The position numbers were made by a program, and so were the translations under genes. 64,000 nucleotides of DNA, taken from NCBI RefSeq assembly GCF_009914755.1, contig NC_060926.1. One strand, written 5' to 3'. Positions 1 through 64,000 of this stretch are shown piece after piece. The notes below the pieces were generated by a model, which was not told where the DNA came from, searched no databases, and saw only the letters and a list, made by a program, of their open reading frames with translations. How positions within the stretch are numbered: position 1 is the stretch's first letter; each line of letters opens with the position of its first letter. This stretch comes from the human T2T-CHM13v2.0 reference genome, Homo sapiens.

Positions 1-25
1 AATTTATCAGAAGGACCTTGTGTGA

Positions 26-146
26 TTGTCCAAGGCAGAATATACGATTTTCAAAGAATGAAAATCCACTCAAAGTAGCCCCATAACAAGGCTGTATCAG
101 AAGTCAGCTCTCAAGGCATCCGAGAAAATGGTGATCAGACCTGAGG
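26..146 (+). repeat. Diverged local direct repeat, copy 1 (copy 2 at 1328-1449)
   Basis: Both copies share the blocks ttgtccaaggcag, aaatccactcaaa, ctgtatcagaag, tctcaagg and agaaaatggtgatcagacc in the same order. Confidence 0.85.
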
Positions 147-150
147 CCTT

Positions 151-973
151 ATCTATTAATTAGCTATTGCGGCATATCAAACAATTACAAAACTCAGTGT
201 CTATAACAACAATTATTAAGTTGCTTATGAGTTTGTGGGTTTGGTGGGGTTTGATTGATTGACTTTGAGCTCTGCTGAGCAGCTCTACTTCAAGCTGCAG
301 TGGCTGGAGTGACTAATTCTCCCTGTGGTCTGTCAGGTGATAGCACTAGTTCTGTTCCAGGTGTCTTTCATACTTCTTCAACCAACAGACTACCTGAGGC
401 ATGCCTTTTTTTCTTTTTTTTTTTTTTTGGAGTCGGAGTCTCGCTCTGTCAGCCAGACTAGAGTACAGTGGTGAGAGATCGCGGCTCACTGCAACCTCTG
501 CCTCCCAGGTTCAGGCGATTCTCCTGCCTCAGCCTCCTGAATAGCTGGGACTACAGGCGCCTGCCACCACGCCCAGCTAATTTTTGTATTTTTAGTAGAG
601 ACAAGGTTTCACCATATTGGCCAGGCTGGTCTCGAACTCCTGACCTTGTGATCCACCCACCTCGGCCTCTCAAAGTGCTGGAATTACAGGCATGAGCCAC
701 AGCGCCTGGCCGGCATGCTCTTCTTATTGCAGTAGCAGAGGCACTGAAGGGCAAGCAGAAATATTCAAGGCCATTTAAAGCCTTAATTCAAAACTGGCAT
801 ACTGTCAGTTCTATCTCATTCTATTGGCCAAAGCAAGTTAAATGGCCAAACCCAAAATCTAGGAGAAGGGAAATATATCCCGCTCTTTTAGTAGGAGGAA
901 TTGCAAAGTTACATGGCAAAGGATTTGGATAGAGAGAGATGTAGAATCAGGGCCAATAAGGCAGTCTACCATA
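151..973 (-). mobile_element. MLT1G/H-like MaLR solo LTR interrupted by an Alu
   Basis: Starts tctattaattagctattgc (reverse complement of an MLT1 3' end). Contains cattctattggccaaagcaag and gaattgcaaagttacatggcaaagg, typical of MLT1G/H. Boundaries are approximate. Confidence 0.7.
406..711 (-). mobile_element. AluS (Sg-like) SINE
   Basis: Poly-T followed by a full reverse Alu dimer ending gcctggcc. ggcatgc occurs on both sides (398-404, 712-718) as a TSD. Confidence 0.95.
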
Positions 974-1327
974 TGTGACCACCTGCCCAGTTCCAGAAAC
1001 CTCAGTAGCCTTAAGAGCAGTAGCAGCGATACTTGAATCTTTATTCTGGCATCACAATTATCTCGACTCAGCCACAAGCTTGCATAATTTTCTGTATCAC
1101 TTAGATCAAATTTCCAAAACAAAGAATCTTACTGAACAAGCTTGGTTTTTGCATTTCTTTGGGGTCAATGGAGCTCCCTGGTTTGATCACGGGGCAATTC
1201 TCTTAAAGAAGGGTGTAAGCAGAGAGGCAGCAATCACATACATACCCAGGATAGTTTTCTTTGTGTTGTCATCGTTTTCTGTTGGTTCCTCGTCACCTGG
1301 TTTCTCCAGCTGGCAACTTCTCCTTGG

Positions 1328-1449
1328 TTGTCCAAGGCAGGAAATATGTTTTCAAGGAATGGAAATCCACTCAAACTAGCTCCGTAAAAGTCTGTATCAG
1401 AAGGATTCAGATCTCAAGGTGTTCAAGAAAATGGTGATCAGACCCAGGG
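1328..1449 (+). repeat. Diverged local direct repeat, copy 2 (copy 1 at 26-146)
   Basis: Collinear match to 26-146 at an offset of ~1302 bp. Confidence 0.85.
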
Positions 1450-4400
1450 TTGTGCACATCTTTTCCAAGACTTCCATATTCATAGAAATTGGTTCACTTT
1501 CCCGTGTTTTCTTATTATTGACCACCTGACCAAGGCCAGAAAATGATCTAACCTTGGCTTCAAACACATCTTAATGCTCTTTGTGAGATAAATTATGTCT
1601 TTGGCTACTCACTGATCTCTGATTCTGATCACAGATCAGGCCCTGATCTCAGCTTACTACTTACCTCATTAATGAGCACCATTAGTCTTACAGTAGACAG
1701 AGAAGCAGTATAGATGGCTTATCTCAGCTTCCTCCCTCCCCTAGACATACAATCAGAAATAAGTAGGTGGTGGGACAGTGACACCATCTTTCCTTGCATC
1801 ATTTCTTTGAAGGAGAAAATTTTTCCATCTTAAACTTGCATAATATACACATTACTTATAGAAAGCCTACAATCCAAAAGAAAAATGAGTCAGAATTACA
1901 AATAAAAAAGAAAAAAAAAATTCCTAATACAGTGTTTCTGCTGTTGTTCAAATGTGAAACCACCCATAAAATACAGAGAACATTTGAATGTGTTGATGGA
2001 GGGTGGAAATTATCTATCAAATAAGTTGGCAGAATTCATTTCAATCTATTGTCATTATCTTGAAGGAAATGGTACCATTTCAGTTGACAATTTGCAGAAT
2101 GAGCAATGAGACGCTGGTCCTATTTAAGGCATGATTTTCCTTATAGGAAGACACTGAGGAGACAGCAGAGAAACCCTATGTGTGAGCCTCCCTCTGCCTG
2201 AGCCAATTATGGAAAACACAGACATAACCTAATGTCTAAGTACTATGAACATGATATATTGTTATTTTGTTCAAGGGCCCTGAGGCAAAAGAAAAATCAA
2301 AATAATTTTTACAATAGCACCTGTTTGAAAATAAGCAATTTATTCCATCCTTATAAAATATTTATGGATTTCAAATGGATGTCCTTGAATAAGGCCATTT
2401 CATTCCTTTTCTCCAGTGAGGATAGGTTAGAGAAAACTCTAGATGTATTTCCTGTTAATTTAATACAGACCCAAACCTTTTTGTGAAAAAGCAGCCACCC
2501 AATAACTTTATTTACTAAACTTTATTCTTAATGATTCTGCTTTAGTAGTTGTACAAGAAATAGCCCATGCATCGCTTCACCTATTGAATAAAGAGGAATC
2601 ACTTCTATGCAATAAAATAATTTGATTTCCATCGAGAAAATGTATTTCAAAAAACCCAAGAGATTGAGGAAACTATTACTTTTTATTACCCATATCATAA
2701 TGTTCATCTTAATTACTGCTAAAGCAGGTTCACAGATGCAGTCTAATTGAATGTATAACTTTTTAATTGAAAAATGGGAAAGTATGAAATTCGAGTTCTA
2801 ACCATAGATCTGACTAAAGTCAGATCCTTTCGTTCAATAAGCTTTCCTGATAGAACTGAGGCTCTTAGAAATGTACCAATTCTCAGGTATCAACAATGCA
2901 CAAATCAAATATTCTGGAATGTGGAGCAATTAGTCAGTGTTGTATCATCTATTACAACAAGATTTAGAACCAGGTCAAAGTGACAGGACATCGAATAATG
3001 TGGCAAACCAGTTGAGATTACTTTTGACTCTGCTCCTGACATTTTGACCTATCAAGAGGTCAAATGTCAGGCAAGAGGTTTTATATTTTAAATATCAAAT
3101 AAGAGATAGGGTTCTCACATACTTTATTTGGATAGACCAACTATCACTCTGTCTTCGTGAGCTCCAGTGAGAGACTTCTCTGTATTTCACTATCTTCCAG
3201 GCCTCCATTAGAAGGCTGCCTCACGGGAAAGCAAGCTTTTAGCACACTTAGGCCAGCAAGACCATTACCTTGGGCCCATTCAAATTCTGCTTCTTCACAA
3301 GAAAAAGCATCAGGAAAGTGAGTTCAGTTGTGCCTCCATTCCCCTTCATCCTGAAAAATAGTAACACTTCCTAGGGGTCTATCCAAATTGCTTTGAAAAT
3401 AATGAGCATCATTGACAGTCTCTGGGCCCTTAGTTCTATCCCTTATAGTCCAAAGCCTAAACCTTCTGTCTATACCTAAAAACAGCAAATAATGAGCCAT
3501 CTCTTTGGTAGCCTATACTTTTAGCCATTCTAGTACAGGTTGAGGAAAAGAACCTTCTAGGAATATTACTGCATTACTGCTATATCTTTCATCTGTAATT
3601 AAATGGTATTTCCTACATCTGTTTTTCTTTTTCCATATGAAATTCCTTGATGGTCCCCTAATGCACTACAATAAAACATGCAATGGCTAAGTTTACTGAC
3701 GGGGTTATCTAAAATTCTCCAGAATTTTTCAAAAATTATTTATAATAGAATGCTTATGTTTTAGATTACTGTTCTCTAAAGTATGCATATGAACATGTAA
3801 CTTTATTCAGACATTCCATTTTGCCAAAACATCAATTAGTCTGACTCATCAAATACCCTTTTTATATTCTGTATCATGTATTTGATATGTTTCTATTTAT
3901 GCACCAGAGAATACCACTCGACTTCCACTGAAAACAGCCTCTGAATACATAGACGGTAATCATATGCTTAGACAGCAAAGGAAGCCTTTCATGACTATTT
4001 TTAATGTATCTATACCACTTCAGATGTCTTTTTGGAAACCAGCTGCAGAATCAATGTGTTCAAATGGTATCATTCAGTCACTGCCATGTATTAGCGCTCT
4101 TTAATTTCTTAAAGGCCAGGTTCTCTGCTTATACCAAGGCAGAAGGAGTAATATGACTTTAAGGGTGTGGGTGATAATTCAAGTATGATTGTATTAGCAT
4201 AAAAGAACATAAGCTGCTTTTCCTGAATGCAAACATGGTCCCTAAACCAAGGATGTAAATTAGTATTACAATGAAAGCCGCCAGAAGGACAGAAGCTTGG
4301 AAGTGTTCTCTTCTCCGAGCAGCAGGAGACTGTTCAGGTCCTGCTGTTTTGAAAACCTTTCTCCCCCCCATGCAGGCTGCCCTGCTAAGAGAAATCCATT

Positions 4401-5700
4401 TGAATATTTTGGCAATCACAGAGGCCCCCACATAAATTATGGATACAGAAATGCATAAGACAGTCTAACAAATGGAACACGGTGGAATCTGTTTTTCTGC
4501 CGCCATATGGTGTCGACAGAATGCCACTTTGTTTCTCTGGGAAACAGCTCACCATTAAAAAATAAATAGCATCTTTTCTGTGGGGAGAGAACCCACAGTC
4601 ATTATTTTGAAAAATAACAAACAGGAAACTCTGTCCTTTCATTTTACAATCTTTTTTTTTTTCTTATATTATTATTGCCACACACATAGACTTTTTTCCC
4701 AGGAAGATTTGTGATGGCTTGTACTTTGTTGATACATGGGAACTCAACACCATGTTTTCCTGACTGGGGAGCTAAGTCCAAGCACAATATACACCAAGAA
4801 AAATCAGGACACTTCATTATGGATCTTCTTTCCTTTGGAAAACTATCCTTTCAAACTGACATACGGATTTTACTTATAGTTAGATTTCATGATTGTAGAT
4901 ATAATGCATATAAACCATCTTGGTTTATGAAAAGTTTAACAACATCCAAATTGAATTAGGATGCCATTTTATTTATAGAATAAAGTTATTACTGGAATTA
5001 ATTCTATAATGTATTTGATAATTTACCCTCTCTCAGACCTGGGGAAATCTTTTACCACATTCCATAATTAAATGTAATGCAAAACTTGTCCATGTCTTTC
5101 TTCCTCCTACAGCCTTTCTCTGGGGTTTTATTCTTTTTCCTTCAAAAATATCTTTCTTATCATTATCTATGTCATTAGACTGCTGAAAATTTATATCTGC
5201 AATGCTATCTGTACACAAATCATAGTATTTTTAAATCAACAGAAATCCCTAAGTATTTTTACAAATACTGCTTTATTTGATGTTTGTGCAAACAGCACTG
5301 AGATATGGGTAAAAGAAGTTATCATCCCTTCCTTGCAAACAAAGAAATAGAGGAGATTAAATAAACAACCTACACGTTAGTACCAGAGTTTGTCCCAGGT
5401 CTTTTGACTTCCCAGATGAAGACTTTTTCTTCAACACTCTCTTAGCTGAGATGGACAGACATAAGAAGACCTTCACAGTTATTGCTTATCTTCCATTGTT
5501 CCTTCAGTGATGGTCTCTGACCATATGGCTATATTGGTCTTATTATTGAGAACATGTCATCTACCTATTTCCTCACATATCAGGCAAATATTTCAAAATA
5601 CAAGTAAGTAAATGGCTTTGAAAAGTCAGTCGTTACAGACCAAAAGAAAAGCATACATCTATAAAGGTTACATTGTGTTTCAAAAGAAATTGTTTTTTGA

Positions 5701-6094
<394 letters not shown>

Positions 6095-7103
6095 CTACTT
6101 TTCATGGTATGTTAGCACAATGTTGTCCTAAAATAAGCAATAATTTTATAATATGTTGTTCTTTTGAGAGAGAAGACTAAGAAATGTTCACTGACATTAG
6201 GTAAATGAGGAGAGCACAAAATTCCATCTTCCTGGGGACCAGAAAGCAAGAATATAAAAGATGTGTTCCCTTTTCTCCCCCAAGGTGTCAACACTAAATT
6301 CTTTTCTGCAATATAACATTGAGTCTCTGCCAATTGAAAGAGTCCTCACAGCCTCATCTGATTGAATTCATTTCTTTCACTCCTAAAGAAAGCTTTTTCA
6401 AAAATATAAACTGATCTCAGGGTATATATGTTACTTCATTTCTTTTATTCTACTATTTCATCTTTGTCCTTTAAGACTTTCTCAATTCATACATGAGATG
6501 GGGATATTACAAATTAAGAAGCAGAAAAATATTTCATATCTGCCAAGTTCCAAGGCATATGCTTTGTTCCTTGTTACTGGAAACAGTGTTCTCAAGAAAT
6601 TACATACAACTTGGCAGATAATTCTACAATGTTGTTGACAGCTTGTCAATAGTGGATACCGATGGCTCTGTGGCATCAAGTATATAGCAAGCCAAAGATC
6701 TCGTAATATGGAGCATGCACCACAAGTAAAGACTTCAACATGAAAACAAAGCAGCCAATCTATTGTAACATTTGGTGTTGTTTTAAGGTTGCTCATTCTT
6801 AATGCTATGGCTGATAGCTTGTACAAATCACTTGTAAGATACCCTCCCTGACAGGAAATGGAAAAAATGGAACACAGCTTTAGATGCTGTACCTGATGGA
6901 GAGTGAGGAAAGAACATATTTTGTGTTGTTATTAATTGAAGGCTAGTCACCAAACACCTGCATCTAGCACTGTAGGATTTTAAGCATGAGTTCCAGATCT
7001 AGAGGAAAACAGTTACGGGAAAAGATACAAGTGACATGGTCTAGAAAGAAGCCTGACTATATCACTTAAGGTTACAGTAACTATACGTAATTGAAAAAAA
7101 AAA

Positions 7104-7233
7104 AAATTAGTTCCTCTTTTGCAGTAGCCACATTTCAAGTACTCAATAGCCACATGTATCTAGTGGCTACTGTATTGGCCATTGCAGATATAGACTATTC
7201 CCAACGTCACTTAGTGTTCTATTGGACAGCACT
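7104..7233 (-). mobile_element. MER3 (hAT-Charlie) DNA transposon fragment
   Basis: tagccacatttcaagtactcaatagccacatg...tagtggctac...ttctattggacagcact matches the MER3 terminal region. Confidence 0.85.
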
Positions 7234-7689
7234 AGTACATTGAGTAAAACATTTCTGCATGATTCTTTCATTTATTCAACAATCCCCTTTATTAAGTGTA
7301 AGCTTTTCAAGGGAAACATCGTGCAAATCAGAGAGATTTAGTTTGCAAACCAGAGGTCTCACTTCGCTCCTAATTTGCTGTACAACCTTAGGAACTCTTG
7401 CTGTTAGTTTCCTGCCTAGGAAAACAGAGGCCACAATGACAGTGACCATATGGGGCTGCTGCAAAGATATTCTAGAAGAAACAAGCCTAAGGTGCTCAGT
7501 TAGGTGGTTTAGTTATAGTAATTGTCATGCTAACTAGATTGTGTCCATATATTTAGTTCTGTGAAACAATTGCTGAATCATCTTTTACTATGTCAGAAAA
7601 GGGTTCTACGTTTCTTCTTGAGTTGCTAACAACAACCATAAAAATGAATGTTCATTGGATATTTAATAAAAGCTAGATGCATATATTTC

Positions 7690-8115
7690 CAGATTTAAGC
7701 TCTGTATTTGCTACATACTTCCCAGTAAGTTGTATACCTGTGGAGCAATTATTGCACCTTACTCACCCTCATTTTCCTAATACGTAAACTGAAGATGATA
7801 ATAGTCCTTATGAGGATTAAATTAATATGGCACACAAAGTTCTAGGATAGTAGCAAAACACATCAGGACTCATTAAAAGGTAGCCATTTCTACTTACCAT
7901 TTTCCAGGCACTTTGATGAATACTTTACATCTATTTTCTTATGTTAACTCCTAATACAACCCAAAAGATCAATTTTACAACTAGCTTCATAAATAGAGAG
8001 AAAGCCAAGACTTGAAGAAGTTAAGAAATTTCACCAATTTCACGCAGGAGAAAAGAGTGGAGCCAGGATTTGACCCACGCATTCTACTCTGAAAACCTGA
8101 GCAAATAACCTTAGA
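7690..8115. mobile_element. Two old MIR SINEs, tail to tail (+ ~7690-7890, - ~7890-8115)
   Basis: MIR core and 3' motifs gatgataatagt...tgaggattaaa on +; ccaggcact...gtggagccaggatttgaccc in reverse orientation. Confidence 0.65.
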
Positions 8116-9199
8116 CCATGGCACCGGCCTTGTGGGCTTATTACAGGGATTTTATGGGATAATGCAGGTAAAGTATGTAATGCACATATTTGTAGGGATT
8201 ATGTTATTGTTATGCTTAGGCTCATTAAGTAATACTTTTCAGTTTGGTGGTAATTTTAATGTTTTGAGGTGAGGGGATGGTTATAGAGTTATTAAAGTGG
8301 AGGTTGTAGCTAACGCTTTTACAGAGCATTTTAGAGCTGTCTAATAATGTATCTTTTATGGTCAATGTGCCATTCCTCCTCTCAAGTTTCTTTGTGCTTA
8401 AAAATAATAATAGCAATAAGCAACTCTATGCAAAGAAACCAGAAAGCAAGTGCTAGATAAAAGAGAAGCAATGACAATATAGTTCTTTTGAAAACACGAG
8501 CAGTCCTTTACAAGTCTAAAATGAAATGGAAGATGATATAGGTGTATTGGGAGCTGTCCTGAGAAATGGTACTGAAGTAACAGTTTTGAACTTCGAAAAC
8601 TACACCCAGCCACGGTTGGGCAAACTCCCTGCTGATCTGGCATGGAATAACATCAAAGGAAATGCATGGCAGACCACAATTTTCCAGCATGTTGTTCCAG
8701 CCTGAAGCAGCCTGTTAATATTAGCATAAAGCAACATAAGTCATTTTTGAAGGCACAGTGGGGGAGATAGTGTTTTTTATTGCTCCTTTTCAGAAATGTG
8801 TTAAACTACAACTCCCGATACGTAAGCTGACTATTTCTATACCAAATAACACCTGACCTATGAAAAGGCAAACTCTTTAGGAACCAAATTCAAATCAAAG
8901 AAGCCTTCATTTTAGCTACAGAAGAAAAATAAAAGGCGGCGATAAAAGATCATTTGGAAATTTGGGTTGAGGCCAACAGATTGTTATGGTGACAGAGGAT
9001 AAATGGCCTTTTTGCAATATGTGCCATTTTTCCTACAGCAAGAAGAGTGAATGAATCTAATTTCAGAATCTTTCCAAGCAGTATACAATGAGATTTAAGA
9101 AAAAAAAAAAAGCATGGATTTCTAAATAATTTTGATAGTGCTTACCTAAAGGCAGAAAAGAGCCATTAGTATATATAATGATGTTACCAGGATTTTAAA

Positions 9200-9620
9200 A
9201 AACAAATGTGATTGGTTAGAACAATAGGTCAAAACAAACTAGCTGGATTTTAACAAAAATCTAAGTTAATTCTGTACAAAATTTTAATTTTTCAAATTCT
9301 CTTGGGAGATATGTTTCAGCAAAAACTCATGTGGAAAATGAAACAAAAGGCTTATCAGCCCATAAACTAAATATAGGTCTACATTGTGATGCTGCATGAC
9401 AAAATTTGATGCAATCTTAACCTGTGTTAACAGAGGTAGACTATCCAAGTCATGGGAGGTGATGGTTAGTATATATTCTGTGCTGTAGAGATATAATCGA
9501 GAGTTCAGGCAGTTTTTGCACGGGTAGGAGAGAATATTAGGATGATGAGAGGATGCTTGCCTCCAAAAGAAGTTATGTGAGCAAGGTCAGGGAACCTGGG
9601 GAATTTGAGCTCAGCAAGAA
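9200..9620 (+). mobile_element. L3/CR1 LINE fragment
   Basis: tgtgatgctgcatgacaaaatttgatgcaatcttaacctgtgttaacagaggtagactatccaagtcatgggaggtgatgg resembles the CR1/L3 ORF2 3' region. Confidence 0.6.
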
Positions 9621-11698
9621 ATGCCCAAGAGTAGAAGCAATTATATCAATTTCATAATAATAATTCTATTTAAAGGCACTTTTTGTTTTGTTGCAATCTC
9701 AAGCTGAGTACAGCATGCCCTGGATCACTGTCTGACATGTCTACCTTCTGAAATTGTACAATCCAGCTAAGTCTGACCTATATTTGAGCCAATTTTTTTC
9801 CTCCTTGTATTGTTACAATTAGCCTACTGAAATCTCTTGTGAGCTTCCCAAGACCAGGGATCCTGTCTTGTTTGGCTCTATATTTCCCACAGCAAATGAG
9901 ACTAACTCCAGGAAACACTCAGTGACTATTTGTTGATTTCCCCCTAACATGTCACTTTTTCGCTCTTAGGTTAAACACTGTTCACAATCTGGAGGAGATC
10001 TCTCTCTCTAACTTAGCTCTTACTCCTGATCTTCCATATGGGCCATCAAGACTCTGTATCATTAGCAACCTCTAAAATGTCTTAATTGGAGAAGTTAGGC
10101 ATTTTTTATGAGGGTGCATAGAGTTCAACTGAGTTTCCATACTCCAGTATCTACATTTCAAAATCCAAAAGAGGACATAAAAAGGCTTTGGGTTACAAAA
10201 AGCTATAACTTAATTGGCAACACCTGCAGAGAGCAGGTGATAAATGTATGAAGAGGCTGAGGGGTATCTCCAGTCTTTTGCTGTTGTCATTTCATATGCA
10301 CACATTCCTATAGAGCAGTACATCACTAACTGTTCAAGTAAAACCTGTTCGGGAGAAGGGAAAATATCAAATAGAAAAAGATATTCTAATATCAACAGCA
10401 CTTTCAGAAATGCAGTTGAAGTTCTTAATAAAAACTATTTCATCTCTTTCCTTTTTTCCCATCACAATCTAAGTTATTGAGGGTAGAAATTCAAATGAAC
10501 ATATCTTACCAAAATATTTATTCAAATAGGAATGTTAGTGATTTTCAGATGCTTGCTGGCAGAGCGGAAACAGAAAGATAAACGGCTTTTTTACCCTATT
10601 CAAGAGTTATTGTTATCTTCTAGGCTGTGATGTTCCCTCATTATCCAGGGGTACACAAATCCAGGCAGTGCATAATTTGGGAACCAAAAGTAAAATAGTA
10701 AAACATTTTTCAAGATGCTTTCACCATTTCACCACTTTTAAAAAAGGAATTTCAATGCAGGAAAAAAGTATACCTCATATTGGCTCTTCCCAGGCATTAA
10801 AATTCCACGCACAAAACTATGTGCACTGCTTCTCCACAGGATGCTACCAACACTTTGCAAAGAGCAGGCTGGAGTCCCACCCAGTCCATTTAACTCCTAC
10901 TTTCTGGGGCAATGCTAGTGTTGCCAAAGTTCATCACCAAATTTTACATATTGTCAAACTGAGGCCCAAGGATTCAAGGCAACCATACTGTTTCTCAGAC
11001 TCATCTGGCAAGAGTTATGAAATAAATGTCTTCCAGTCTTCTTAGCAATGGAAAAAATAATTACCTAAGCTGTTTACTTCCATTTTAATCAGTCAGCCAA
11101 TCAAGTCTGAAATGAGAGCTTGCTCAATTATGCTATCAGCCTTGTGCTTAGCTCTGCCATGAAGAACCAAGAGAGTAGAGTGCAGTTTTGCCCTCTAGGA
11201 AGCCTGACTTAGACACACCTGAGACAATTAGAGAACAATACAGGATAAGATGCAATTAAGTGAGAAAACGTTAAGTAGAATGATTGTAAGTGCTTTAAAG
11301 GGCTCAAAGGTGTAGCTCCAGCAGGGGGGAAATGTTGTAAAGAAAGGGTCCTTTATCTCTCTGTCTTGTTTTCGCCCTTTCTACCTCTTCCTCACTGCAT
11401 TTTTCAGGATTGACAGAAAGAAGCTGCTTCAGGCACCGCCCCTGAGGTAGAGCTGCCACTTTCATCTCCTGTTCTTTTCCTATTGACCATGTGGCTCTGT
11501 CAGCTGATATTCTTGTTACAACCTGAAATCCCCTTCCACTGGCCCATTTCAAACACCCCTCATGACTGTTTTAATACCTCCCTGGGCTGATTCCCTCTTC
11601 ACCCCTTCCACATTTCCTTCCTATGCATTTCCAGAGTCCGCTTCTTCTTGAATGTGACGGGCGTGCATCTACTCTCTTCTTAACAAAACTGTGGGGTC

Positions 11699-11758
11699 TT
11701 TAGACATCTATAATTGCTAAACACCCACATGGGTGTTTAGCAATTATAGATGTCTAAA
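11699..11758. repeat. Perfect palindrome: 29-bp arms, 2-nt spacer
   Basis: tttagacatctataattgctaaacaccca-ca-tgggtgtttagcaattatagatgtctaaa; I checked all 29 pairs and found no mismatch. Confidence 0.98.
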
Positions 11759-11852
11759 AATGAAAGGATATTTTAGTAGTCCTCAGGATGGTCTCAGGGT
11801 TATGATATGACAGATTTCTCCAATAATACAAAATCAGACACTATGAGATGAG

Positions 11853-11990
11853 GCTGACCACAAGCTGCAATAGACAGAAGGTTGGTCTCCAATGAAGCTG
11901 TCTGTTTAGACTTGTTGGCTTATTCAATAAAACATCTTCAGTCACCCATGTTTCTGTCCCCCTCTTTCAATGGCTACTAGTAGCTAAGCT
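11853..11990 (+). repeat. Diverged local direct repeat, copy 1 (copy 2 at 13186-13345)
   Basis: Shared caagctgcaata, exact 20-mer tgtctgtttagacttgttgg (11899-11918 = 13246-13265), tattcaa, aaacatct, tcagtca, ttctgt.cccctctt. Confidence 0.9.
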
Positions 11991-12549
11991 TCAAGAAGAA
12001 CCTTACAACATAATGTGCTTATCTTAGTACATATAGAAAACCTGAATGCTTCATACTAGACTGACACTTGCAGAATAAAAATAAATTTTTTTTAATCTTT
12101 GAAGAACCATTTTTCTCACTCTCAAATTATTTCTTCCTGTTCACACTCTTCATTGGGCCACACACCAGTCAATGACCCTCATACCATCCTCATTATTACA
12201 GAGCCCTTGAATACAAGATTCTTGCAAGGGAGAAGTTTTACAAAAGGGAAATAAAAAGAATTATTATTTCAACCTGACACTTTTTTCTGCCTTTATTTCT
12301 TCCAAACTAATATGTCAAACTAATTCAATTTATTGTGTCCATTTTTCTCCAGCAGACCTGAAGTAAATGAATGTGCTCTATATAATCTGGAAGGCAATGC
12401 AAATACACAGTCAAACTATTTCAGGGCTATAATATAGCCAGGGACAGAAAATTTTAATTCAAAAGTTAACGATTCATATATCACTTGTTATCTTCACATG
12501 TCAACACTTCAGACAGCCTATTTTAATATTTGGTATTTTTTCATACTTT

Positions 12550-13080
12550 ATCTTGTAAAAAGAATTTTATCCCTTTCTCACTGTATTCCTCAATGTGGAA
12601 AAAAAGGTCAGACAAGAGTTTTAAATTTTCGACATGGAGGATGATAACAACGGTTTCTAGTGACAACAAAAGTTCCTACCCTTATAGGAAAGCAGTGATT
12701 TTTTCTTGGGCCACAGCAGCAAGGAATCACCAGAACCAACTTTAAATCCACCCTAATTGATTAGTAACAACTTTGCATGGTTCACCATGTTCCCAAAAGC
12801 CAACCAATCAGTTACAGCCCAATATTTCTGAAAATCAGCGAGTGAGTAACAATGATTTTTAAGTAACCACACTTTCACAGCTAAAGGTCAACCAATATCT
12901 AAACACCCTCGCTTTTGAAATTCTGTCAATCCCTCAACTCCAGGATCCTTGAACCCCTACACATTAGGCCTCTGCTTTGCTCAGAGTGAGCGGGCTTACA
13001 AGCCAAGTTCTCCTTCACTTAGCAAGCAATAAATTGCTGTCTTTGTTTGAGATAAGAAGTGATGGCCTCTTTCACTTAAA
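12550..13080 (+). mobile_element. Probable ancient ERV-type solo LTR (family not assigned)
   Basis: Several CCAAT boxes, then agcaagcaataaa (polyA signal) and a U5-like end. The layout is LTR-like but the boundaries are uncertain. Confidence 0.4.
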
Positions 13081-13185
13081 CTAGTTTGATATCTCACTGA
13101 TACATCACTGACACACTGTATTTAGAGATTCATTTACCTATTTATTTCAAATAGAATATAAAGTAGTTAAATATTATTAAGCCAA

Positions 13186-13345
13186 CTGATGGCCCAAGCT
13201 GCAATATGAACAGTGGTGGTCTACAGTTCAGTAAGCCAATAAAGTTGTCTGTTTAGACTTGTTGGTCTATTCAAATGAAACATCTCCGTCAGTCATCTAT
13301 GCTTCTGTTCCCCTCTTCCAACAGCTGATAATATGTAGGCTTTGA
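13186..13345 (+). repeat. Diverged local direct repeat, copy 2 (copy 1 at 11853-11990)
   Basis: Collinear match at an offset of ~1334-1347 bp, with one small indel. Confidence 0.9.
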
Positions 13346-16149
13346 GCAAATTATCACACACTAAGGAGGAAGGTTACAGAAAATCACAATGTAGACACAT
13401 GGTGTGCAAAATCCCTGAAGCTCTCCAATGGTGACATCCATCTCAGAATGTTCAGACTGCCTATGCTTGAAAGAGGTGGCCTATTTTATCCAATGAGTTC
13501 AAAACAAAAGATAAGAGAACAAATGTGGAATATTTTCCTTTCATATAGTTGATGAATTTGAAATCATGGAATCTTTTTGAATATAAATTATGTCTTCACA
13601 CCAAAAGGCTTCCATGATAATGTGCAAAAGACACCATACACCACTTTGTTTAAAGTATGTAATTTATATTTTTTACAGGATTTCCAATAAGAATGCTATA
13701 CACATAGTTGTAGATACTGTTGTCTTCTTTATTCAAGTTATTTTAAATGTTGTAGATTGTCTCTACTTTGCTTGAGCTTATGGTTGTAAAAGAAACAAAA
13801 AGTTATTGGAGACCCCATACAATACCGTAATTTATGTACAGAGATAGTCTGAATGCTGTTAAGACTTATTAAGTCCAGAGAGAAAGCTCATTATCTATTG
13901 TATAAATGAGAATCAAGTCTCCTAGTACACTATGTTTAGCTATGATAAATATCGTGACTTCCTAAGATCCTTTATTTCCTCTGGGCAATTCTGCCTGCCT
14001 TTGGCTGAAAACTACCCGCATGGCCTCCCCAGTCTCTCCAGTTCCCAACTTAATGCTTCTGCCTACATTCTCCCTTGTGCTATTCTTTCCTCCCTTCATC
14101 TCTATACCCCCAAACCCTCTCCTTCCTCTCCAATTCCATACTCAATAGGAAGGTACACGCCATCATTTCATGAGGTTCCCTCTCTTTCCTCTGAAATCAC
14201 ATACACTTTTCTAGTCAATGCCTTCATTTATTTACTCATTCAAAAATATTAATTTTTACCATGCTGGGAAATATGCTAGACATTTTGTAATTACCACCCG
14301 TTGCCTTGTACCTGTTGCCAGTTATCTGTGTAGCTGTCTTATCCTCATTTATTAGTTGTTAACTTCCCTAAGTACAAAGAACATGTCCTTTCCATCTTAC
14401 GGTGCTTAATCCGTGCTCTGTGGATGAATAATTTTGCCTTTGGCATGGTAGGGTGGTTCACAGAGGTGAACCAAGTAAACAATATGTGATTCAGTTATCA
14501 AACAAGTATCTGACCAAAGGTGGTTTATTTGGTTCACCGAATTTCCCTTGAAATTTTTTTTTGAAATGTTTTTTCTGCAGTGGATAAATCATAAGCCCTC
14601 TAAGAAATAGAAGTTGAAGCAGTGCATTCATGGAGTACATGAAATAAGCTTTAAAACCTCCAACTATTGGTAATTGTCAATCATTTTTAAAAGTCTATCA
14701 ATTTAGCTCGAACACTACAAGAATTCTGTGTGCTTGAATATCCCTAAGGACACCAAGTATTGCTGAAATTATTGTGTTTATAGGTCTGTCAAAAGCACAA
14801 AAGATGCCTCATAGAGGCTTGTTAAGATAACTAACAGTAATCACCATCACACAAGGAAGGGTAACAACACTGTACCATTTGTCCTTTCAGTTTTGAGGGC
14901 AGAGAAATTGGTATTGTTTCTTCACGACCACTAAAGGCTGCAATGGGTACCTTAAGAACTGGAAATTTTATTCACATGTGTACTGCCTGGGGTGATTTAA
15001 GAAGCTTGTGTTAGACAGTGAAAAAGCAAATGTAGGCAAAACAGCACTTGTGTCCTCAAGATGCTAATAAGCACAGGCTTATCAGTCTCCTTCTCTTTGC
15101 AGCATGTGTGGGAGGGGCTCCTTCGAGGATAGACTCCTCCTGTGTCCCAGGTCCCTGCAGAACCACGGTTCCCTGAAGTTTGTCCTCACTCAGCTCCAGC
15201 TGGCACATGGTGGCCAACCCCTCTCCTTCTGTGAAGTTTCCTGAGATTGTGAATTGTTTTCTTTCCCTTCCCCACCTGTCTACTCAGAGAGCTCATCTGC
15301 TTGCAGCACTTCCTCTCTCACCAGGATGCAAATGACTCCCAAATCTATTTCTCTGCTTTGCATGTCTATCTCTCTACATCACAGGGTACTTACTGCATGC
15401 TGCTGGCAGGCAATCATTACTCAGTAAATACTTGCTGCCTGATTGTAGGATAAGATGGAAGTGATATTCTTTCAGGTAAATGCACAAAGGGCTTTTCTGG
15501 GTCAAGATGGCCTTGCCCTTCCTAAATTCAAAACTAGAGAGAAAGGGATAAAATTGTTATAGGTAAACTCCTTAGAGGAAAGAACTGTATAATTTTTGTT
15601 CAGCGTCTACTATTTTATCTACTCAGCACAGCCTTTTGGTCCTAGGGTTGCCTCCTCTCCCTCCATTACACATTCACCAGGGCCACATTACCATGTGGTC
15701 CCATCCCGTACACAGTGTGGGCATTTGACCCAAAGTAGGCCAAGGACCCCCCATCCCTGGGATTTTGGAACTTAGAATTGACATGGTATTTTCTCTGCTA
15801 GTGTCTGAGACTGAAAAATGTAAAACCCCAGAGATGGCTTCCATCACTGAGTCCCTAATTCACTACTATGTTCCATGCACCATGCGATGACAAACCAGAA
15901 TGAAAGCCCCTGCCTGCTATCAAAGGAAGACAGGTGATAAATAAATATGCAAGTAAATATATAGAATGTCAGATGGGATAACCCATAAACCCACTGTCCA
16001 AAGAAATCATAGCCTGTGATGTCCAAACAAACTCAGAACAGGAAGGAAAGAAAATGAAGCAAAACAGAACATTCAAATGCACAGTTCCCATTCTCATTTC
16101 TATGGTTTTTTAAAATGTAAAAGCAACAATAAAAGTAACTATAGTAATG

Positions 16150-16375
16150 AGTACCAGTTAGTGAAGGGGTTCAAGGTTTCAAGTGTTGCTTGGAATAGCC
16201 TCAGTTAATCCAGGAACCTGCCCTTTGAGATAAGCACTAAACATTTGCCTGATTTTATAGGTGAAGAAATTGATGCTTGAAAGGTTTAGTAATTTGGCCA
16301 AAGTCACAGAGTGGGGAGCAGAACCAGCATTAAAACCCAGGCAGCCTCCGCCCAGAACCCTTGCTGTTACCACGC
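16150..16375 (-). mobile_element. MIR SINE
   Basis: attttataggtgaagaaattgatgcttgaaaggtttagtaatttggccaaagtcacag is the reverse MIR core. Confidence 0.7.
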
Positions 16376-17654
16376 ACTCGGCTGTGCTAGCACTGAGCTG
16401 CTTCCGGGGACCAGTAACTGTGCCAAATAAAGTACATCTTCCTTTAAGGAGCTCACAGCTCAACTGCAGAGGCAGATACAGAAGGGGGCAAATGTGATGG
16501 AGCTGCTATCATCACACAGGCAAAAGTATGGACTAATATGCAAAACTATGTGTGGACTTGAATTCCCAGCTCCACTGAACCTTCTGGGGTCATCCAAGGG
16601 CCACGCCCACATACTTCCAAGCCGAGAAGCTCTGACCCAGTGAGTCTGGAAATGGCAGCTCATGTCTGCCCTGATACCTTAAACAAGTTGCCCTTGGTGT
16701 TATCCGATAAAGTGGAAGAGATGAAACCGCATGGTTTCTGTGGAGTGCCTCCCCAACTTCATTCTTCCCAACTTACTCAAAAGACAGCACTTAGGAATGT
16801 CCTTAGGAGCCCCTGCAGGCAAATGCAATGGGACAGCCAGTGCCGAAAGACAGACCATTCCAAATACTAATTCAGCACCAAATGGAGAGATGCTTTTTAA
16901 CTCTCCAACAAAGCAAAATGATCATCCAAATGACAGAGATTTTACTGGGTGGTGGTGGTGGTTGTTTAACATTTTTCTTTTTTGTTTTTAATGTAATACA
17001 ATTCCTTCCATTAAACTGGCTGCCAATGAGTGAAAGAAGAGGCAAGCAGGAAGGTGCAATTTTTCATTCTGTCATTCATTCTCTTCTCCCCTGTTCCGCC
17101 CTCCACTTTGGCCTTCCTACTAAAAAAAGCCTAGGTCAGAAATTCTGTTTCCCCAAATCCATTACCTGTGGCAGGAGCAGCAGTCTGCAGGGAAAGGGTG
17201 GGGCAAGAAGAGGGAGCATGAGAAATGTAGCAGAAAAGTAGGTGAGGAAGGTGTCTTTAGTGTTCTCTTGGAAGCTGAAGTGCTTGGAAATTGAACGTCA
17301 AAGCCCATCCAGATTTTTCTTCCCTCAGGGCACCTTTTCTCATCTGAAGAAATATTAAGTTCATTTCGACTACTGCTCTCCTGGAATTCACAATTGCTAC
17401 CAGTTCAGGGAGCAGTGGCAGACCAAGGACAGGTCACCTTCTCTACAAGGCCTCCCCAGTCTCTCTTTCCCCAAGCAGGACTCATCCTGTTCTGGTCCTC
17501 CCAGCACTGGCTCCCACATCTTCCTCTGTCCTCAGGGTGCCCCATCTCTCATCCTAGATATTCATGCTTAGTAGTTCTTCTCACTACATTATGGAATTCT
17601 GACAATCAAGAACTTTTTTCATTCATATAGAATTGCCCAGAGTTTGCAAGAATG

Positions 17655-18255
17655 GGAAGAGCATGGGTTTTGAAGTCAAGCTGGTCCTAGTTTCAACTCT
17701 GGTATTTACATCCAATAGATGTATGACTGACAGGTAATCGAGACCCTCTGGGGTTCCATTTCCTTCTCAGTACAAGGATGGAGAATAATACAGGGCTAGC
17801 CAGGTTGCTCTGATCATTAAAAGCAAAACTAAAATAACTCACACTTATCAAAGGATTGCTTTGTGCTAGGCACTATTCTGAGCTATTTACATGCATTGCC
17901 TTCTTGAATCTTTCTAACAGATCAAAAGGTAGATACTAGTATGAGTTCCATTTTATAGATATGGAAACAGAGGCTTCTGTGAGTAATATAACTTGCCTAA
18001 GTTGCTTAGCCTGGAAGACACATAATAAAAACAACAACAATAATAATAGCTATGCTTTATTCTACAGTAACTCTGTGCCATAGATGTGCTAAATATTTTT
18101 TATGTATTAAATCATGGGCTTCTCATTTTTCAACTGAGGAAACTGCATCTGAGAAAGATGAAATAACTTGCTGTGGCTATTCAGTCATCATAGAACAGAG
18201 CAGAAATATAACCCCAGGTCTCTCTGAGTCAGAGCTTTTGAGGTTAACCACGGCA
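17655..18255. mobile_element. Cluster of three MIR fragments
   Basis: One on + (agagcatgggttttgaagtcaag...). Two on - (ccattttatagatatggaaacagaggc; tgaggaaactgcatctgagaaagatgaaataacttgc). Confidence 0.65.
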
Positions 18256-19132
18256 ATTTTACCATATAGCATCCCCTTAATACATTTTGTTAAATCAAAT
18301 TGATACTCTAGAGAATTTTTCATTCAAACATATTAGATTTCTTTTGGAAAACATAGGTTTTACATCCTGTGCACAGTGGATTTGATTTGCTTTTTAGTTT
18401 TTTCATGGAGAGGAACCTAAAAGAGAGAACAGAGAGGAAGAGTCGAGGGTTGCGGTACCCAACCTCAGTCATGCAGCCCTTATAATGAAGGCCAGCTTGG
18501 ATCTCCTTAATGTGGGAACCAGAATCCACAACATCCCTTGCAGGCTCTCGAGCTGCTGCACTCCATAGCCACATTTATGAAGATGGATAAAAAGCACCTT
18601 TTGCAGGCTTCACTGCCCAAGCAGTGGTAGTAATATAAACACCCAGTAAGAGGGGGTTGATGAAGTATGATCTGTCAACTTGATGCACCATCATGACTCT
18701 AGGAAAATAGTAATTATAAAGACTAGGGAGAAACATGCAAGAATGCTTCAAATGTTTACCATATGATGTTAACTAAAAAAAGTACAGTGTAATGTGATTG
18801 CACCTATTTAAACTATACATATATATGAAAATGTAAACCAAAAGTGAATATAACAGAAATTAAACATTTGCATTAAGATGGAAGGATTCTGAATGGTATT
18901 TTTAGATTTAATAAATATTCTATTGTTTTGACAGTAAAACATCAAAATTAAATGTCAAAATACACTGGAGACACTCCCCCAAGAGGAATGCCGTGGAAGA
19001 ACAGGCAATGACTACTCAGTTATTTTTTCTTGCCATTATTTCCCTGCTCCACAGACACATGGGAGACAAACAAAGAAAATCAGCATGGATGATAATCAGT
19101 TGTTCTCTAGCCCACAGAATATGTCTATATGC

Positions 19133-19435
19133 TATTTATTTATTTATTTATTTGTTTATTGAGACAGAGTCTCACTCTGTCACGCAGGCTGGAATGCAGT
19201 GGTGGGATCTTGGCTCACTGCAACCTCCACCTCCCGGTTCAAGCAATTCTCCTGCCTCAGCCTCTTGAGCAGCAGCTGGGATTACAGGTACATGCCACCA
19301 TGCCTGGCTAATTTTTGTAGAGACCGTGTTTCACCACGTTGGCCAGGCTGCTCTTGAACTCCTGACCTCATGTATTCCACCCGCCTCGGCCTCCCAAAGT
19401 GCTGGGATTACAGGCGTGAGTCACCACGCCTGGCC
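19133..19435 (-). mobile_element. AluS-type SINE with (TTTA)n tail
   Basis: Reverse Alu dimer ending cctggcc, with a short deletion in the central A-rich linker. Confidence 0.95.
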
Positions 19436-20479
19436 TGTAAGCATAAAAAGCATATCTTCCCTCACTTATTCATTGGATAAAAGTGCTACGTTTTACCCAA
19501 TGAAAAAGTGAGGCAAGATATGCTGTAGAATTCCTCAACACTACTTTTCAGGTGAAATACAGAATATTCAAGAACCTCTTGCTCACTGGGTCACAGGGTT
19601 GAGTGATGAGTCCCTAAGTTGAACCACGACTTTTCACACCTAGCCTAGCATTATTTCTTCTCAACCAGACTGTCCTTATGTCCCAGTGATTGCAAATAAT
19701 AGTTTGTGCATTTGAGGGGTATATAGTTAACATGCTGATTCTCTGAAGGTTATAGAAAAAAAAAGCTTCATATTTTACTTTGTATAATGTCATTTTTGAG
19801 GTTCAAGGCATGAATAATAAGACTGAAAGAAAGATGCCATTGGAAATGGGAGGACATTTGGAGCAGTGACAAGATTGTCCAGCTATGCACTTCCCAGATT
19901 TTCACCTAAATGCACATTTACCACAATTCCCATTTTCTTTCAAGTCCCCCAGGAGTCCCTTTGCCAATGCAACCTACTCTTTCCCCAGCAAGCCTCACAT
20001 GTTTGAGTTAGGAGGGTTTGTCTCTGTGCTTCCCCCTGGGCTGACTCAGTTTTAGCTCTGATCTCCCTGCAAAATTAAAGGCTTAACTCCTGTGTCAGAG
20101 AGCAAGATTTTGGAAAAACACTTGGGAAATCAGAAAATTACACAACTCTGTTCAACAGCCAAGATACCCCTGCCCCCATCTTTACCATCTGTTCACTGCT
20201 TGTCCCCAGCAGCACAGGACCACCCAGGTGGGACACCTGCTTCATGCAGAGCCCCAGCACAGACAGCAGTGGGAGGAAGGGCTCTCTGCTTGAAGGGGTC
20301 ATATTTCAGGGAGAATGAAAGGTGACGGATGCTCTGATGAGGCCAAAAAGCATCCCACAGGCTATTCTCTGCCCAGCCTAAGCAAAGGACACTGCTGTCA
20401 GCACTGAGGAGACCCTCCAACAAAGGTACTGTAGCCCAGCAGTATCCATGGGGTTAGGTTCCAAGTGGATGCCTGAAAC

Positions 20480-21108
20480 TGTTACTGGAAAGGGGTCCCA
20501 ATCCAGACCCCAAGAGAGGGTTCTTTAATCTCATGCAAGAATTCCCGGGGAGTCCACAGAGTAAAGGGAAAGCAAGTTTATTAGAGAAGCAAGAGAACAA
20601 AAGATTGGTTACTCCATAGGCAAAGCAGCCCCAAGGGCTGCTGGTTGGGTATTTTTATGGTTATTTCTTGATTATATGCTAAACAAGGGGTGGATTATTC
20701 ATAAGTTTTCCAGGAAAAGGGCAGACAATTCCTAGAACTGAGGGTTCCTCCCCTTTTTAGACTATATAGGGTAATTTCCAGACATTGCCATGGCATTTGT
20801 AAACTGTCATGGTACTGGTGGGAATGTCTTTTGTAATTGCAGATAATGAGCACTGAAGACGACCAGAGGTTACTTTCATCACCATCTTGGTTTTGGTAGC
20901 TGCTTTACTGCATCCTGTTTTATCAGCAGGGTCTTTACCACCTCTGCCAGTCCTGTAGACCTTCTGTCTCATCTTGTGACTAAGAATGCCTAACCTCCTG
21001 GGAATGCAGCCCGGCAGATATCATCCTCATTTTACCCAGCAGGTATCATCCTCGTTTTACTCAGCTCCCATTCAAGATGGAGTCACTCTGATTCAAATGC
21101 CTCTGACA
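20480..21108 (-). mobile_element. MER41 (MER41B-like) ERV1 solo LTR, full length
   Basis: TG...CA termini (tgttactggaaaggggtcc...ttcaagatggagtcactctgattcaaatgcctctgaca) and a 4-bp TSD AAAC on both sides. Confidence 0.92.
20708..20737. promoter_or_regulatory. Tandem GAS (STAT) motifs in MER41
   Basis: TTCCAGGAA (20708-20716) and TTCCTAGAA (20729-20737) both fit TTCN3GAA, at the position of the known MER41B tandem GAS. Activity is not shown by sequence. Confidence 0.6.
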
Positions 21109-21409
21109 AAACCACGGATAGCACCAAATCTTAAAAATTGCTATGTTTTTTTATATGATAAAGTTTAGTTTACAGATTAGGCACAGTAACAGATTAACAA
21201 CACTAACTACTAATAAAACAGAACAATTGTAACAATATACTGTAAAAAAAGTTGTATGAGTGTGGTCTTTTTCTCTCAAAATATCTTACTGTACTACACT
21301 CACTTAACTTTTGGATCACAGTTGACCAGATGACCGCAAGTTACTGAAACCATGGAAAACAAAACCTTGGATAAAGGGGGTTCCTGCCTGCTAAAGGCAC
21401 ACTCAAGAA

Positions 21410-21411
<2 letters not shown>

Positions 21412-21455
<44 letters not shown>
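21412..21455. repeat. (CA)n microsatellite, ~22 units
   Basis: Uninterrupted CA run. Confidence 0.97.
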
Positions 21456-21458
<3 letters not shown>

Positions 21459-22634
21459 TGCATGTACACGATAGTTTCAGAAAGTCAAGGCCAGGTATTT
21501 TGAAACGTATCAAAAATCTATGTGCATACTAACCTGGAATCTAATTTCCTGCCCCAGCCTCTCTACTTAATAAAGTAAAAGGCTGCCTATCTCATAGCAC
21601 TTTTTCTTTTATTCAAGTTAAGCCTTCTCTTCTGCTTTGGTTGTAGGTCATGATCCTGGCTGCTCCCTGCAGACTGAAAAGGTTGACTTCTAGATCTATA
21701 CGTGACCAGCTTAATTCTAGAGAGACTGTCTGAAGTACTGCACTGTGTTTAGTTTCCACGTCATTTATCACTGACATCGTCTCATGCATGAAAGTGCAAG
21801 GAGATTTAAGGAGCTGGCATTTTCTCACAAGATCTCCTTTAGTGGAACGGTGCCTAACATGCTACTTAACTCACGCTGCCACTGAAACATAACTCTCCTC
21901 TCCCCAGCACTTCTGTCTTCCATGGAACAGCACAGTCTTCAGCAAGTAGAAAGCTCTACTCAGAACTCTTAGTCCTATTGTGCTAAAATGTGCGTCACAC
22001 GCACAGGGTTAGGTCACAACCTATCTTCGCACTTCAAATCCCACGTCTCAAAAACAGCTGGACAGAACCTGGTTTTGTAAGAGCAAGTCACCTGAATGAC
22101 CAAGAAATTCTCAAATAGCACAAAGAAGACAAAAAGAAAATACTACTTCTTTGAGTTTGAAGAAGACCGAGTTTATGTGCCTCATTATGGATTTTTACTT
22201 CTTCAATTTGTTTTCATTCTTCCAACCCACCACTTTTTTTTTTTACTGTCTAAAAGCATTAAAAAAATTTAAACCAGGGATAAAATCTTGATGATTCTGT
22301 AGCCAGTTTTACTTGATTCTTGGTTCTAGAAATAGAATTTCTAATTTCATTAAAACAAGCCCCTAGAAACAGGTTTCTCTGCTAAAAGAACCAATAATCA
22401 GGATTCTACAAATGCAAGGGCCATACAAACTATGTTTCCAAAATCAAAAGTCACAAAGAATTGACATTTTCTTCACAAATGCAGACACCGTATTCTGAAA
22501 TATTTATATTCCATTCAGTCAAAAGAATGTCCCCCTACTAGTTCTGCTCACCTCCTTCTTGAATCTGAAAGATCTGGTATAGGTCTATCTTGTAATATGG
22601 GAACTGTAAGCACTAACCCCAATATGTACCTATG

Positions 22635-22680
22635 CACACACACACACACACGCACACACACTCACATGCACAAACACACA
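22635..22680. repeat. Imperfect (CA)n microsatellite
   Basis: Interrupted CA run. Confidence 0.85.
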
Positions 22681-22732
22681 TGCAAGAGAGGTTGCTGCTG
22701 TTTAGTCACACGTTTCCTCAATTAAATTTATT

Positions 22733-23047
<315 letters not shown>

Positions 23048-23933
23048 TTATTTCAACATCAGTGTCCTCTGAAATTATGATTAGCCATTGAGAGTGAGCA
23101 ACTCTCTGAAAGCACGTATTTTAAACTGGTAAGAATTCTGCTTATACCTAAGACAAAGCTTCTCTGATGTTTATATGATATTAGACAAGCTACATTATTT
23201 TTCAAACTTTTTGACACTTATAAGTGAAGATACATCTCATTTTATCTATGTGTTTCTAAGCTATAGTAAAAAACAAAAACAAAACAAACAAACAAAAAAA
23301 AAAACAATGAGTCAGTATTCCATTTTGCCCATATGACTTAGATTTGGATTTCTGTCTATTTCACAGTGGTCTGCTCTTTCTAATCCTTAAATGTATCTAA
23401 TCCCATAAATGTATATTCTGCTCATTTGTACCAATCAGAGCCTACGTGTAGGCTAAATATGTTGCAACTTGTTTAGTTAATTACAACTTTCCAGGAAGTG
23501 CCAGTATCTAATAATACCTCTTCTCCCAGGTTGAAATTAGTGATAAAATTTTTTGATTTAAGAAAATTCTTTTGGGTTAAGAAAATTCGTCTCGTTAAAA
23601 TGGAAATTCTCCTGGAAAACATAATACAATGAATGAGCCATAATCTGACATTTACCCCCCCTGAGAAATTTTTGTTTGGCATCCTTTATTATATTGCAGT
23701 CATTATATGGACCAAGCAGGAAGAAAGAAAAAATAGATCTGGAGTCTGGGCACTAAGTGAAGAGTCTTAATATTCAAGGGCAGTGGTCACTCAGGGGAAT
23801 AGATATAGAAGAGGGGAGGCAGGAGGATGCCAAAACTCATTGAGTTTTGTTTTTGCCTATTGGCCATGTTCCAAAGCTGCTACCCATGAGCCAGGTTAGA
23901 AAAGGAGTGTTGCCATATGGATTGCTGTGATAT

Positions 23934-24728
<795 letters not shown>

Positions 24729-27015
24729 TGTATCAGTCTGTTTTCACACGGCTGATAAGGACATACCCCATACCCAAGACAAGGAAGAAAAAGAGGTTTA
24801 ATGGACTCACAGTTCCACATGGCTAGGGAGGCCTCATAATCATGGAGGAAGGCAAAGAGGAGCAAGTCACATCTTACATGGATGGTGGCAGGCAAAGAAG
24901 AGAGAGCTTGTGCAGGGAAACTCCAGTTTTTAAAACCACAAGATCTCATGAGACTTATTCAGTATCATGAGAGCTGCATGGGAAAGACCTGCCCCCCTCC
25001 CCCCCATGTTTCAATTACCTGCCACCAGGTTCCTCCCACGACACATAGGAATTGTGGGAGTTACAATTCAAGATGGAATTTGGGTGGAGACACAGCCAAA
25101 TCAGGTCATCCCACCCTGGCCCCTCCCAAATCTCACATCCTTTTTACATTTCAAAACCTATCATGCCTTCCCAACAGTCCCCCAAAGTATTAACTCATTT
25201 CAGCATTAACTCAAAGTCCGCAGTCCAAAGTCTCAATGAGACAAGGCAAGTCCCTTCCATCCATGAGCCTGTAAAATCAAAAGCAAGATAGTTACTTCCT
25301 AGATACAATGGGGGTACAGGTATTGGGGAAATACAACTGTTCTAAATGGGAGAAATTGGCCAAAAAAGGGACTACAGTCCCCATGCACATCTGAAATCCA
25401 GTGGGGCAGTCAAATCTTCAGCTCAAAATGATCTCCTTTGCCTCCATGTCTCACATCCAGGTCACACTGATAAAAGAGGAGGGTTCCCATGGCCTGGAGC
25501 AGCTCCTCCACTGTGGCTTTGCAGGGTACAGCCTCCCTCCTGGCTGCTTTCACAGGCTGGTGTTGAGTGTCTGCAGCTTTTCCAGGCACATGGTGCAAGT
25601 TGTTGGTGGATCTACCATTCTGGGGTCTGGAGGATGGTGGCCCTCTTCTCACAGCACCATTAGGCAGCGCCCCAGTAGGGACCCTGTGTCAGGGCTTCCA
25701 CCACACTGCCCTAGCAGTGGTTCTCTGTGAGTGTCCCACCCCTGCAGCAAACTTCTTCCTGGACATCCATGTATTTCCATACATCTTCTAAAACCTAGGC
25801 AGAGGTTCACAAACCTCAATTCTTGACTTCTGTGCACTCGAAGGCTCAACACCACATGGAAACTGCCAAGGCTTGGGGCTTCCACCCTCTGAAGCCACTG
25901 CCTGAGCTGTACCTTGGCCCCTTTTAGCCATATCTAGAGCAGCTGGGATGAAGGGCACAAAGTCCCTAAGCTGCACACAGCAGGGGGGCCCTTGGCCCAG
26001 CCCACAAAACCATTTTTTCTTCCTAGGCCTTCAGGCCTGTGATGTGAGGGGCTGCCTCAAAAGGTCCCTGACACGCCCTGGAAACATTTTCCCCATTGTC
26101 TTGGGGATTAACATTTGGCTCCTCCTTACTTATGCAAATTTCTGCAGACTGCTTGGATTTCTTCTCAGAAAATGGGTGTTTCTTTTCTATCATATAGACT
26201 GCAAATTTTTCGAACTTTGATGCTGTTTCCCTTTTAAAACTGAATGCTTTTAACAACACGTAAGTCCCACCTTGAATGCTTTGCTGCTTAAAAATTTCTT
26301 CTGCCAGATACCCTCAATCATCTCCCTCAAGTTCAAAGTTCCACAGATCTCTATGGCAAGGGCAAAATGCTGCCAATCTCTTTGCTAAAACATAGCAAGA
26401 ATCACCTTTACTCCAGTTCCCAACAAGTTCCTGATCTCCATGTGAGATCACCTCAGCCTGGATTGCATTGCCCATGTAATTGTCAGCATTTTTATCAAAG
26501 CCATTCAACAAGTCTCTAGTGAGTTACAAACTTTCCCACATTTTCCTGTCTTCTTCTGAGCCCTCCAAACTGTTCCAACCTCTGCCTGTTACCCAGTTCC
26601 AAAGCCGCTTCCACATTTTTGGGTATCTTTCCAGCAGTGCCCCACTCTACTGCAGCAATTTACTTTAATAGTCCATTTCCATGCTGCTGATAAGTACATG
26701 CCCAACAGGGGAGAAAAAGAGGTTTAATGGACTTAGAGTTCCACATGGCTGGAGAGGCCTCACAATCATGGAGGAATGCAAGGAGGAGCAAGTCACATCT
26801 TACATGGATGGCAGCAGGCAAAAAGAGAAAGCTTGTGCAGGGAAACTCCAGTTTTTAAAACCATCAGATCTCATGAGACTATCACAAGAAAAGCATGGGA
26901 AAGACCAAACCCCATGATTCAGTTACTTCCCACCAGTTCCTCCCATGACAAGTGGGAACTGTGGGAGTTACAATTCAAGATGAGATTTGGGTGGGGACAC
27001 AGCCAAACCATATCA
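24729..27015 (-). mobile_element. Full-length THE1C MaLR provirus (3'LTR 24729-25108, internal 25109-26663, 5'LTR 26664-27015)
   Basis: Two direct ~360-bp LTR copies share agaaaaagaggtttaatggact and gagcaagtcacatcttacatggatgg around a ~1.55-kb THE1 internal region. The right end ggacacagccaaaccatatca is the reverse of the THE1 start. No intact ORF and no clear TSD. Confidence 0.92.
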
Positions 27016-27398
27016 GCATTTTAGTCTGTTTGGGTTGTTATAACAAAATATCAGAGACTAGATAGCTTATAAACAAGAAAAAGATTATTTCTCACAGTTC
27101 TGGAGGCTGGGAAATCCAAAATCTAAGTGCCAGCAGATTCAGCACCTGGTAAGGACTCACTTTCTGGATCATGGATGCAACTGTCTAGCTGTGTCCTCAC
27201 ATGGTAAAAGTGGGCAGGGCAGTTTCCTGGGGCCTCTTTTATAAGGGCACTAATTTCATTCATGAGGGGTCTACCTCCATGAACCAATTACTTTCCAAGT
27301 CTAATCACTTCCCAATGGTTCTACCTTCTGATACCATCACAGTGGTGATTAGGTTTCAGCATATGAATTTTTGGAGGGACACAGTTCAGATCATAGCA
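27016..27398 (-). mobile_element. MLT1A/MSTD-like MaLR solo LTR
   Basis: ttagtctgtttgggttgttataacaaaata...tttctcacagttctggaggctgggaaatccaa...gggacacagttcagatcatagca. Confidence 0.85.
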
Positions 27399-27699
27399 TA
27401 TAGTAATATTGGTGAAAACATAATGATCACTTACTAAGCTCTTACTAATGCATCACCTCTTTTAACAGCAATGCTTGATTTTCTTCATTTACATATAAGG
27501 ACACTGAAGCACAGACAGACTAGGTTACCAGCCCATGGCTATACAGAACCCAGAGAGTCTGGCTTTAGAGCCTAAAGTCTGAACTTCCCTATTCAGCAGC
27601 TTCCCTGCTGCTGGGATGGAAACACTCAACTCTTACATCTCAATGTCTGACCTTAAAATGGATCCTCTCACAGACACACCCTAATGTGAGCTGTGATGA

Positions 27700-28230
27700 G
27701 TAACACCCTTGTATAATTCCCTCCCCTTGAGAGCAGATGTAACCTGAGACTTGTTTCTAGATGATAGAATATATCAAAGGTGATGGGATTGTTTCCCATG
27801 ATTATATTATATTGTACAGAACTTGGTCTTGGTAGCCTGGACTGAGAGGTTCTCCTACTGAGTTGAAGAAGTAAGCTATCATGTTATGAGAGGGCCTATA
27901 AGAGGTCCATGTGGTAAGGAACTGTGGGTGGTCTCTAGATCTCAGAGAGGATAAGCCAGGACCAGGGTGACAGCCCCAAGACAGCAGTCCTCCAGCTGCA
28001 AGGATATAAATTCTACCAATACGCCCATGATATATACAAATATACCAGTTCTGCCAGTATAACCACATGAGTTTAGAAGTGGACCTGAGGCTCCAGATAA
28101 GAACATAGCCTAGCCAGATTCTTGTGAGATCCAAAGCAGAGGACTGAGCTAAGCCATGCTCAGACTCCTGGCGCAGATAAACTATAAGGAACATGAATTG
28201 TTTTAACCTGTGGGTTTGTGGTGCTTTGTT
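27700..28230 (+). mobile_element. MLT1E/F-like MaLR LTR, 3' tip missing
   Basis: cctccccttgag...gacttgtttctag...ccatgtggtaaggaactg...ctaagccatgctcagactcctg...ttgttttaa...gtttgtggtgctttgtt. The usual ...aactaataca end is absent. Confidence 0.75.
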
Positions 28231-28328
28231 GACATTCCTGTTGTCTTGGCTAGGATTCTGGCTCACGTTTACTTTGAGAATCTCCTGCGAGCTCTTTTGT
28301 TCCCCAGTTCGCTCTTCTTCAAATTTGC
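28222..28328 (+). repeat. Segment A (107 bp), duplicated in inverted orientation at 30305-30410
   Basis: Its reverse complement matches 30305-30410 with about 7 differences. Confidence 0.97.
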
Positions 28329-28689
28329 CTGCCATAGGTTTCTTTTGAAAATGTAATCTTGATATGCAATCCTTCAATATCAAATGCATCAGTACCACCT
28401 TTTTGTATAGGATAAAGCCCATACTCCTCTACATATTGCAGAACGCCCTCTCCAGTTTGGTTCCACATTACCCTATGTTTCCTAACCTCTTGCTACCTCC
28501 TTCATGCACTGTTCATTCATTCTTTCTTTCAATCAACCGTGTACCTACATTTTGCCAGAAGCTGTTCTAGGCACTATGTATATGAAGCCTAAATAACAAT
28601 TTATCCCAAAATATGCCTCTAATTTAGTTGAAGGGACAGACAATTTAGTCAACAATCACAGTTCGGTATAAAAATGTCTATGGGTTGAA

Positions 28690-28900
28690 GAATAAAATGG
28701 TAAAATTCCAATTCCACCACTCACTATTTCTGGGAATTTAGGGAAGTCAACTTTTGTCTCTGCACCTCAGCATTCTCATATGTAAATACTGGAAATAACA
28801 TCTATTTCATATCATCATTTTTGAGAAGGATTAAACTAGATGATATAAATCAAGTTATTAGCATAATGCTGAATACTGAGTGAGAAACCAGTATTAGTTA
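28690..28900 (+). mobile_element. MIR SINE
   Basis: tctctgcacctcagcattctcatatgtaaatactggaaataac...aggattaaactagatgata. Confidence 0.7.
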
Positions 28901-29239
28901 AATTTTGATATTCAGTTTGTGTTTAATTTATCAACACTTTAAAGGGAGGAAAGACAAGAATCACAGAGGAGGTGGCAGGGCAGAGTGCCCAGGAGGAGTA
29001 AGCCTTGGGGTGATCATGGGAGGATGATGGAATTTGACCCAAATGTGGAGTTTTCAGGCAGGAGGACAACGTGTGTGAAGATTCAGATGCCTGAAATAGC
29101 AGGATGTGTTGCAGACACTAATGACGGGGTTTGTCTGAGAAACAGGTGCATGTGTGAGAATTCATTCAAAGCCCCTTTCATTTTTTTCCAACATTCATCT
29201 TTACTCTCCAAGAGGAAAAAAAGAAGAAAACTTAATCTG

Positions 29240-29440
29240 ATGCTTACTATGTGCCAGACATTGAAATGCTTTACGCATATGAATTTACGGAATCCTACCC
29301 AATGAGGTAGGTGGTACTCTCATCTCCATGTTGCAGATGAAGAAAGTGAAACCAAGAAAGGATGAATATTTTTCCCAAGGTCATAGAACTACTAACCGGT
29401 AGTCTGAGATTTGATCCCAAGCACTAGGAGAGCTCTTTAC
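29240..29440 (-). mobile_element. MIR SINE overlapping the outer end of the left inverted-repeat arm
   Basis: tgcttactatgtgccagac...ttgcagatgaagaaagtgaaacc...cccaaggtcatag...gatttgatccca. Confidence 0.8.
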
Positions 29441-29703
29441 CACATGTATAGGTGCTTCCCAAGTCCACCAAAACTAACAGATTCAAGTAAACACACAAGC
29501 AAGAAGGCAAACAGAGACACAATTAATTGGGTGGATGAAATCATTAAAGTTTACTTAGGCAAGCCCCTTCAACACAAGTGAGAAAACTGAAACTCAGAAA
29601 GGTTATGACTTTTCTTTCCTACTGAAGCTAATAAGTGGCAGTTCTAAGGGTAGATTCTAAATATCTTCAGCAACATAAATGAACTGGTACTTATGTCAGT
29701 GAC

Positions 29704-29752
<49 letters not shown>

Positions 29753-30307
29753 TCTCATGTATATGTATATATATTCTCATGTATATGTGTATATATTCTC
29801 AAGTATATGTATATACATATATGTATATATACACACCTATATACACACACATATATATATAGTCACTGACATAAGTACCAGTTCATTTATGTTGCTGAAG
29901 ATACTTGGAATCTACCCTTAGAATGCTTAGAACTGCCACTTAGTAGCTTCAGTATGAAAGAAAAGTCATAACCTTTCTGAGTTTCAGTTTTCTCACTTGT
30001 GTTGAAGGGGCTCACCTAGGTAAACTTTAATGATTTCATCCACTCAGTTAATTGTGTCTCCGTTTGCCTTCTTCCTTGTGTGTTTACTTGAATCTCTTAG
30101 TTTTGGTGGACTTGGGAAGCATCTATACATGTGGTAAAGAGCTCTCTCAGTGCTTGGGATCAAATCTCAGACTACCAGTTAGTAGTTCTATGACCTTGGG
30201 AAAAATATTCATCCTTTCCTGGTTTCACTTTCTTCATCTGCAACATGGAGATGAAAGTACCACCTACCTCTTTGGCTAGGATTCCATAAATTCATATATG
30301 TAAAGCA
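29267..30307. repeat. Long inverted repeat: arms 29267-29714 and 29851-30307, 136-bp microsatellite spacer
   Basis: Manual alignment gives ~23 substitutions and one 9-bp indel (cattctaag) over ~448 bp, about 95% identity. Confidence 0.98.
29704..29861. repeat. Compound (TA)n/(CA)n microsatellite with 3 copies of atatattctcatgtatatgt
   Basis: Read directly from the sequence. Confidence 0.95.
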
Positions 30308-30479
30308 AATTTAAAGAAGAGCAAACTGGGGACAGAAAGAGCTCTCAGGAGATTCTCAAGTAAACGTGAGCCAGAACCCTAGCCAAGACAACAGGAATGT
30401 CAACAAAGCATATTCCTGTATATGTATACATACATATATACACACAGTATGCATGCACACATATGTGTGTTTATATATT

Positions 30480-30541
30480 TATGTGCATCAAGAATATTCA
30501 TTTAGTACACTATGTGTGTCAAGAATATTCATTTAGTACAG
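30480..30541. repeat. 31-bp tandem duplication
   Basis: tatgtgcatcaagaatattcatttagtacac / tatgtgtgtcaagaatattcatttagtacag. Confidence 0.92.
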
Positions 30542-30889
30542 TAAATAATTTGTTGGGCCTTTGCCCCCTGAAACTATAGGCTTGGCATGTAAAATCAATC
30601 AGACGTGCCCTTCCAGTTGAATAGCATTGAGAAAGCAGCCCCTCACACCACTTTGGAACATACACAAGGAGTGTTAGATATAATATTCCTTGTTAATAGC
30701 TTACAGTCTTACTGAACAAAAAGAATATTTAAAATGAGTAAAATAGAGGCTACTAATGTATATACTAAAAAGTGATCATTGCAAAATACAGATAATCAAT
30801 TCAAAAGGCCCAAAGTCATCAGACATCACTGTTTCTGTGTTTTACTTTCCAAAACACACTTCTAAATGTGTCTGGCTGTCACACATAAT

Positions 30890-31500
30890 TTCTTCATTTC
30901 ATCATTTCAAAAATATTTTTGAATGCCTATTAAGTGCAATGTACTATTTCTAGGCATTTGGGATGCAAAACAGACATGATCCCAGCCCTGGTGAAGCCTA
31001 TTCTATACCAGAGGAAGATAAACAATACATAATACACATAACAAAAATTATATAATATGTTGTATAGTGATGAATTCCAGGAAACAGAATATCAGATAAG
31101 GGTGACCTGGAGGTGAGAGGTACAGTATTAAATAGGAGCATCAGGGTAACCCTTTAAAGATGACTATTGAGGAAAAACTTAACAATAATGAAAGTTACAG
31201 GCAATTAGATATCTAAAATAAGAGTCTTCCAGGCGGACACACACCAAGGCAAAGGCCTTGGTGTGTTTAGGAGATACCAAGGAGGTCAGGGTGTTTGAAA
31301 CAACATGACTAGGGGCAAAAAATAGTAGAAGGAGAAATAACAGAGCCAGTACATGTAGAGTCCTCTACCCCACTTTGAAATGAAGAGTCACTGTAGAGAG
31401 TTCAGCAGACAACTATCACAATCCAACAAATGTTTTAATTCTTTTCTCAGCAAGAACTGCATAAGAATGCTGCAGCCACCCAGGTGAAAGGTGATGATGG
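30890..31500 (-). mobile_element. L2 LINE 3' fragment
   Basis: tcatttcaaaaatatttttgaatgcctatt...tctaggcatttgggatgca...caaggcaaaggccttgg, reverse L2 3' end. Confidence 0.65.
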
Positions 31501-31589
31501 CACGCTATCTAGATCCTGCCGTACAATAATGAATAAAAGTGGTGACCATTGACCACTGTTTGTTCCCAATGGCAGAGGGAGGCTTCCAA

Positions 31590-33220
31590 CACTTCACCAT
31601 TCAATGTCATGTTTCCTATAGATTGCTAGGAAGCTAACAATTGATTCTTAAATTCAATTCCTAATTTCCTATGTTATTCTTTAAATCCTGAGTGTATGTT
31701 ACAGTTTATAGGATGCTGCTTCTGACTTCATATAGTTTTAGTCTCCAACTTATTTAAATGTGATGAATTACGTTGACTAATTTTGTAATATTAAAAGAAT
31801 TTTGCCTTATTAAAATAATACTCTTATGGTGCTTTGTTTGGTGCTTACTTTTGACTTTGCACTGTGCACTGCCCTTAAAAAATTATTTGTGGCAATTATT
31901 TCAGTCATAGGACAAAGGTTCTTTTTTTTTCAGAATAATTCTGTGTTTGCTTGCCAACATTGGATACTGTCAAGCTCCTGAAATTGTTACCATTAATATA
32001 GTTCCTAATATTGAGGTACATGCACATTATTGAGATAAAAATCTATTTTGTCATAGTTTGTTATTATTTAACACACTGCTGAATTGTATTCCCTGGCATG
32101 TATTTATGACCTTTGAATGGAAAATCAAAAGTGAAACTGTTCTATTTTTGTCTCGTACCAGAATTTTCTTATTTAGGCACAAAATTTACATGTCTTGTAG
32201 AATAAGTTGAGAGATTTTTCTCTTTTTTTTTCTCTTCTCTTAGGTAAAGTGTATATCACAGGAACTTTTACAATTTGTTTATCATTTCTTTGCTTTCCTT
32301 TTTATTTTACCTGATTGCTATTGGACTAATAAAGATTTCTATAATCCATCTTTTCTAATGATTTAAAGCTATAAATTATTCTTGTAGTCTTCAAATATTT
32401 TACTGAAATTTAACTACACACTTGTTTTCTAGTAAAGTCTAAAGTTATTCAATGGTTTTCTCCCTTCCAAAACTTGTCAAGAATTTTAGAATGCTTTAAA
32501 AATGCATTAGCACTCCCATTATGTTATTGCCATCTACATTTTTAGTTTCACCTTTTAAATACAAAAAATCTTTTAAATTTATAGACATAATTGTCGTGTG
32601 TGTGCAAGCATGCATTCACCTTTTTCCTCATTGCCATGCTCTGAGCTTCCATCTTCTCTACCTAAAGTGCTCATTGTAATAAATCTTATGGTCTTATTCT
32701 GTAAGTGATAAGCAGGCTTATCAAGGTAACAAAAATTACCTTTACACAACCATCCCACAGAAATGAAGATGTAGCTGAGTCAAAAGTTGAGGTTAACTGT
32801 GAGTTTCCTTCAGGATTTTAAGCATTTGATTTTTTCTTCTGGACATTGTTCTGGGACCTACATCTGCCCTCATTTAAACTACAATTTATCTGAAGGTCAT
32901 CTGCCTTTTCTCTCTGCTAGCTTTTTGCATTTCTCTCTTTTTCTCTAATGACATATAATGTTGCTCCTATGTGTCAAGTTGTGGATTTTTTGTTTTTATT
33001 TATCCTGGATGGCATATGGCATGGATTTTTTGACCAAGAACTCAGAGTTTCTGAAAACATCAATCACACCTTCCATGTCTTCGTATATTGCTTCTCCACC
33101 AGCATGTCCATCTTTTCTTCCACAATTCCTACTAGACATATGGTGTGGCCTGTCAATCTGTACTCCACTCACTTAAGGAGTCCATTTCCTCCAATCTATT
33201 ATGATCTTTAATTTTAATTT
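31590..33220 (-). mobile_element. Degraded old L1 (L1M/L1ME-type) fragments
   Basis: T-rich strand asymmetry with scattered reverse L1-like blocks. Boundaries are approximate. Confidence 0.45.
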
Positions 33221-33234
33221 TTACAAATGCCAAG

Positions 33235-33647
33235 TGTATAAGCCAGGGTTCTCCAGAGAAACAGAACAATGAGGGGGGCTTTGAAAGAGATTTAAAAGAG
33301 ATGCATTATAAGGAATTGGCTCATGTGACTACGAAGCTAAGACGTCCAAAACCTGCAGTGGGTGGCAAGCCAAAGATCTAAGACAGCCAATGATACTGTT
33401 CCAGTCCAAAGGGCAGCAAGTGGAGACCTGGGAGAGTCGATGGTTCCAATGAAGTTGAAGAGCAGTCTGCTGGAGAGTTTTCCTTTTGCTTGGGGAAGTC
33501 CGCTTTCATTCTCTTCAGGCTTTCAACTGATTTGATAAGGTCCACCCACATTAACGAGGGCAATCTCCTTCAGCCAAAATTCATCAAACTAAATTAATCT
33601 CATCCAAAAAATACCCTCCAAGTTGATACATGAAACTAACCATCATA
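33235..33647 (-). mobile_element. MLT2 (ERVL) solo LTR
   Basis: cagggttctccagagaaacagaac...aggaattggctca...aagttgatacatgaaactaaccatca are MLT2 hallmarks. Confidence 0.88.
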
Positions 33648-34797
33648 AGCAAGATCTGAATTAGACTTTTTAAACATTTTTTTCTGTTTTACTTTCTTCA
33701 TAATTCTTGTTCATTTTAATAGATGTTAGTCATTTTTTATCTTTTGACATCCCAAACACACCTATATTAATTATTTAAAATAACAAAAAGTTCATTTTAT
33801 AAAAATGGATTGAGATTGGGATTATTAGCTATGTTCACCTTTTTAACATTTGACCCCTTCATGTTGTTTAGAGTTGTATTTGTAGCGTCATTTGAGGTGC
33901 ACAGACCCCCTCTCTCTGTACACAACCCTCTCAGTGTAGAAAGTCTGGGATTGTCTCATGCCAGTTTCCATCCTAGGCTTGAAATAGCAGGCCTAGGCTT
34001 TGCTTCATAGTGATTCTGAGACTATGACAAATTCAGAAGGAGGCTTGGTGCCTTTCCTTGCTCATCCATTTTTTGTTTGTATGTTTTCTTTTTTCTCTTA
34101 CCTCTTAGGCCTATAGCTTCCTCTAAAGCCATGGATCCAGCAGATTTTCTGCAAAAGATTTTTTTTCAGTCTTTCTTTCCTGGTTATGAAGGAGACCCTG
34201 CACGTGTCTCCTATCTCCGGCTGAATATGGAATAGTTTCTTCTTCACAGTTACTCCGCTGAGCTTAGCTTCTCTCTCCCACTTTTTGCTTTCTTATCGGC
34301 TAGAAGGACTATGGTCTCTAGCTATAAGAGGGTAACTTGAGACCAATAATCTAGCCAAGAAAAAAATGGTAAAAGCTAGAGAACATTTTTAAAACGTTAT
34401 TTGGAGACTGGAGATATAATGAGGCCCCCTCGGGCCTGAGAAGCCAGATCCTAAAGAAAATGAGGCCCATTCAGGTGAAGCACAATTCTCAGGAAGCCTT
34501 GTCTACCCTTGGGGCTTTGCCTATTCTTGGTGTAAGACGTGAAGATGAAATGCTTGGCAGAGCCTCAGCAGTACAAGACAGAAAACCCGCAAAGATATTA
34601 AATACCTCATGAGGCTGAAGTGGTTTTTCTTTTTTACATGGAGTTTTGCAGGTGCCAAGGCAGTCAGAACCCGAGAAACCAAGGTCTGTGAGAAAAAAGA
34701 GGTGAAAGGCAGTAAACCTGATGCTGAGTGGTTGAGAGCTGAGCTTATCATCCTCCACATTCTCGATGTGCCAAGCCTTTTAGTTCTTTACTAGGGG

Positions 34798-34972
34798 AGG
34801 GGGGAGTCCTCGCATTGTAAGATGTTTAGCAGTATCCCTGGCCTCTACCCACCGATGCCAGGAGCAACCCACTCCCCAGCCCCTCTCTCCAGAGTTGTAA
34901 GAACCAAAAAGTGTCTTCAGACATCACCTAATGTCCTCTGAGGAGCAAAACCACTTTGGCTGAAAACCAAAG
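34798..34972 (-). mobile_element. MER20 (hAT-Charlie) fragment
   Basis: cattgtaagatgtttagcagtatccctggcctctacccac...gatgccag...accaaaaagtgtcttcagacat. Confidence 0.88.
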
Positions 34973-34977
34973 CTTAG

Positions 34978-35303
<326 letters not shown>

Positions 35304-35699
35304 CGTATTTGCCAAATTCTTAAGCTGTGCAGGATGAGAGGCTAAGAAAACAAACAGAAAAAGAGCTGGATAACAGAGTAGAATTTTCAAGTTACAAGGT
35401 ACCGAGGTGAAAAAATTTAGAGTTTCCTGGGTGCAGGGAAAGATCCTAACAAACAATCCAGGCTCTAAACTGGTGCCTCTGGAGAGTAGTACACCTAGAC
35501 TGGGATGATCCATTCTAGTCTGTGCCTGCCAACAATGGAAACCCAGCCGTTAATAAGCTCAGGCCCTGATTAGAGAGATCTGCTCTACCATAGCTGCCTG
35601 CCAGACAGCAAGGGGAATCGTACCTAGAGGAAGATAATGCCAGCCAGAAACCCTATAATGTTTTATACAGAATGTCCTGCATTCAATCAAAACTTACCT

Positions 35700-36845
35700 T
35701 CCACACCAAGTAAGAGGACCAAGGGAAAATAAAACAGATAATAAAATAGATCCATAGGCAAACCAAGTATTCGATTAATCAAATATGGATATTCAAATAA
35801 CTATTATTCAACAAATCAGTTTTATAAGGTCAAGAAAGTAGATGGCAAGATTGTAGTTATAAATCTTAAATCTTCAATTAAGTATTCAAATATAACTTTT
35901 AGAACTAAAGGTATAACTGCAAATGAGAAATTAAAAGATGGCTTTAATTAACAGTAGACAGGACACAGCAAAAGAGAGACTGTTAAGCTGAAAGAAAAGT
36001 CAATAGAAAATATTCAGACTAAATCCTGGAGAACAAATGAGATAAAATATGCAGAAAAGAACATACCAATTGTATGCAACATGGCAAAGAGGGTCTAATT
36101 GTAACTGGAGCACAAAAAAGTAAAAGACAAAAAGTAGCATGAAAGCAATATTTTAAGCCTAAGAATTTTCTAAAATAGTCAAAGGCATCCAATTATATAT
36201 TCATGAAGTTCTATAAACCCCAAGCAGATTAAACCAAAAGAAAGAAAATCCGGTGCATCAAAATAATTTTTGAAAACCAACAAAGAAAAATGAAATGTTT
36301 AAAGAATACAGAGCAAATAAGATATATTACCTTCCAAAGTAATATGAATATAACACTGCAAATTGATTCTTTAACAAAAGCAATAGAAGCCAAAAACAAT
36401 TGAATGGCATTATTTAAATGCTGAAAGAAAAGTCCTATAATTCCCACCTGGAATCCTGTATCCCACAAAAATGTTCTTCAAAAGGAAAGACAAAATTAAA
36501 ATATTTCCAAAGAAACAAAACCTAGGAAATCTGTTGTCAGTAAATGTAAACTAAAGTGAATACTGAAGGGAGGTTTTCAGTCTAAGGGCAAATGACCCCA
36601 GGTGAACAAAGTACAGAAGTATGAGAAAGAATGAAAAGTGATTGAAAAGGAAAATATGTACATTAATCTAAATATTAACAGTTCAAAACAATCGTAATAA
36701 TAATCTCTCCAGGGAGCTTAAATATTTGTTGAATTAGAATGTGAGAAAACAGGAACATAAAAGATGGGAAGGGAATCAATGGAGTTTAAAGTGTTTTAAG
36801 TTCCAAGATCAGCCTGGGAAGTGGTAAAACTAGGAATTAATAGTG
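35700..36845 (+). mobile_element. Old L1 (L1M) ORF1-region remnant
   Basis: A-rich; agaattttctaaaat, aaccccaagcagatt, aatagaagccaaaaacaattgaat...tttaaatgctgaaagaaaa, aaaatgttcttcaaaa resemble L1 ORF1. Many stops. Confidence 0.7.
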
Positions 36846-36850
36846 GGCTT

Positions 36851-37286
36851 TGTATTAGTTTCCTATTTCTGCTGTAACAAATTACCACAAACTTAGTGGC
36901 TTAAAACGATATAAATTCATTATCTTACAATTCTGTAACTCAGAGATCCAAAATGAGTCAGCAGAGCTGCATTCCTCCTCAAGGCTCCAGGGACAATCAC
37001 TTCCTTGTCTTCTCCAGCTTCTAGAGGCTGGTCCACATTCCTTGGCTCGGGCACCATATCACTGTTACCATTGCTGCTTCCGTCGTCACACCTCCTTCCT
37101 CTGACTCTGACACTCTTGCTACCCTCTTATAAGGACCTTTGTGATTAAGCTCCCATCTCAAGTTCCCTAATTTAATCACATCCACAAAATTTCTTTTGCC
37201 ACATAAGAAAATGCATTCACATTTTCTAGAGGACATCATGCAGAAAATTTCAGTGGGAAGAGGCATTCATTATTCTGTCTATGACA
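36851..37286 (-). mobile_element. MLT1C/D-like MaLR solo LTR
   Basis: tgtattagtttcctatttctgctgtaacaaattaccacaaacttagtggcttaaaac...ttattctgtctatgaca. Confidence 0.88.
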
Positions 37287-38980
37287 GTGGGCTAGCTAGC
37301 CTCCCTAAATTCATAACTGTCCCACTTTCATCCTATTCCAACATCCCCCAAAGTCTCAAGCCATTACATTATCATATTTCCATTTCCACTGGCTGACTTA
37401 TTCCTTTGACTTGTTTCATACCCTCTTTTTCTCTTACTTTGATGGTTGTAGTGAACTTCTAACTTCCTTCAATTACATTCAGCATTTTTAGTCCAGGGAG
37501 TCCAGAGAGAGGCCATGCCAGGTGCTGACTGTGTGTTTACTCAAGATTCTCCCTACAGAGGGGTTATCTGGGGCATTTCAAATGAGAAGATTTGTATGAA
37601 GAAGTTTGGAGAATCAAATCAAGCCCTGAGTTCAGGATAACCAAATAGTTGGAATTATAAAAGGAAAAAATCAAATATTAACCTTGAGAAGAATACAAAA
37701 TAAATGGAGCGAACAATGTGCCATACGTTTTTCAATACTGTGACTGAATAATGGGCCACCTTCTACAGCAGCTTTACTGTGCCTTGGTGGACAGAGGCTA
37801 GAGAATTAATTAAGTGCCACTGGGTCAAATAACCCCTTCCATTTTCTTCTGCAAAGGACCAAAAATCTCTACAATACGTATTTGCCTTTTTTACCCCAGA
37901 ACCTGCTAGGGACACTTTAGTGCTTCCATAAAACCTGCAGTATCAAGCCAATGTCTTGGTTTCATATAAAGATGTTTCTTTGTATTGTCTCTATCTCTCT
38001 CTTCTATTGCTCCCCAACCATCCCCTGTACTTCCTGTGTATACAACTATGTGAAGTTCCTTAAAGACATCATGTTCTTTGCTTGTGCGTGTATCTGCACA
38101 TGCTATTATCTCAGCTTGGAGGTTTTTTTTTTTCCTCTTCTGCCCAGGGATTTCCTCATCATCTTTCAGCATTCACTTCTTCTTTTATCCTTTTTTGATC
38201 TCTTCATGGAAAGATATGTGTTAGCATTTGCCACATAAAGATGTATATTTTTATTAAAATTTAACTTACCTAAAAAATTTGCAGATGCTAACTTGCCATG
38301 AAATTTTACAATTGTATATACCTGTGTAATCACCATACAAAAACAAGCTATAGAACATTTGAAAAAGTTATTTTACTCATCTCTTCAGTCAATAAAGCTG
38401 CAGCTTTTATGTCATTTTCTTACCCATTGTATCATTGAGGACAAGAATTATTTCTTATTAATCACTGTACTTTCAGTGTCCATCATAAGATTTAAGAAAC
38501 AATAAGTATTCAAATACCATGTACTAAATACATGAACCAATTAAAAGATCTTAGCATAGGTAGTATTTTCACAAATAAAGAAAGGAAAGAAACATAAGTA
38601 GGAAAATGATATAAAAATGCATAAATATGGTAATGATATAACTGCCAATATAGTTTAAGTACAGAGTACAGACCATGTGCTTAAGGATGTGGAAACAGAC
38701 TTTTGAAATTGTCTATGACTTAACAAGCCTCACTTTTACTCTTTCACTTACAATATTAAAAATAAAATACTTAGATTCAAATTTAACAAAAATGTGCAAA
38801 CTATAAAACATTGTTCAGAGAATTTAAAGACCTCAAAAATGGAGAGTTATACCATAGATCAGAAGACTCAACGTTGTTAAGATGTCAATTCTTCCTAAAT
38901 TGGTCTGGGGATTTTATTTTTTTTTTTGTAAAAATTGACACACGGATTCTAACATTTATGTAAAAATGCAAAGAACTCAG

Positions 38981-39030
38981 AATAGCCGAACAGTTTTGAA
39001 AATGCCTCATTTCAAAACTGTTTGGCTATT
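38981..39030. repeat. Hairpin with 21-bp arms and 8-nt loop inside L1
   Basis: aatagccgaacagttttgaaa-atgcctca-tttcaaaactgtttggctatt; one mismatch (G-T). Confidence 0.95.
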
Positions 39031-39209
39031 ATGCTACCTGATTTCAAAAATTCATATAAAGCTACAGTAATCAAGAGAGTATGGTATGGCGTGAAGATAT
39101 ATACATATGCATATATCTTTTTTATTGAAATATAAGTTGAGGAAAATCTGCATATGTATACATCTGTGTATTTTCACAATATATAAATATATATTCATAT
39201 GTATATATA

Positions 39210-39430
39210 CACAGATGCTCAACTTATATTTTAATAAATCTATAATAAGTCAAAAAATATCTTGTCAAAAATGTATTCAGTGTCCCTGCCACGAACTTGA
39301 AAAATTGTAAGTCAAACCATCTTAGGTACAGGTGCTCCTTAACTTACAATGGGGTTATCTCCCAGCAAACCTCTTGAAAGTTGAAAAATTGTAAGTTGAA
39401 CTATCCATCATAAGTTTGGTACAATCTGTG
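39210..39430. mobile_element. MER47/Tigger5-like DNA transposon remnants (two short adjacent copies)
   Basis: ta-cagatgctc... and ta-caggtgctccttaacttacaatggggtta...gttgaaaaattgtaagttgaac match the MER47 TIR region. Confidence 0.7.
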
Positions 39431-39523
39431 TGTGTCTATGTGTGTGTGAATAATCACTGGAAAATAATAGAGTCCAGAAATGAAGTGACAGATATATGGT
39501 CAATAAATTTTTAACAAAGATGC

Positions 39524-39898
39524 TGATATGGCTTGGCTCTGTGTCCCCATTCAAATTTTGTCTTGAATTGTACTCCCATAATTCCTGCATGTTGTGGGAG
39601 AGACCTGGTGGGAGATAATTGAATCATGGGGGCAGTTTCCCCCATACTGTTCTTGTGGTAGTGAATAAGTCTCAGGAGATCAATGGTTTTATCAGGGGTT
39701 TCCACTTTTAAGTCTTCCTGATTCTCCCTCTGCCTGCTGCCATCCACGTAAGACAGCACTTGCTCTTACTTGCCTTCTGCCATGATTGTGAGGCTTCCCC
39801 AGCCACCTGGAACTGGAAGTCCAATTAAACCTCTTTCATTTGTAAAATGGCTAGTCTTGAGTATGTATTTATCAGCAGCGTGAAAACAGACTAATACA
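39524..39898 (+). mobile_element. THE1 (A/B-like) MaLR solo LTR
   Basis: tgatatggcttggctctgtgtcccc...aaacagactaataca, with a perfect 5-bp TSD GATGC. Confidence 0.95.
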
Positions 39899-40068
39899 GA
39901 TGCCAAGATAATTCAGGCTGGAAAAAGTAATCTTTTCAACAAATGACTCTGGTACAATTGAATATGTGAAAATGAAACTTGACTCTCATTTCACCTCATA
40001 TGGAAAAATAACACGCAGAACAAAAAACTTTATAATCTTGGTGGGCAAAGATTCCTTAGACAGCACAC

Positions 40069-40912
40069 TGTGATATGGTGAAATGTATTCTTGGGGTCTT
40101 CATCCTTTCCTATTTCCTAGCATACAATTCCTAAAATCCTTGGACTCTCTAAAGTGATTGATAAGTATGTTTTTGAATGCTAATGCATTAAGTGATGGCT
40201 GGCTGCCCCTAGGTAGCTTCAAGATGGGGGCTGGTTGCTGGAAAGACAAAGGCAGAATTAGAAGGCTACAAGGAGGGGAGAGGGGCTGAAGGTTAAGCTC
40301 ATCATCAATGGCCAGTGATATAATCAATACTACCTACTTCATAGAGCTTCCATGAAAACACAAAAGCACTGGGTTCTAGGAGCTTCTGGATAACGGAACA
40401 CATGGAAGTCCCTGGAAGGTGGTGCCCTCAGAGAGGACATGAAAGCTCAATGTCCCTTCCTGCACGCTGCGCCCTACACATCACTTCCTTTGTAATGTCC
40501 TTTGTAATGCCTTTTGTAATAAGCCAGTAAACATAAGTAAGTGTTTCCCTGAGCTCTGTGAGCCTCTCCTCAAATTAATTGCACCGAAGGAAGAGGTTGT
40601 GGGAACCCTATCTACAGCCTGACCATCAGAGGCACAGGTAAAACAATCTGGGGCTTGAGATTGGCCTCAGAAGTTGGGGGCAGTCTTGTGGGACTTAACC
40701 CTCAACTTGTGTGATCTGACGCTATCTCCAGTAGACAGTGGCAGAACCAAATTGAATTAGAGGACCCACAGGTGGTATTCGCCAAAAAATCTTCTGCAGA
40801 ATTGGTTGATTGAATGTTGGTGGAGAAAAGTTCCCACCCACTTCTTGGTGACCAGAGGTTATAGAAGTCTTCTGTTGATTGTTGTGGTATAATAATTTGT
40901 ATTTATTCCACA
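40069..40912 (+). mobile_element. MER21-family solo LTR
   Basis: tgtgatatggtga...tcctaaaatccttgga...cccctaggtagcttcaagatgggggctggt...gtgtttccctgag...tctccagtagacagtg. Confidence 0.85.
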
Positions 40913-43024
40913 CACACAAAAATCACAAACTATAAAAAATTATAAATTGAACTTCATAAAAATTAAAAACTTTTGCTCCTCAAAAAACATTTTTCAAGAA
41001 AATAAAAAGACAAGTCATTTTCAAAACATATACCTCATATAGGATTGTATACATAATATATAAAGAATTCTTCAATAATAATAATTCATTTGTATATATG
41101 GGCAAAAGATTTGGACACTATGCCAAAGAAAACATATGAATGATAAACAAACACATGAAAAGTTTCTGAATGTCATTAGTCATCAGGGAAACGTAAGTTA
41201 AAACTGCAATGAGGTATCACTACATACCCACTAAGATAGCTAAAATTAGAAAGACTAACAACAGCAGGTGTGAGGGAAGATGTAGAGAAACTACAACTTT
41301 CATACATTGCTGATAGGAATGCAAGTTATACAATTTTTTGGAAAACAACTTAGCAGTTCTCAGCTGTTTAAACATATTCTCAGCATATAACTCAGCAGGT
41401 TTATTCTTAGGTATTTAAACGTATAAGTAAATACATATGACCACACAAAGGCATCTACTAGAATGTTTGCAGCAATGTATTTCTTAATAACTGATAATTG
41501 GAAACAACCTATATATCCACCTACTGGTGAATGAAGATATTATATTACATCCATGCCACTGAATACTTACTCAGAAATAAAAAGGAACAAGCTATACATG
41601 TGACAACTTGGATGAATCACAACACATTAAGTAAATGACACCAGATACAAAAGACTACTTACTGTTGGTTTCAATGTTTATGAAATTCTAGAAAAGCTGA
41701 AAGTATAGGGACAAGAAATACTGTATTTATCTGGGGTCCTGTGGGTGCTTTTGAGGGGGCAAGGCCAAAAGGAATAATTTGAGGATGATAAAAATATTCT
41801 ATATCCTGATTGTGGTAGTGGTTAATGACGATAGATAGTTGCAAAAACTGATTGAATTGTATACTTTGATATGAATAAATTTATTATATGTAAGTTGTAT
41901 CTTAACTTTAAAATAGAAAGGAAGTAGGTATGGATTGATACTGTAGGGCCCAATTCAGTCTTAAAATCTGGACAGGTAAGCTTGAACTTAGTAGGATGAA
42001 CAATATCAATAAAATATTAGTATGTTTTCGTGTCATAAATAAATAATAATCCTGAAGTTTACAAGGAACTTAGATTGTTTACTGCACCACTGTTTTCTTC
42101 TTTTCCTAGTTGTGAAGAGTCCTAGGAAATTCTTTAGTAAAAGAAAATATAAAAATATATTCAGTCTGCTCATTTAGCAAAGCTCAGTTTGGTAATGCAA
42201 GGGGATGAAGCAGGTGGAGGTAATTTCCCAAAGCTAGTAATGAGTTAATGGATTCCCTTAAAGATTATGTAAATTGGCTAAATTTTACATCTGACATTCA
42301 AATCAAACAAGAGCAGAAGGAAAATGCACCTGCAAATATAATAAATATCCTTTTACCTAGTAGTCTGAAACAAAAATTAAAATTGTTTCTGAAATAAAAA
42401 CAAAAATTAAATGGAAAACTTCAGCCTCGTATATTACCCTTAAGAGAGTGTACCTGCTATAATATAATGGGGCATCTGATCATGCCAGATCAGATGCAAG
42501 CACAATTTGCAGGTGTACAGTTTCTCTCTTGAAAGAAGTTGTTAAACCATGAAGGGCATGTCAGAATCACTATCATGTTTTCAGAACACTAAGGAGTTCA
42601 CCAGAGAGAAAGCAGCACATGCATATCAAATCAATTCAGCCTAGTGCACAATTTCATTAAATATTCAGCATTATGAGGAACTCCTTGTTTTACATATAGG
42701 ATTTGACTCCCTTGGGGACTGAAGTGGTGTGAAATCCTTGTTATACAGCACCATTGGGATTGGAGGGCTTTGGATAATTCTTGTTGACACAAGTACTGTG
42801 CAAATGACACGTGGATCAGCAACTGTCAAGAAATTAGATTACATTAAACAGTGAATCTTGATGAGAATCTTATACAAAATCCTAGTAAATGACCAGGAGA
42901 AATTATTTACTGCATATATAATAGATAAAGTTTCTAATATAGTATGATATGAGTAAATGACAGAGACAATGAAATTCCAAGAAATGATGCATATGTAGTA
43001 AACAATATCCTACCTTACTGATAA

Positions 43025-43565
43025 TCTAGTAAATGCAAATTAAAATAAAAATTAAATATTGCTTGTTATCTATAAAATTAACCCAGAAGAAAAGTTGAGG
43101 CTTGAAGTGTCCATTGTTGCCAATGATGGGGAAAATGTTGGTGAAGGTAACAATAATTGTCATCATCTTTTTGGATGACATTTTGGAAGGATCTCTCCAA
43201 AAGTTAAAGAACATTTACTTGGACCCATCAATTCTTTTCTACTGATTAGCTCTACATAAATACATAGTCAGTATTTATGTAGTACTAATATATTTATTGT
43301 AGTAATGTTTGAAAAGGAAAATATTAGAAATCATTTCAATAGCCATTGGCAAACAAGTGGAAATTTAATTCATGCTCCACCCACTACAGAATGCTTTGCT
43401 GCTTTATAAAAACAACTTAATATATCTACATGTAGGGCTATTGAATGAGGCCAAACGTATATTTTTAAGTAGAAAGACCAAGGCATAATCCCATTTTCTA
43501 AATTTTATCTTTATATAATTCTGTCAAATATTTTACAATGATCATATTTTACTTGTATATTGCTT
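43025..43565 (+). mobile_element. Old L1 (L1ME-type) 3' fragment
   Basis: aaatgcaaattaaaataa...ttggacccatcaattc...atatttattgtagtaatgttt...atattttacttgta. Confidence 0.55.
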
Positions 43566-44766
43566 TAAATAAAAAGAAAAAAAATTACCTAATATGATTT
43601 GACCAAAATATTATTTTCTTGCTTTTTGTCGTTTTTATTTTCTTTTTCCTTTGTATCTTAGTCCCTTTATTTTTTTTCTCTTGGTCTCTTCAACACTTAT
43701 TGGATTATTTCTACAAACTAATTATCAATCCAGGTACCAAAGACACAAACATTATTGCCCACTATAATTAGTGCACAATTACAATAGATTATAATAACAC
43801 CATAGTAGAAATATGTGCAAAGCCTGATGTGAGCACAGGAATACGAGTGCTTCAATTTGAGAAGAAGGGGGAAGGAATCAGAGAGGAGGCAACAAGGACA
43901 TAAAAGGGAAGTAGAAATTTTCCAGATAGGTAATTAGACAAAGGTGATTCATGCAGAATGAACCAGAACTTAGTATAAAACAATCAAGGCTTCCTGATTC
44001 TATTTGAGAAAAGATAAAAAAGAAAGAAGTTAATTATCTATAAAATATTCATTTGAATGCTACCCAAATTCTTTACACACAGTGCTAAGATATCTGACCC
44101 TACTGTTGGCAAGCATGTGAATCCTTTAAATTTTCTATTTTCCACTGTAAAAATCCTAAGTGGCCAGAATGCTTTCTTTTCCCTCAGGGTAATGGAGATG
44201 CCTCAGGTTGTGTTTTTATCTATACATGTTTGTGAAAATTTTCACTACCCTTTCAAAATATACAAGCCATCATGAAACCAGAGGTCAGCACAGCTTAATA
44301 GCAGGGCCATCAAGTCTGGAGTGTCTCTAATTCATAATTCATGCCTGTCAGAGTGACTACATGATGTCAAAAAATATAGGAGAAGAATCCCATGAGGAAT
44401 TCCTTATTCCTCCTATGTTCCAATGAGAAAAAGAGTCGTTAAGCAATTTGTCCAACATTCACGGTCTGAAATGAACTATCCTTGTGGGTTCCTGCGCTGC
44501 TCTGGCTCCATCACAGCTTCTTTGATAATCAAAGTGATGTGTTTTCCTGCTTGTGAGGACAGGAACCATCTCCAAGATGGTTAATAGCGCAAAGGGGGAA
44601 AATAATTCTCTAATAAGTCAACAAAGTATCATAGCATCAAATGACCATGGGTCACTAACAAAGCCTACATTTACGTTACAATAGTTTTAAAATCATTTTT
44701 CTGCTCAAATGTAGATGCTAGCTTTATATTAAACATGAGTTTATAAAAATTAGCTCTGTGAGCAAG

Positions 44767-45534
<768 letters not shown>

Positions 45535-47715
45535 GCCAGAAATAATATTATTAAGGAAAATAGAAGTTTCTTTTTACCCTGAAAAAAGAAAGAAATATTA
45601 ATTAGCCCTGCTCTTCTCCATAACACTTTGAAGGTACCTCTCTTTCAGCATCTGCCATACTCAACTTTAAATTACACTTACTTTTGTACTCTATGTTTCT
45701 TGTCAATGAGATCTGTTTGATTATCTTTCTAACCTCATATTGCTTAGCATCACGTCTTACTTGATGTACAATAATTATTTATGGAGTGAATTAATGGAAG
45801 ATTGCATATCAATGAATTAAACAAACTAGACTTTTATATTAGATATGTGTACAGCAGGCTTTGAAGAGCTCAAACATGCTTGTTGACTTTTGAAGAGAAT
45901 TATGTTTTTCTGTAATAAAATAAACACAGTATTCATCTGGAATATCAAACTAAGCCTACATCAAAAGGACATGAAAAAACCTGGGGCAGTACAAGAACAC
46001 ATACTCACAATCATCTCAAGAAAAGAGAAAAGGATGAGAAAATGTCTGATATCCAGGGGGAGAAAATGGGGAATTATTTTGAGCAAATATTTTAACACAT
46101 GTTAAGCATTTATTTTGTGGTCTACAATACAAAAAATTAGGGCTCCATATATTTTAGGAAAATGATAGTCTCACCTTTCAATTTTTGTAGAATTCACTAC
46201 ATTTTCAAGATCTCTGGTGTAATGTGTGAAAAGCTAACGTAGAAGGACCAAGAGACAGTAACTATTTATGGGTCAAGCTTTACCTTGCTAAATATGGGGA
46301 CTGGCTGAAAATCTGCAAGCAGCCACTCTAGAAAAAGGCTTAAGAAATAGAACTCTTAATCTATTTGTACTTCTCCCTTGCCAGATGGGGTCCCTGCCTG
46401 GACAGTGAAAATGGGGGGTGGAGCAGCAGTGGGGCTGGCATTTTGAATGATGTGCCTCTAGGTCACTAGATCACAATCTGCTCAAAGTTGTGTTGCCAGG
46501 AAGATGACACTGCCATTTGACATCCCAATAATTTCCTTGGTAACATATGCAATCAGTTCACAACCCAGCCCCAGCACAGTTGGCCAGAGTTGGGGAAATG
46601 GGTGGGGACTTGTTGGCACTCCCAAGAAGACAGGTGGAGAAGCTGAGGATTAAGCTGTTTGCTCAGCCAGCAAAGAGAGAGATGTGTCAGAAGCTTCTTC
46701 AGCCCTTTTCACACTGCGTTAAATATATTTCCTATTAAAAAGCCCTAGCCTGACTATATAATAATGATAACTCCAACTGCATAATAATGAGTTAATTATT
46801 TTTTGTCTGTCTCTATCCAACCAGATAGGAAACTCCTTGAAGGTAGAATATTGATTTATTTTTATCTTTCTCCAAGGAAGACTTCTGTGTTTAGATACTG
46901 TTTGAATAACAGAATGTGCATAAATGTTCTTTAGAAACTATAACATGCTGTTCAAATGCTTTTGCTTATTTAGAAAGGAATTAAAGCAAAAAGAAACAAA
47001 AGCAAGTTTTAAATTAAAAAATAAACACAGAGTTTCAGGATATCAGTGTCACACCCTAGAAGCAAAGTTTTACTTACACTCCATAATAATTCTTAACATC
47101 GTCATTTCTCTAAGGGCCCTCTTTTATCTTCTTTTTTTTAATAAAAATTGAGTGTGCATTAGTGCACTTGAGTTCTCTTTGAATGCATCTAGAATACAAG
47201 TGCAGTCATCAGGTAACCATGAAATATGAAATGGAAAAAAGCTAATGGTGCATTGTTATTACCATGGATGAATCCCAAGATGTGGAGCAGTTCACAGCAC
47301 AATGCATAAGCATAGGATTTAAAGGATCACACCTGGCTTTATGGAGCTGCAAGTCCATTAGAGTAATTCAAGTCTTCAAAAAGCAGAAATGTAGAATGGG
47401 GCCAGTGTACCCAGGCAAGGTGAAGCATGGAAGCAGCATTGTACTTTTGCTTCTATTAGAAAGCATGGGCAAAGCTGGGGCCCATCAGGACATATCCAGG
47501 ATTTAGTGGCCTCCTAAATGGTCCAGGAAAACACCTGGCAAACAAAGAATATACTGGACATGCTCTGAATGCCCACCTAAGTCAGCTGAGTAAGCAATGG
47601 GGAGCTGCCCACAGGTCTTGAGAGATGGGAAAAGAATTGAAACTGTAGTGGTAGCTTCACAAGCAGCAAATGGAAGGATTCAACAGGCAAGGCTCTTGGC
47701 AACCTATCTGAACTA

Positions 47716-48047
<332 letters not shown>

Positions 48048-48409
48048 TCAGGGTTGGGCTTTATGGGCATGAGTTTGAAATCTAGGAAATCAAGAGTAAG
48101 CAGGCTTCTACATAGACCGAGGAAATAAAAGAGAGGGAAGCAACCTTCAATTAAGAAAAAATGCAAATGGGAGGTTTGAGTCCAGGGGGCTAGCGGGGGA
48201 TGCACTTGGAAGATACGGGAAATGGAGAACAGGGGAGCTGCAATCCACGGATACTGTGAGCTAAGTCTTTGAGAGGTAAGTATGGCTGAAGTAGACAGCT
48301 TCAGAGGCTGAGAAAGAAAGCTTTAGGACTGAGAAAAGAGTAGAATTGGCTAGGCCCTCACTGAGGACTTAGATATAAGCATGTGTAATAATTTAAAATC
48401 ATTTTAACC

Positions 48410-48610
48410 ATAGCTAACATTTACTGAATTTTGCCTACATGCTAGTCACTGCACTAAGTACTTTCCATGGATTGATCTTACTTAATTCTCAACACAGCCC
48501 TAACTACTCTTATTTTCATTTTATAGATGAAGAAATGAGGCAAAGTGTGGTTCAGTAACTTCCGCACAGCCACCTACCTTCTGAATCAGGATTCAGCCTA
48601 GGACGGTGTC
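48410..48610 (-). mobile_element. MIR SINE
   Basis: atagctaacatttactgaa...cattttatagatgaagaaatgaggc. Confidence 0.75.
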
Positions 48611-48779
48611 ATTTCCTTTTTCTTTATGACAGAGTGTAGCTTTTGACCTGAGACAGAAGAGTCGAGGGCATCTAGAACACATGAAACTTTCTTGCTAGAT
48701 GTAAGAACTTGAGGAGCTGGAGAAGTTTAAAGCATTTGCAATCATTAATTTCAAGCTTTCCTAGGAGAATTGTTGTAAC

Positions 48780-49484
48780 ATACATCCAGATTCAACTGAT
48801 TTTCTCACCGCCACTCTTTCCGCCTGATGTAAGCCATGATCATCTTTCTCCTGGGTTATTGCAATTGTCTCTCAGCTTCCTCCCTTACCCTCATATTGTC
48901 TATTCTTATCTCAGCAGCCACAGTGATTCCTTTAAAATGAAAGTCAGATTATGTTACTCTTTGTCTAAAAACCCATCCAGAGTCTTCATATCTCACTTGC
49001 AGTAAAAGCCCAAGCCCTTATCTATGAGTCTACGAGACCATATGTATTTAGCTTTCTACACAGCCTCATCTCCAGCCTTGCTCCTTCTTGCTCTCTGCCC
49101 TGCCACAGTCACACTCATACCATTCCCAAACCCTTTGTACTTGCTGTTCTCTCTGCCAGGAACGCCCTTCCCCCAGACATCCACATGAGTTCACACTCAC
49201 TTCCTTCAAGTTTCGGATCAATTATCAACTGGATCAGAAAAGGAAGTCAGAGTTTCCTTGATCACTAAAAATAAAATGGCACCCCCTCCTGGCACCCCCA
49301 CCACCCTGTTACTACCTTGCTTTTCTCTGGAGTGCTCATCCCTGTCTGAGCTTCTAATTATTTATTGTCTGCCTCCACTCCATAAGCATGAGTTTCATCA
49401 CGACTTTTTCTGCACCAATACATCTCCCATGCTGGTAACAGTGCCTCACGTGGGGTCGATAAATACTTGCTTAATGAATCAATG
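48780..49484 (+). mobile_element. L2 LINE 3' fragment
   Basis: cagcagccacagtgattcctttaaaatgaaagtcagattatgttactc...ttgtacttgctgttctctctgcc...ataaatacttgcttaatgaatcaatg. Confidence 0.8.
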
Positions 49485-50434
49485 CAAAACAGGTTTTGCC
49501 TTAGTGTTAGCATATCTTTGATGGTTTATTATGAATAATGAAAAGTCTAGCAAATTGCTGTGAGAAAAGGAAGCAGGACCTCTGGTGGGAAAAGCAGAGA
49601 AGAGGAGTCTAAGTCAGGAAACTGAAGGACAGCAACAGATGGAGCAGGCCGATGAGCAAAAAAGGAGATGCTAAAATACTTGTATTCCATTATGAGAAGC
49701 CGAGAGTATAACTCTCAGGAACAATGAACAACACTCTCTGAAGTCTGTTCCTTCTGCTATTGACGTATGAAAGCCTAGGGACACACTTTCCAAGAAAATC
49801 CTTATAACCCATCACTGTCTAATCAATTGGAGCTCTTGAGTTGAGGAAGGTGATAGGAGCCTGAATGTCCCAGGATTAGAAGCCATCCAATTAGATTGCC
49901 AAGTACTCTGGAAGAGCCTGATGGCCACGGCACAGGCACTTATATCGATGAAGCTCATTATTTCCAGGTGGGTGGGGGAATGCACTTCTTTAAATCACTG
50001 CCTTACTTCTGAGAATCTAGTCACTTATTTCAAATCTCTTTTAGTAAAGGACATCAACACATACTGTTTAAGACAAAGTTTTCACAAAGGTACCTCTGAC
50101 AACTTGGAGGTAATTTTTAGATCAAATATAATATGGTTAAATATGTCTACTGTTGAAGTCCAATTTAAATCCATCAAAAACAGCATCTTTTTAAAAAATA
50201 CCAGGTGTGCTTTTTATGGGTTTCCTTTTACTAGAAGGCCCTGCTATTTTAGGTGAATCTCATTTTAGAGGTGTTGATTGTTTACAGATGCTCAGGAAGA
50301 TACAACAGAAAAGTTTTTAGACGTTCTTAAGACAGTTTTAAAAGTAAGAATAAAAGACTTAAAACAACATAAAGAGACAGAGTCTGATAAAGTCAAAGTC
50401 TGGAGTAGCTCAGTCTTTTTAAAACTGGATCATA

Positions 50435-50731
<297 letters not shown>

Positions 50732-51113
50732 TCATGGACTCAAAGTTTGAAAGCTTGTTGCTCAATGTCTTCTTTGGCAAATGATCTAATCTCTCTAAGT
50801 TTCCATTTCTCCATCTGTGAAAATGAGAAGTGGCTACCCACTTAAGAGAGCATTTGCAAGTAGTGAATGAGACAGAGTAGATAAAGCGCAAGGCCACATC
50901 AGGACAACCACTCAGTGGGAGATGGTGCCCATTGCCTGTTCCTGCTGCTACTGCACATCTTCTCCAGTCCTTGCTCTGCCTACTTCAGTTTCACCGAAAC
51001 TATGGTAACAAGACCCAAGCAGCAAGCATTTAATAGCCAACTACCCAATGAAAGAATACTTCAGTTCTTTGCTCTCCAGTTTGGTTACTTACTCATATAA
51101 GACACTGGCTGCT

Positions 51114-51575
51114 ACTATTTACAATAGCAAAGACTTGGAACCAACCCAAATGCCCATCAATGACAGACTGGATAAAGAAAATGTGGCATATATACACCCT
51201 GGAATACTATGCAGCCATAAACAAGGATTAGTTCATGTCCTTTGCAGGGACATGGATGAAGCTGGAAACCATCATTCTCAGCAAATTAACACAGGAACAG
51301 AAAACCAAACACTGCATGTTCTCACTCATAAGTGGGAGTTGAACATGAGAACACATGGACACAGGGAGGGGAACATCATGCACTGGGTCCTGTAAGGGGG
51401 TGGGGGCTAGGGGAGGGAGAGCATTAGGACAAATGCCTGATGCATGCGGGGCTTAAAACCTAAATGATGGGTTGATAGGTGCAGCAAACCACCATGGCAC
51501 GTGTGTACCTATATAACAAAGCTGCACGTTCTGCACATGTATCCTAGAACTTAAAGTAAAATAAAAAATAAAAAA
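51114..51575 (+). mobile_element. 5'-truncated L1PA (L1PA7/8-like) 3' end
   Basis: acaatagcaaagacttggaaccaacccaaatg...ttgataggtgcagcaaaccaccatggcac...agaacttaaagtaaaataaaa. The 15-bp TSD aagacactggctgct (51099-51113, 51867-51881) also encloses the following Alu. Confidence 0.95.
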
Positions 51576-51857
<282 letters not shown>

Positions 51858-52308
51858 TTAAAAAGGAAGACACTGGCTGCTTTAAGAATTGAGTGAACCC
51901 TTTTGATGCTACAAAGAACTTGCTTCACAGTTTTGTGTTTCCAAGTATGCCTTGGCGATCCCAAAGATACGGGTATTTCTCTACAAAGCTGCCCCATCCA
52001 TAATTCCTCTACAGAAGTAAACAGCTGCAGACAACCTTGGCAACAATTCTGTTTTCCATTTTTCATTTGTTTCTGGTATCCATTACATCCTCTGAACATA
52101 CACTATCTTTTTCAGTTTAAATAAAACAGGTGGTAAAACTATAGCTACATGTAGCTTGAAAGAAAAAAAAAATGAATCTGAAACCATTTAAACATTTTTA
52201 ATTTTATAAAACTTAACACATTAATGATATGTAATTTAACTTAGGCAAAATGGGCCGCTAGATTCTCATATTTTGAATAATCTTTCTCCTTTATTAAAAA
52301 CATTAATA

Positions 52309-53766
<1,458 letters not shown>

Positions 53767-54049
53767 GTCAAAGGTAAACCATGCCTCCCTGGAAATGAAG
53801 CTAAATGCTCAATGGCTTTTCAGCCATTCTTGTGCCATTCGTGGTTACAAATGTTTGGTTTCTATTCAAGCCAATGGAAATGCTTCCCAAACACCATTAT
53901 TATCTTCCTCATTCTGGAACCCATTGCTTAATAACATATGGAAAATTCCGAAGTCTTCTAGCTATAGTAATATTTGAGATAACAGATATATCATTCTATT
54001 AGATACTGATATTTAATCTATTCAGTACTATATTAGTGCTTTAGATATT

Positions 54050-54757
54050 AATATCATTCTACTTGGTTTCTGAGACACCTTCTTACTTGCTGCTCTTCTT
54101 CCTCACAAATACTCCTTCTGAGTCTCCTTTAGTGGTTCCTCCTCATTTTCCCACCCTCTACATTTGGAGTTCCTTGGGGCTCAGACATTAAACCTCTCTT
54201 TTATCTACCCACTCTTCTTGGTGAACCCATTTAACCTCTTGACTCTAAGAACCTCCAATAGGTTGACAGTTCCATGTGTCTCCAGTCCTGAACTTCAGGC
54301 TACAATATCTAGCTGCTGAACTGCAAATCCAACATCATCATCTGAATGTCTAACTGGCCTTTTAAATTCACCTGCTCCAACTGCTGTTGAACCCCTGGTG
54401 CCCACATAGCTTGCTCTCTTGCTCTCACTCCCTTCAGGTAAGTATTCTAAACATGGACTTACTAGAAAGATCTTCCCTCTAAGGAGTAAATCTCTTTCTA
54501 ACCTCTATACCCCTCTGCCCCTTACCCTACTTTGTTGTTCTGCATAGCACTTTTTATTATTTGACACATTCTATATCACTTGTTTACTTAATATTTCTCT
54601 CATTTTCTTCCTAGACTATAAACTCTTCGGGGTAAGAGATATTCTCAGTTTTGTTCACTGCTATATCTTAGCACCTAGAACAATGTCAAGCCCCTAGTAG
54701 GCACTCAACAAATACTTTGAATAGATAAACAGATGAATGAATGAATGAATGAATGAA
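54050..54757 (+). mobile_element. L2 LINE 3' fragment
   Basis: cttggtttctgagacacc...ttttgttcactgctatatcttagcacctagaaca...tagtaggcactcaacaaatac...(ATGA)n, the canonical L2 end. Confidence 0.88.
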
Positions 54758-57700
54758 CATGATATAGTCCAATAACATATTTATACAGAAATTCCAATTC
54801 TGCCCCAGTGAGACTAGTGTGACTGAGTTTTGTTTTCTTTTTGTCACCTTCAAAGAAATGTGTTCTTCATGAAACTGTTCAAGGTCAAGCAAAGGTGAAA
54901 TATTTGTAGGAACTATTTTGCAAACCTGGATTTGTATTTTCTAAATAGGTTTCTGTTCAAGTTCTTTTCAAATCTAGACTTATCCCCATGGTTTAAGAAC
55001 CAATATGTATCAGTGAAAGGTCTCAAAGAGACACCTCTGAGAAATATATAAGATTATTTGTTTCTTTAGGATGGTGGCAAATATAAAAACAATCCTTTTC
55101 AAATAGTCCTACTAATGACTCAGTTCATGAAATTACATCATTCTCTAGTTTGCCCAAAATCTAAATTCTAATATTGTCAGTTTTTAAATACCCTTAAGCA
55201 GGATAAAAGTCCCTGAAAGAAGAGAAAGAATAATAACAAACAATTTTATTAAGCACTTACTATGTATGAGATACAATTGCAGATAATTTGTATGTTTTAA
55301 TTCATGTAATCTTCACAATACATTACAGCATACTTTGCCATGAGCATGGAAGTTTTGTGTTTATATTAAAAACTCTGCTTGAGACTCCTTGGAGTCTCAT
55401 TCATTTAGCCTGTCTTCCAAACACGCTGACATCTAAGAATTTTAGGGACAATTTCTAACATTCTAGTTGTCAAGAACATTTTGAACCATACTTAACAGCA
55501 GAATGCCTCTAGTCAACCATTAATTATTCCAAATGCACTAATTTTTAAACCAGCTGTGTGATCCCAAAGTGCAACATATGAACTCTGAAATTTCTGTGTC
55601 TTTTTTCAACAAATAGGGCATGCTCCAAGGAGAAGACATTTACTGTTCAGCGCGTTTAGATGAAAACTGACATTTCTTATGGGAGTGCTTTAGCCTGGGC
55701 TAGCATGGTGTGAAACGAGACCACGAATTCATAATTTAACAGTTCAGGTTTCTGCAGAGGTGGTGACATGAACATTGAATGTTCACACTCAAGATCATTT
55801 GCAGCTCCATAAAGAGATGTCTTAGATGGAAAATAGAATAGTTCAGAAGAAATAATGACTCAGGAACACAGTTTTGAAGTGGGGAGAGAAAAAATTAGTA
55901 TTGAATTTTTTTTTTTAAAAAAAAAAGAGCTAGTAGCAATTTTAGCCAGTCTCATCCTTTAGAATAAACATCTCTTCAGCAGCCAGTGTTTCAAGCACAT
56001 AATAGCTTTAATTTTGTGCAGACTACATATTTACACTATAATAAAATGGAGAATGGCTGAGGGGGAGGATACTTACTGCTAGGGACATAATTATTAATCA
56101 ATATGTCTGTCTAAAGCTGTCAGAATAAGTTACTTGAAGCCATGTAAAAATTCAAACTTGTCTGTGGTCATCCAAACGCTGTTCAAGACTATGTTTTACA
56201 TTTGAAAGATGAATGAGTATAGCCAAATCCCAGTGTCTTAAAAAGAAATAAAAGGAGAAAAACCAACTCTTTAGATGTTCTCACAGAGAAGATACACAAA
56301 CACATGTTCCTCAAACTCTCTCTGTCCATACTGTAGGGTAAGCAGCCTACCTCACAGCTCAAATATATTTTGGAGGTCTAGCCTGATTCGTCATCTAAAA
56401 CCATGCCACCAGGAGGCAAATACAGAACACCATTTTCTTATAACCCAGTCCAAACTTTTCTCTTTATAAGACCCCCACCAAGGGAGGAGAATTTCTATTA
56501 CAGCTGAACATACTGTGAAACTAATTTGGCTTTGCAGATTTACACATGACTCCATGGCCTGTAAATTGCCAACAAATCCCCTCTCCAGCCTCACATCTTT
56601 CCTGGGCTTTTAAGGAAAGCCCTCATGGTAGGGCAGAGGGGAGAAGCAAGGGACTTTCTCTATACATTTAGGTAGGAGGAAAGATTTGACCCCTAAATCT
56701 CCTTGAATCTCTCAGACTTGAAATCAAGTTCTCTTTAGTTCATCTTCACGGGAACTAGAATTTTTTTTGTCTTGCCCAGGAAGTTGACCCTTTTTACATA
56801 TGAGATTTGGCAAATTCATTACTAATGTCTTTCAGATATACATTTTCTCCATATCCCAGTCCTAATAAGAAGAGACAAACCCCAAAGGAAACTTAAAATA
56901 TTTAATGACTTTGACTTTTAAACATAACTGAGATTCAATAATAATGGCAAAAGATAATTCAATATACCAAAATACAAAACTAAAGCAACTATTTCTTTTA
57001 TAAAGTTTAGCTTTAGTAAGCTCTCACAGATTTAGGACATTCGTTGTGAGAAGGGAAAAGGGATAGTGTAAAATCTGAGAGTATTTAAGTCATTCCATCA
57101 TGTTTAAGTAGAGACAACTAATAAACACAATAATTTTACCTAGTAAAACTTAACAGTCTTGTGCTTATTTAAAACTACGTGAAATGCTCAAGAATACATA
57201 TATTACTCTACTCATAGCACATAAAAGGATAAAAAGTACACATTTGGAAGAACTGACCTGAATTGACCAAATATAAATTGGTCAATATAAATTGATGAAA
57301 AATGGCCATGAAATTATTTTTTAATCATCTTTTTAAAAAAGTATTAGCTAAACTAAGAGGGAAGAGAGAGCAGGAATCAGGGCCAAAATCAAGTCATAAG
57401 AAAAATATGCTTAGGATCCCACTGATTGACACCTCTCTAGCTGACAAGATGTTACCACCATGAAAATGAAGTCTATGCTGTCTTTGCCTCTCTATGCCTC
57501 TGGGGCAGAAGCAACCAACTGGCAAAGCCTACTTCATAAGATTGCACCTTTAACAAAGGGCATGGGGAGGGAGCCTGGGGCTCCCTTTAAATTCCATAAT
57601 GAGGCCTTGCACAAAGACTCATAAAAGTGGAAAACCCCATAATAGGAAGGGGACTAAGATATTTAGGCAGATTGTATATGACAAACATTCCCTATGTAAA

Positions 57701-58511
57701 ATCAGCTGAAGTGTTTAGTGTGAAATTTCAGATTATTTAAAGAGAAGTTTCACTATGTTTAAGTAGAGACAAGTCATAAGAAGTGCCCTCTAGCAGAAAT
57801 TTACCTGAACTTGCTTTAATGAGCATGGAAGATGCACTACTTACACAGAGATCATTCAGTCCAAGTCGTTGGACCTAATCTTGTTTCTAGTCAAAGTATA
57901 CCTCCTTTTCATCTCAATTGTGATATTTGATTTGCAAGGCTAATTATTTCAAGATTTGTACAAAGAACAACATAAGTGGAATGACATTATTTACTGTGGA
58001 TTTTAGTGATTTACAATGTGGGTGGTGTGTGTGTGTTTGTGTGGCAGAGAGAGAAAAAGAAGAGAGGATGAGAAAGGTATGGTTTTGGTTTGAGAAAAAA
58101 TATATATGGTTAATAATTTCTTTATGATTAACACTAACAAGTCATACCTGTGTCAATGAATATAATTCTAAGGCAACTAACTAACTTTAAATTTTTTTCC
58201 ACTAGAACATTTTGAGAATTATTAACAATACTAGACATTTTATTCTCTAATTCCTTTCTGGTGACTGTAATTTTTGTATCTGGATTCAACCTCAAACACT
58301 TACTTGATTTGGGGAAAACATTCATGAAAATTCTTAAGCCAAGGCTCTACATGCAGTTGAAACTGTAACTATTTGGTGCCTATAACAGTGATTAGTGGGA
58401 GAGGAAATAATGAGAGTGGTTAAAACTGGTAGGTATTTAAATATTGAAAAGTAGCATGTTAACCCTTCAGAAATGGCACTTCTAGATCTGCCACATGAAT
58501 CCAGGATGTCA

Positions 58512-58925
<414 letters not shown>

Positions 58926-59383
58926 TTATCAGTTACCAGGGACTATCCCACAATAGATACTTTTTCAGAATAAAATATGAGCAACATGCTTGCAGTTAAA
59001 ACTTGACTCATAATCTCTCCTCTTCCCATTTCCCCTTCTCTTTTACTCTCTCCACCATAATATTAATTAATTTTATTGTTCCCCTTAACAGGTCTAGGAT
59101 CTAGTTCTCCAAACCATCTTCTCTCAGGTCCTTATCTAAAAGAAAATCAGGTGAACTTCACTTTAGCAGACGATATATCACCTAAGAGGCTGCGTTTTAT
59201 CACAGAGGTATCTTCCTAAATAAGGTAATTTGAGACTTTTAAACTCCGGTCTGATAGGATTTAGCAAGTTGAAAAAGAACATTTGTTATCAATGTTCTGT
59301 TTGATTAAGAAACTTATATTCATTAAAATGTGCTACTGTTTATGCATTTTAAGATATAGGCTCAATCTTGGAAACACAGAGAC

Positions 59384-59470
59384 ATATATATATATATAAA
59401 TATATGGAGAAATATATATATATATATATGGAGAAACATACACATACATGTACATATCAATTTATATATT
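59384..59470. repeat. (TA)n-rich compound microsatellite
   Basis: Two TA runs, each followed by ggagaaa. Confidence 0.88.
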
Positions 59471-59719
59471 TCTATAACAGCTAGATACACAGAGAAACTA
59501 TGAAGGTCTAAGCCTCAAAATCAGACAGATCTCAGATATAGACAGTGTGGTCTCTGTAGTATAGATATTATCATATGAATGTAGCCCTCAAATATTCAGC
59601 ATAATGCCTTGTGATCCAACATGCCTTTGACCCTCTAATTTGACACTACATGGTTCTCATACTGCTTACATTTCTTTACTTAGCGAAGATCAAAGCTTAC
59701 TGTTTTCATCCTGTTATAT

Positions 59720-60310
59720 TCAATTGCAGTCAACAGTGATTTACTGAGCACCTATTATATGTCAATTTTTTTGGCAAATGACTGACGATAGAAATATTTA
59801 AAAGAAAAAGAAAACAAGGTCTCTACCTCCAAGGGCCGGCTATTAGAGAGAGAGAGAATGAAATAACAAATGACAGTGTGTGTATCAATATTATAGCAAA
59901 ATACACCAAAAGGCCCCATGGCACCTTAGAGGAGAGACTAACATTGCTTGGAGTGGGGTTCAGAACTTGACTACTGATAAAGATCTGGGCAGCTGTGAAG
60001 AAAGGGTGCCTTTCTGAAGTGTTTACACTTCATCCTGCAGATTTTAGGCAGCAGAGTGGTGGGTCCAGACTTCCAGTTTAGAAATGTTATTCAGCAAACT
60101 GTGTGAAGGATGGATGAAGAGGGGGTAAGACAGAAAACGAGAAAAACAACTAGAAGCTGAGGAGACAGGACAGGAAAAAAGTAGTGGCCAGTGAGTATGG
60201 TGAGAGGAGAGAAGACCTGAGAATGACTCTGAGGTTTCTGAGTTTGCTAAGAGGGGAAGTAAATAAAAAAGTGAAAAGGGAGATGGTTCATTTGGGGACA
60301 TATCTTGTTT
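59720..60310 (-). mobile_element. L2 LINE fragments
   Basis: tttactgagcacctattatatgtc...gaatgactctgaggtttctgagttt, reverse L2. Confidence 0.55.
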
Positions 60311-63300
60311 CTTCTCTGGCCCGTGGTGTACAAGTATGCAGTGCAATAAGATATGAGGGGCTATATCTAAATCAAAAGAAATAAGAGTGAAATGAAGATG
60401 GTCAGACATATAATAGGAATGTTGGTTTTAGTGGACAAGTAGGGTCCTATTTTTCCTCTGGTCCTAAGAATGATTACATGAAAATGATTACATTTCTTGG
60501 GGCTGAATGATCTCTCTCAAAGTTTGTCTTTCTGAAAGATGTCAAACCAACAACTCTACATGTTCAGCAACTAGGTCAAACATAGAGACAGCTTGGCTTT
60601 ACATAGCTCTAGCCTAGGCTGAGATATAACAAATTTTCTTTCCATTTACTCTAAATAATAATTATTTATCTCCATTTCAATTCAATTTAACTCATCTGAA
60701 GTTTACTGTCTACTTAGGATCACTTTTTGGGATAAAGGCAAGACAAAGAAAAATACAAAAAGAATATGCGATGGTAATAACAAAATAAAACTTATTTTAC
60801 ACTGAGTGCTTTTATGATGGTACCGTATATAACATTGACTGAAGTCATAATCTCTGTCTTCAGTGAGTTTAGGGCTGAGAGAGTGAGAAATGGGAAGATA
60901 ATTTCTATTCTTTATATTTAAAATATTTTAAATAAAAAATTAATGTCCCCCTAAACTAAAAAAAAAGTAACTTTTAAATTTATAGCTCTCATGAAAAGCA
61001 CAATAAACTCAAAAGCACGATCATAGATTGATGTGTATAGCTGGAATCATGTCAGTTACACATACAGCACTACTACACTGGTAAAGACTATCAGGCCAAC
61101 TAGACTTTGCCACAGGTGAGACTCAAAGCAGAAATTCAAGCAAAGATTCACACCTGGACAGCAATCAACAGGACTGACAAATCATTTGAAAGCAGCAAAT
61201 TGTTCCTTCTTTTCTTGAGGGAAACTATTTTGTTCCTAAAATGTCCAGTAGATCCTGACATTAGGTAGCTTCATTGCCTTACCACAAAGACTCCAGAAGG
61301 CCGCTCTCCCTTCATATGTAATGCCATTTATCTGTTGGAAAATTAGCAGTTGTGCTCCTAATTCCCTGGCTCATCACCATGCCTTGCATTTGGACTTAGG
61401 TCTCACCTGTCTGACCTCTAAGGGACTTCAACTATTCCCAGAACAATGCTGGACACCAACTGAGCTCAACTCTTGGAAGTTAATTGCATGACAACTTATA
61501 TCAAGCATATTGCCCCTGTTTCACATAAGTAAATGAAGCCATCAAAGTTCCCACTGACTGGGTGGAAGATTTGGAGCTCTGATTACTGTACTGTTATCTA
61601 ATAACAAGCTCATGGCTTACTCATAGTTTCATCAGCCAATAAGCAATCCATCCAACACTCATGTAGTTAACTGTAGAAAGTTACTCCACCAAAAGAAACA
61701 GAATTGCTATCATCTAGGTGCTGATCAATCTGTATTTATTTTTTCACATAGAAGCAATCTCCTTACATAGTCTTAGCCAAACTGCTCAGAGTTTTAGTTG
61801 GCAAATACTAAGGAAGTGTGTCTAGAATCAATATGCCTGTAAAGGCACGAAATACAATTTAAGGAAGGTCAGTAGGCAGAATGATTCTAAGGGGAAAATT
61901 CTTCCTTCAAAAGTGTAACAACGTTTAGTCACATGTTCTCTTGAAATAAGATTCCATATCTATTCCTCTAGGAAATGAGTTTATGTAAACGAGAACATTC
62001 TGCTTTCTGCTGCTGAAGTCACAGGGTATACCAGATGTTCACAATCCCAAGGCTCAGTTGCATGACATTCATGAGTATTTCATAAACCCCAATATTGGAA
62101 GGATTCAACACCTACTGTGTTTTCTTACCTTGACTCTGGAAAAATTTTTACACATTATATTTCACTGTACTGATTTTATTTTTAAAATCTAGCTGCCTTT
62201 ATTTAAATGCCACAATTCATCTTATAATGGTATTTAAGGGGCTTTTGTGGCACTGTGCCAGATTTATATTATTAGAACCTAGGCATTTGCAAATGAACCT
62301 CTTTCAATTAGTGTTTCAGGAAGCAATTAAACTGTCTAAAGTGTATTAATGAATACGCTGGAATTGGGAAGCCAATCCTCCTAATATCCCCATTATTAAT
62401 GCACCATCTGCTTTGCTGCCTTAGGAGCAGGCAGGATCTCTAACTTCAGGTCCACAAAACCCAATCGTTTATTCAAAAAGGTCACAGAAGCATAAGTTTG
62501 TAATCAAACTCAACATTCTATAAAATATGTGAATATTATATGCAGATTAAGGACATATATTTTCCTCAGAGTTTTGTACAAATGCAAATAAAGACGCATA
62601 AGGGTTCTTTCTTATTTCTTTGCATTCTATCCTATGTGTCAAAGCACTAACAGTTCTGTGAATGTATTCCTGGCTCTGATATCCCTGCTAAAAGTTTGAG
62701 TGCTGTATGTACACCCTGTGATATTTGAGGATATCATTAGGATCTCCAATAAGGTTGTCGTTTTCATTAATGAAGGACGTAATTTGCTGCTGTGTTGTAG
62801 CTTTTATCACAGGGAGTGGTCCAGGTGCTGCAGCATTTGCTCATGCCTCTTTCCAAGACTATGCTCAGAGTCCATCCACAGGACAGGGTTCTGGAGGAGC
62901 CTATGTCTTCATGAGGTATTTCCTGCTGGCTTTGTGACTAAGAGGAGCTCAGAGGTTGCAGGGCACAGACTGGAGTAAGAGAATGTGGAAAGGCAGGGAA
63001 GACCTCATGTGTGGCACTACCTGCTCCATGCTGGACAGTTATCAAGTCACCAGGCCTCCAATAAACACACTGGCTTTGGCGATGAGTTGCTGCTGAGACA
63101 GTCAAAAGGGAAGGAGAAGACACATCCTCAGCTTTTAAAGAATCGAGAGCCTGGTAGAGGAAAGAGGACACAGGCCCAGGGAGGGGCTATAAGCTGAAGT
63201 GGGGATCACTGTGCAGTGGAGCTGCCAAGGAGGAGTTTGAGAAGGAGAACCCCATAGTATCTTGGGGATTTAGGCAAGTAGAGAGAACAGATATATTTCC

Positions 63301-63325
63301 TACAGAGCTCTGTACTTCTCCTACC

Positions 63326-63357
63326 TTAATTTTCATTGAATTTAATTTTCATTGAAT
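63326..63357. repeat. Exact 16-bp tandem duplication abutting an LTR
   Basis: ttaattttcattgaat x2. Confidence 0.9.
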
Positions 63358-63823
63358 TGTTATGGGTTGAATTGTGTCTCCCCCAAATTCATATGTTGAA
63401 GTCCTAACCCTCATTAATTCAGAATATGACTTTATTTAGAAATTGGGTCACTGCAGATATAATGAGTTAAAAAGGCATCATCGTGGACAGGGGTGGACCC
63501 CTATTCCAATAAAACTGGTGCTTTATAAAAAAGAGAAACTTAGACACAGAAGAACCCCCACAGGGAGAATATCATGTGAAGGTGAAGGCAGGCATGGGGG
63601 GATGCAGCTGAAGCCAAGGGGCATCACACATGTCCAGCAAACCACCAGAAGATAAGAGAGAGATATGGAATAGATTATCCCTTACTGCCCTCAGAAGGAG
63701 CATGACCCTGCCCACACTTTGACCTTGAACTTTTAGCTCCAGAACTGTGAGACAATGAACTTCTGTTGTTTAAGCCACTGAGTTTGTCGTATTTTGTTTT
63801 GGCAGCTGTAGCAAACTAATGTA
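63358..63823 (+). mobile_element. MLT1B/C-like MaLR solo LTR
   Basis: tgttatgggttgaattgtgtctcccccaaattcatatgttgaagtcctaacc...ctccagaactgtgagacaat...ttctgttgtttaagccac...agcaaactaat. Confidence 0.9.
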
Positions 63824-64000
63824 AGTGGTAACATAATGAATTGTGAAATACTTGACTTATTTCCTGGATTATAAGCTATTTGAAAACAAGAACAATGTTG
63901 GTTTTGTTTATGTTTTTACTGTGAGTCCCTTGTACAATGCTGGGCTTATAATGAGCATCTAATAATTCTGGGTCAAATGATCAAATTAGCATGAGCAAGT

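What the first reader, a model, noticed from the sequence alone, without database searches (positions are those of the whole stretch)
29267..30307. ~1-kb foldback: 450-bp inverted arms at ~95% identity around a TA/CA microsatellite
Seen: the arms differ by ~23 substitutions and one 9-bp slippage indel, and include two perfect runs of more than 50 bp. They consist of decayed MIR plus unique DNA. Established: independent MIR copies are far more diverged than 5%, so this is a true local inverted duplication and not two insertions. Long, closely spaced inverted repeats are unstable (fork stalling, spacer inversion, deletion) and, if transcribed, give long dsRNA for ADAR, Dicer or MDA5. Inference: a primate-age rearrangement that could be a non-Alu dsRNA or endo-siRNA source, or a fragile site.
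Basis: partly seen in the sequence, partly recalled or inferred. Interest (0 to 1): 0.8.

Follow-up and report, generated by a model that had tools for sequence, protein, structure and literature searches.

The report
Old inverted duplication inside a microsatellite
A stretch of human chromosome 2 was copied backwards into a neighbouring TA/CA microsatellite some tens of millions of years ago, leaving a real but apparently idle 1-kb hairpin-forming repeat in a gene desert.

Summary
Arms 29267-29714 and 29851-30307 align over 448 columns with 23 substitutions (94.9%), one 9-bp indel and perfect runs of 57 and 53 bp.

Only two full-length copies exist in the whole assembly, both at this locus, so it is not a transposon family.

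Positions 30305-30410 are an inverted copy of 28222-28328, which lies 941 bp upstream of the left arm.

The derived copy is therefore the reverse complement of 28222-29714 minus an internal 941 bp. It sits inside a TA/CA array of 22-bp units. Its junctions are a self-complementary (TA)n tract, a TGC microhomology and a blunt return.

A MIR-like repeat runs unbroken across the outer edge of the left arm, so the left copy is the source.

Best reading: a fold-back or template-switch inverted duplication primed at the (TA)n tract. K2P distance is 0.051, roughly 20-25 Myr, and decay looks neutral.

I found no evidence of transcription or function. No Rfam hit reaches threshold, and no gene is annotated in the window. 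It is a new member of a known kind and of low to moderate interest. No primate outgroups, pangenome or expression data were available.

The parts
28222..28328 (+). Distal part of the source segment. It is copied in inverted orientation at 30305-30410.
   Evidence: 4 substitutions and 3 one-base indels over 107 columns. E = 1.8e-35 and 8.6e-35 in the whole-genome searches.
28329..29269 (+). 941 bp of source DNA that is missing from the inverted copy, either skipped during copying or deleted later.
   Evidence: alignment blocks; junction views. The segment is single-copy in the assembly (1 of 1 match is itself), so it is not a young insertion into the left copy.
29227..29420 (+). Old MIR-like interspersed repeat that runs unbroken across the outer edge of the left arm at 29267-29270.
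   Evidence: 2 of 8 dispersed loci (L011, L012) align continuously from 29227/29230 to 29419/29354. The other 6 start inside the arm.
29267..29714 (+). Left arm, the ancestral source copy. Its last 11 nt lie in the (TA)7 tract.
29704..29717 (.). (TA)7 tract next to the left arm. Proposed annealing site for the fold-back or strand switch (junction J1).
   Evidence: Palindromic symmetry ends inside the TA tracts: the left side continues (CA)12, while the reverse complement of the right side continues (TG)4.
29715..29850 (.). 136-bp spacer: (CA)12, (TA)6, three 22-bp units starting at 29750, 29772 and 29794, then a TA/CA tail.
   Evidence: (period 22, 3.3 copies, 94% matches).
29851..30307 (-). 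Right arm, the derived inverted copy of 29267-29714. It carries a 9-bp tandem insertion at 29924-29932.
   Evidence: second full-length match, minus strand.
30305..30410 (-). Extension of the derived copy: an inverted copy of 28222-28328, joined to the right arm through a TGC microhomology (junction J2).
30411..30480 (+). Continuation of the TA/CA array. Its first bases form a fourth copy of the 22-bp unit motif, immediately after the end of the inverted copy (junction J3).
   Evidence: the motif TATTC.{1,4}GTATATGT occurs 4 times on both strands of the window, at 29750, 29772, 29794 and 30411; colinear alignment with 29793-29854.

Best explanation
A single-locus inverted duplication made by fold-back priming, or equivalently a replication template switch, at a self-complementary (TA)n tract. 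The ancestral locus read: unique DNA (28222-29703), then (TA)7(CA)12(TA)6, then an array of 22-bp TA/CA-rich units.

A 3' end lying in a downstream (TA)n tract of that array arose at a stalled fork or a resected break. It annealed to the (TA)7 tract next to the unique DNA, on the same strand or on the sister strand. It was then extended leftwards and copied 29703 down to 29270 as a reverse complement.

Synthesis then continued at 28328 down to 28222. This happened either by a second jump at a TGC microhomology during the same event, or because a full 1.5-kb copy later lost 941 bp. Finally the strand rejoined the array exactly at the start of the next 22-bp unit (30411).

The result is source, 136-bp spacer, then a 549-bp inverted insert. 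Since then both copies have decayed by ordinary point mutation to about 5% divergence.

The structure is a passive relic in unannotated intergenic DNA. It would form a hairpin of about 430 bp if it were ever single-stranded or transcribed, but nothing indicates that this is used.

Shown: the anatomy, the uniqueness, which copy is derived, and the junction sequences. Inferred: the mechanism, the single-event order, the date, and the neutrality.
For: 1. The arms and their differences are reproduced exactly.

2. A whole-assembly search finds 9 matches, of which 2 are full length and both lie here. The other 7 are 54-94-bp matches to arm positions 32-129 at 75-85% identity. The inner 261 bp of the arm has 2 of 2 matches at this locus.

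3. The right copy continues with an inverted copy of 28222-28328. The missing 941 bp is single-copy old DNA.

4. A dispersed repeat aligns continuously across the outer edge of the left arm in 2 of 8 loci. The right copy breaks off there and joins unrelated sequence. The left copy is therefore the source.

5. J1 lies in the TA tracts: the symmetry stops where (CA)12 meets (TG)4. J2 has the exact microhomology TGC.

6. J3 abuts the only other copy in the window of the 22-bp unit motif (4 hits, at 29750, 29772, 29794 and 30411). Removing the insert would therefore leave (TA)5 directly before a unit, which is the context of unit 1.

7. The decay looks neutral. There are 27 substitutions in 555 columns, 20 transitions and 7 transversions. 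They split 12 and 11 between the two arm halves. The longest identical run is no longer than chance predicts (P = 0.72), so there is no sign of recent arm-to-arm conversion.

8. Mechanistic precedent comes from four papers:
- The four-point template-switch model, in which type 3-2-1-4 creates an inverted repeat (passages of PMC5453318).
- Fold-back formation of human inverted duplications with a spacer and short inverted sequences at its edge (abstract of PMC3907307).
- Fold-back templated inverted insertions at breaks that use microhomology (abstract of PMC11724301).
- More than 6,000 template-switch hairpins in primates (abstract of PMC10710096).
Against: No outgroup or population data could be consulted. 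The empty ancestral site, the date and the single-event order are therefore inferences.

The published short template switches involve tens of bp (PMC5453318 passages), whereas this copy is 549 bp drawn from a 1.5-kb source.

The similarity between the spacer tail and 30410-30464 scores 42. Shuffles give 20.6 +/- 4.2 (maximum 39 in 300), but the reverse-complement control scores 38. Outside the unit motif, low complexity weakens that argument.

J3 shows essentially no microhomology.

Polarisable differences lean towards the right copy being more derived: 7 of 8, made up of CpG kept on the left 4 versus on the right 1, plus 3 of 3 sites where five or more dispersed copies agree with the left arm (p = 0.07). 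Simple equal-rate decay does not predict this. It might reflect error-prone synthesis at birth, which would make the event younger than the distance suggests.

Absence of function is argued only from the absence of annotation.
Confidence: 0.6

Rival explanations
1. Two-step origin. A larger palindrome with 1.5-kb arms (28222-29714 copied in full) formed first. The right arm later lost 941 bp by replication slippage or end joining at the TGC microhomology, a deletion that breaks symmetry and stabilises the palindrome.
For: The junction has 3 bp of exact microhomology within an imperfect AAAT(TT)GC match. [quoted passage not shown] The two parts of the right copy show similar divergence: 4 of 107 columns and 23 of 448.
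Against: Nothing separates this from a second template jump within one event. Equal divergence fits both, and complex multi-jump events are typical of replicative rearrangements. This rival differs from the best explanation only at junction J2.
Confidence: 0.3
2. An inversion with staggered breaks, or a switch with an inverted spacer (four-point type 3-1-2-4). The microsatellite between the arms was itself inverted, and the arms are the duplications that flank the inversion.
For: PMC5453318 passages describe events that create an inverted repeat around an inverted spacer, 23% of their high-confidence set. The spacer is low-complexity, so its ancestral orientation cannot be read from this genome.
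Against: The three 22-bp units in the spacer and the fourth unit after the insert are all in the same plus-strand orientation, with 0 minus-strand hits. This is what a spacer that was never inverted predicts.
Confidence: 0.05
3. A functional hairpin-RNA locus or an active fragile site. The foldback is transcribed and yields long dsRNA for ADAR, Dicer or MDA5, or it is a present-day hotspot of breakage and structural variation.
For: If transcribed, either strand would form 432-433 arm-to-arm base pairs (95.5-95.7% of arm nucleotides), with uninterrupted helices of 57 bp on the plus strand or 123 bp on the minus strand. This is close to the 'long and highly paired' class (more than 300 bp and more than 96% paired) that numbers only 2,018 of 5,134,754 predicted human dsRNAs (PMC11838218 section 10). 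The structure meets the stem >30 bp, identity >85%, spacer <2 kb criteria for 'recombinogenic' long inverted repeats, as quoted in PMC4319165.
Against: No gene is annotated in the window or within 100 kb upstream (hub annotation). 0 of 24 Rfam matches reach threshold, and all are TA/CA-type miRNA models hitting the microsatellite. In PMC11838218, 88% of such long paired structures are intergenic and 74% are unedited, which the authors attribute to lack of transcription. Lengthening a spacer from 12 to 100 bp lowers inverted-repeat recombination 300-fold in yeast (PMC10164571). Fork stalling in eukaryotic cells was not frequent with a 52-bp spacer (PMC7999016). The substitution pattern looks neutral.
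Confidence: 0.07
4. A palindromic non-autonomous DNA transposon, two independent MIR insertions, or an assembly fold-back artefact.
For: Long inverted arms and MIR-like content superficially resemble a MITE-type element.
Against: Only 2 full-length copies exist in 3.1 Gb, both here. The flanks show no target-site duplication. The repeat continues through the left edge. Dispersed copies are 66-85% identical, not 95%. A sequencing or assembly chimera would give identical arms, not 27 substitutions with a 20:7 transition-to-transversion ratio plus indels.
Confidence: 0.01

Closest known systems
Template-switch mutations under the four-point model, type 3-2-1-4 (Loytynoja and Goldman 2017, PMC5453318; Monttinen et al. 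2023, PMC10710096)
   Same: A reverse-complement copy of nearby sequence is written into the nascent strand and creates a hairpin-forming inverted repeat in one event. The source lies within about 1.6 kb of the insertion point. [quoted passage not shown]
   Different: The copied fragment is 549 bp from a 1.5-kb source and has an internal 941-bp skip. The published set concerns clusters of tens of bp (passages). The ancestral state could not be checked here.
Fold-back inverted duplications and fold-back templated insertions at breaks (Hermetz et al. 2014, PMC3907307; Yu et al. 2024, PMC11724301)
   Same: There is a spacer between the direct and inverted copies that corresponds to the fold-back loop. 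A short self-complementary sequence sits at the spacer edge, here (TA)n. The far end is captured with little or no microhomology.
   Different: Hermetz's events are very large, terminal and pathogenic, with a dicentric intermediate. Yu's are mostly 5-34 bp in yeast (abstracts). This one is interstitial, sub-kilobase and fixed in the germ line.
PATRRs (palindromic AT-rich repeats) of human chromosomes 11, 22, 8 and 17
   Same: Palindromic DNA several hundred bp long with a TA-rich centre.
   Different: PATRRs are near-perfect, lack a substantial spacer and are more than 90% AT (PMC7999016 passages). Here the arms are 62% AT, the same as the window average of 61%. They are 94.9% identical and separated by 136 bp.
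Inverted Alu pairs and long, highly paired predicted dsRNAs (dsRNAscan, PMC11838218)
   Same: Intergenic, more than 300 bp, nearly fully paired if transcribed.
   Different: The arms are a local duplication of mostly unique DNA, not two insertions of a repeat family. According to that preprint, most of its 2,018 long paired structures form between inverted LINEs. Pairing here is 95.5-95.7%, just under their 96% cut-off.

Membership tests
Template-switch / fold-back inverted duplication | The inserted segment is the reverse complement of nearby sequence on the same chromosome. | tested here: met
   29851-30410 is the reverse complement of 29714-29267 joined to 28328-28222.
Template-switch / fold-back inverted duplication | (Micro)homology or self-complementarity at the switch points. 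| tested here: met
   J1 lies in (TA)7/(TA)5 tracts. J2 has TGC. J3 has 0-1 bp, which is compatible with end joining.
Template-switch / fold-back inverted duplication | One copy is in ancestral context and the other is an insertion. | tested here: met
   The MIR-like repeat is continuous across the left edge. The insert is flanked on both sides by the same 22-bp-unit array.
Template-switch / fold-back inverted duplication | Absent from the ancestral state or an outgroup (empty site). | not testable with these tools
   No primate genomes are held. The answers to the own-genome searches state that the assembly has no relatives here.
DNA transposon / MITE with long terminal inverted repeats | Multiple dispersed copies and a target-site duplication. 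| tested here: not met
   2 of 9 genome matches are full length and both lie at this locus. No duplication is visible in the flanks.
PATRR | More than 90% AT, near-perfect palindrome, no sizeable spacer. | tested here: not met
   Arms are 61.8% and 62.1% AT, identity is 94.9%, and the spacer is 136 bp.
'Recombinogenic' long inverted repeat (Wang and Leung criteria as quoted in PMC4319165) | Stem >30 bp, identity >85%, spacer <2 kb. | tested here: met
   448 bp, 94.9% and 136 bp. The criteria were read. Meeting them shows potential only, not actual instability.
Long, highly paired dsRNA (dsRNAscan class) | More than 300 bp, more than 96% paired, and transcribed. | tested here: inconclusive
   432-433 bp and 95.5-95.7% of arm nucleotides paired, which is borderline. 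Transcription cannot be tested with these tools.
Known miRNA families (mir-3149, mir-297, mir-466 and others) | Rfam gathering score reached. | tested here: not met
   The best hit is 44.6 bits against a gathering score of 100. 0 of 24 matches pass, and all lie on the TA/CA microsatellites.

The most novel reading that the evidence does not exclude
The foldback is more than a relic. In some tissue or disease state, for example read-through or derepressed intergenic transcription, it would yield a non-Alu, non-LINE hairpin of about 430 bp at 95% pairing. That would put it among the few endogenous RNAs long and perfect enough to engage MDA5, ADAR1 or Dicer. Alternatively, it still acts as a structural-variation hotspot in human populations. 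A second, more modest reading is that it represents a wider, uncatalogued class of kilobase-scale germ-line inverted duplications seeded at (TA)n microsatellites.
Probability: 0.07. Interest if true: 0.55.

Novelty: new member of a known kind. Interest (0 to 1): 0.25.

Why it matters
As it stands the locus is a clean natural example of how a self-complementary (TA)n tract can seed a sub-kilobase inverted duplication in the primate germ line. All three junctions are still legible after about 5% divergence.

It extends the template-switch and fold-back picture from tens of bp to about 0.5-1.5 kb. It also shows that a 450-bp, 95%-identical inverted repeat with a 136-bp spacer can persist for a long time.

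It would matter more if it were transcribed, as a rare long non-Alu dsRNA, or polymorphic, as a fragile palindrome. Neither could be examined here.

Tried and rejected
- **Transposon, two MIR insertions or assembly artefact.** Rejected by the whole-assembly searches.
- **The 941 bp as a young insertion into the left copy.** Rejected. The segment is single-copy, and the MIR-like repeat crosses the junction.
- **Arm-to-arm gene conversion.** No support. The longest identical run is within chance and the substitutions are spread evenly.
- **A direct duplication of the microsatellite tail flanking the insert.** The alignment beats shuffles, but the reverse-complement control scores nearly as high (42 against 38). 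I rely on the unit motif instead.
- **Rfam.** Only sub-threshold microsatellite-type miRNA matches.
- **Asymmetry of derived changes between the arms.** 7 of 8 polarisable sites are derived in the right copy, p = 0.07. This is not significant and is left as a note.
- **GAP-Seq palindrome paper (PMC4057610).** It concerns tumour-cell palindromes and gave nothing on this locus.
- **Supplement of PMC11838218.** It is listed as a single PDF and I did not open it. Its table of long paired dsRNAs, which might list this locus, was not seen.
- **Literature on this locus.** My searches targeted the class of structure, not this locus. I cannot say whether the locus itself is in print.

Full report

- The repeat finder reports arms 29267-29648 with 29926-30307 (382 nt, 95%) and 29642-29714 with 29851-29923 (73 nt, 97%).
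- A gapped local alignment joins these into 448 columns with 23 substitutions (94.9%) and one 9-bp indel. The extra bases are 29924-29932 in the right arm. Perfect runs reach 57 and 53 bp.
- The 136-bp spacer (29715-29850) reads (TA)7(CA)12(TA)6, then three 22-bp units (TRF: period 22, 3.3 copies, 94% matches), then a TA/CA tail.
- Folded as RNA, 996 nt give -751.8 kcal/mol against -228.9 +/- 7.3 for 20 shuffles (z = -71).
- In the whole 64-kb window, 5 inverted pairs of 80 nt or more lie within 5 kb. This is the only one at 90% or better. The other four are 77-83% identical and lie in Alu-sized masked stretches.

**Is it a repeat family?** No.

- A search of the whole 3.1-Gb assembly with the left arm gave 9 matches. 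Two are full length and both lie at this locus.
- The other 7 are 54-94-bp matches to arm positions 32-129 at 75-85% identity.
- The inner 261 bp of the arm has only the two local copies (2 of 2 matches).

The arms are therefore an old dispersed repeat fragment plus unique DNA, duplicated locally. I recognise the fragment as MIR from memory, since no repeat library was available.

I searched with the DNA just right of the right arm (30290-30560). This returned an inverted match on the other side of the left arm, at window 28222-28336 (90% identity, E = 1.8e-35). The 5 other non-self matches of that call are short hits at 76-82% identity to the microsatellite part.

- Alignment shows that 30410-30305 is the reverse complement of 28222-28328, with 4 substitutions and 3 one-base indels in 107 columns. 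The reciprocal search confirmed this (93% identity).
- The derived copy is therefore the reverse complement of 28222-29714 lacking an internal 941 bp (28329-29269).
- At that internal junction both parental sequences end in TGC, within an imperfect AAAT(TT)GC match.
- The 941 bp is single-copy in the assembly (1 of 1 match is itself), so it is not a young element inserted into the left copy.

**Which copy is the source?** Sensitive BLAST of 29170-29470 against eight dispersed MIR-like loci gave 10 alignments. Two loci, L011 and L012, align continuously from 29227/29230 through the arm edge at 29267-29270 to 29419/29354. The multiple alignment shows the same. The remaining 6 loci begin inside the arm. 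The right copy ends at that point and joins the 28328 segment. The left copy is in ancestral context and the right copy is the insert.

**Where the insert sits.**

- The palindromic symmetry ends inside TA tracts. The left side reads GTCAGTGAC(TA)7(CA)12, and the reverse complement of the right side reads GTCAGTGAC(TA)5(TG)4.
- The far end of the insert (30410) abuts TATTCCTGTATATGT.
- The motif TATTC.{1,4}GTATATGT occurs only four times on both strands of the window: at the three spacer units (29750, 29772, 29794) and at 30411.
- The unique part of the insert (29862-30410, 549 bp) is thus embedded in one TA/CA array.
- Without the insert, (TA)5 would directly precede a unit, as (TA)6 precedes unit 1.
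- A colinear alignment of the spacer tail with 30410-30464 scores 42. Shuffles give 20.6 +/- 4.2 (0 of 300 reach it), but the reverse-complement control scores 38. That part of the argument is weak.

**Mechanism (inferred).** These junctions fit a fold-back or template switch. A 3' end in a (TA)n tract anneals to the self-complementary (TA)7 next to the unique DNA and is extended backwards. It jumps once, or the copy is later deleted, at TGC. It then rejoins the array.

- In the four-point notation of Loytynoja and Goldman this is the 3-2-1-4 order, which creates an inverted repeat (31% of their high-confidence events; passages).
- Their events involve tens of bp.
- Fold-back with a spacer loop and short inverted sequences at its edge is the accepted origin of large human inverted duplications (abstract of PMC3907307).
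- Fold-back templated inverted insertions at breaks, with polymerase delta synthesis at one end and end joining at the other, are documented in yeast (abstract of PMC11724301).
- Template switching has produced more than 6,000 hairpins in primates (abstract of PMC10710096).

**Age and mode of decay.**

- Over all 555 aligned columns there are 27 substitutions, 20 transitions and 7 transversions. K2P distance is 0.051.
- With long-term catarrhine rates of about 1.0-1.2e-9 per site per year (recalled, not from a call), this gives roughly 20-25 Myr. A generous bracket is 15-45 Myr.
- The substitutions split 12 and 11 between the arm halves. A longest identical run of 57 is expected by chance (P = 0.72). 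There is no sign of conversion.
- Among polarisable sites, CpG is retained on the left at 4 sites and on the right at 1. At 3 of 3 sites where five or more dispersed copies agree, they agree with the left arm. The 7-to-1 excess in the right copy has p = 0.07. It could hint at error-prone synthesis at birth but is not significant.

**Function.**

- No gene is annotated in the window or within 100 kb upstream (hub annotation).
- Rfam gives 24 matches at E of 1 or less. None reaches its gathering score (best is mir-3149, 44.6 against 100), and all fall on the TA/CA tracts.
- If transcribed, either strand would form 432-433 arm-to-arm pairs, 95.5-95.7% of arm nucleotides.
- This is just under the '>300 bp and >96% paired' class of the dsRNAscan preprint. 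That class numbers 2,018 of 5,134,754 predictions, is 88% intergenic and is 74% unedited (PMC11838218, section 10 read in full).
- The structure meets the quoted 'recombinogenic' criteria: stem >30 bp, identity >85%, spacer <2 kb (PMC4319165 passages).
- However, lengthening a spacer from 12 to 100 bp reduces recombination 300-fold in yeast (PMC10164571 passages). Frequent stalling in eukaryotic cells was not seen with a 52-bp spacer (PMC7999016 passages).
- It is not a PATRR. The arms are 62% AT against more than 90% for PATRRs.

**Verdict.** This is a real, unique and well-preserved inverted duplication whose anatomy points to fold-back priming at a (TA)n tract inside a microsatellite. It is a new member of a known kind. 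The dsRNA and fragility ideas remain untested and are, on present evidence, unlikely. Primate orthologues, pangenome variation and expression data were outside the reach of the tools and would settle the open points.

Noticed in passing
window 30480-30540: A 31-bp unit repeated twice in tandem (93% matches) lies directly after the TA/CA tract that follows the inverted copy.
   Followed up: no
window 22772-22999 / 24394-24622, 19312-19440 / 22728-22856, 45209-45311 / 47755-47857: Four further inverted pairs of 96-136 nt at 77-83% complementarity, with 1.4-3.3 kb between the arms. All lie in Alu-sized masked stretches and are probably ordinary inverted Alu pairs.
   Followed up: no
window 27700-28230: An old interspersed repeat with 42 dispersed matches scored, at 66-83% identity. 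One match reaches window position about 28230, within 10 bp of the distal end (28222) of the duplicated segment.
   Followed up: partly
window 29275-29276, 29426-29427, 29560-29561: Six of the 23 arm substitutions form three adjacent pairs. By my own estimate about one such pair is expected by chance. I did not test this formally. They could be multinucleotide mutations or small alignment shifts.
   Followed up: no
both arms, 8 polarisable sites: Derived states lie in the right (copied) arm at 7 of 8 polarisable sites (p = 0.07). This might reflect error-prone synthesis when the copy was made, or chance.
   Followed up: partly
window 29560-29640: By eye this stretch contains a second MIR-core-like sequence, but it has no dispersed matches in the genome search (2 of 2 matches are local). 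The resemblance is unconfirmed.
   Followed up: partly

What the first reader, a model, noticed from the sequence alone, without database searches (positions are those of the whole stretch)
30305..30410. Second templated inverted segment joined by GCA microhomology: a fossil multi-step template switch
Seen: the right arm ends ...gtaaagca and continues with no spacer into the reverse complement of 28222-28328 (~93% identical). The shared junction bases are GCA (30305-30307). The overall order is A-C-B-microsatellite-B'-A', with C (28329-29266, 938 bp) single-copy. The A-C and C-B junctions run through continuous L2-like and MIR sequence, so the B'-A' junction is the derived one. Both inverted segments end in aaagca. 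Established: serial templated segments joined by microhomology typify FoSTeS/MMBIR. Inference: a fork stalled in the microsatellite, folded back, jumped ~0.94 kb and returned; alternatively, a 1.5-kb inverted duplication later lost C'. As single-stranded nucleic acid the region would form a ~550-bp duplex with C looped out.
Basis: partly seen in the sequence, partly recalled or inferred. Interest (0 to 1): 0.8.

Follow-up and report, generated by a model that had tools for sequence, protein, structure and literature searches.

The report
Fossil two-step inverted copy at microsatellite
An ancient 560-base patch in a human chromosome 2 gene desert was copied backwards from two nearby stretches and stitched together at three shared bases, a clear but ordinary scar of a DNA-copying machine that switched templates.

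Summary
B (29267-29714) and B' (29851-30307) are inverted copies, 448 aligned bases with 23 mismatches, around a 136-base TA/CA repeat. B' runs without a spacer into A' (30305-30410), the reverse complement of A (28222-28328), with 7 mismatches in 106 bases. The joint shares GCA.

In the whole T2T genome A and B each occur twice and C (28329-29266) once. A profile built from 28 independent copies of a MIR-like SINE runs unbroken across the C/B boundary. In B' it stops exactly at 30307. So the B'-A' joint is derived.

The two segments are equally diverged (Fisher p=0.63). About 5.6% divergence suggests an age of tens of millions of years.

Best reading (0.6): a single event. A 3' end in the self-complementary (TA)n tract folded back, copied B, hopped 0.94 kb to A and rejoined the microsatellite. 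The rival (0.3) is a 1.5-kb inverted duplication that later lost C'. No primate genomes were available, so this stays open.

Both copied segments end in AAAGCA, an unexplained coincidence that mildly favours one event.

This is a known kind of rearrangement (fold-back with serial template switching). Interest is modest.

The parts
27700..28230 (.). Interspersed repeat copy (family not named by any tool) that abuts and slightly overlaps the left edge of A
   Evidence: One search found 48 genome matches. In one search, 15 of 37 nhmmer alignments to 28 other copies reach past 28221, and 13 of those stop at 24-30 of 282xx. The overlap with A is only 3-9 bases, so this is weak support that A sits in its original context.
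28222..28328 (+). A, source of the second templated segment; starts with TGCTTT
   Evidence: It has two copies in the whole genome (itself and A').
28329..29266 (+). C, a 938-base single-copy stretch skipped in the inverted copy
   Evidence: In one search it matches only itself in the genome. Weak MIR-like fragments lie inside it.
29240..29351 (+). MIR-like SINE fragment that runs unbroken across the C/B boundary (29266/29267)
   Evidence: A profile from 28 independent copies, built with this region left out, aligns profile positions 16-136 here (E 3.1e-18). In B' the match covers only positions 47-136 and stops at 30307.
29267..29714 (+). B, source of the first templated segment; starts with TGCTTT and ends in a (TA)7 run at 29704-29717
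29715..29850 (.). Spacer: a compound (CA)n/(TA)n microsatellite with 22-base tandem units
   Evidence: (TRF rows 29717-29741, 29744-29815 and 29824-29859).
29851..30307 (-). B', the inverted copy of B; begins in a (TA) run at 29851-29861; carries a 9-base tandem insertion at 29924-29932
   Evidence: 448 aligned bases with 23 mismatches.
30305..30307 (.). GCA microhomology shared by the end of B' and the start of A'
   Evidence: observed 3 bases; P(>=3) = 0.059 for random joints.
30305..30410 (-). A', the inverted copy of A
   Evidence: 7 mismatches in 106 bases, plus a 1-base gap; E 1.8e-35.
30411..30480 (.). TA/CA-rich low-complexity flank resembling the spacer; probably the far side of the microsatellite that received the insert
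   Evidence: local alignment score 33 against 17.7 +/- 3.6 for 300 shuffles (maximum 31). The register is ambiguous. family D2 also links the two. One search finds only microsatellite-type matches elsewhere.

Best explanation
A single ancient mutational event inserted about 560 templated bases (B'+A', 29851-30410) into a compound TA/CA microsatellite.

Proposed sequence of steps:
1. A growing 3' end lay in the self-complementary (TA)n tract. It belonged either to a nascent strand at a stalled fork or to a resected broken end.
2. It paired back onto the (TA)n run at 29704-29717, about 135 bases upstream.
3. It was extended along the same-sense strand and copied B backwards to 29267.
4. It came off with the 3' end ...AAAGCA, re-paired through GCA/TGC at 28326-28328, and copied A down to 28222. 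Its end again read ...AAAGCA.
5. It was rejoined to the original duplex at 30411.

Shown: the two templated segments, their sources, the derived nature of the joint, the microhomology, and equal divergence.

Inferred: that all steps happened in one event, the direction of synthesis, and fork versus break.

The product has no detectable function. It lies in a gene desert and is simply a fixed scar, about as old as the arm divergence of 5.6%. With substitution rates that I recall, not computed here, that is roughly 25-55 million years.
For: 1.

2. C-B is ancestral and B' is truncated in mid-element exactly at the joint. So B'-A' cannot be an original adjacency.

3. The mirror point lies in (TA) runs on both sides (29704-29717 and 29851-29861). 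TA repeats are their own reverse complement, which is what a fold-back needs.

4. The patch is flanked on both sides by TA/CA low-complexity sequence. This fits an insertion into one pre-existing microsatellite.

5. The divergences are equal: A 7/106 and B 23/448, Fisher p = 0.63. Without CpG sites they are 5/106 and 19/448, p = 0.79.

6. The joint has a 3-base microhomology.

7. TGCTTT occurs on the + strand only twice in 27500-31000, exactly at the outer ends of A and B. The chance of the same 6-mer at two random starts is 3.5e-4. A single strand released twice with the same 3' end gives a mechanistic link. The two-step history gives none.

8. Passages read in PMC11724301 show that in yeast a resected end folds back on a 10-nt inverted microhomology across a 41-nt loop. 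Pol delta extends it, and the second end captures it. Insert lengths there are biased by microhomology to the second end.

9. Passages in PMC3907307 report that human fold-back inverted duplications have spacers, 2-8 bases of inverted microhomology, and often extra inserts drawn from within 1 kb.
Against: - No outgroup genome could be examined, so simultaneity of B' and A' is not shown.
- Equal divergence has little power with only 106 bases of A. It is also what the two-step history predicts if C' was lost at any later time.
- The 3-base microhomology is only marginally beyond chance (P = 0.059).
- The AAAGCA coincidence was noticed post hoc.
- The return joint (30410/30411) shows no assessable microhomology, because the ancestral empty site is unknown.
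- Experimentally documented fold-back inserts at breaks are mostly far shorter: 2 to about 150 bases, most under 14 (PMC11724301).
- Continuity across the A-C joint was not demonstrated.
Confidence: 0.6

Rival explanations
1. Two-step history. One fold-back copied the whole 1.5-kb stretch A-C-B as B'-C'-A'. Later an unrelated 938-base deletion with a 3-base microhomology removed C' from the right arm.
For: The end product is identical. Deletions with 3-base microhomology are common. From recall, long inverted repeats with short spacers are unstable and prone to deletion. Equal A/A' and B/B' divergence is also expected here.
Against: - It needs two rare events in the same 1.5 kb.
- From recall, deletions that stabilise long palindromes are typically central, yet here the central 448-base arms are left intact.
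- The identical 6-mer TGCTTT at the duplication end (28222) and at the deletion end (29267) would be pure coincidence (3.5e-4 per pair of positions).
- No trace of C' exists anywhere in the genome.
Confidence: 0.3
2. Two independent templated insertions at different times. B' arose first by a simple fold-back, and A' was added later at its end, or the reverse.
For: A/A' is nominally more diverged (6.6%) than B/B' (5.1%).
Against: The difference is not significant (p = 0.63). It vanishes when the three adjacent mismatches at 28298-28300 are counted as one event. A second insertion landing exactly at the end of the first, in the same orientation and from the same 2-kb neighbourhood, is very unlikely.
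Confidence: 0.04
3. Not a template-switch product at all. Candidates are an assembly artefact (chimeric fold-back read), a transposon with terminal inverted repeats, two independent SINE insertions, or a retrocopy of a spliced minus-strand transcript in which C was an intron.
For: One phase of the ambiguous joint (28329..29269) reads CT...GC on the + strand. That would be a GC-AG intron on the minus strand.
Against: - Artefact: arms that differ by 5% cannot come from a chimeric read.
- Transposon or SINE pair: A and B each have exactly two copies in the genome, and other MIR-like copies are at most 85% identical over at most 117 bases.
- Retrocopy: the donor AAA|GCATTT is weak and the tract before the acceptor is purine-rich. 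No poly(A) follows A'. The copy starts exactly at the mirror point of its own source, which random reinsertion would not give.
Confidence: 0.03

Closest known systems
FoSTeS/MMBIR-type complex rearrangements (serial, microhomology-joined templated segments)
   Same: Two segments were templated from nearby sequence, inverted, joined to each other at a 3-base microhomology, and followed by a return to the original locus.
   Different: The scale is tiny (448 + 106 bases, with hops of 0.13 and 0.94 kb), whereas clinical cases span kb to Mb. This is an old fixed neutral event, not a de novo pathogenic one. Origin in one event is not shown.
Fold-back inverted duplications (Hermetz et al. 2014, PMC3907307; passages read)
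   Same: The inverted copy lies next to its source, separated by a single-copy spacer. There is inverted (micro)homology at the spacer edge. Extra inserts drawn from within about 1 kb occur at some junctions.
   Different: Those are Mb-scale with terminal deletions, dicentric intermediates and spacers of 766-70,466 bases. This one is interstitial, 560 bases long, with a 136-base spacer and no loss of a chromosome end.
Fold-back templated insertions at double-strand breaks in yeast (PMC11724301; passages read)
   Same: An end folds back on a short inverted homology across a loop of tens of bases. It is extended, unwound and captured by the other end. End points are biased by microhomology to the second end, which would explain the repeated AAAGCA.
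   Different: The yeast inserts are 2 to about 150 bases, mostly under 14, and single-template. Here 554 bases were copied from two templates.
Short-range template-switch mutations, four-point model (Loytynoja and Goldman 2017, PMC5453318; passages read)
   Same: The geometry resembles their '3-2-1-4' type, which creates a new inverted repeat by copying upstream sequence in reverse complement.
   Different: Their model explicitly excludes multiple successive switches. This locus needs six switch points and is much longer than the mutation clusters they study.
ODIRA and DUP-TRP/INV-DUP iterative template switches (PMC10766183, PMC11293582; search listing and start of abstract only)
   Same: A template switch between strands at short inverted repeats generates inverted copies.
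   Different: Those produce large copy-number gains (triplications, extrachromosomal intermediates). Nothing of that kind is seen here.

Membership tests
Serial template-switch rearrangement (FoSTeS/MMBIR type) | Two or more segments templated from nearby sequence and joined directly in a derived block | tested here: met
Serial template-switch rearrangement (FoSTeS/MMBIR type) | Microhomology at the joints | tested here: inconclusive
   The B'/A' joint has 3 bases (P(>=3) = 0.059). The fold-back joint lies in (TA) runs of 10-14 bases. The return joint at 30410/30411 cannot be assessed without the empty site.
Serial template-switch rearrangement (FoSTeS/MMBIR type) | All segments arose in one event | not testable with these tools
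   No primate genomes are held. Equal divergence (p = 0.63) is compatible but not decisive.
Fold-back inverted duplication | Inverted copy adjacent to its source, with a single-copy spacer and inverted homology at the spacer edge | tested here: met
   The spacer is 136 bases (29715-29850), and self-complementary (TA) runs lie at both edges.
Fold-back inverted duplication | Terminal deletion or dicentric intermediate | tested here: not met
   The sequence continues normally into unique flank after 30410. The event is interstitial.
Four-point short template-switch mutation | A single switch-and-return describable by four points | tested here: not met
   There are two non-adjacent templates (28222-28328 and 29267-29714), so six points are needed. 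The model excludes successive switches (PMC5453318 passages).
Segmental duplication (>=1 kb, >=90% identity, as quoted in PMC11794170) | Length of at least 1 kb | tested here: not met
   The copied blocks are 448 and 106 bases. The identity criterion is met. The B pair would qualify for that paper's catalogue of pairs of 200 bp or more at 80% or more, but I could not see the catalogue, which is on GitHub.
Transposon with terminal inverted repeats / MITE | Arms belong to a multi-copy family and target-site duplications are present | tested here: not met
   The arms have two copies in the genome. The left arm is continuous with flanking SINE sequence.
Processed retrocopy | Canonical splice removal of C, a poly(A) tail, and a distant insertion site | tested here: not met
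   Only a weak GC-AG phase exists on the minus strand. There is no poly(A) after 30410. The copy sits at the mirror point of its source.

The most novel reading that the evidence does not exclude
The identical 6-mer at both template exits (TGCTTT at 28222 and 29267, so the nascent end twice read ...AAAGCA) may be a natural record of homology testing. On this reading the strand was released, failed to be captured, primed once more through GCA, and was captured only when the same end was regenerated. Exit points in serial template switching would then be selected by microhomology to the final acceptor. This predicts that the empty site in an outgroup reads ...(A)GCA directly before TATTCC.
Probability: 0.15. 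Interest if true: 0.45.

Novelty: new member of a known kind. Interest (0 to 1): 0.25.

Why it matters
The locus is a clean worked example, readable from a single genome, of a germline event with two templates. A fold-back at a TA repeat was followed by a second short hop. The SINE truncation proves the polarity: which copy is the source and which joint is derived.

Events of this intermediate size fall between two studied classes. They are larger than the short mutation clusters modelled by four-point template switching and smaller than the kb-to-Mb clinical rearrangements. Neither kind of survey reports them readily.

The mechanism class is well known, and the locus lies in a gene desert with no sign of function. 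Its value is illustrative, and it offers one testable prediction about how the exit points were chosen.

Tried and rejected

2. L2 continuity at the A-C joint. Genome searches with 28150-28420 and 27700-28700 found nothing there. nhmmer of 27700-28900 against 28 repeat loci was also run. Only 2 of its 37 alignments run past 28230, both with low posterior probability there. nhmmer of 28231-29240 against 174 kb of window and loci gave 5 weak hits, all inside C. No family crosses 28328/28329.

3. A junction-centred genome search (29205-29330, E up to 10) found only the locus itself and B'. In pairwise blastn of the 8 other MIR-like copies, only 1 of 8 crossed 29266/29267. I therefore built the profile used.

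4. Exact register between the right flank and the spacer. The aim was to see whether the return produced a short direct duplication. The alignment is ambiguous in low-complexity sequence. The reverse-complement score of 34 equals the forward score of 33.

5. Rfam. There are 23 matches at E <= 1 in 27000-31500. All are below the gathering scores and all lie in the TA/CA repeats: the mir-297, mir-466 and mir-3149 families, which are themselves TA/TG-rich. They were rejected as composition matches.

6. The assembly artefact, transposon, paired-SINE and spliced-retrocopy readings were rejected. See the rival explanations.

7. The catalogue of inverted repeat pairs in T2T-CHM13 (PMC11794170) could not be consulted, because its data are on GitHub.

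Full report
**What is there**

The window is a gene-free part of human chromosome 2, according to the hub's annotation. Reading 27900-30800, the repeat finder and my own local alignments give this layout:

- A: 28222-28328
- C: 28329-29266
- B: 29267-29714
- a compound TA/CA microsatellite: 29715-29850
- B': 29851-30307
- A': 30305-30410

B and B' align over 448 bases with 23 mismatches. B' has one 9-base tandem insertion at 29924-29932. A and A' align over 106 bases with 7 mismatches and one 1-base gap. B' passes into A' with no spacer. The three bases GCA (30305-30307) belong to both segments, because TGC ends A (28326-28328) and also begins B (29267-29269).

**More than chance, and not a repeat family**

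I searched the whole assembly that holds the window.

- A is found only at its own place and at A' (E 1.8e-35).
- B is found only at its own place and at B' (94% and 92% identity).
- C is found only at its own place.
- The other matches to the left part of B are old SINE copies at 72-85% identity over at most 117 bases.
- Within the 64-kb window, every inverted pair outside this locus is at most 83% identical.

The 5% difference between the arms rules out a chimeric-read assembly artefact.

**Which joint is derived**

I built a profile of the SINE family that covers the left end of B. It resembles MIR as I recall it; no tool gave that name. The profile came from 28 copies elsewhere in the window and in eight other loci, and the region 28001-30600 was left out of the build.

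- The profile aligns to 29240-29351, at profile positions 16-136 (E 3.1e-18). It runs with high posterior probability straight across the C/B boundary at 29266/29267.
- In B' the same profile matches only positions 47-136 and stops exactly at 30307.

So the left copy is the intact original, the right copy is a truncated duplicate, and the B'-A' adjacency cannot be ancestral.

A second interspersed repeat fills 27700 to about 28230. In one search, 15 of 37 alignments reach past 28221 and 13 of those stop at 28224-28230. This puts the left edge of A a few bases inside that element. It is weak support, with an overlap of only 3-9 bases, that A rather than A' sits in its original context.

No family was found crossing 28328/28329. 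This does not affect the conclusion, because the C/B result alone makes B'-A' derived.

**Where the patch sits**

The mirror point lies in TA runs on both sides: 29704-29717 on the left and 29851-29861 on the right. TA repeats are their own reverse complement. The sequence just after A' (30411-30480) is again TA/CA-rich and resembles the spacer. Its alignment score is 33, against 17.7 +/- 3.6 for 300 shuffles with a maximum of 31. Family D2 also links the two stretches. The register is ambiguous, since the reverse-complement score is 34.

The simplest picture is that B'+A' (about 560 bases) was inserted into one pre-existing compound microsatellite.

**Age and equality of age**

| Pair | Mismatches | Raw difference | Jukes-Cantor distance |
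|---|---|---|---|
| A/A' | 7/106 | 6.6% | 0.069 |
| B/B' | 23/448 | 5.1% | 0.053 |

Fisher's exact test gives p = 0.63. Without CpG-context sites the counts are 5/106 and 19/448, p = 0.79. Three of the A mismatches are adjacent (28298-28300) and probably represent one event.

Combined, the count is 30/554, a distance of 0.056. I used substitution rates recalled from memory, not computed here: 0.5-1.0e-9 per site per year, and human-macaque divergence of about 6.5%. These put the event at roughly 25-55 million years, near the base of the catarrhines. Gene conversion between the arms would make it older.

**Mechanism**

The product is what a fold-back with one extra hop would give.

1. A 3' end in the TA run pairs with the TA run about 135 bases upstream.
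2. It is extended along the same-sense strand through B to 29267.
3. It comes off and re-pairs through GCA/TGC at 28326-28328.
4. It copies A down to 28222.
5. It is rejoined at 30411.

The literature I read supports the general picture.

- Abstract openings in the search listing (PMC9890227, PMC13669725) say that expanded TA repeats are proposed to form cruciforms that lead to breaks.
- Passages in PMC11724301 show the break version in yeast. There is a fold-back on a 10-nt inverted microhomology across a 41-nt loop, extension by Pol delta, and capture by the other end. The preferred insert lengths are set by microhomology to that other end.
- Passages in PMC3907307 show that human fold-back duplications have spacers, 2-8 bases of inverted microhomology, and junction inserts mostly drawn from within 1 kb.

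The B'/A' microhomology of 3 bases is only marginal evidence by itself. Random joints in the local sequence reach 3 bases or more at P = 0.059.

**One event or two**

The rival history is a 1.5-kb inverted duplication (B'-C'-A') followed by a 938-base deletion of C'. The deciding comparison with other primates cannot be made here, because the tools hold no primate genomes.

Three considerations lean towards one event.

1. The rival needs two rare events in the same 1.5 kb.
2. From recall, deletions that stabilise long palindromes usually remove the centre. Here the centre is intact.
3. TGCTTT occurs on the + strand only twice between 27500 and 31000, exactly at the outer ends of A and B (45 occurrences in the whole window). 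The chance that two random positions here start with the same 6-mer is 3.5e-4.

Under one event, both positions are places where the same growing strand was released with the same 3' end. That allows a common cause, either re-pairing through GCA or capture by a matching acceptor. Under two events, the two positions are unrelated breakpoints.

I put one event at 0.6, two steps at 0.3 and everything else below 0.1.

**Other readings considered**

- Transposon with inverted termini, or two SINE insertions: excluded by copy number and by continuity with the flanks.
- Retrocopy of a spliced minus-strand RNA with C as an intron. Of the four possible phases of the ambiguous joint, only 28329..29269 has splice-like ends, GC-AG on the minus strand. 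The donor is weak, the acceptor tract is purine-rich and no poly(A) follows A'. The copy also begins exactly at the mirror point of its source. Rejected.
- Structured RNA gene: only sub-threshold matches to TA/TG-rich microRNA families inside the microsatellites. Rejected.

101 of 107 A bases pair with A', 428 of 448 B bases pair with B', and C is looped out. There is no evidence that this ever matters.

**Comparison with what is known**

The locus behaves like a small fossil case of serial template switching (FoSTeS/MMBIR type) started by a fold-back.

- It does not fit the four-point model of short template-switch mutations, which by its authors' own words leaves out successive switches (PMC5453318 passages).
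- It is far smaller than clinical fold-back duplications and lacks their terminal deletion (PMC3907307).
- It is longer than the fold-back inserts documented at yeast breaks, and it uses two templates (PMC11724301).
- It is below the 1-kb size of a segmental duplication as defined in PMC11794170.
- The B pair would meet that paper's criteria for inverted repeat pairs (200 bp or more, 80% or more), so it is probably already listed among its 627,791 T2T inverted pairs. I could not see the list.

**Verdict**

The one-step claim is plausible but unproven, and the L2 detail was not reproduced. The locus is a new example of a known kind of mutation, with no sign of function. Interest is modest (0.25).

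Noticed in passing
window 29924-29932: A 9-base tandem duplication is present only in B' and absent from B. It looks like a later slippage event in one arm.
   Followed up: partly
window 29744-29815: About 3.3 tandem copies of a 22-base unit (94% matches) lie inside the spacer microsatellite. The sequence right after A' (30411-30432) looks like a further diverged unit.
   Followed up: partly
window 30480-30540: Two tandem copies of a 31-base unit (90-93% identical) lie just right of the TA/CA-rich flank.
   Followed up: no
window 27700-28230: This is a copy of an interspersed repeat family with many genomic relatives at 66-83% identity (48 matches, a lower bound). Many alignments end at 28224-28230. 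No tool named the family.
   Followed up: partly
window 28545-28909: Weak MIR-like fragments lie inside single-copy C: a profile hit at 28773-28881 on the minus strand (E 2.8e-5) and weak pairwise hits at 28545-28909.
   Followed up: no
window 29684-29865 and 30413-30491: Sub-threshold Rfam matches to the mir-297, mir-466 and mir-3149 families fall on the TA/CA repeats (best 44.6 bits against a gathering score of 100). I read them as composition matches.
   Followed up: partly
window 19126-24630: Several inverted pairs at 75-83% identity appear here and at 45209-47857. The printed arm of pair I8 looks like Alu as I recall it. These are ordinary repeat pairs.
   Followed up: no
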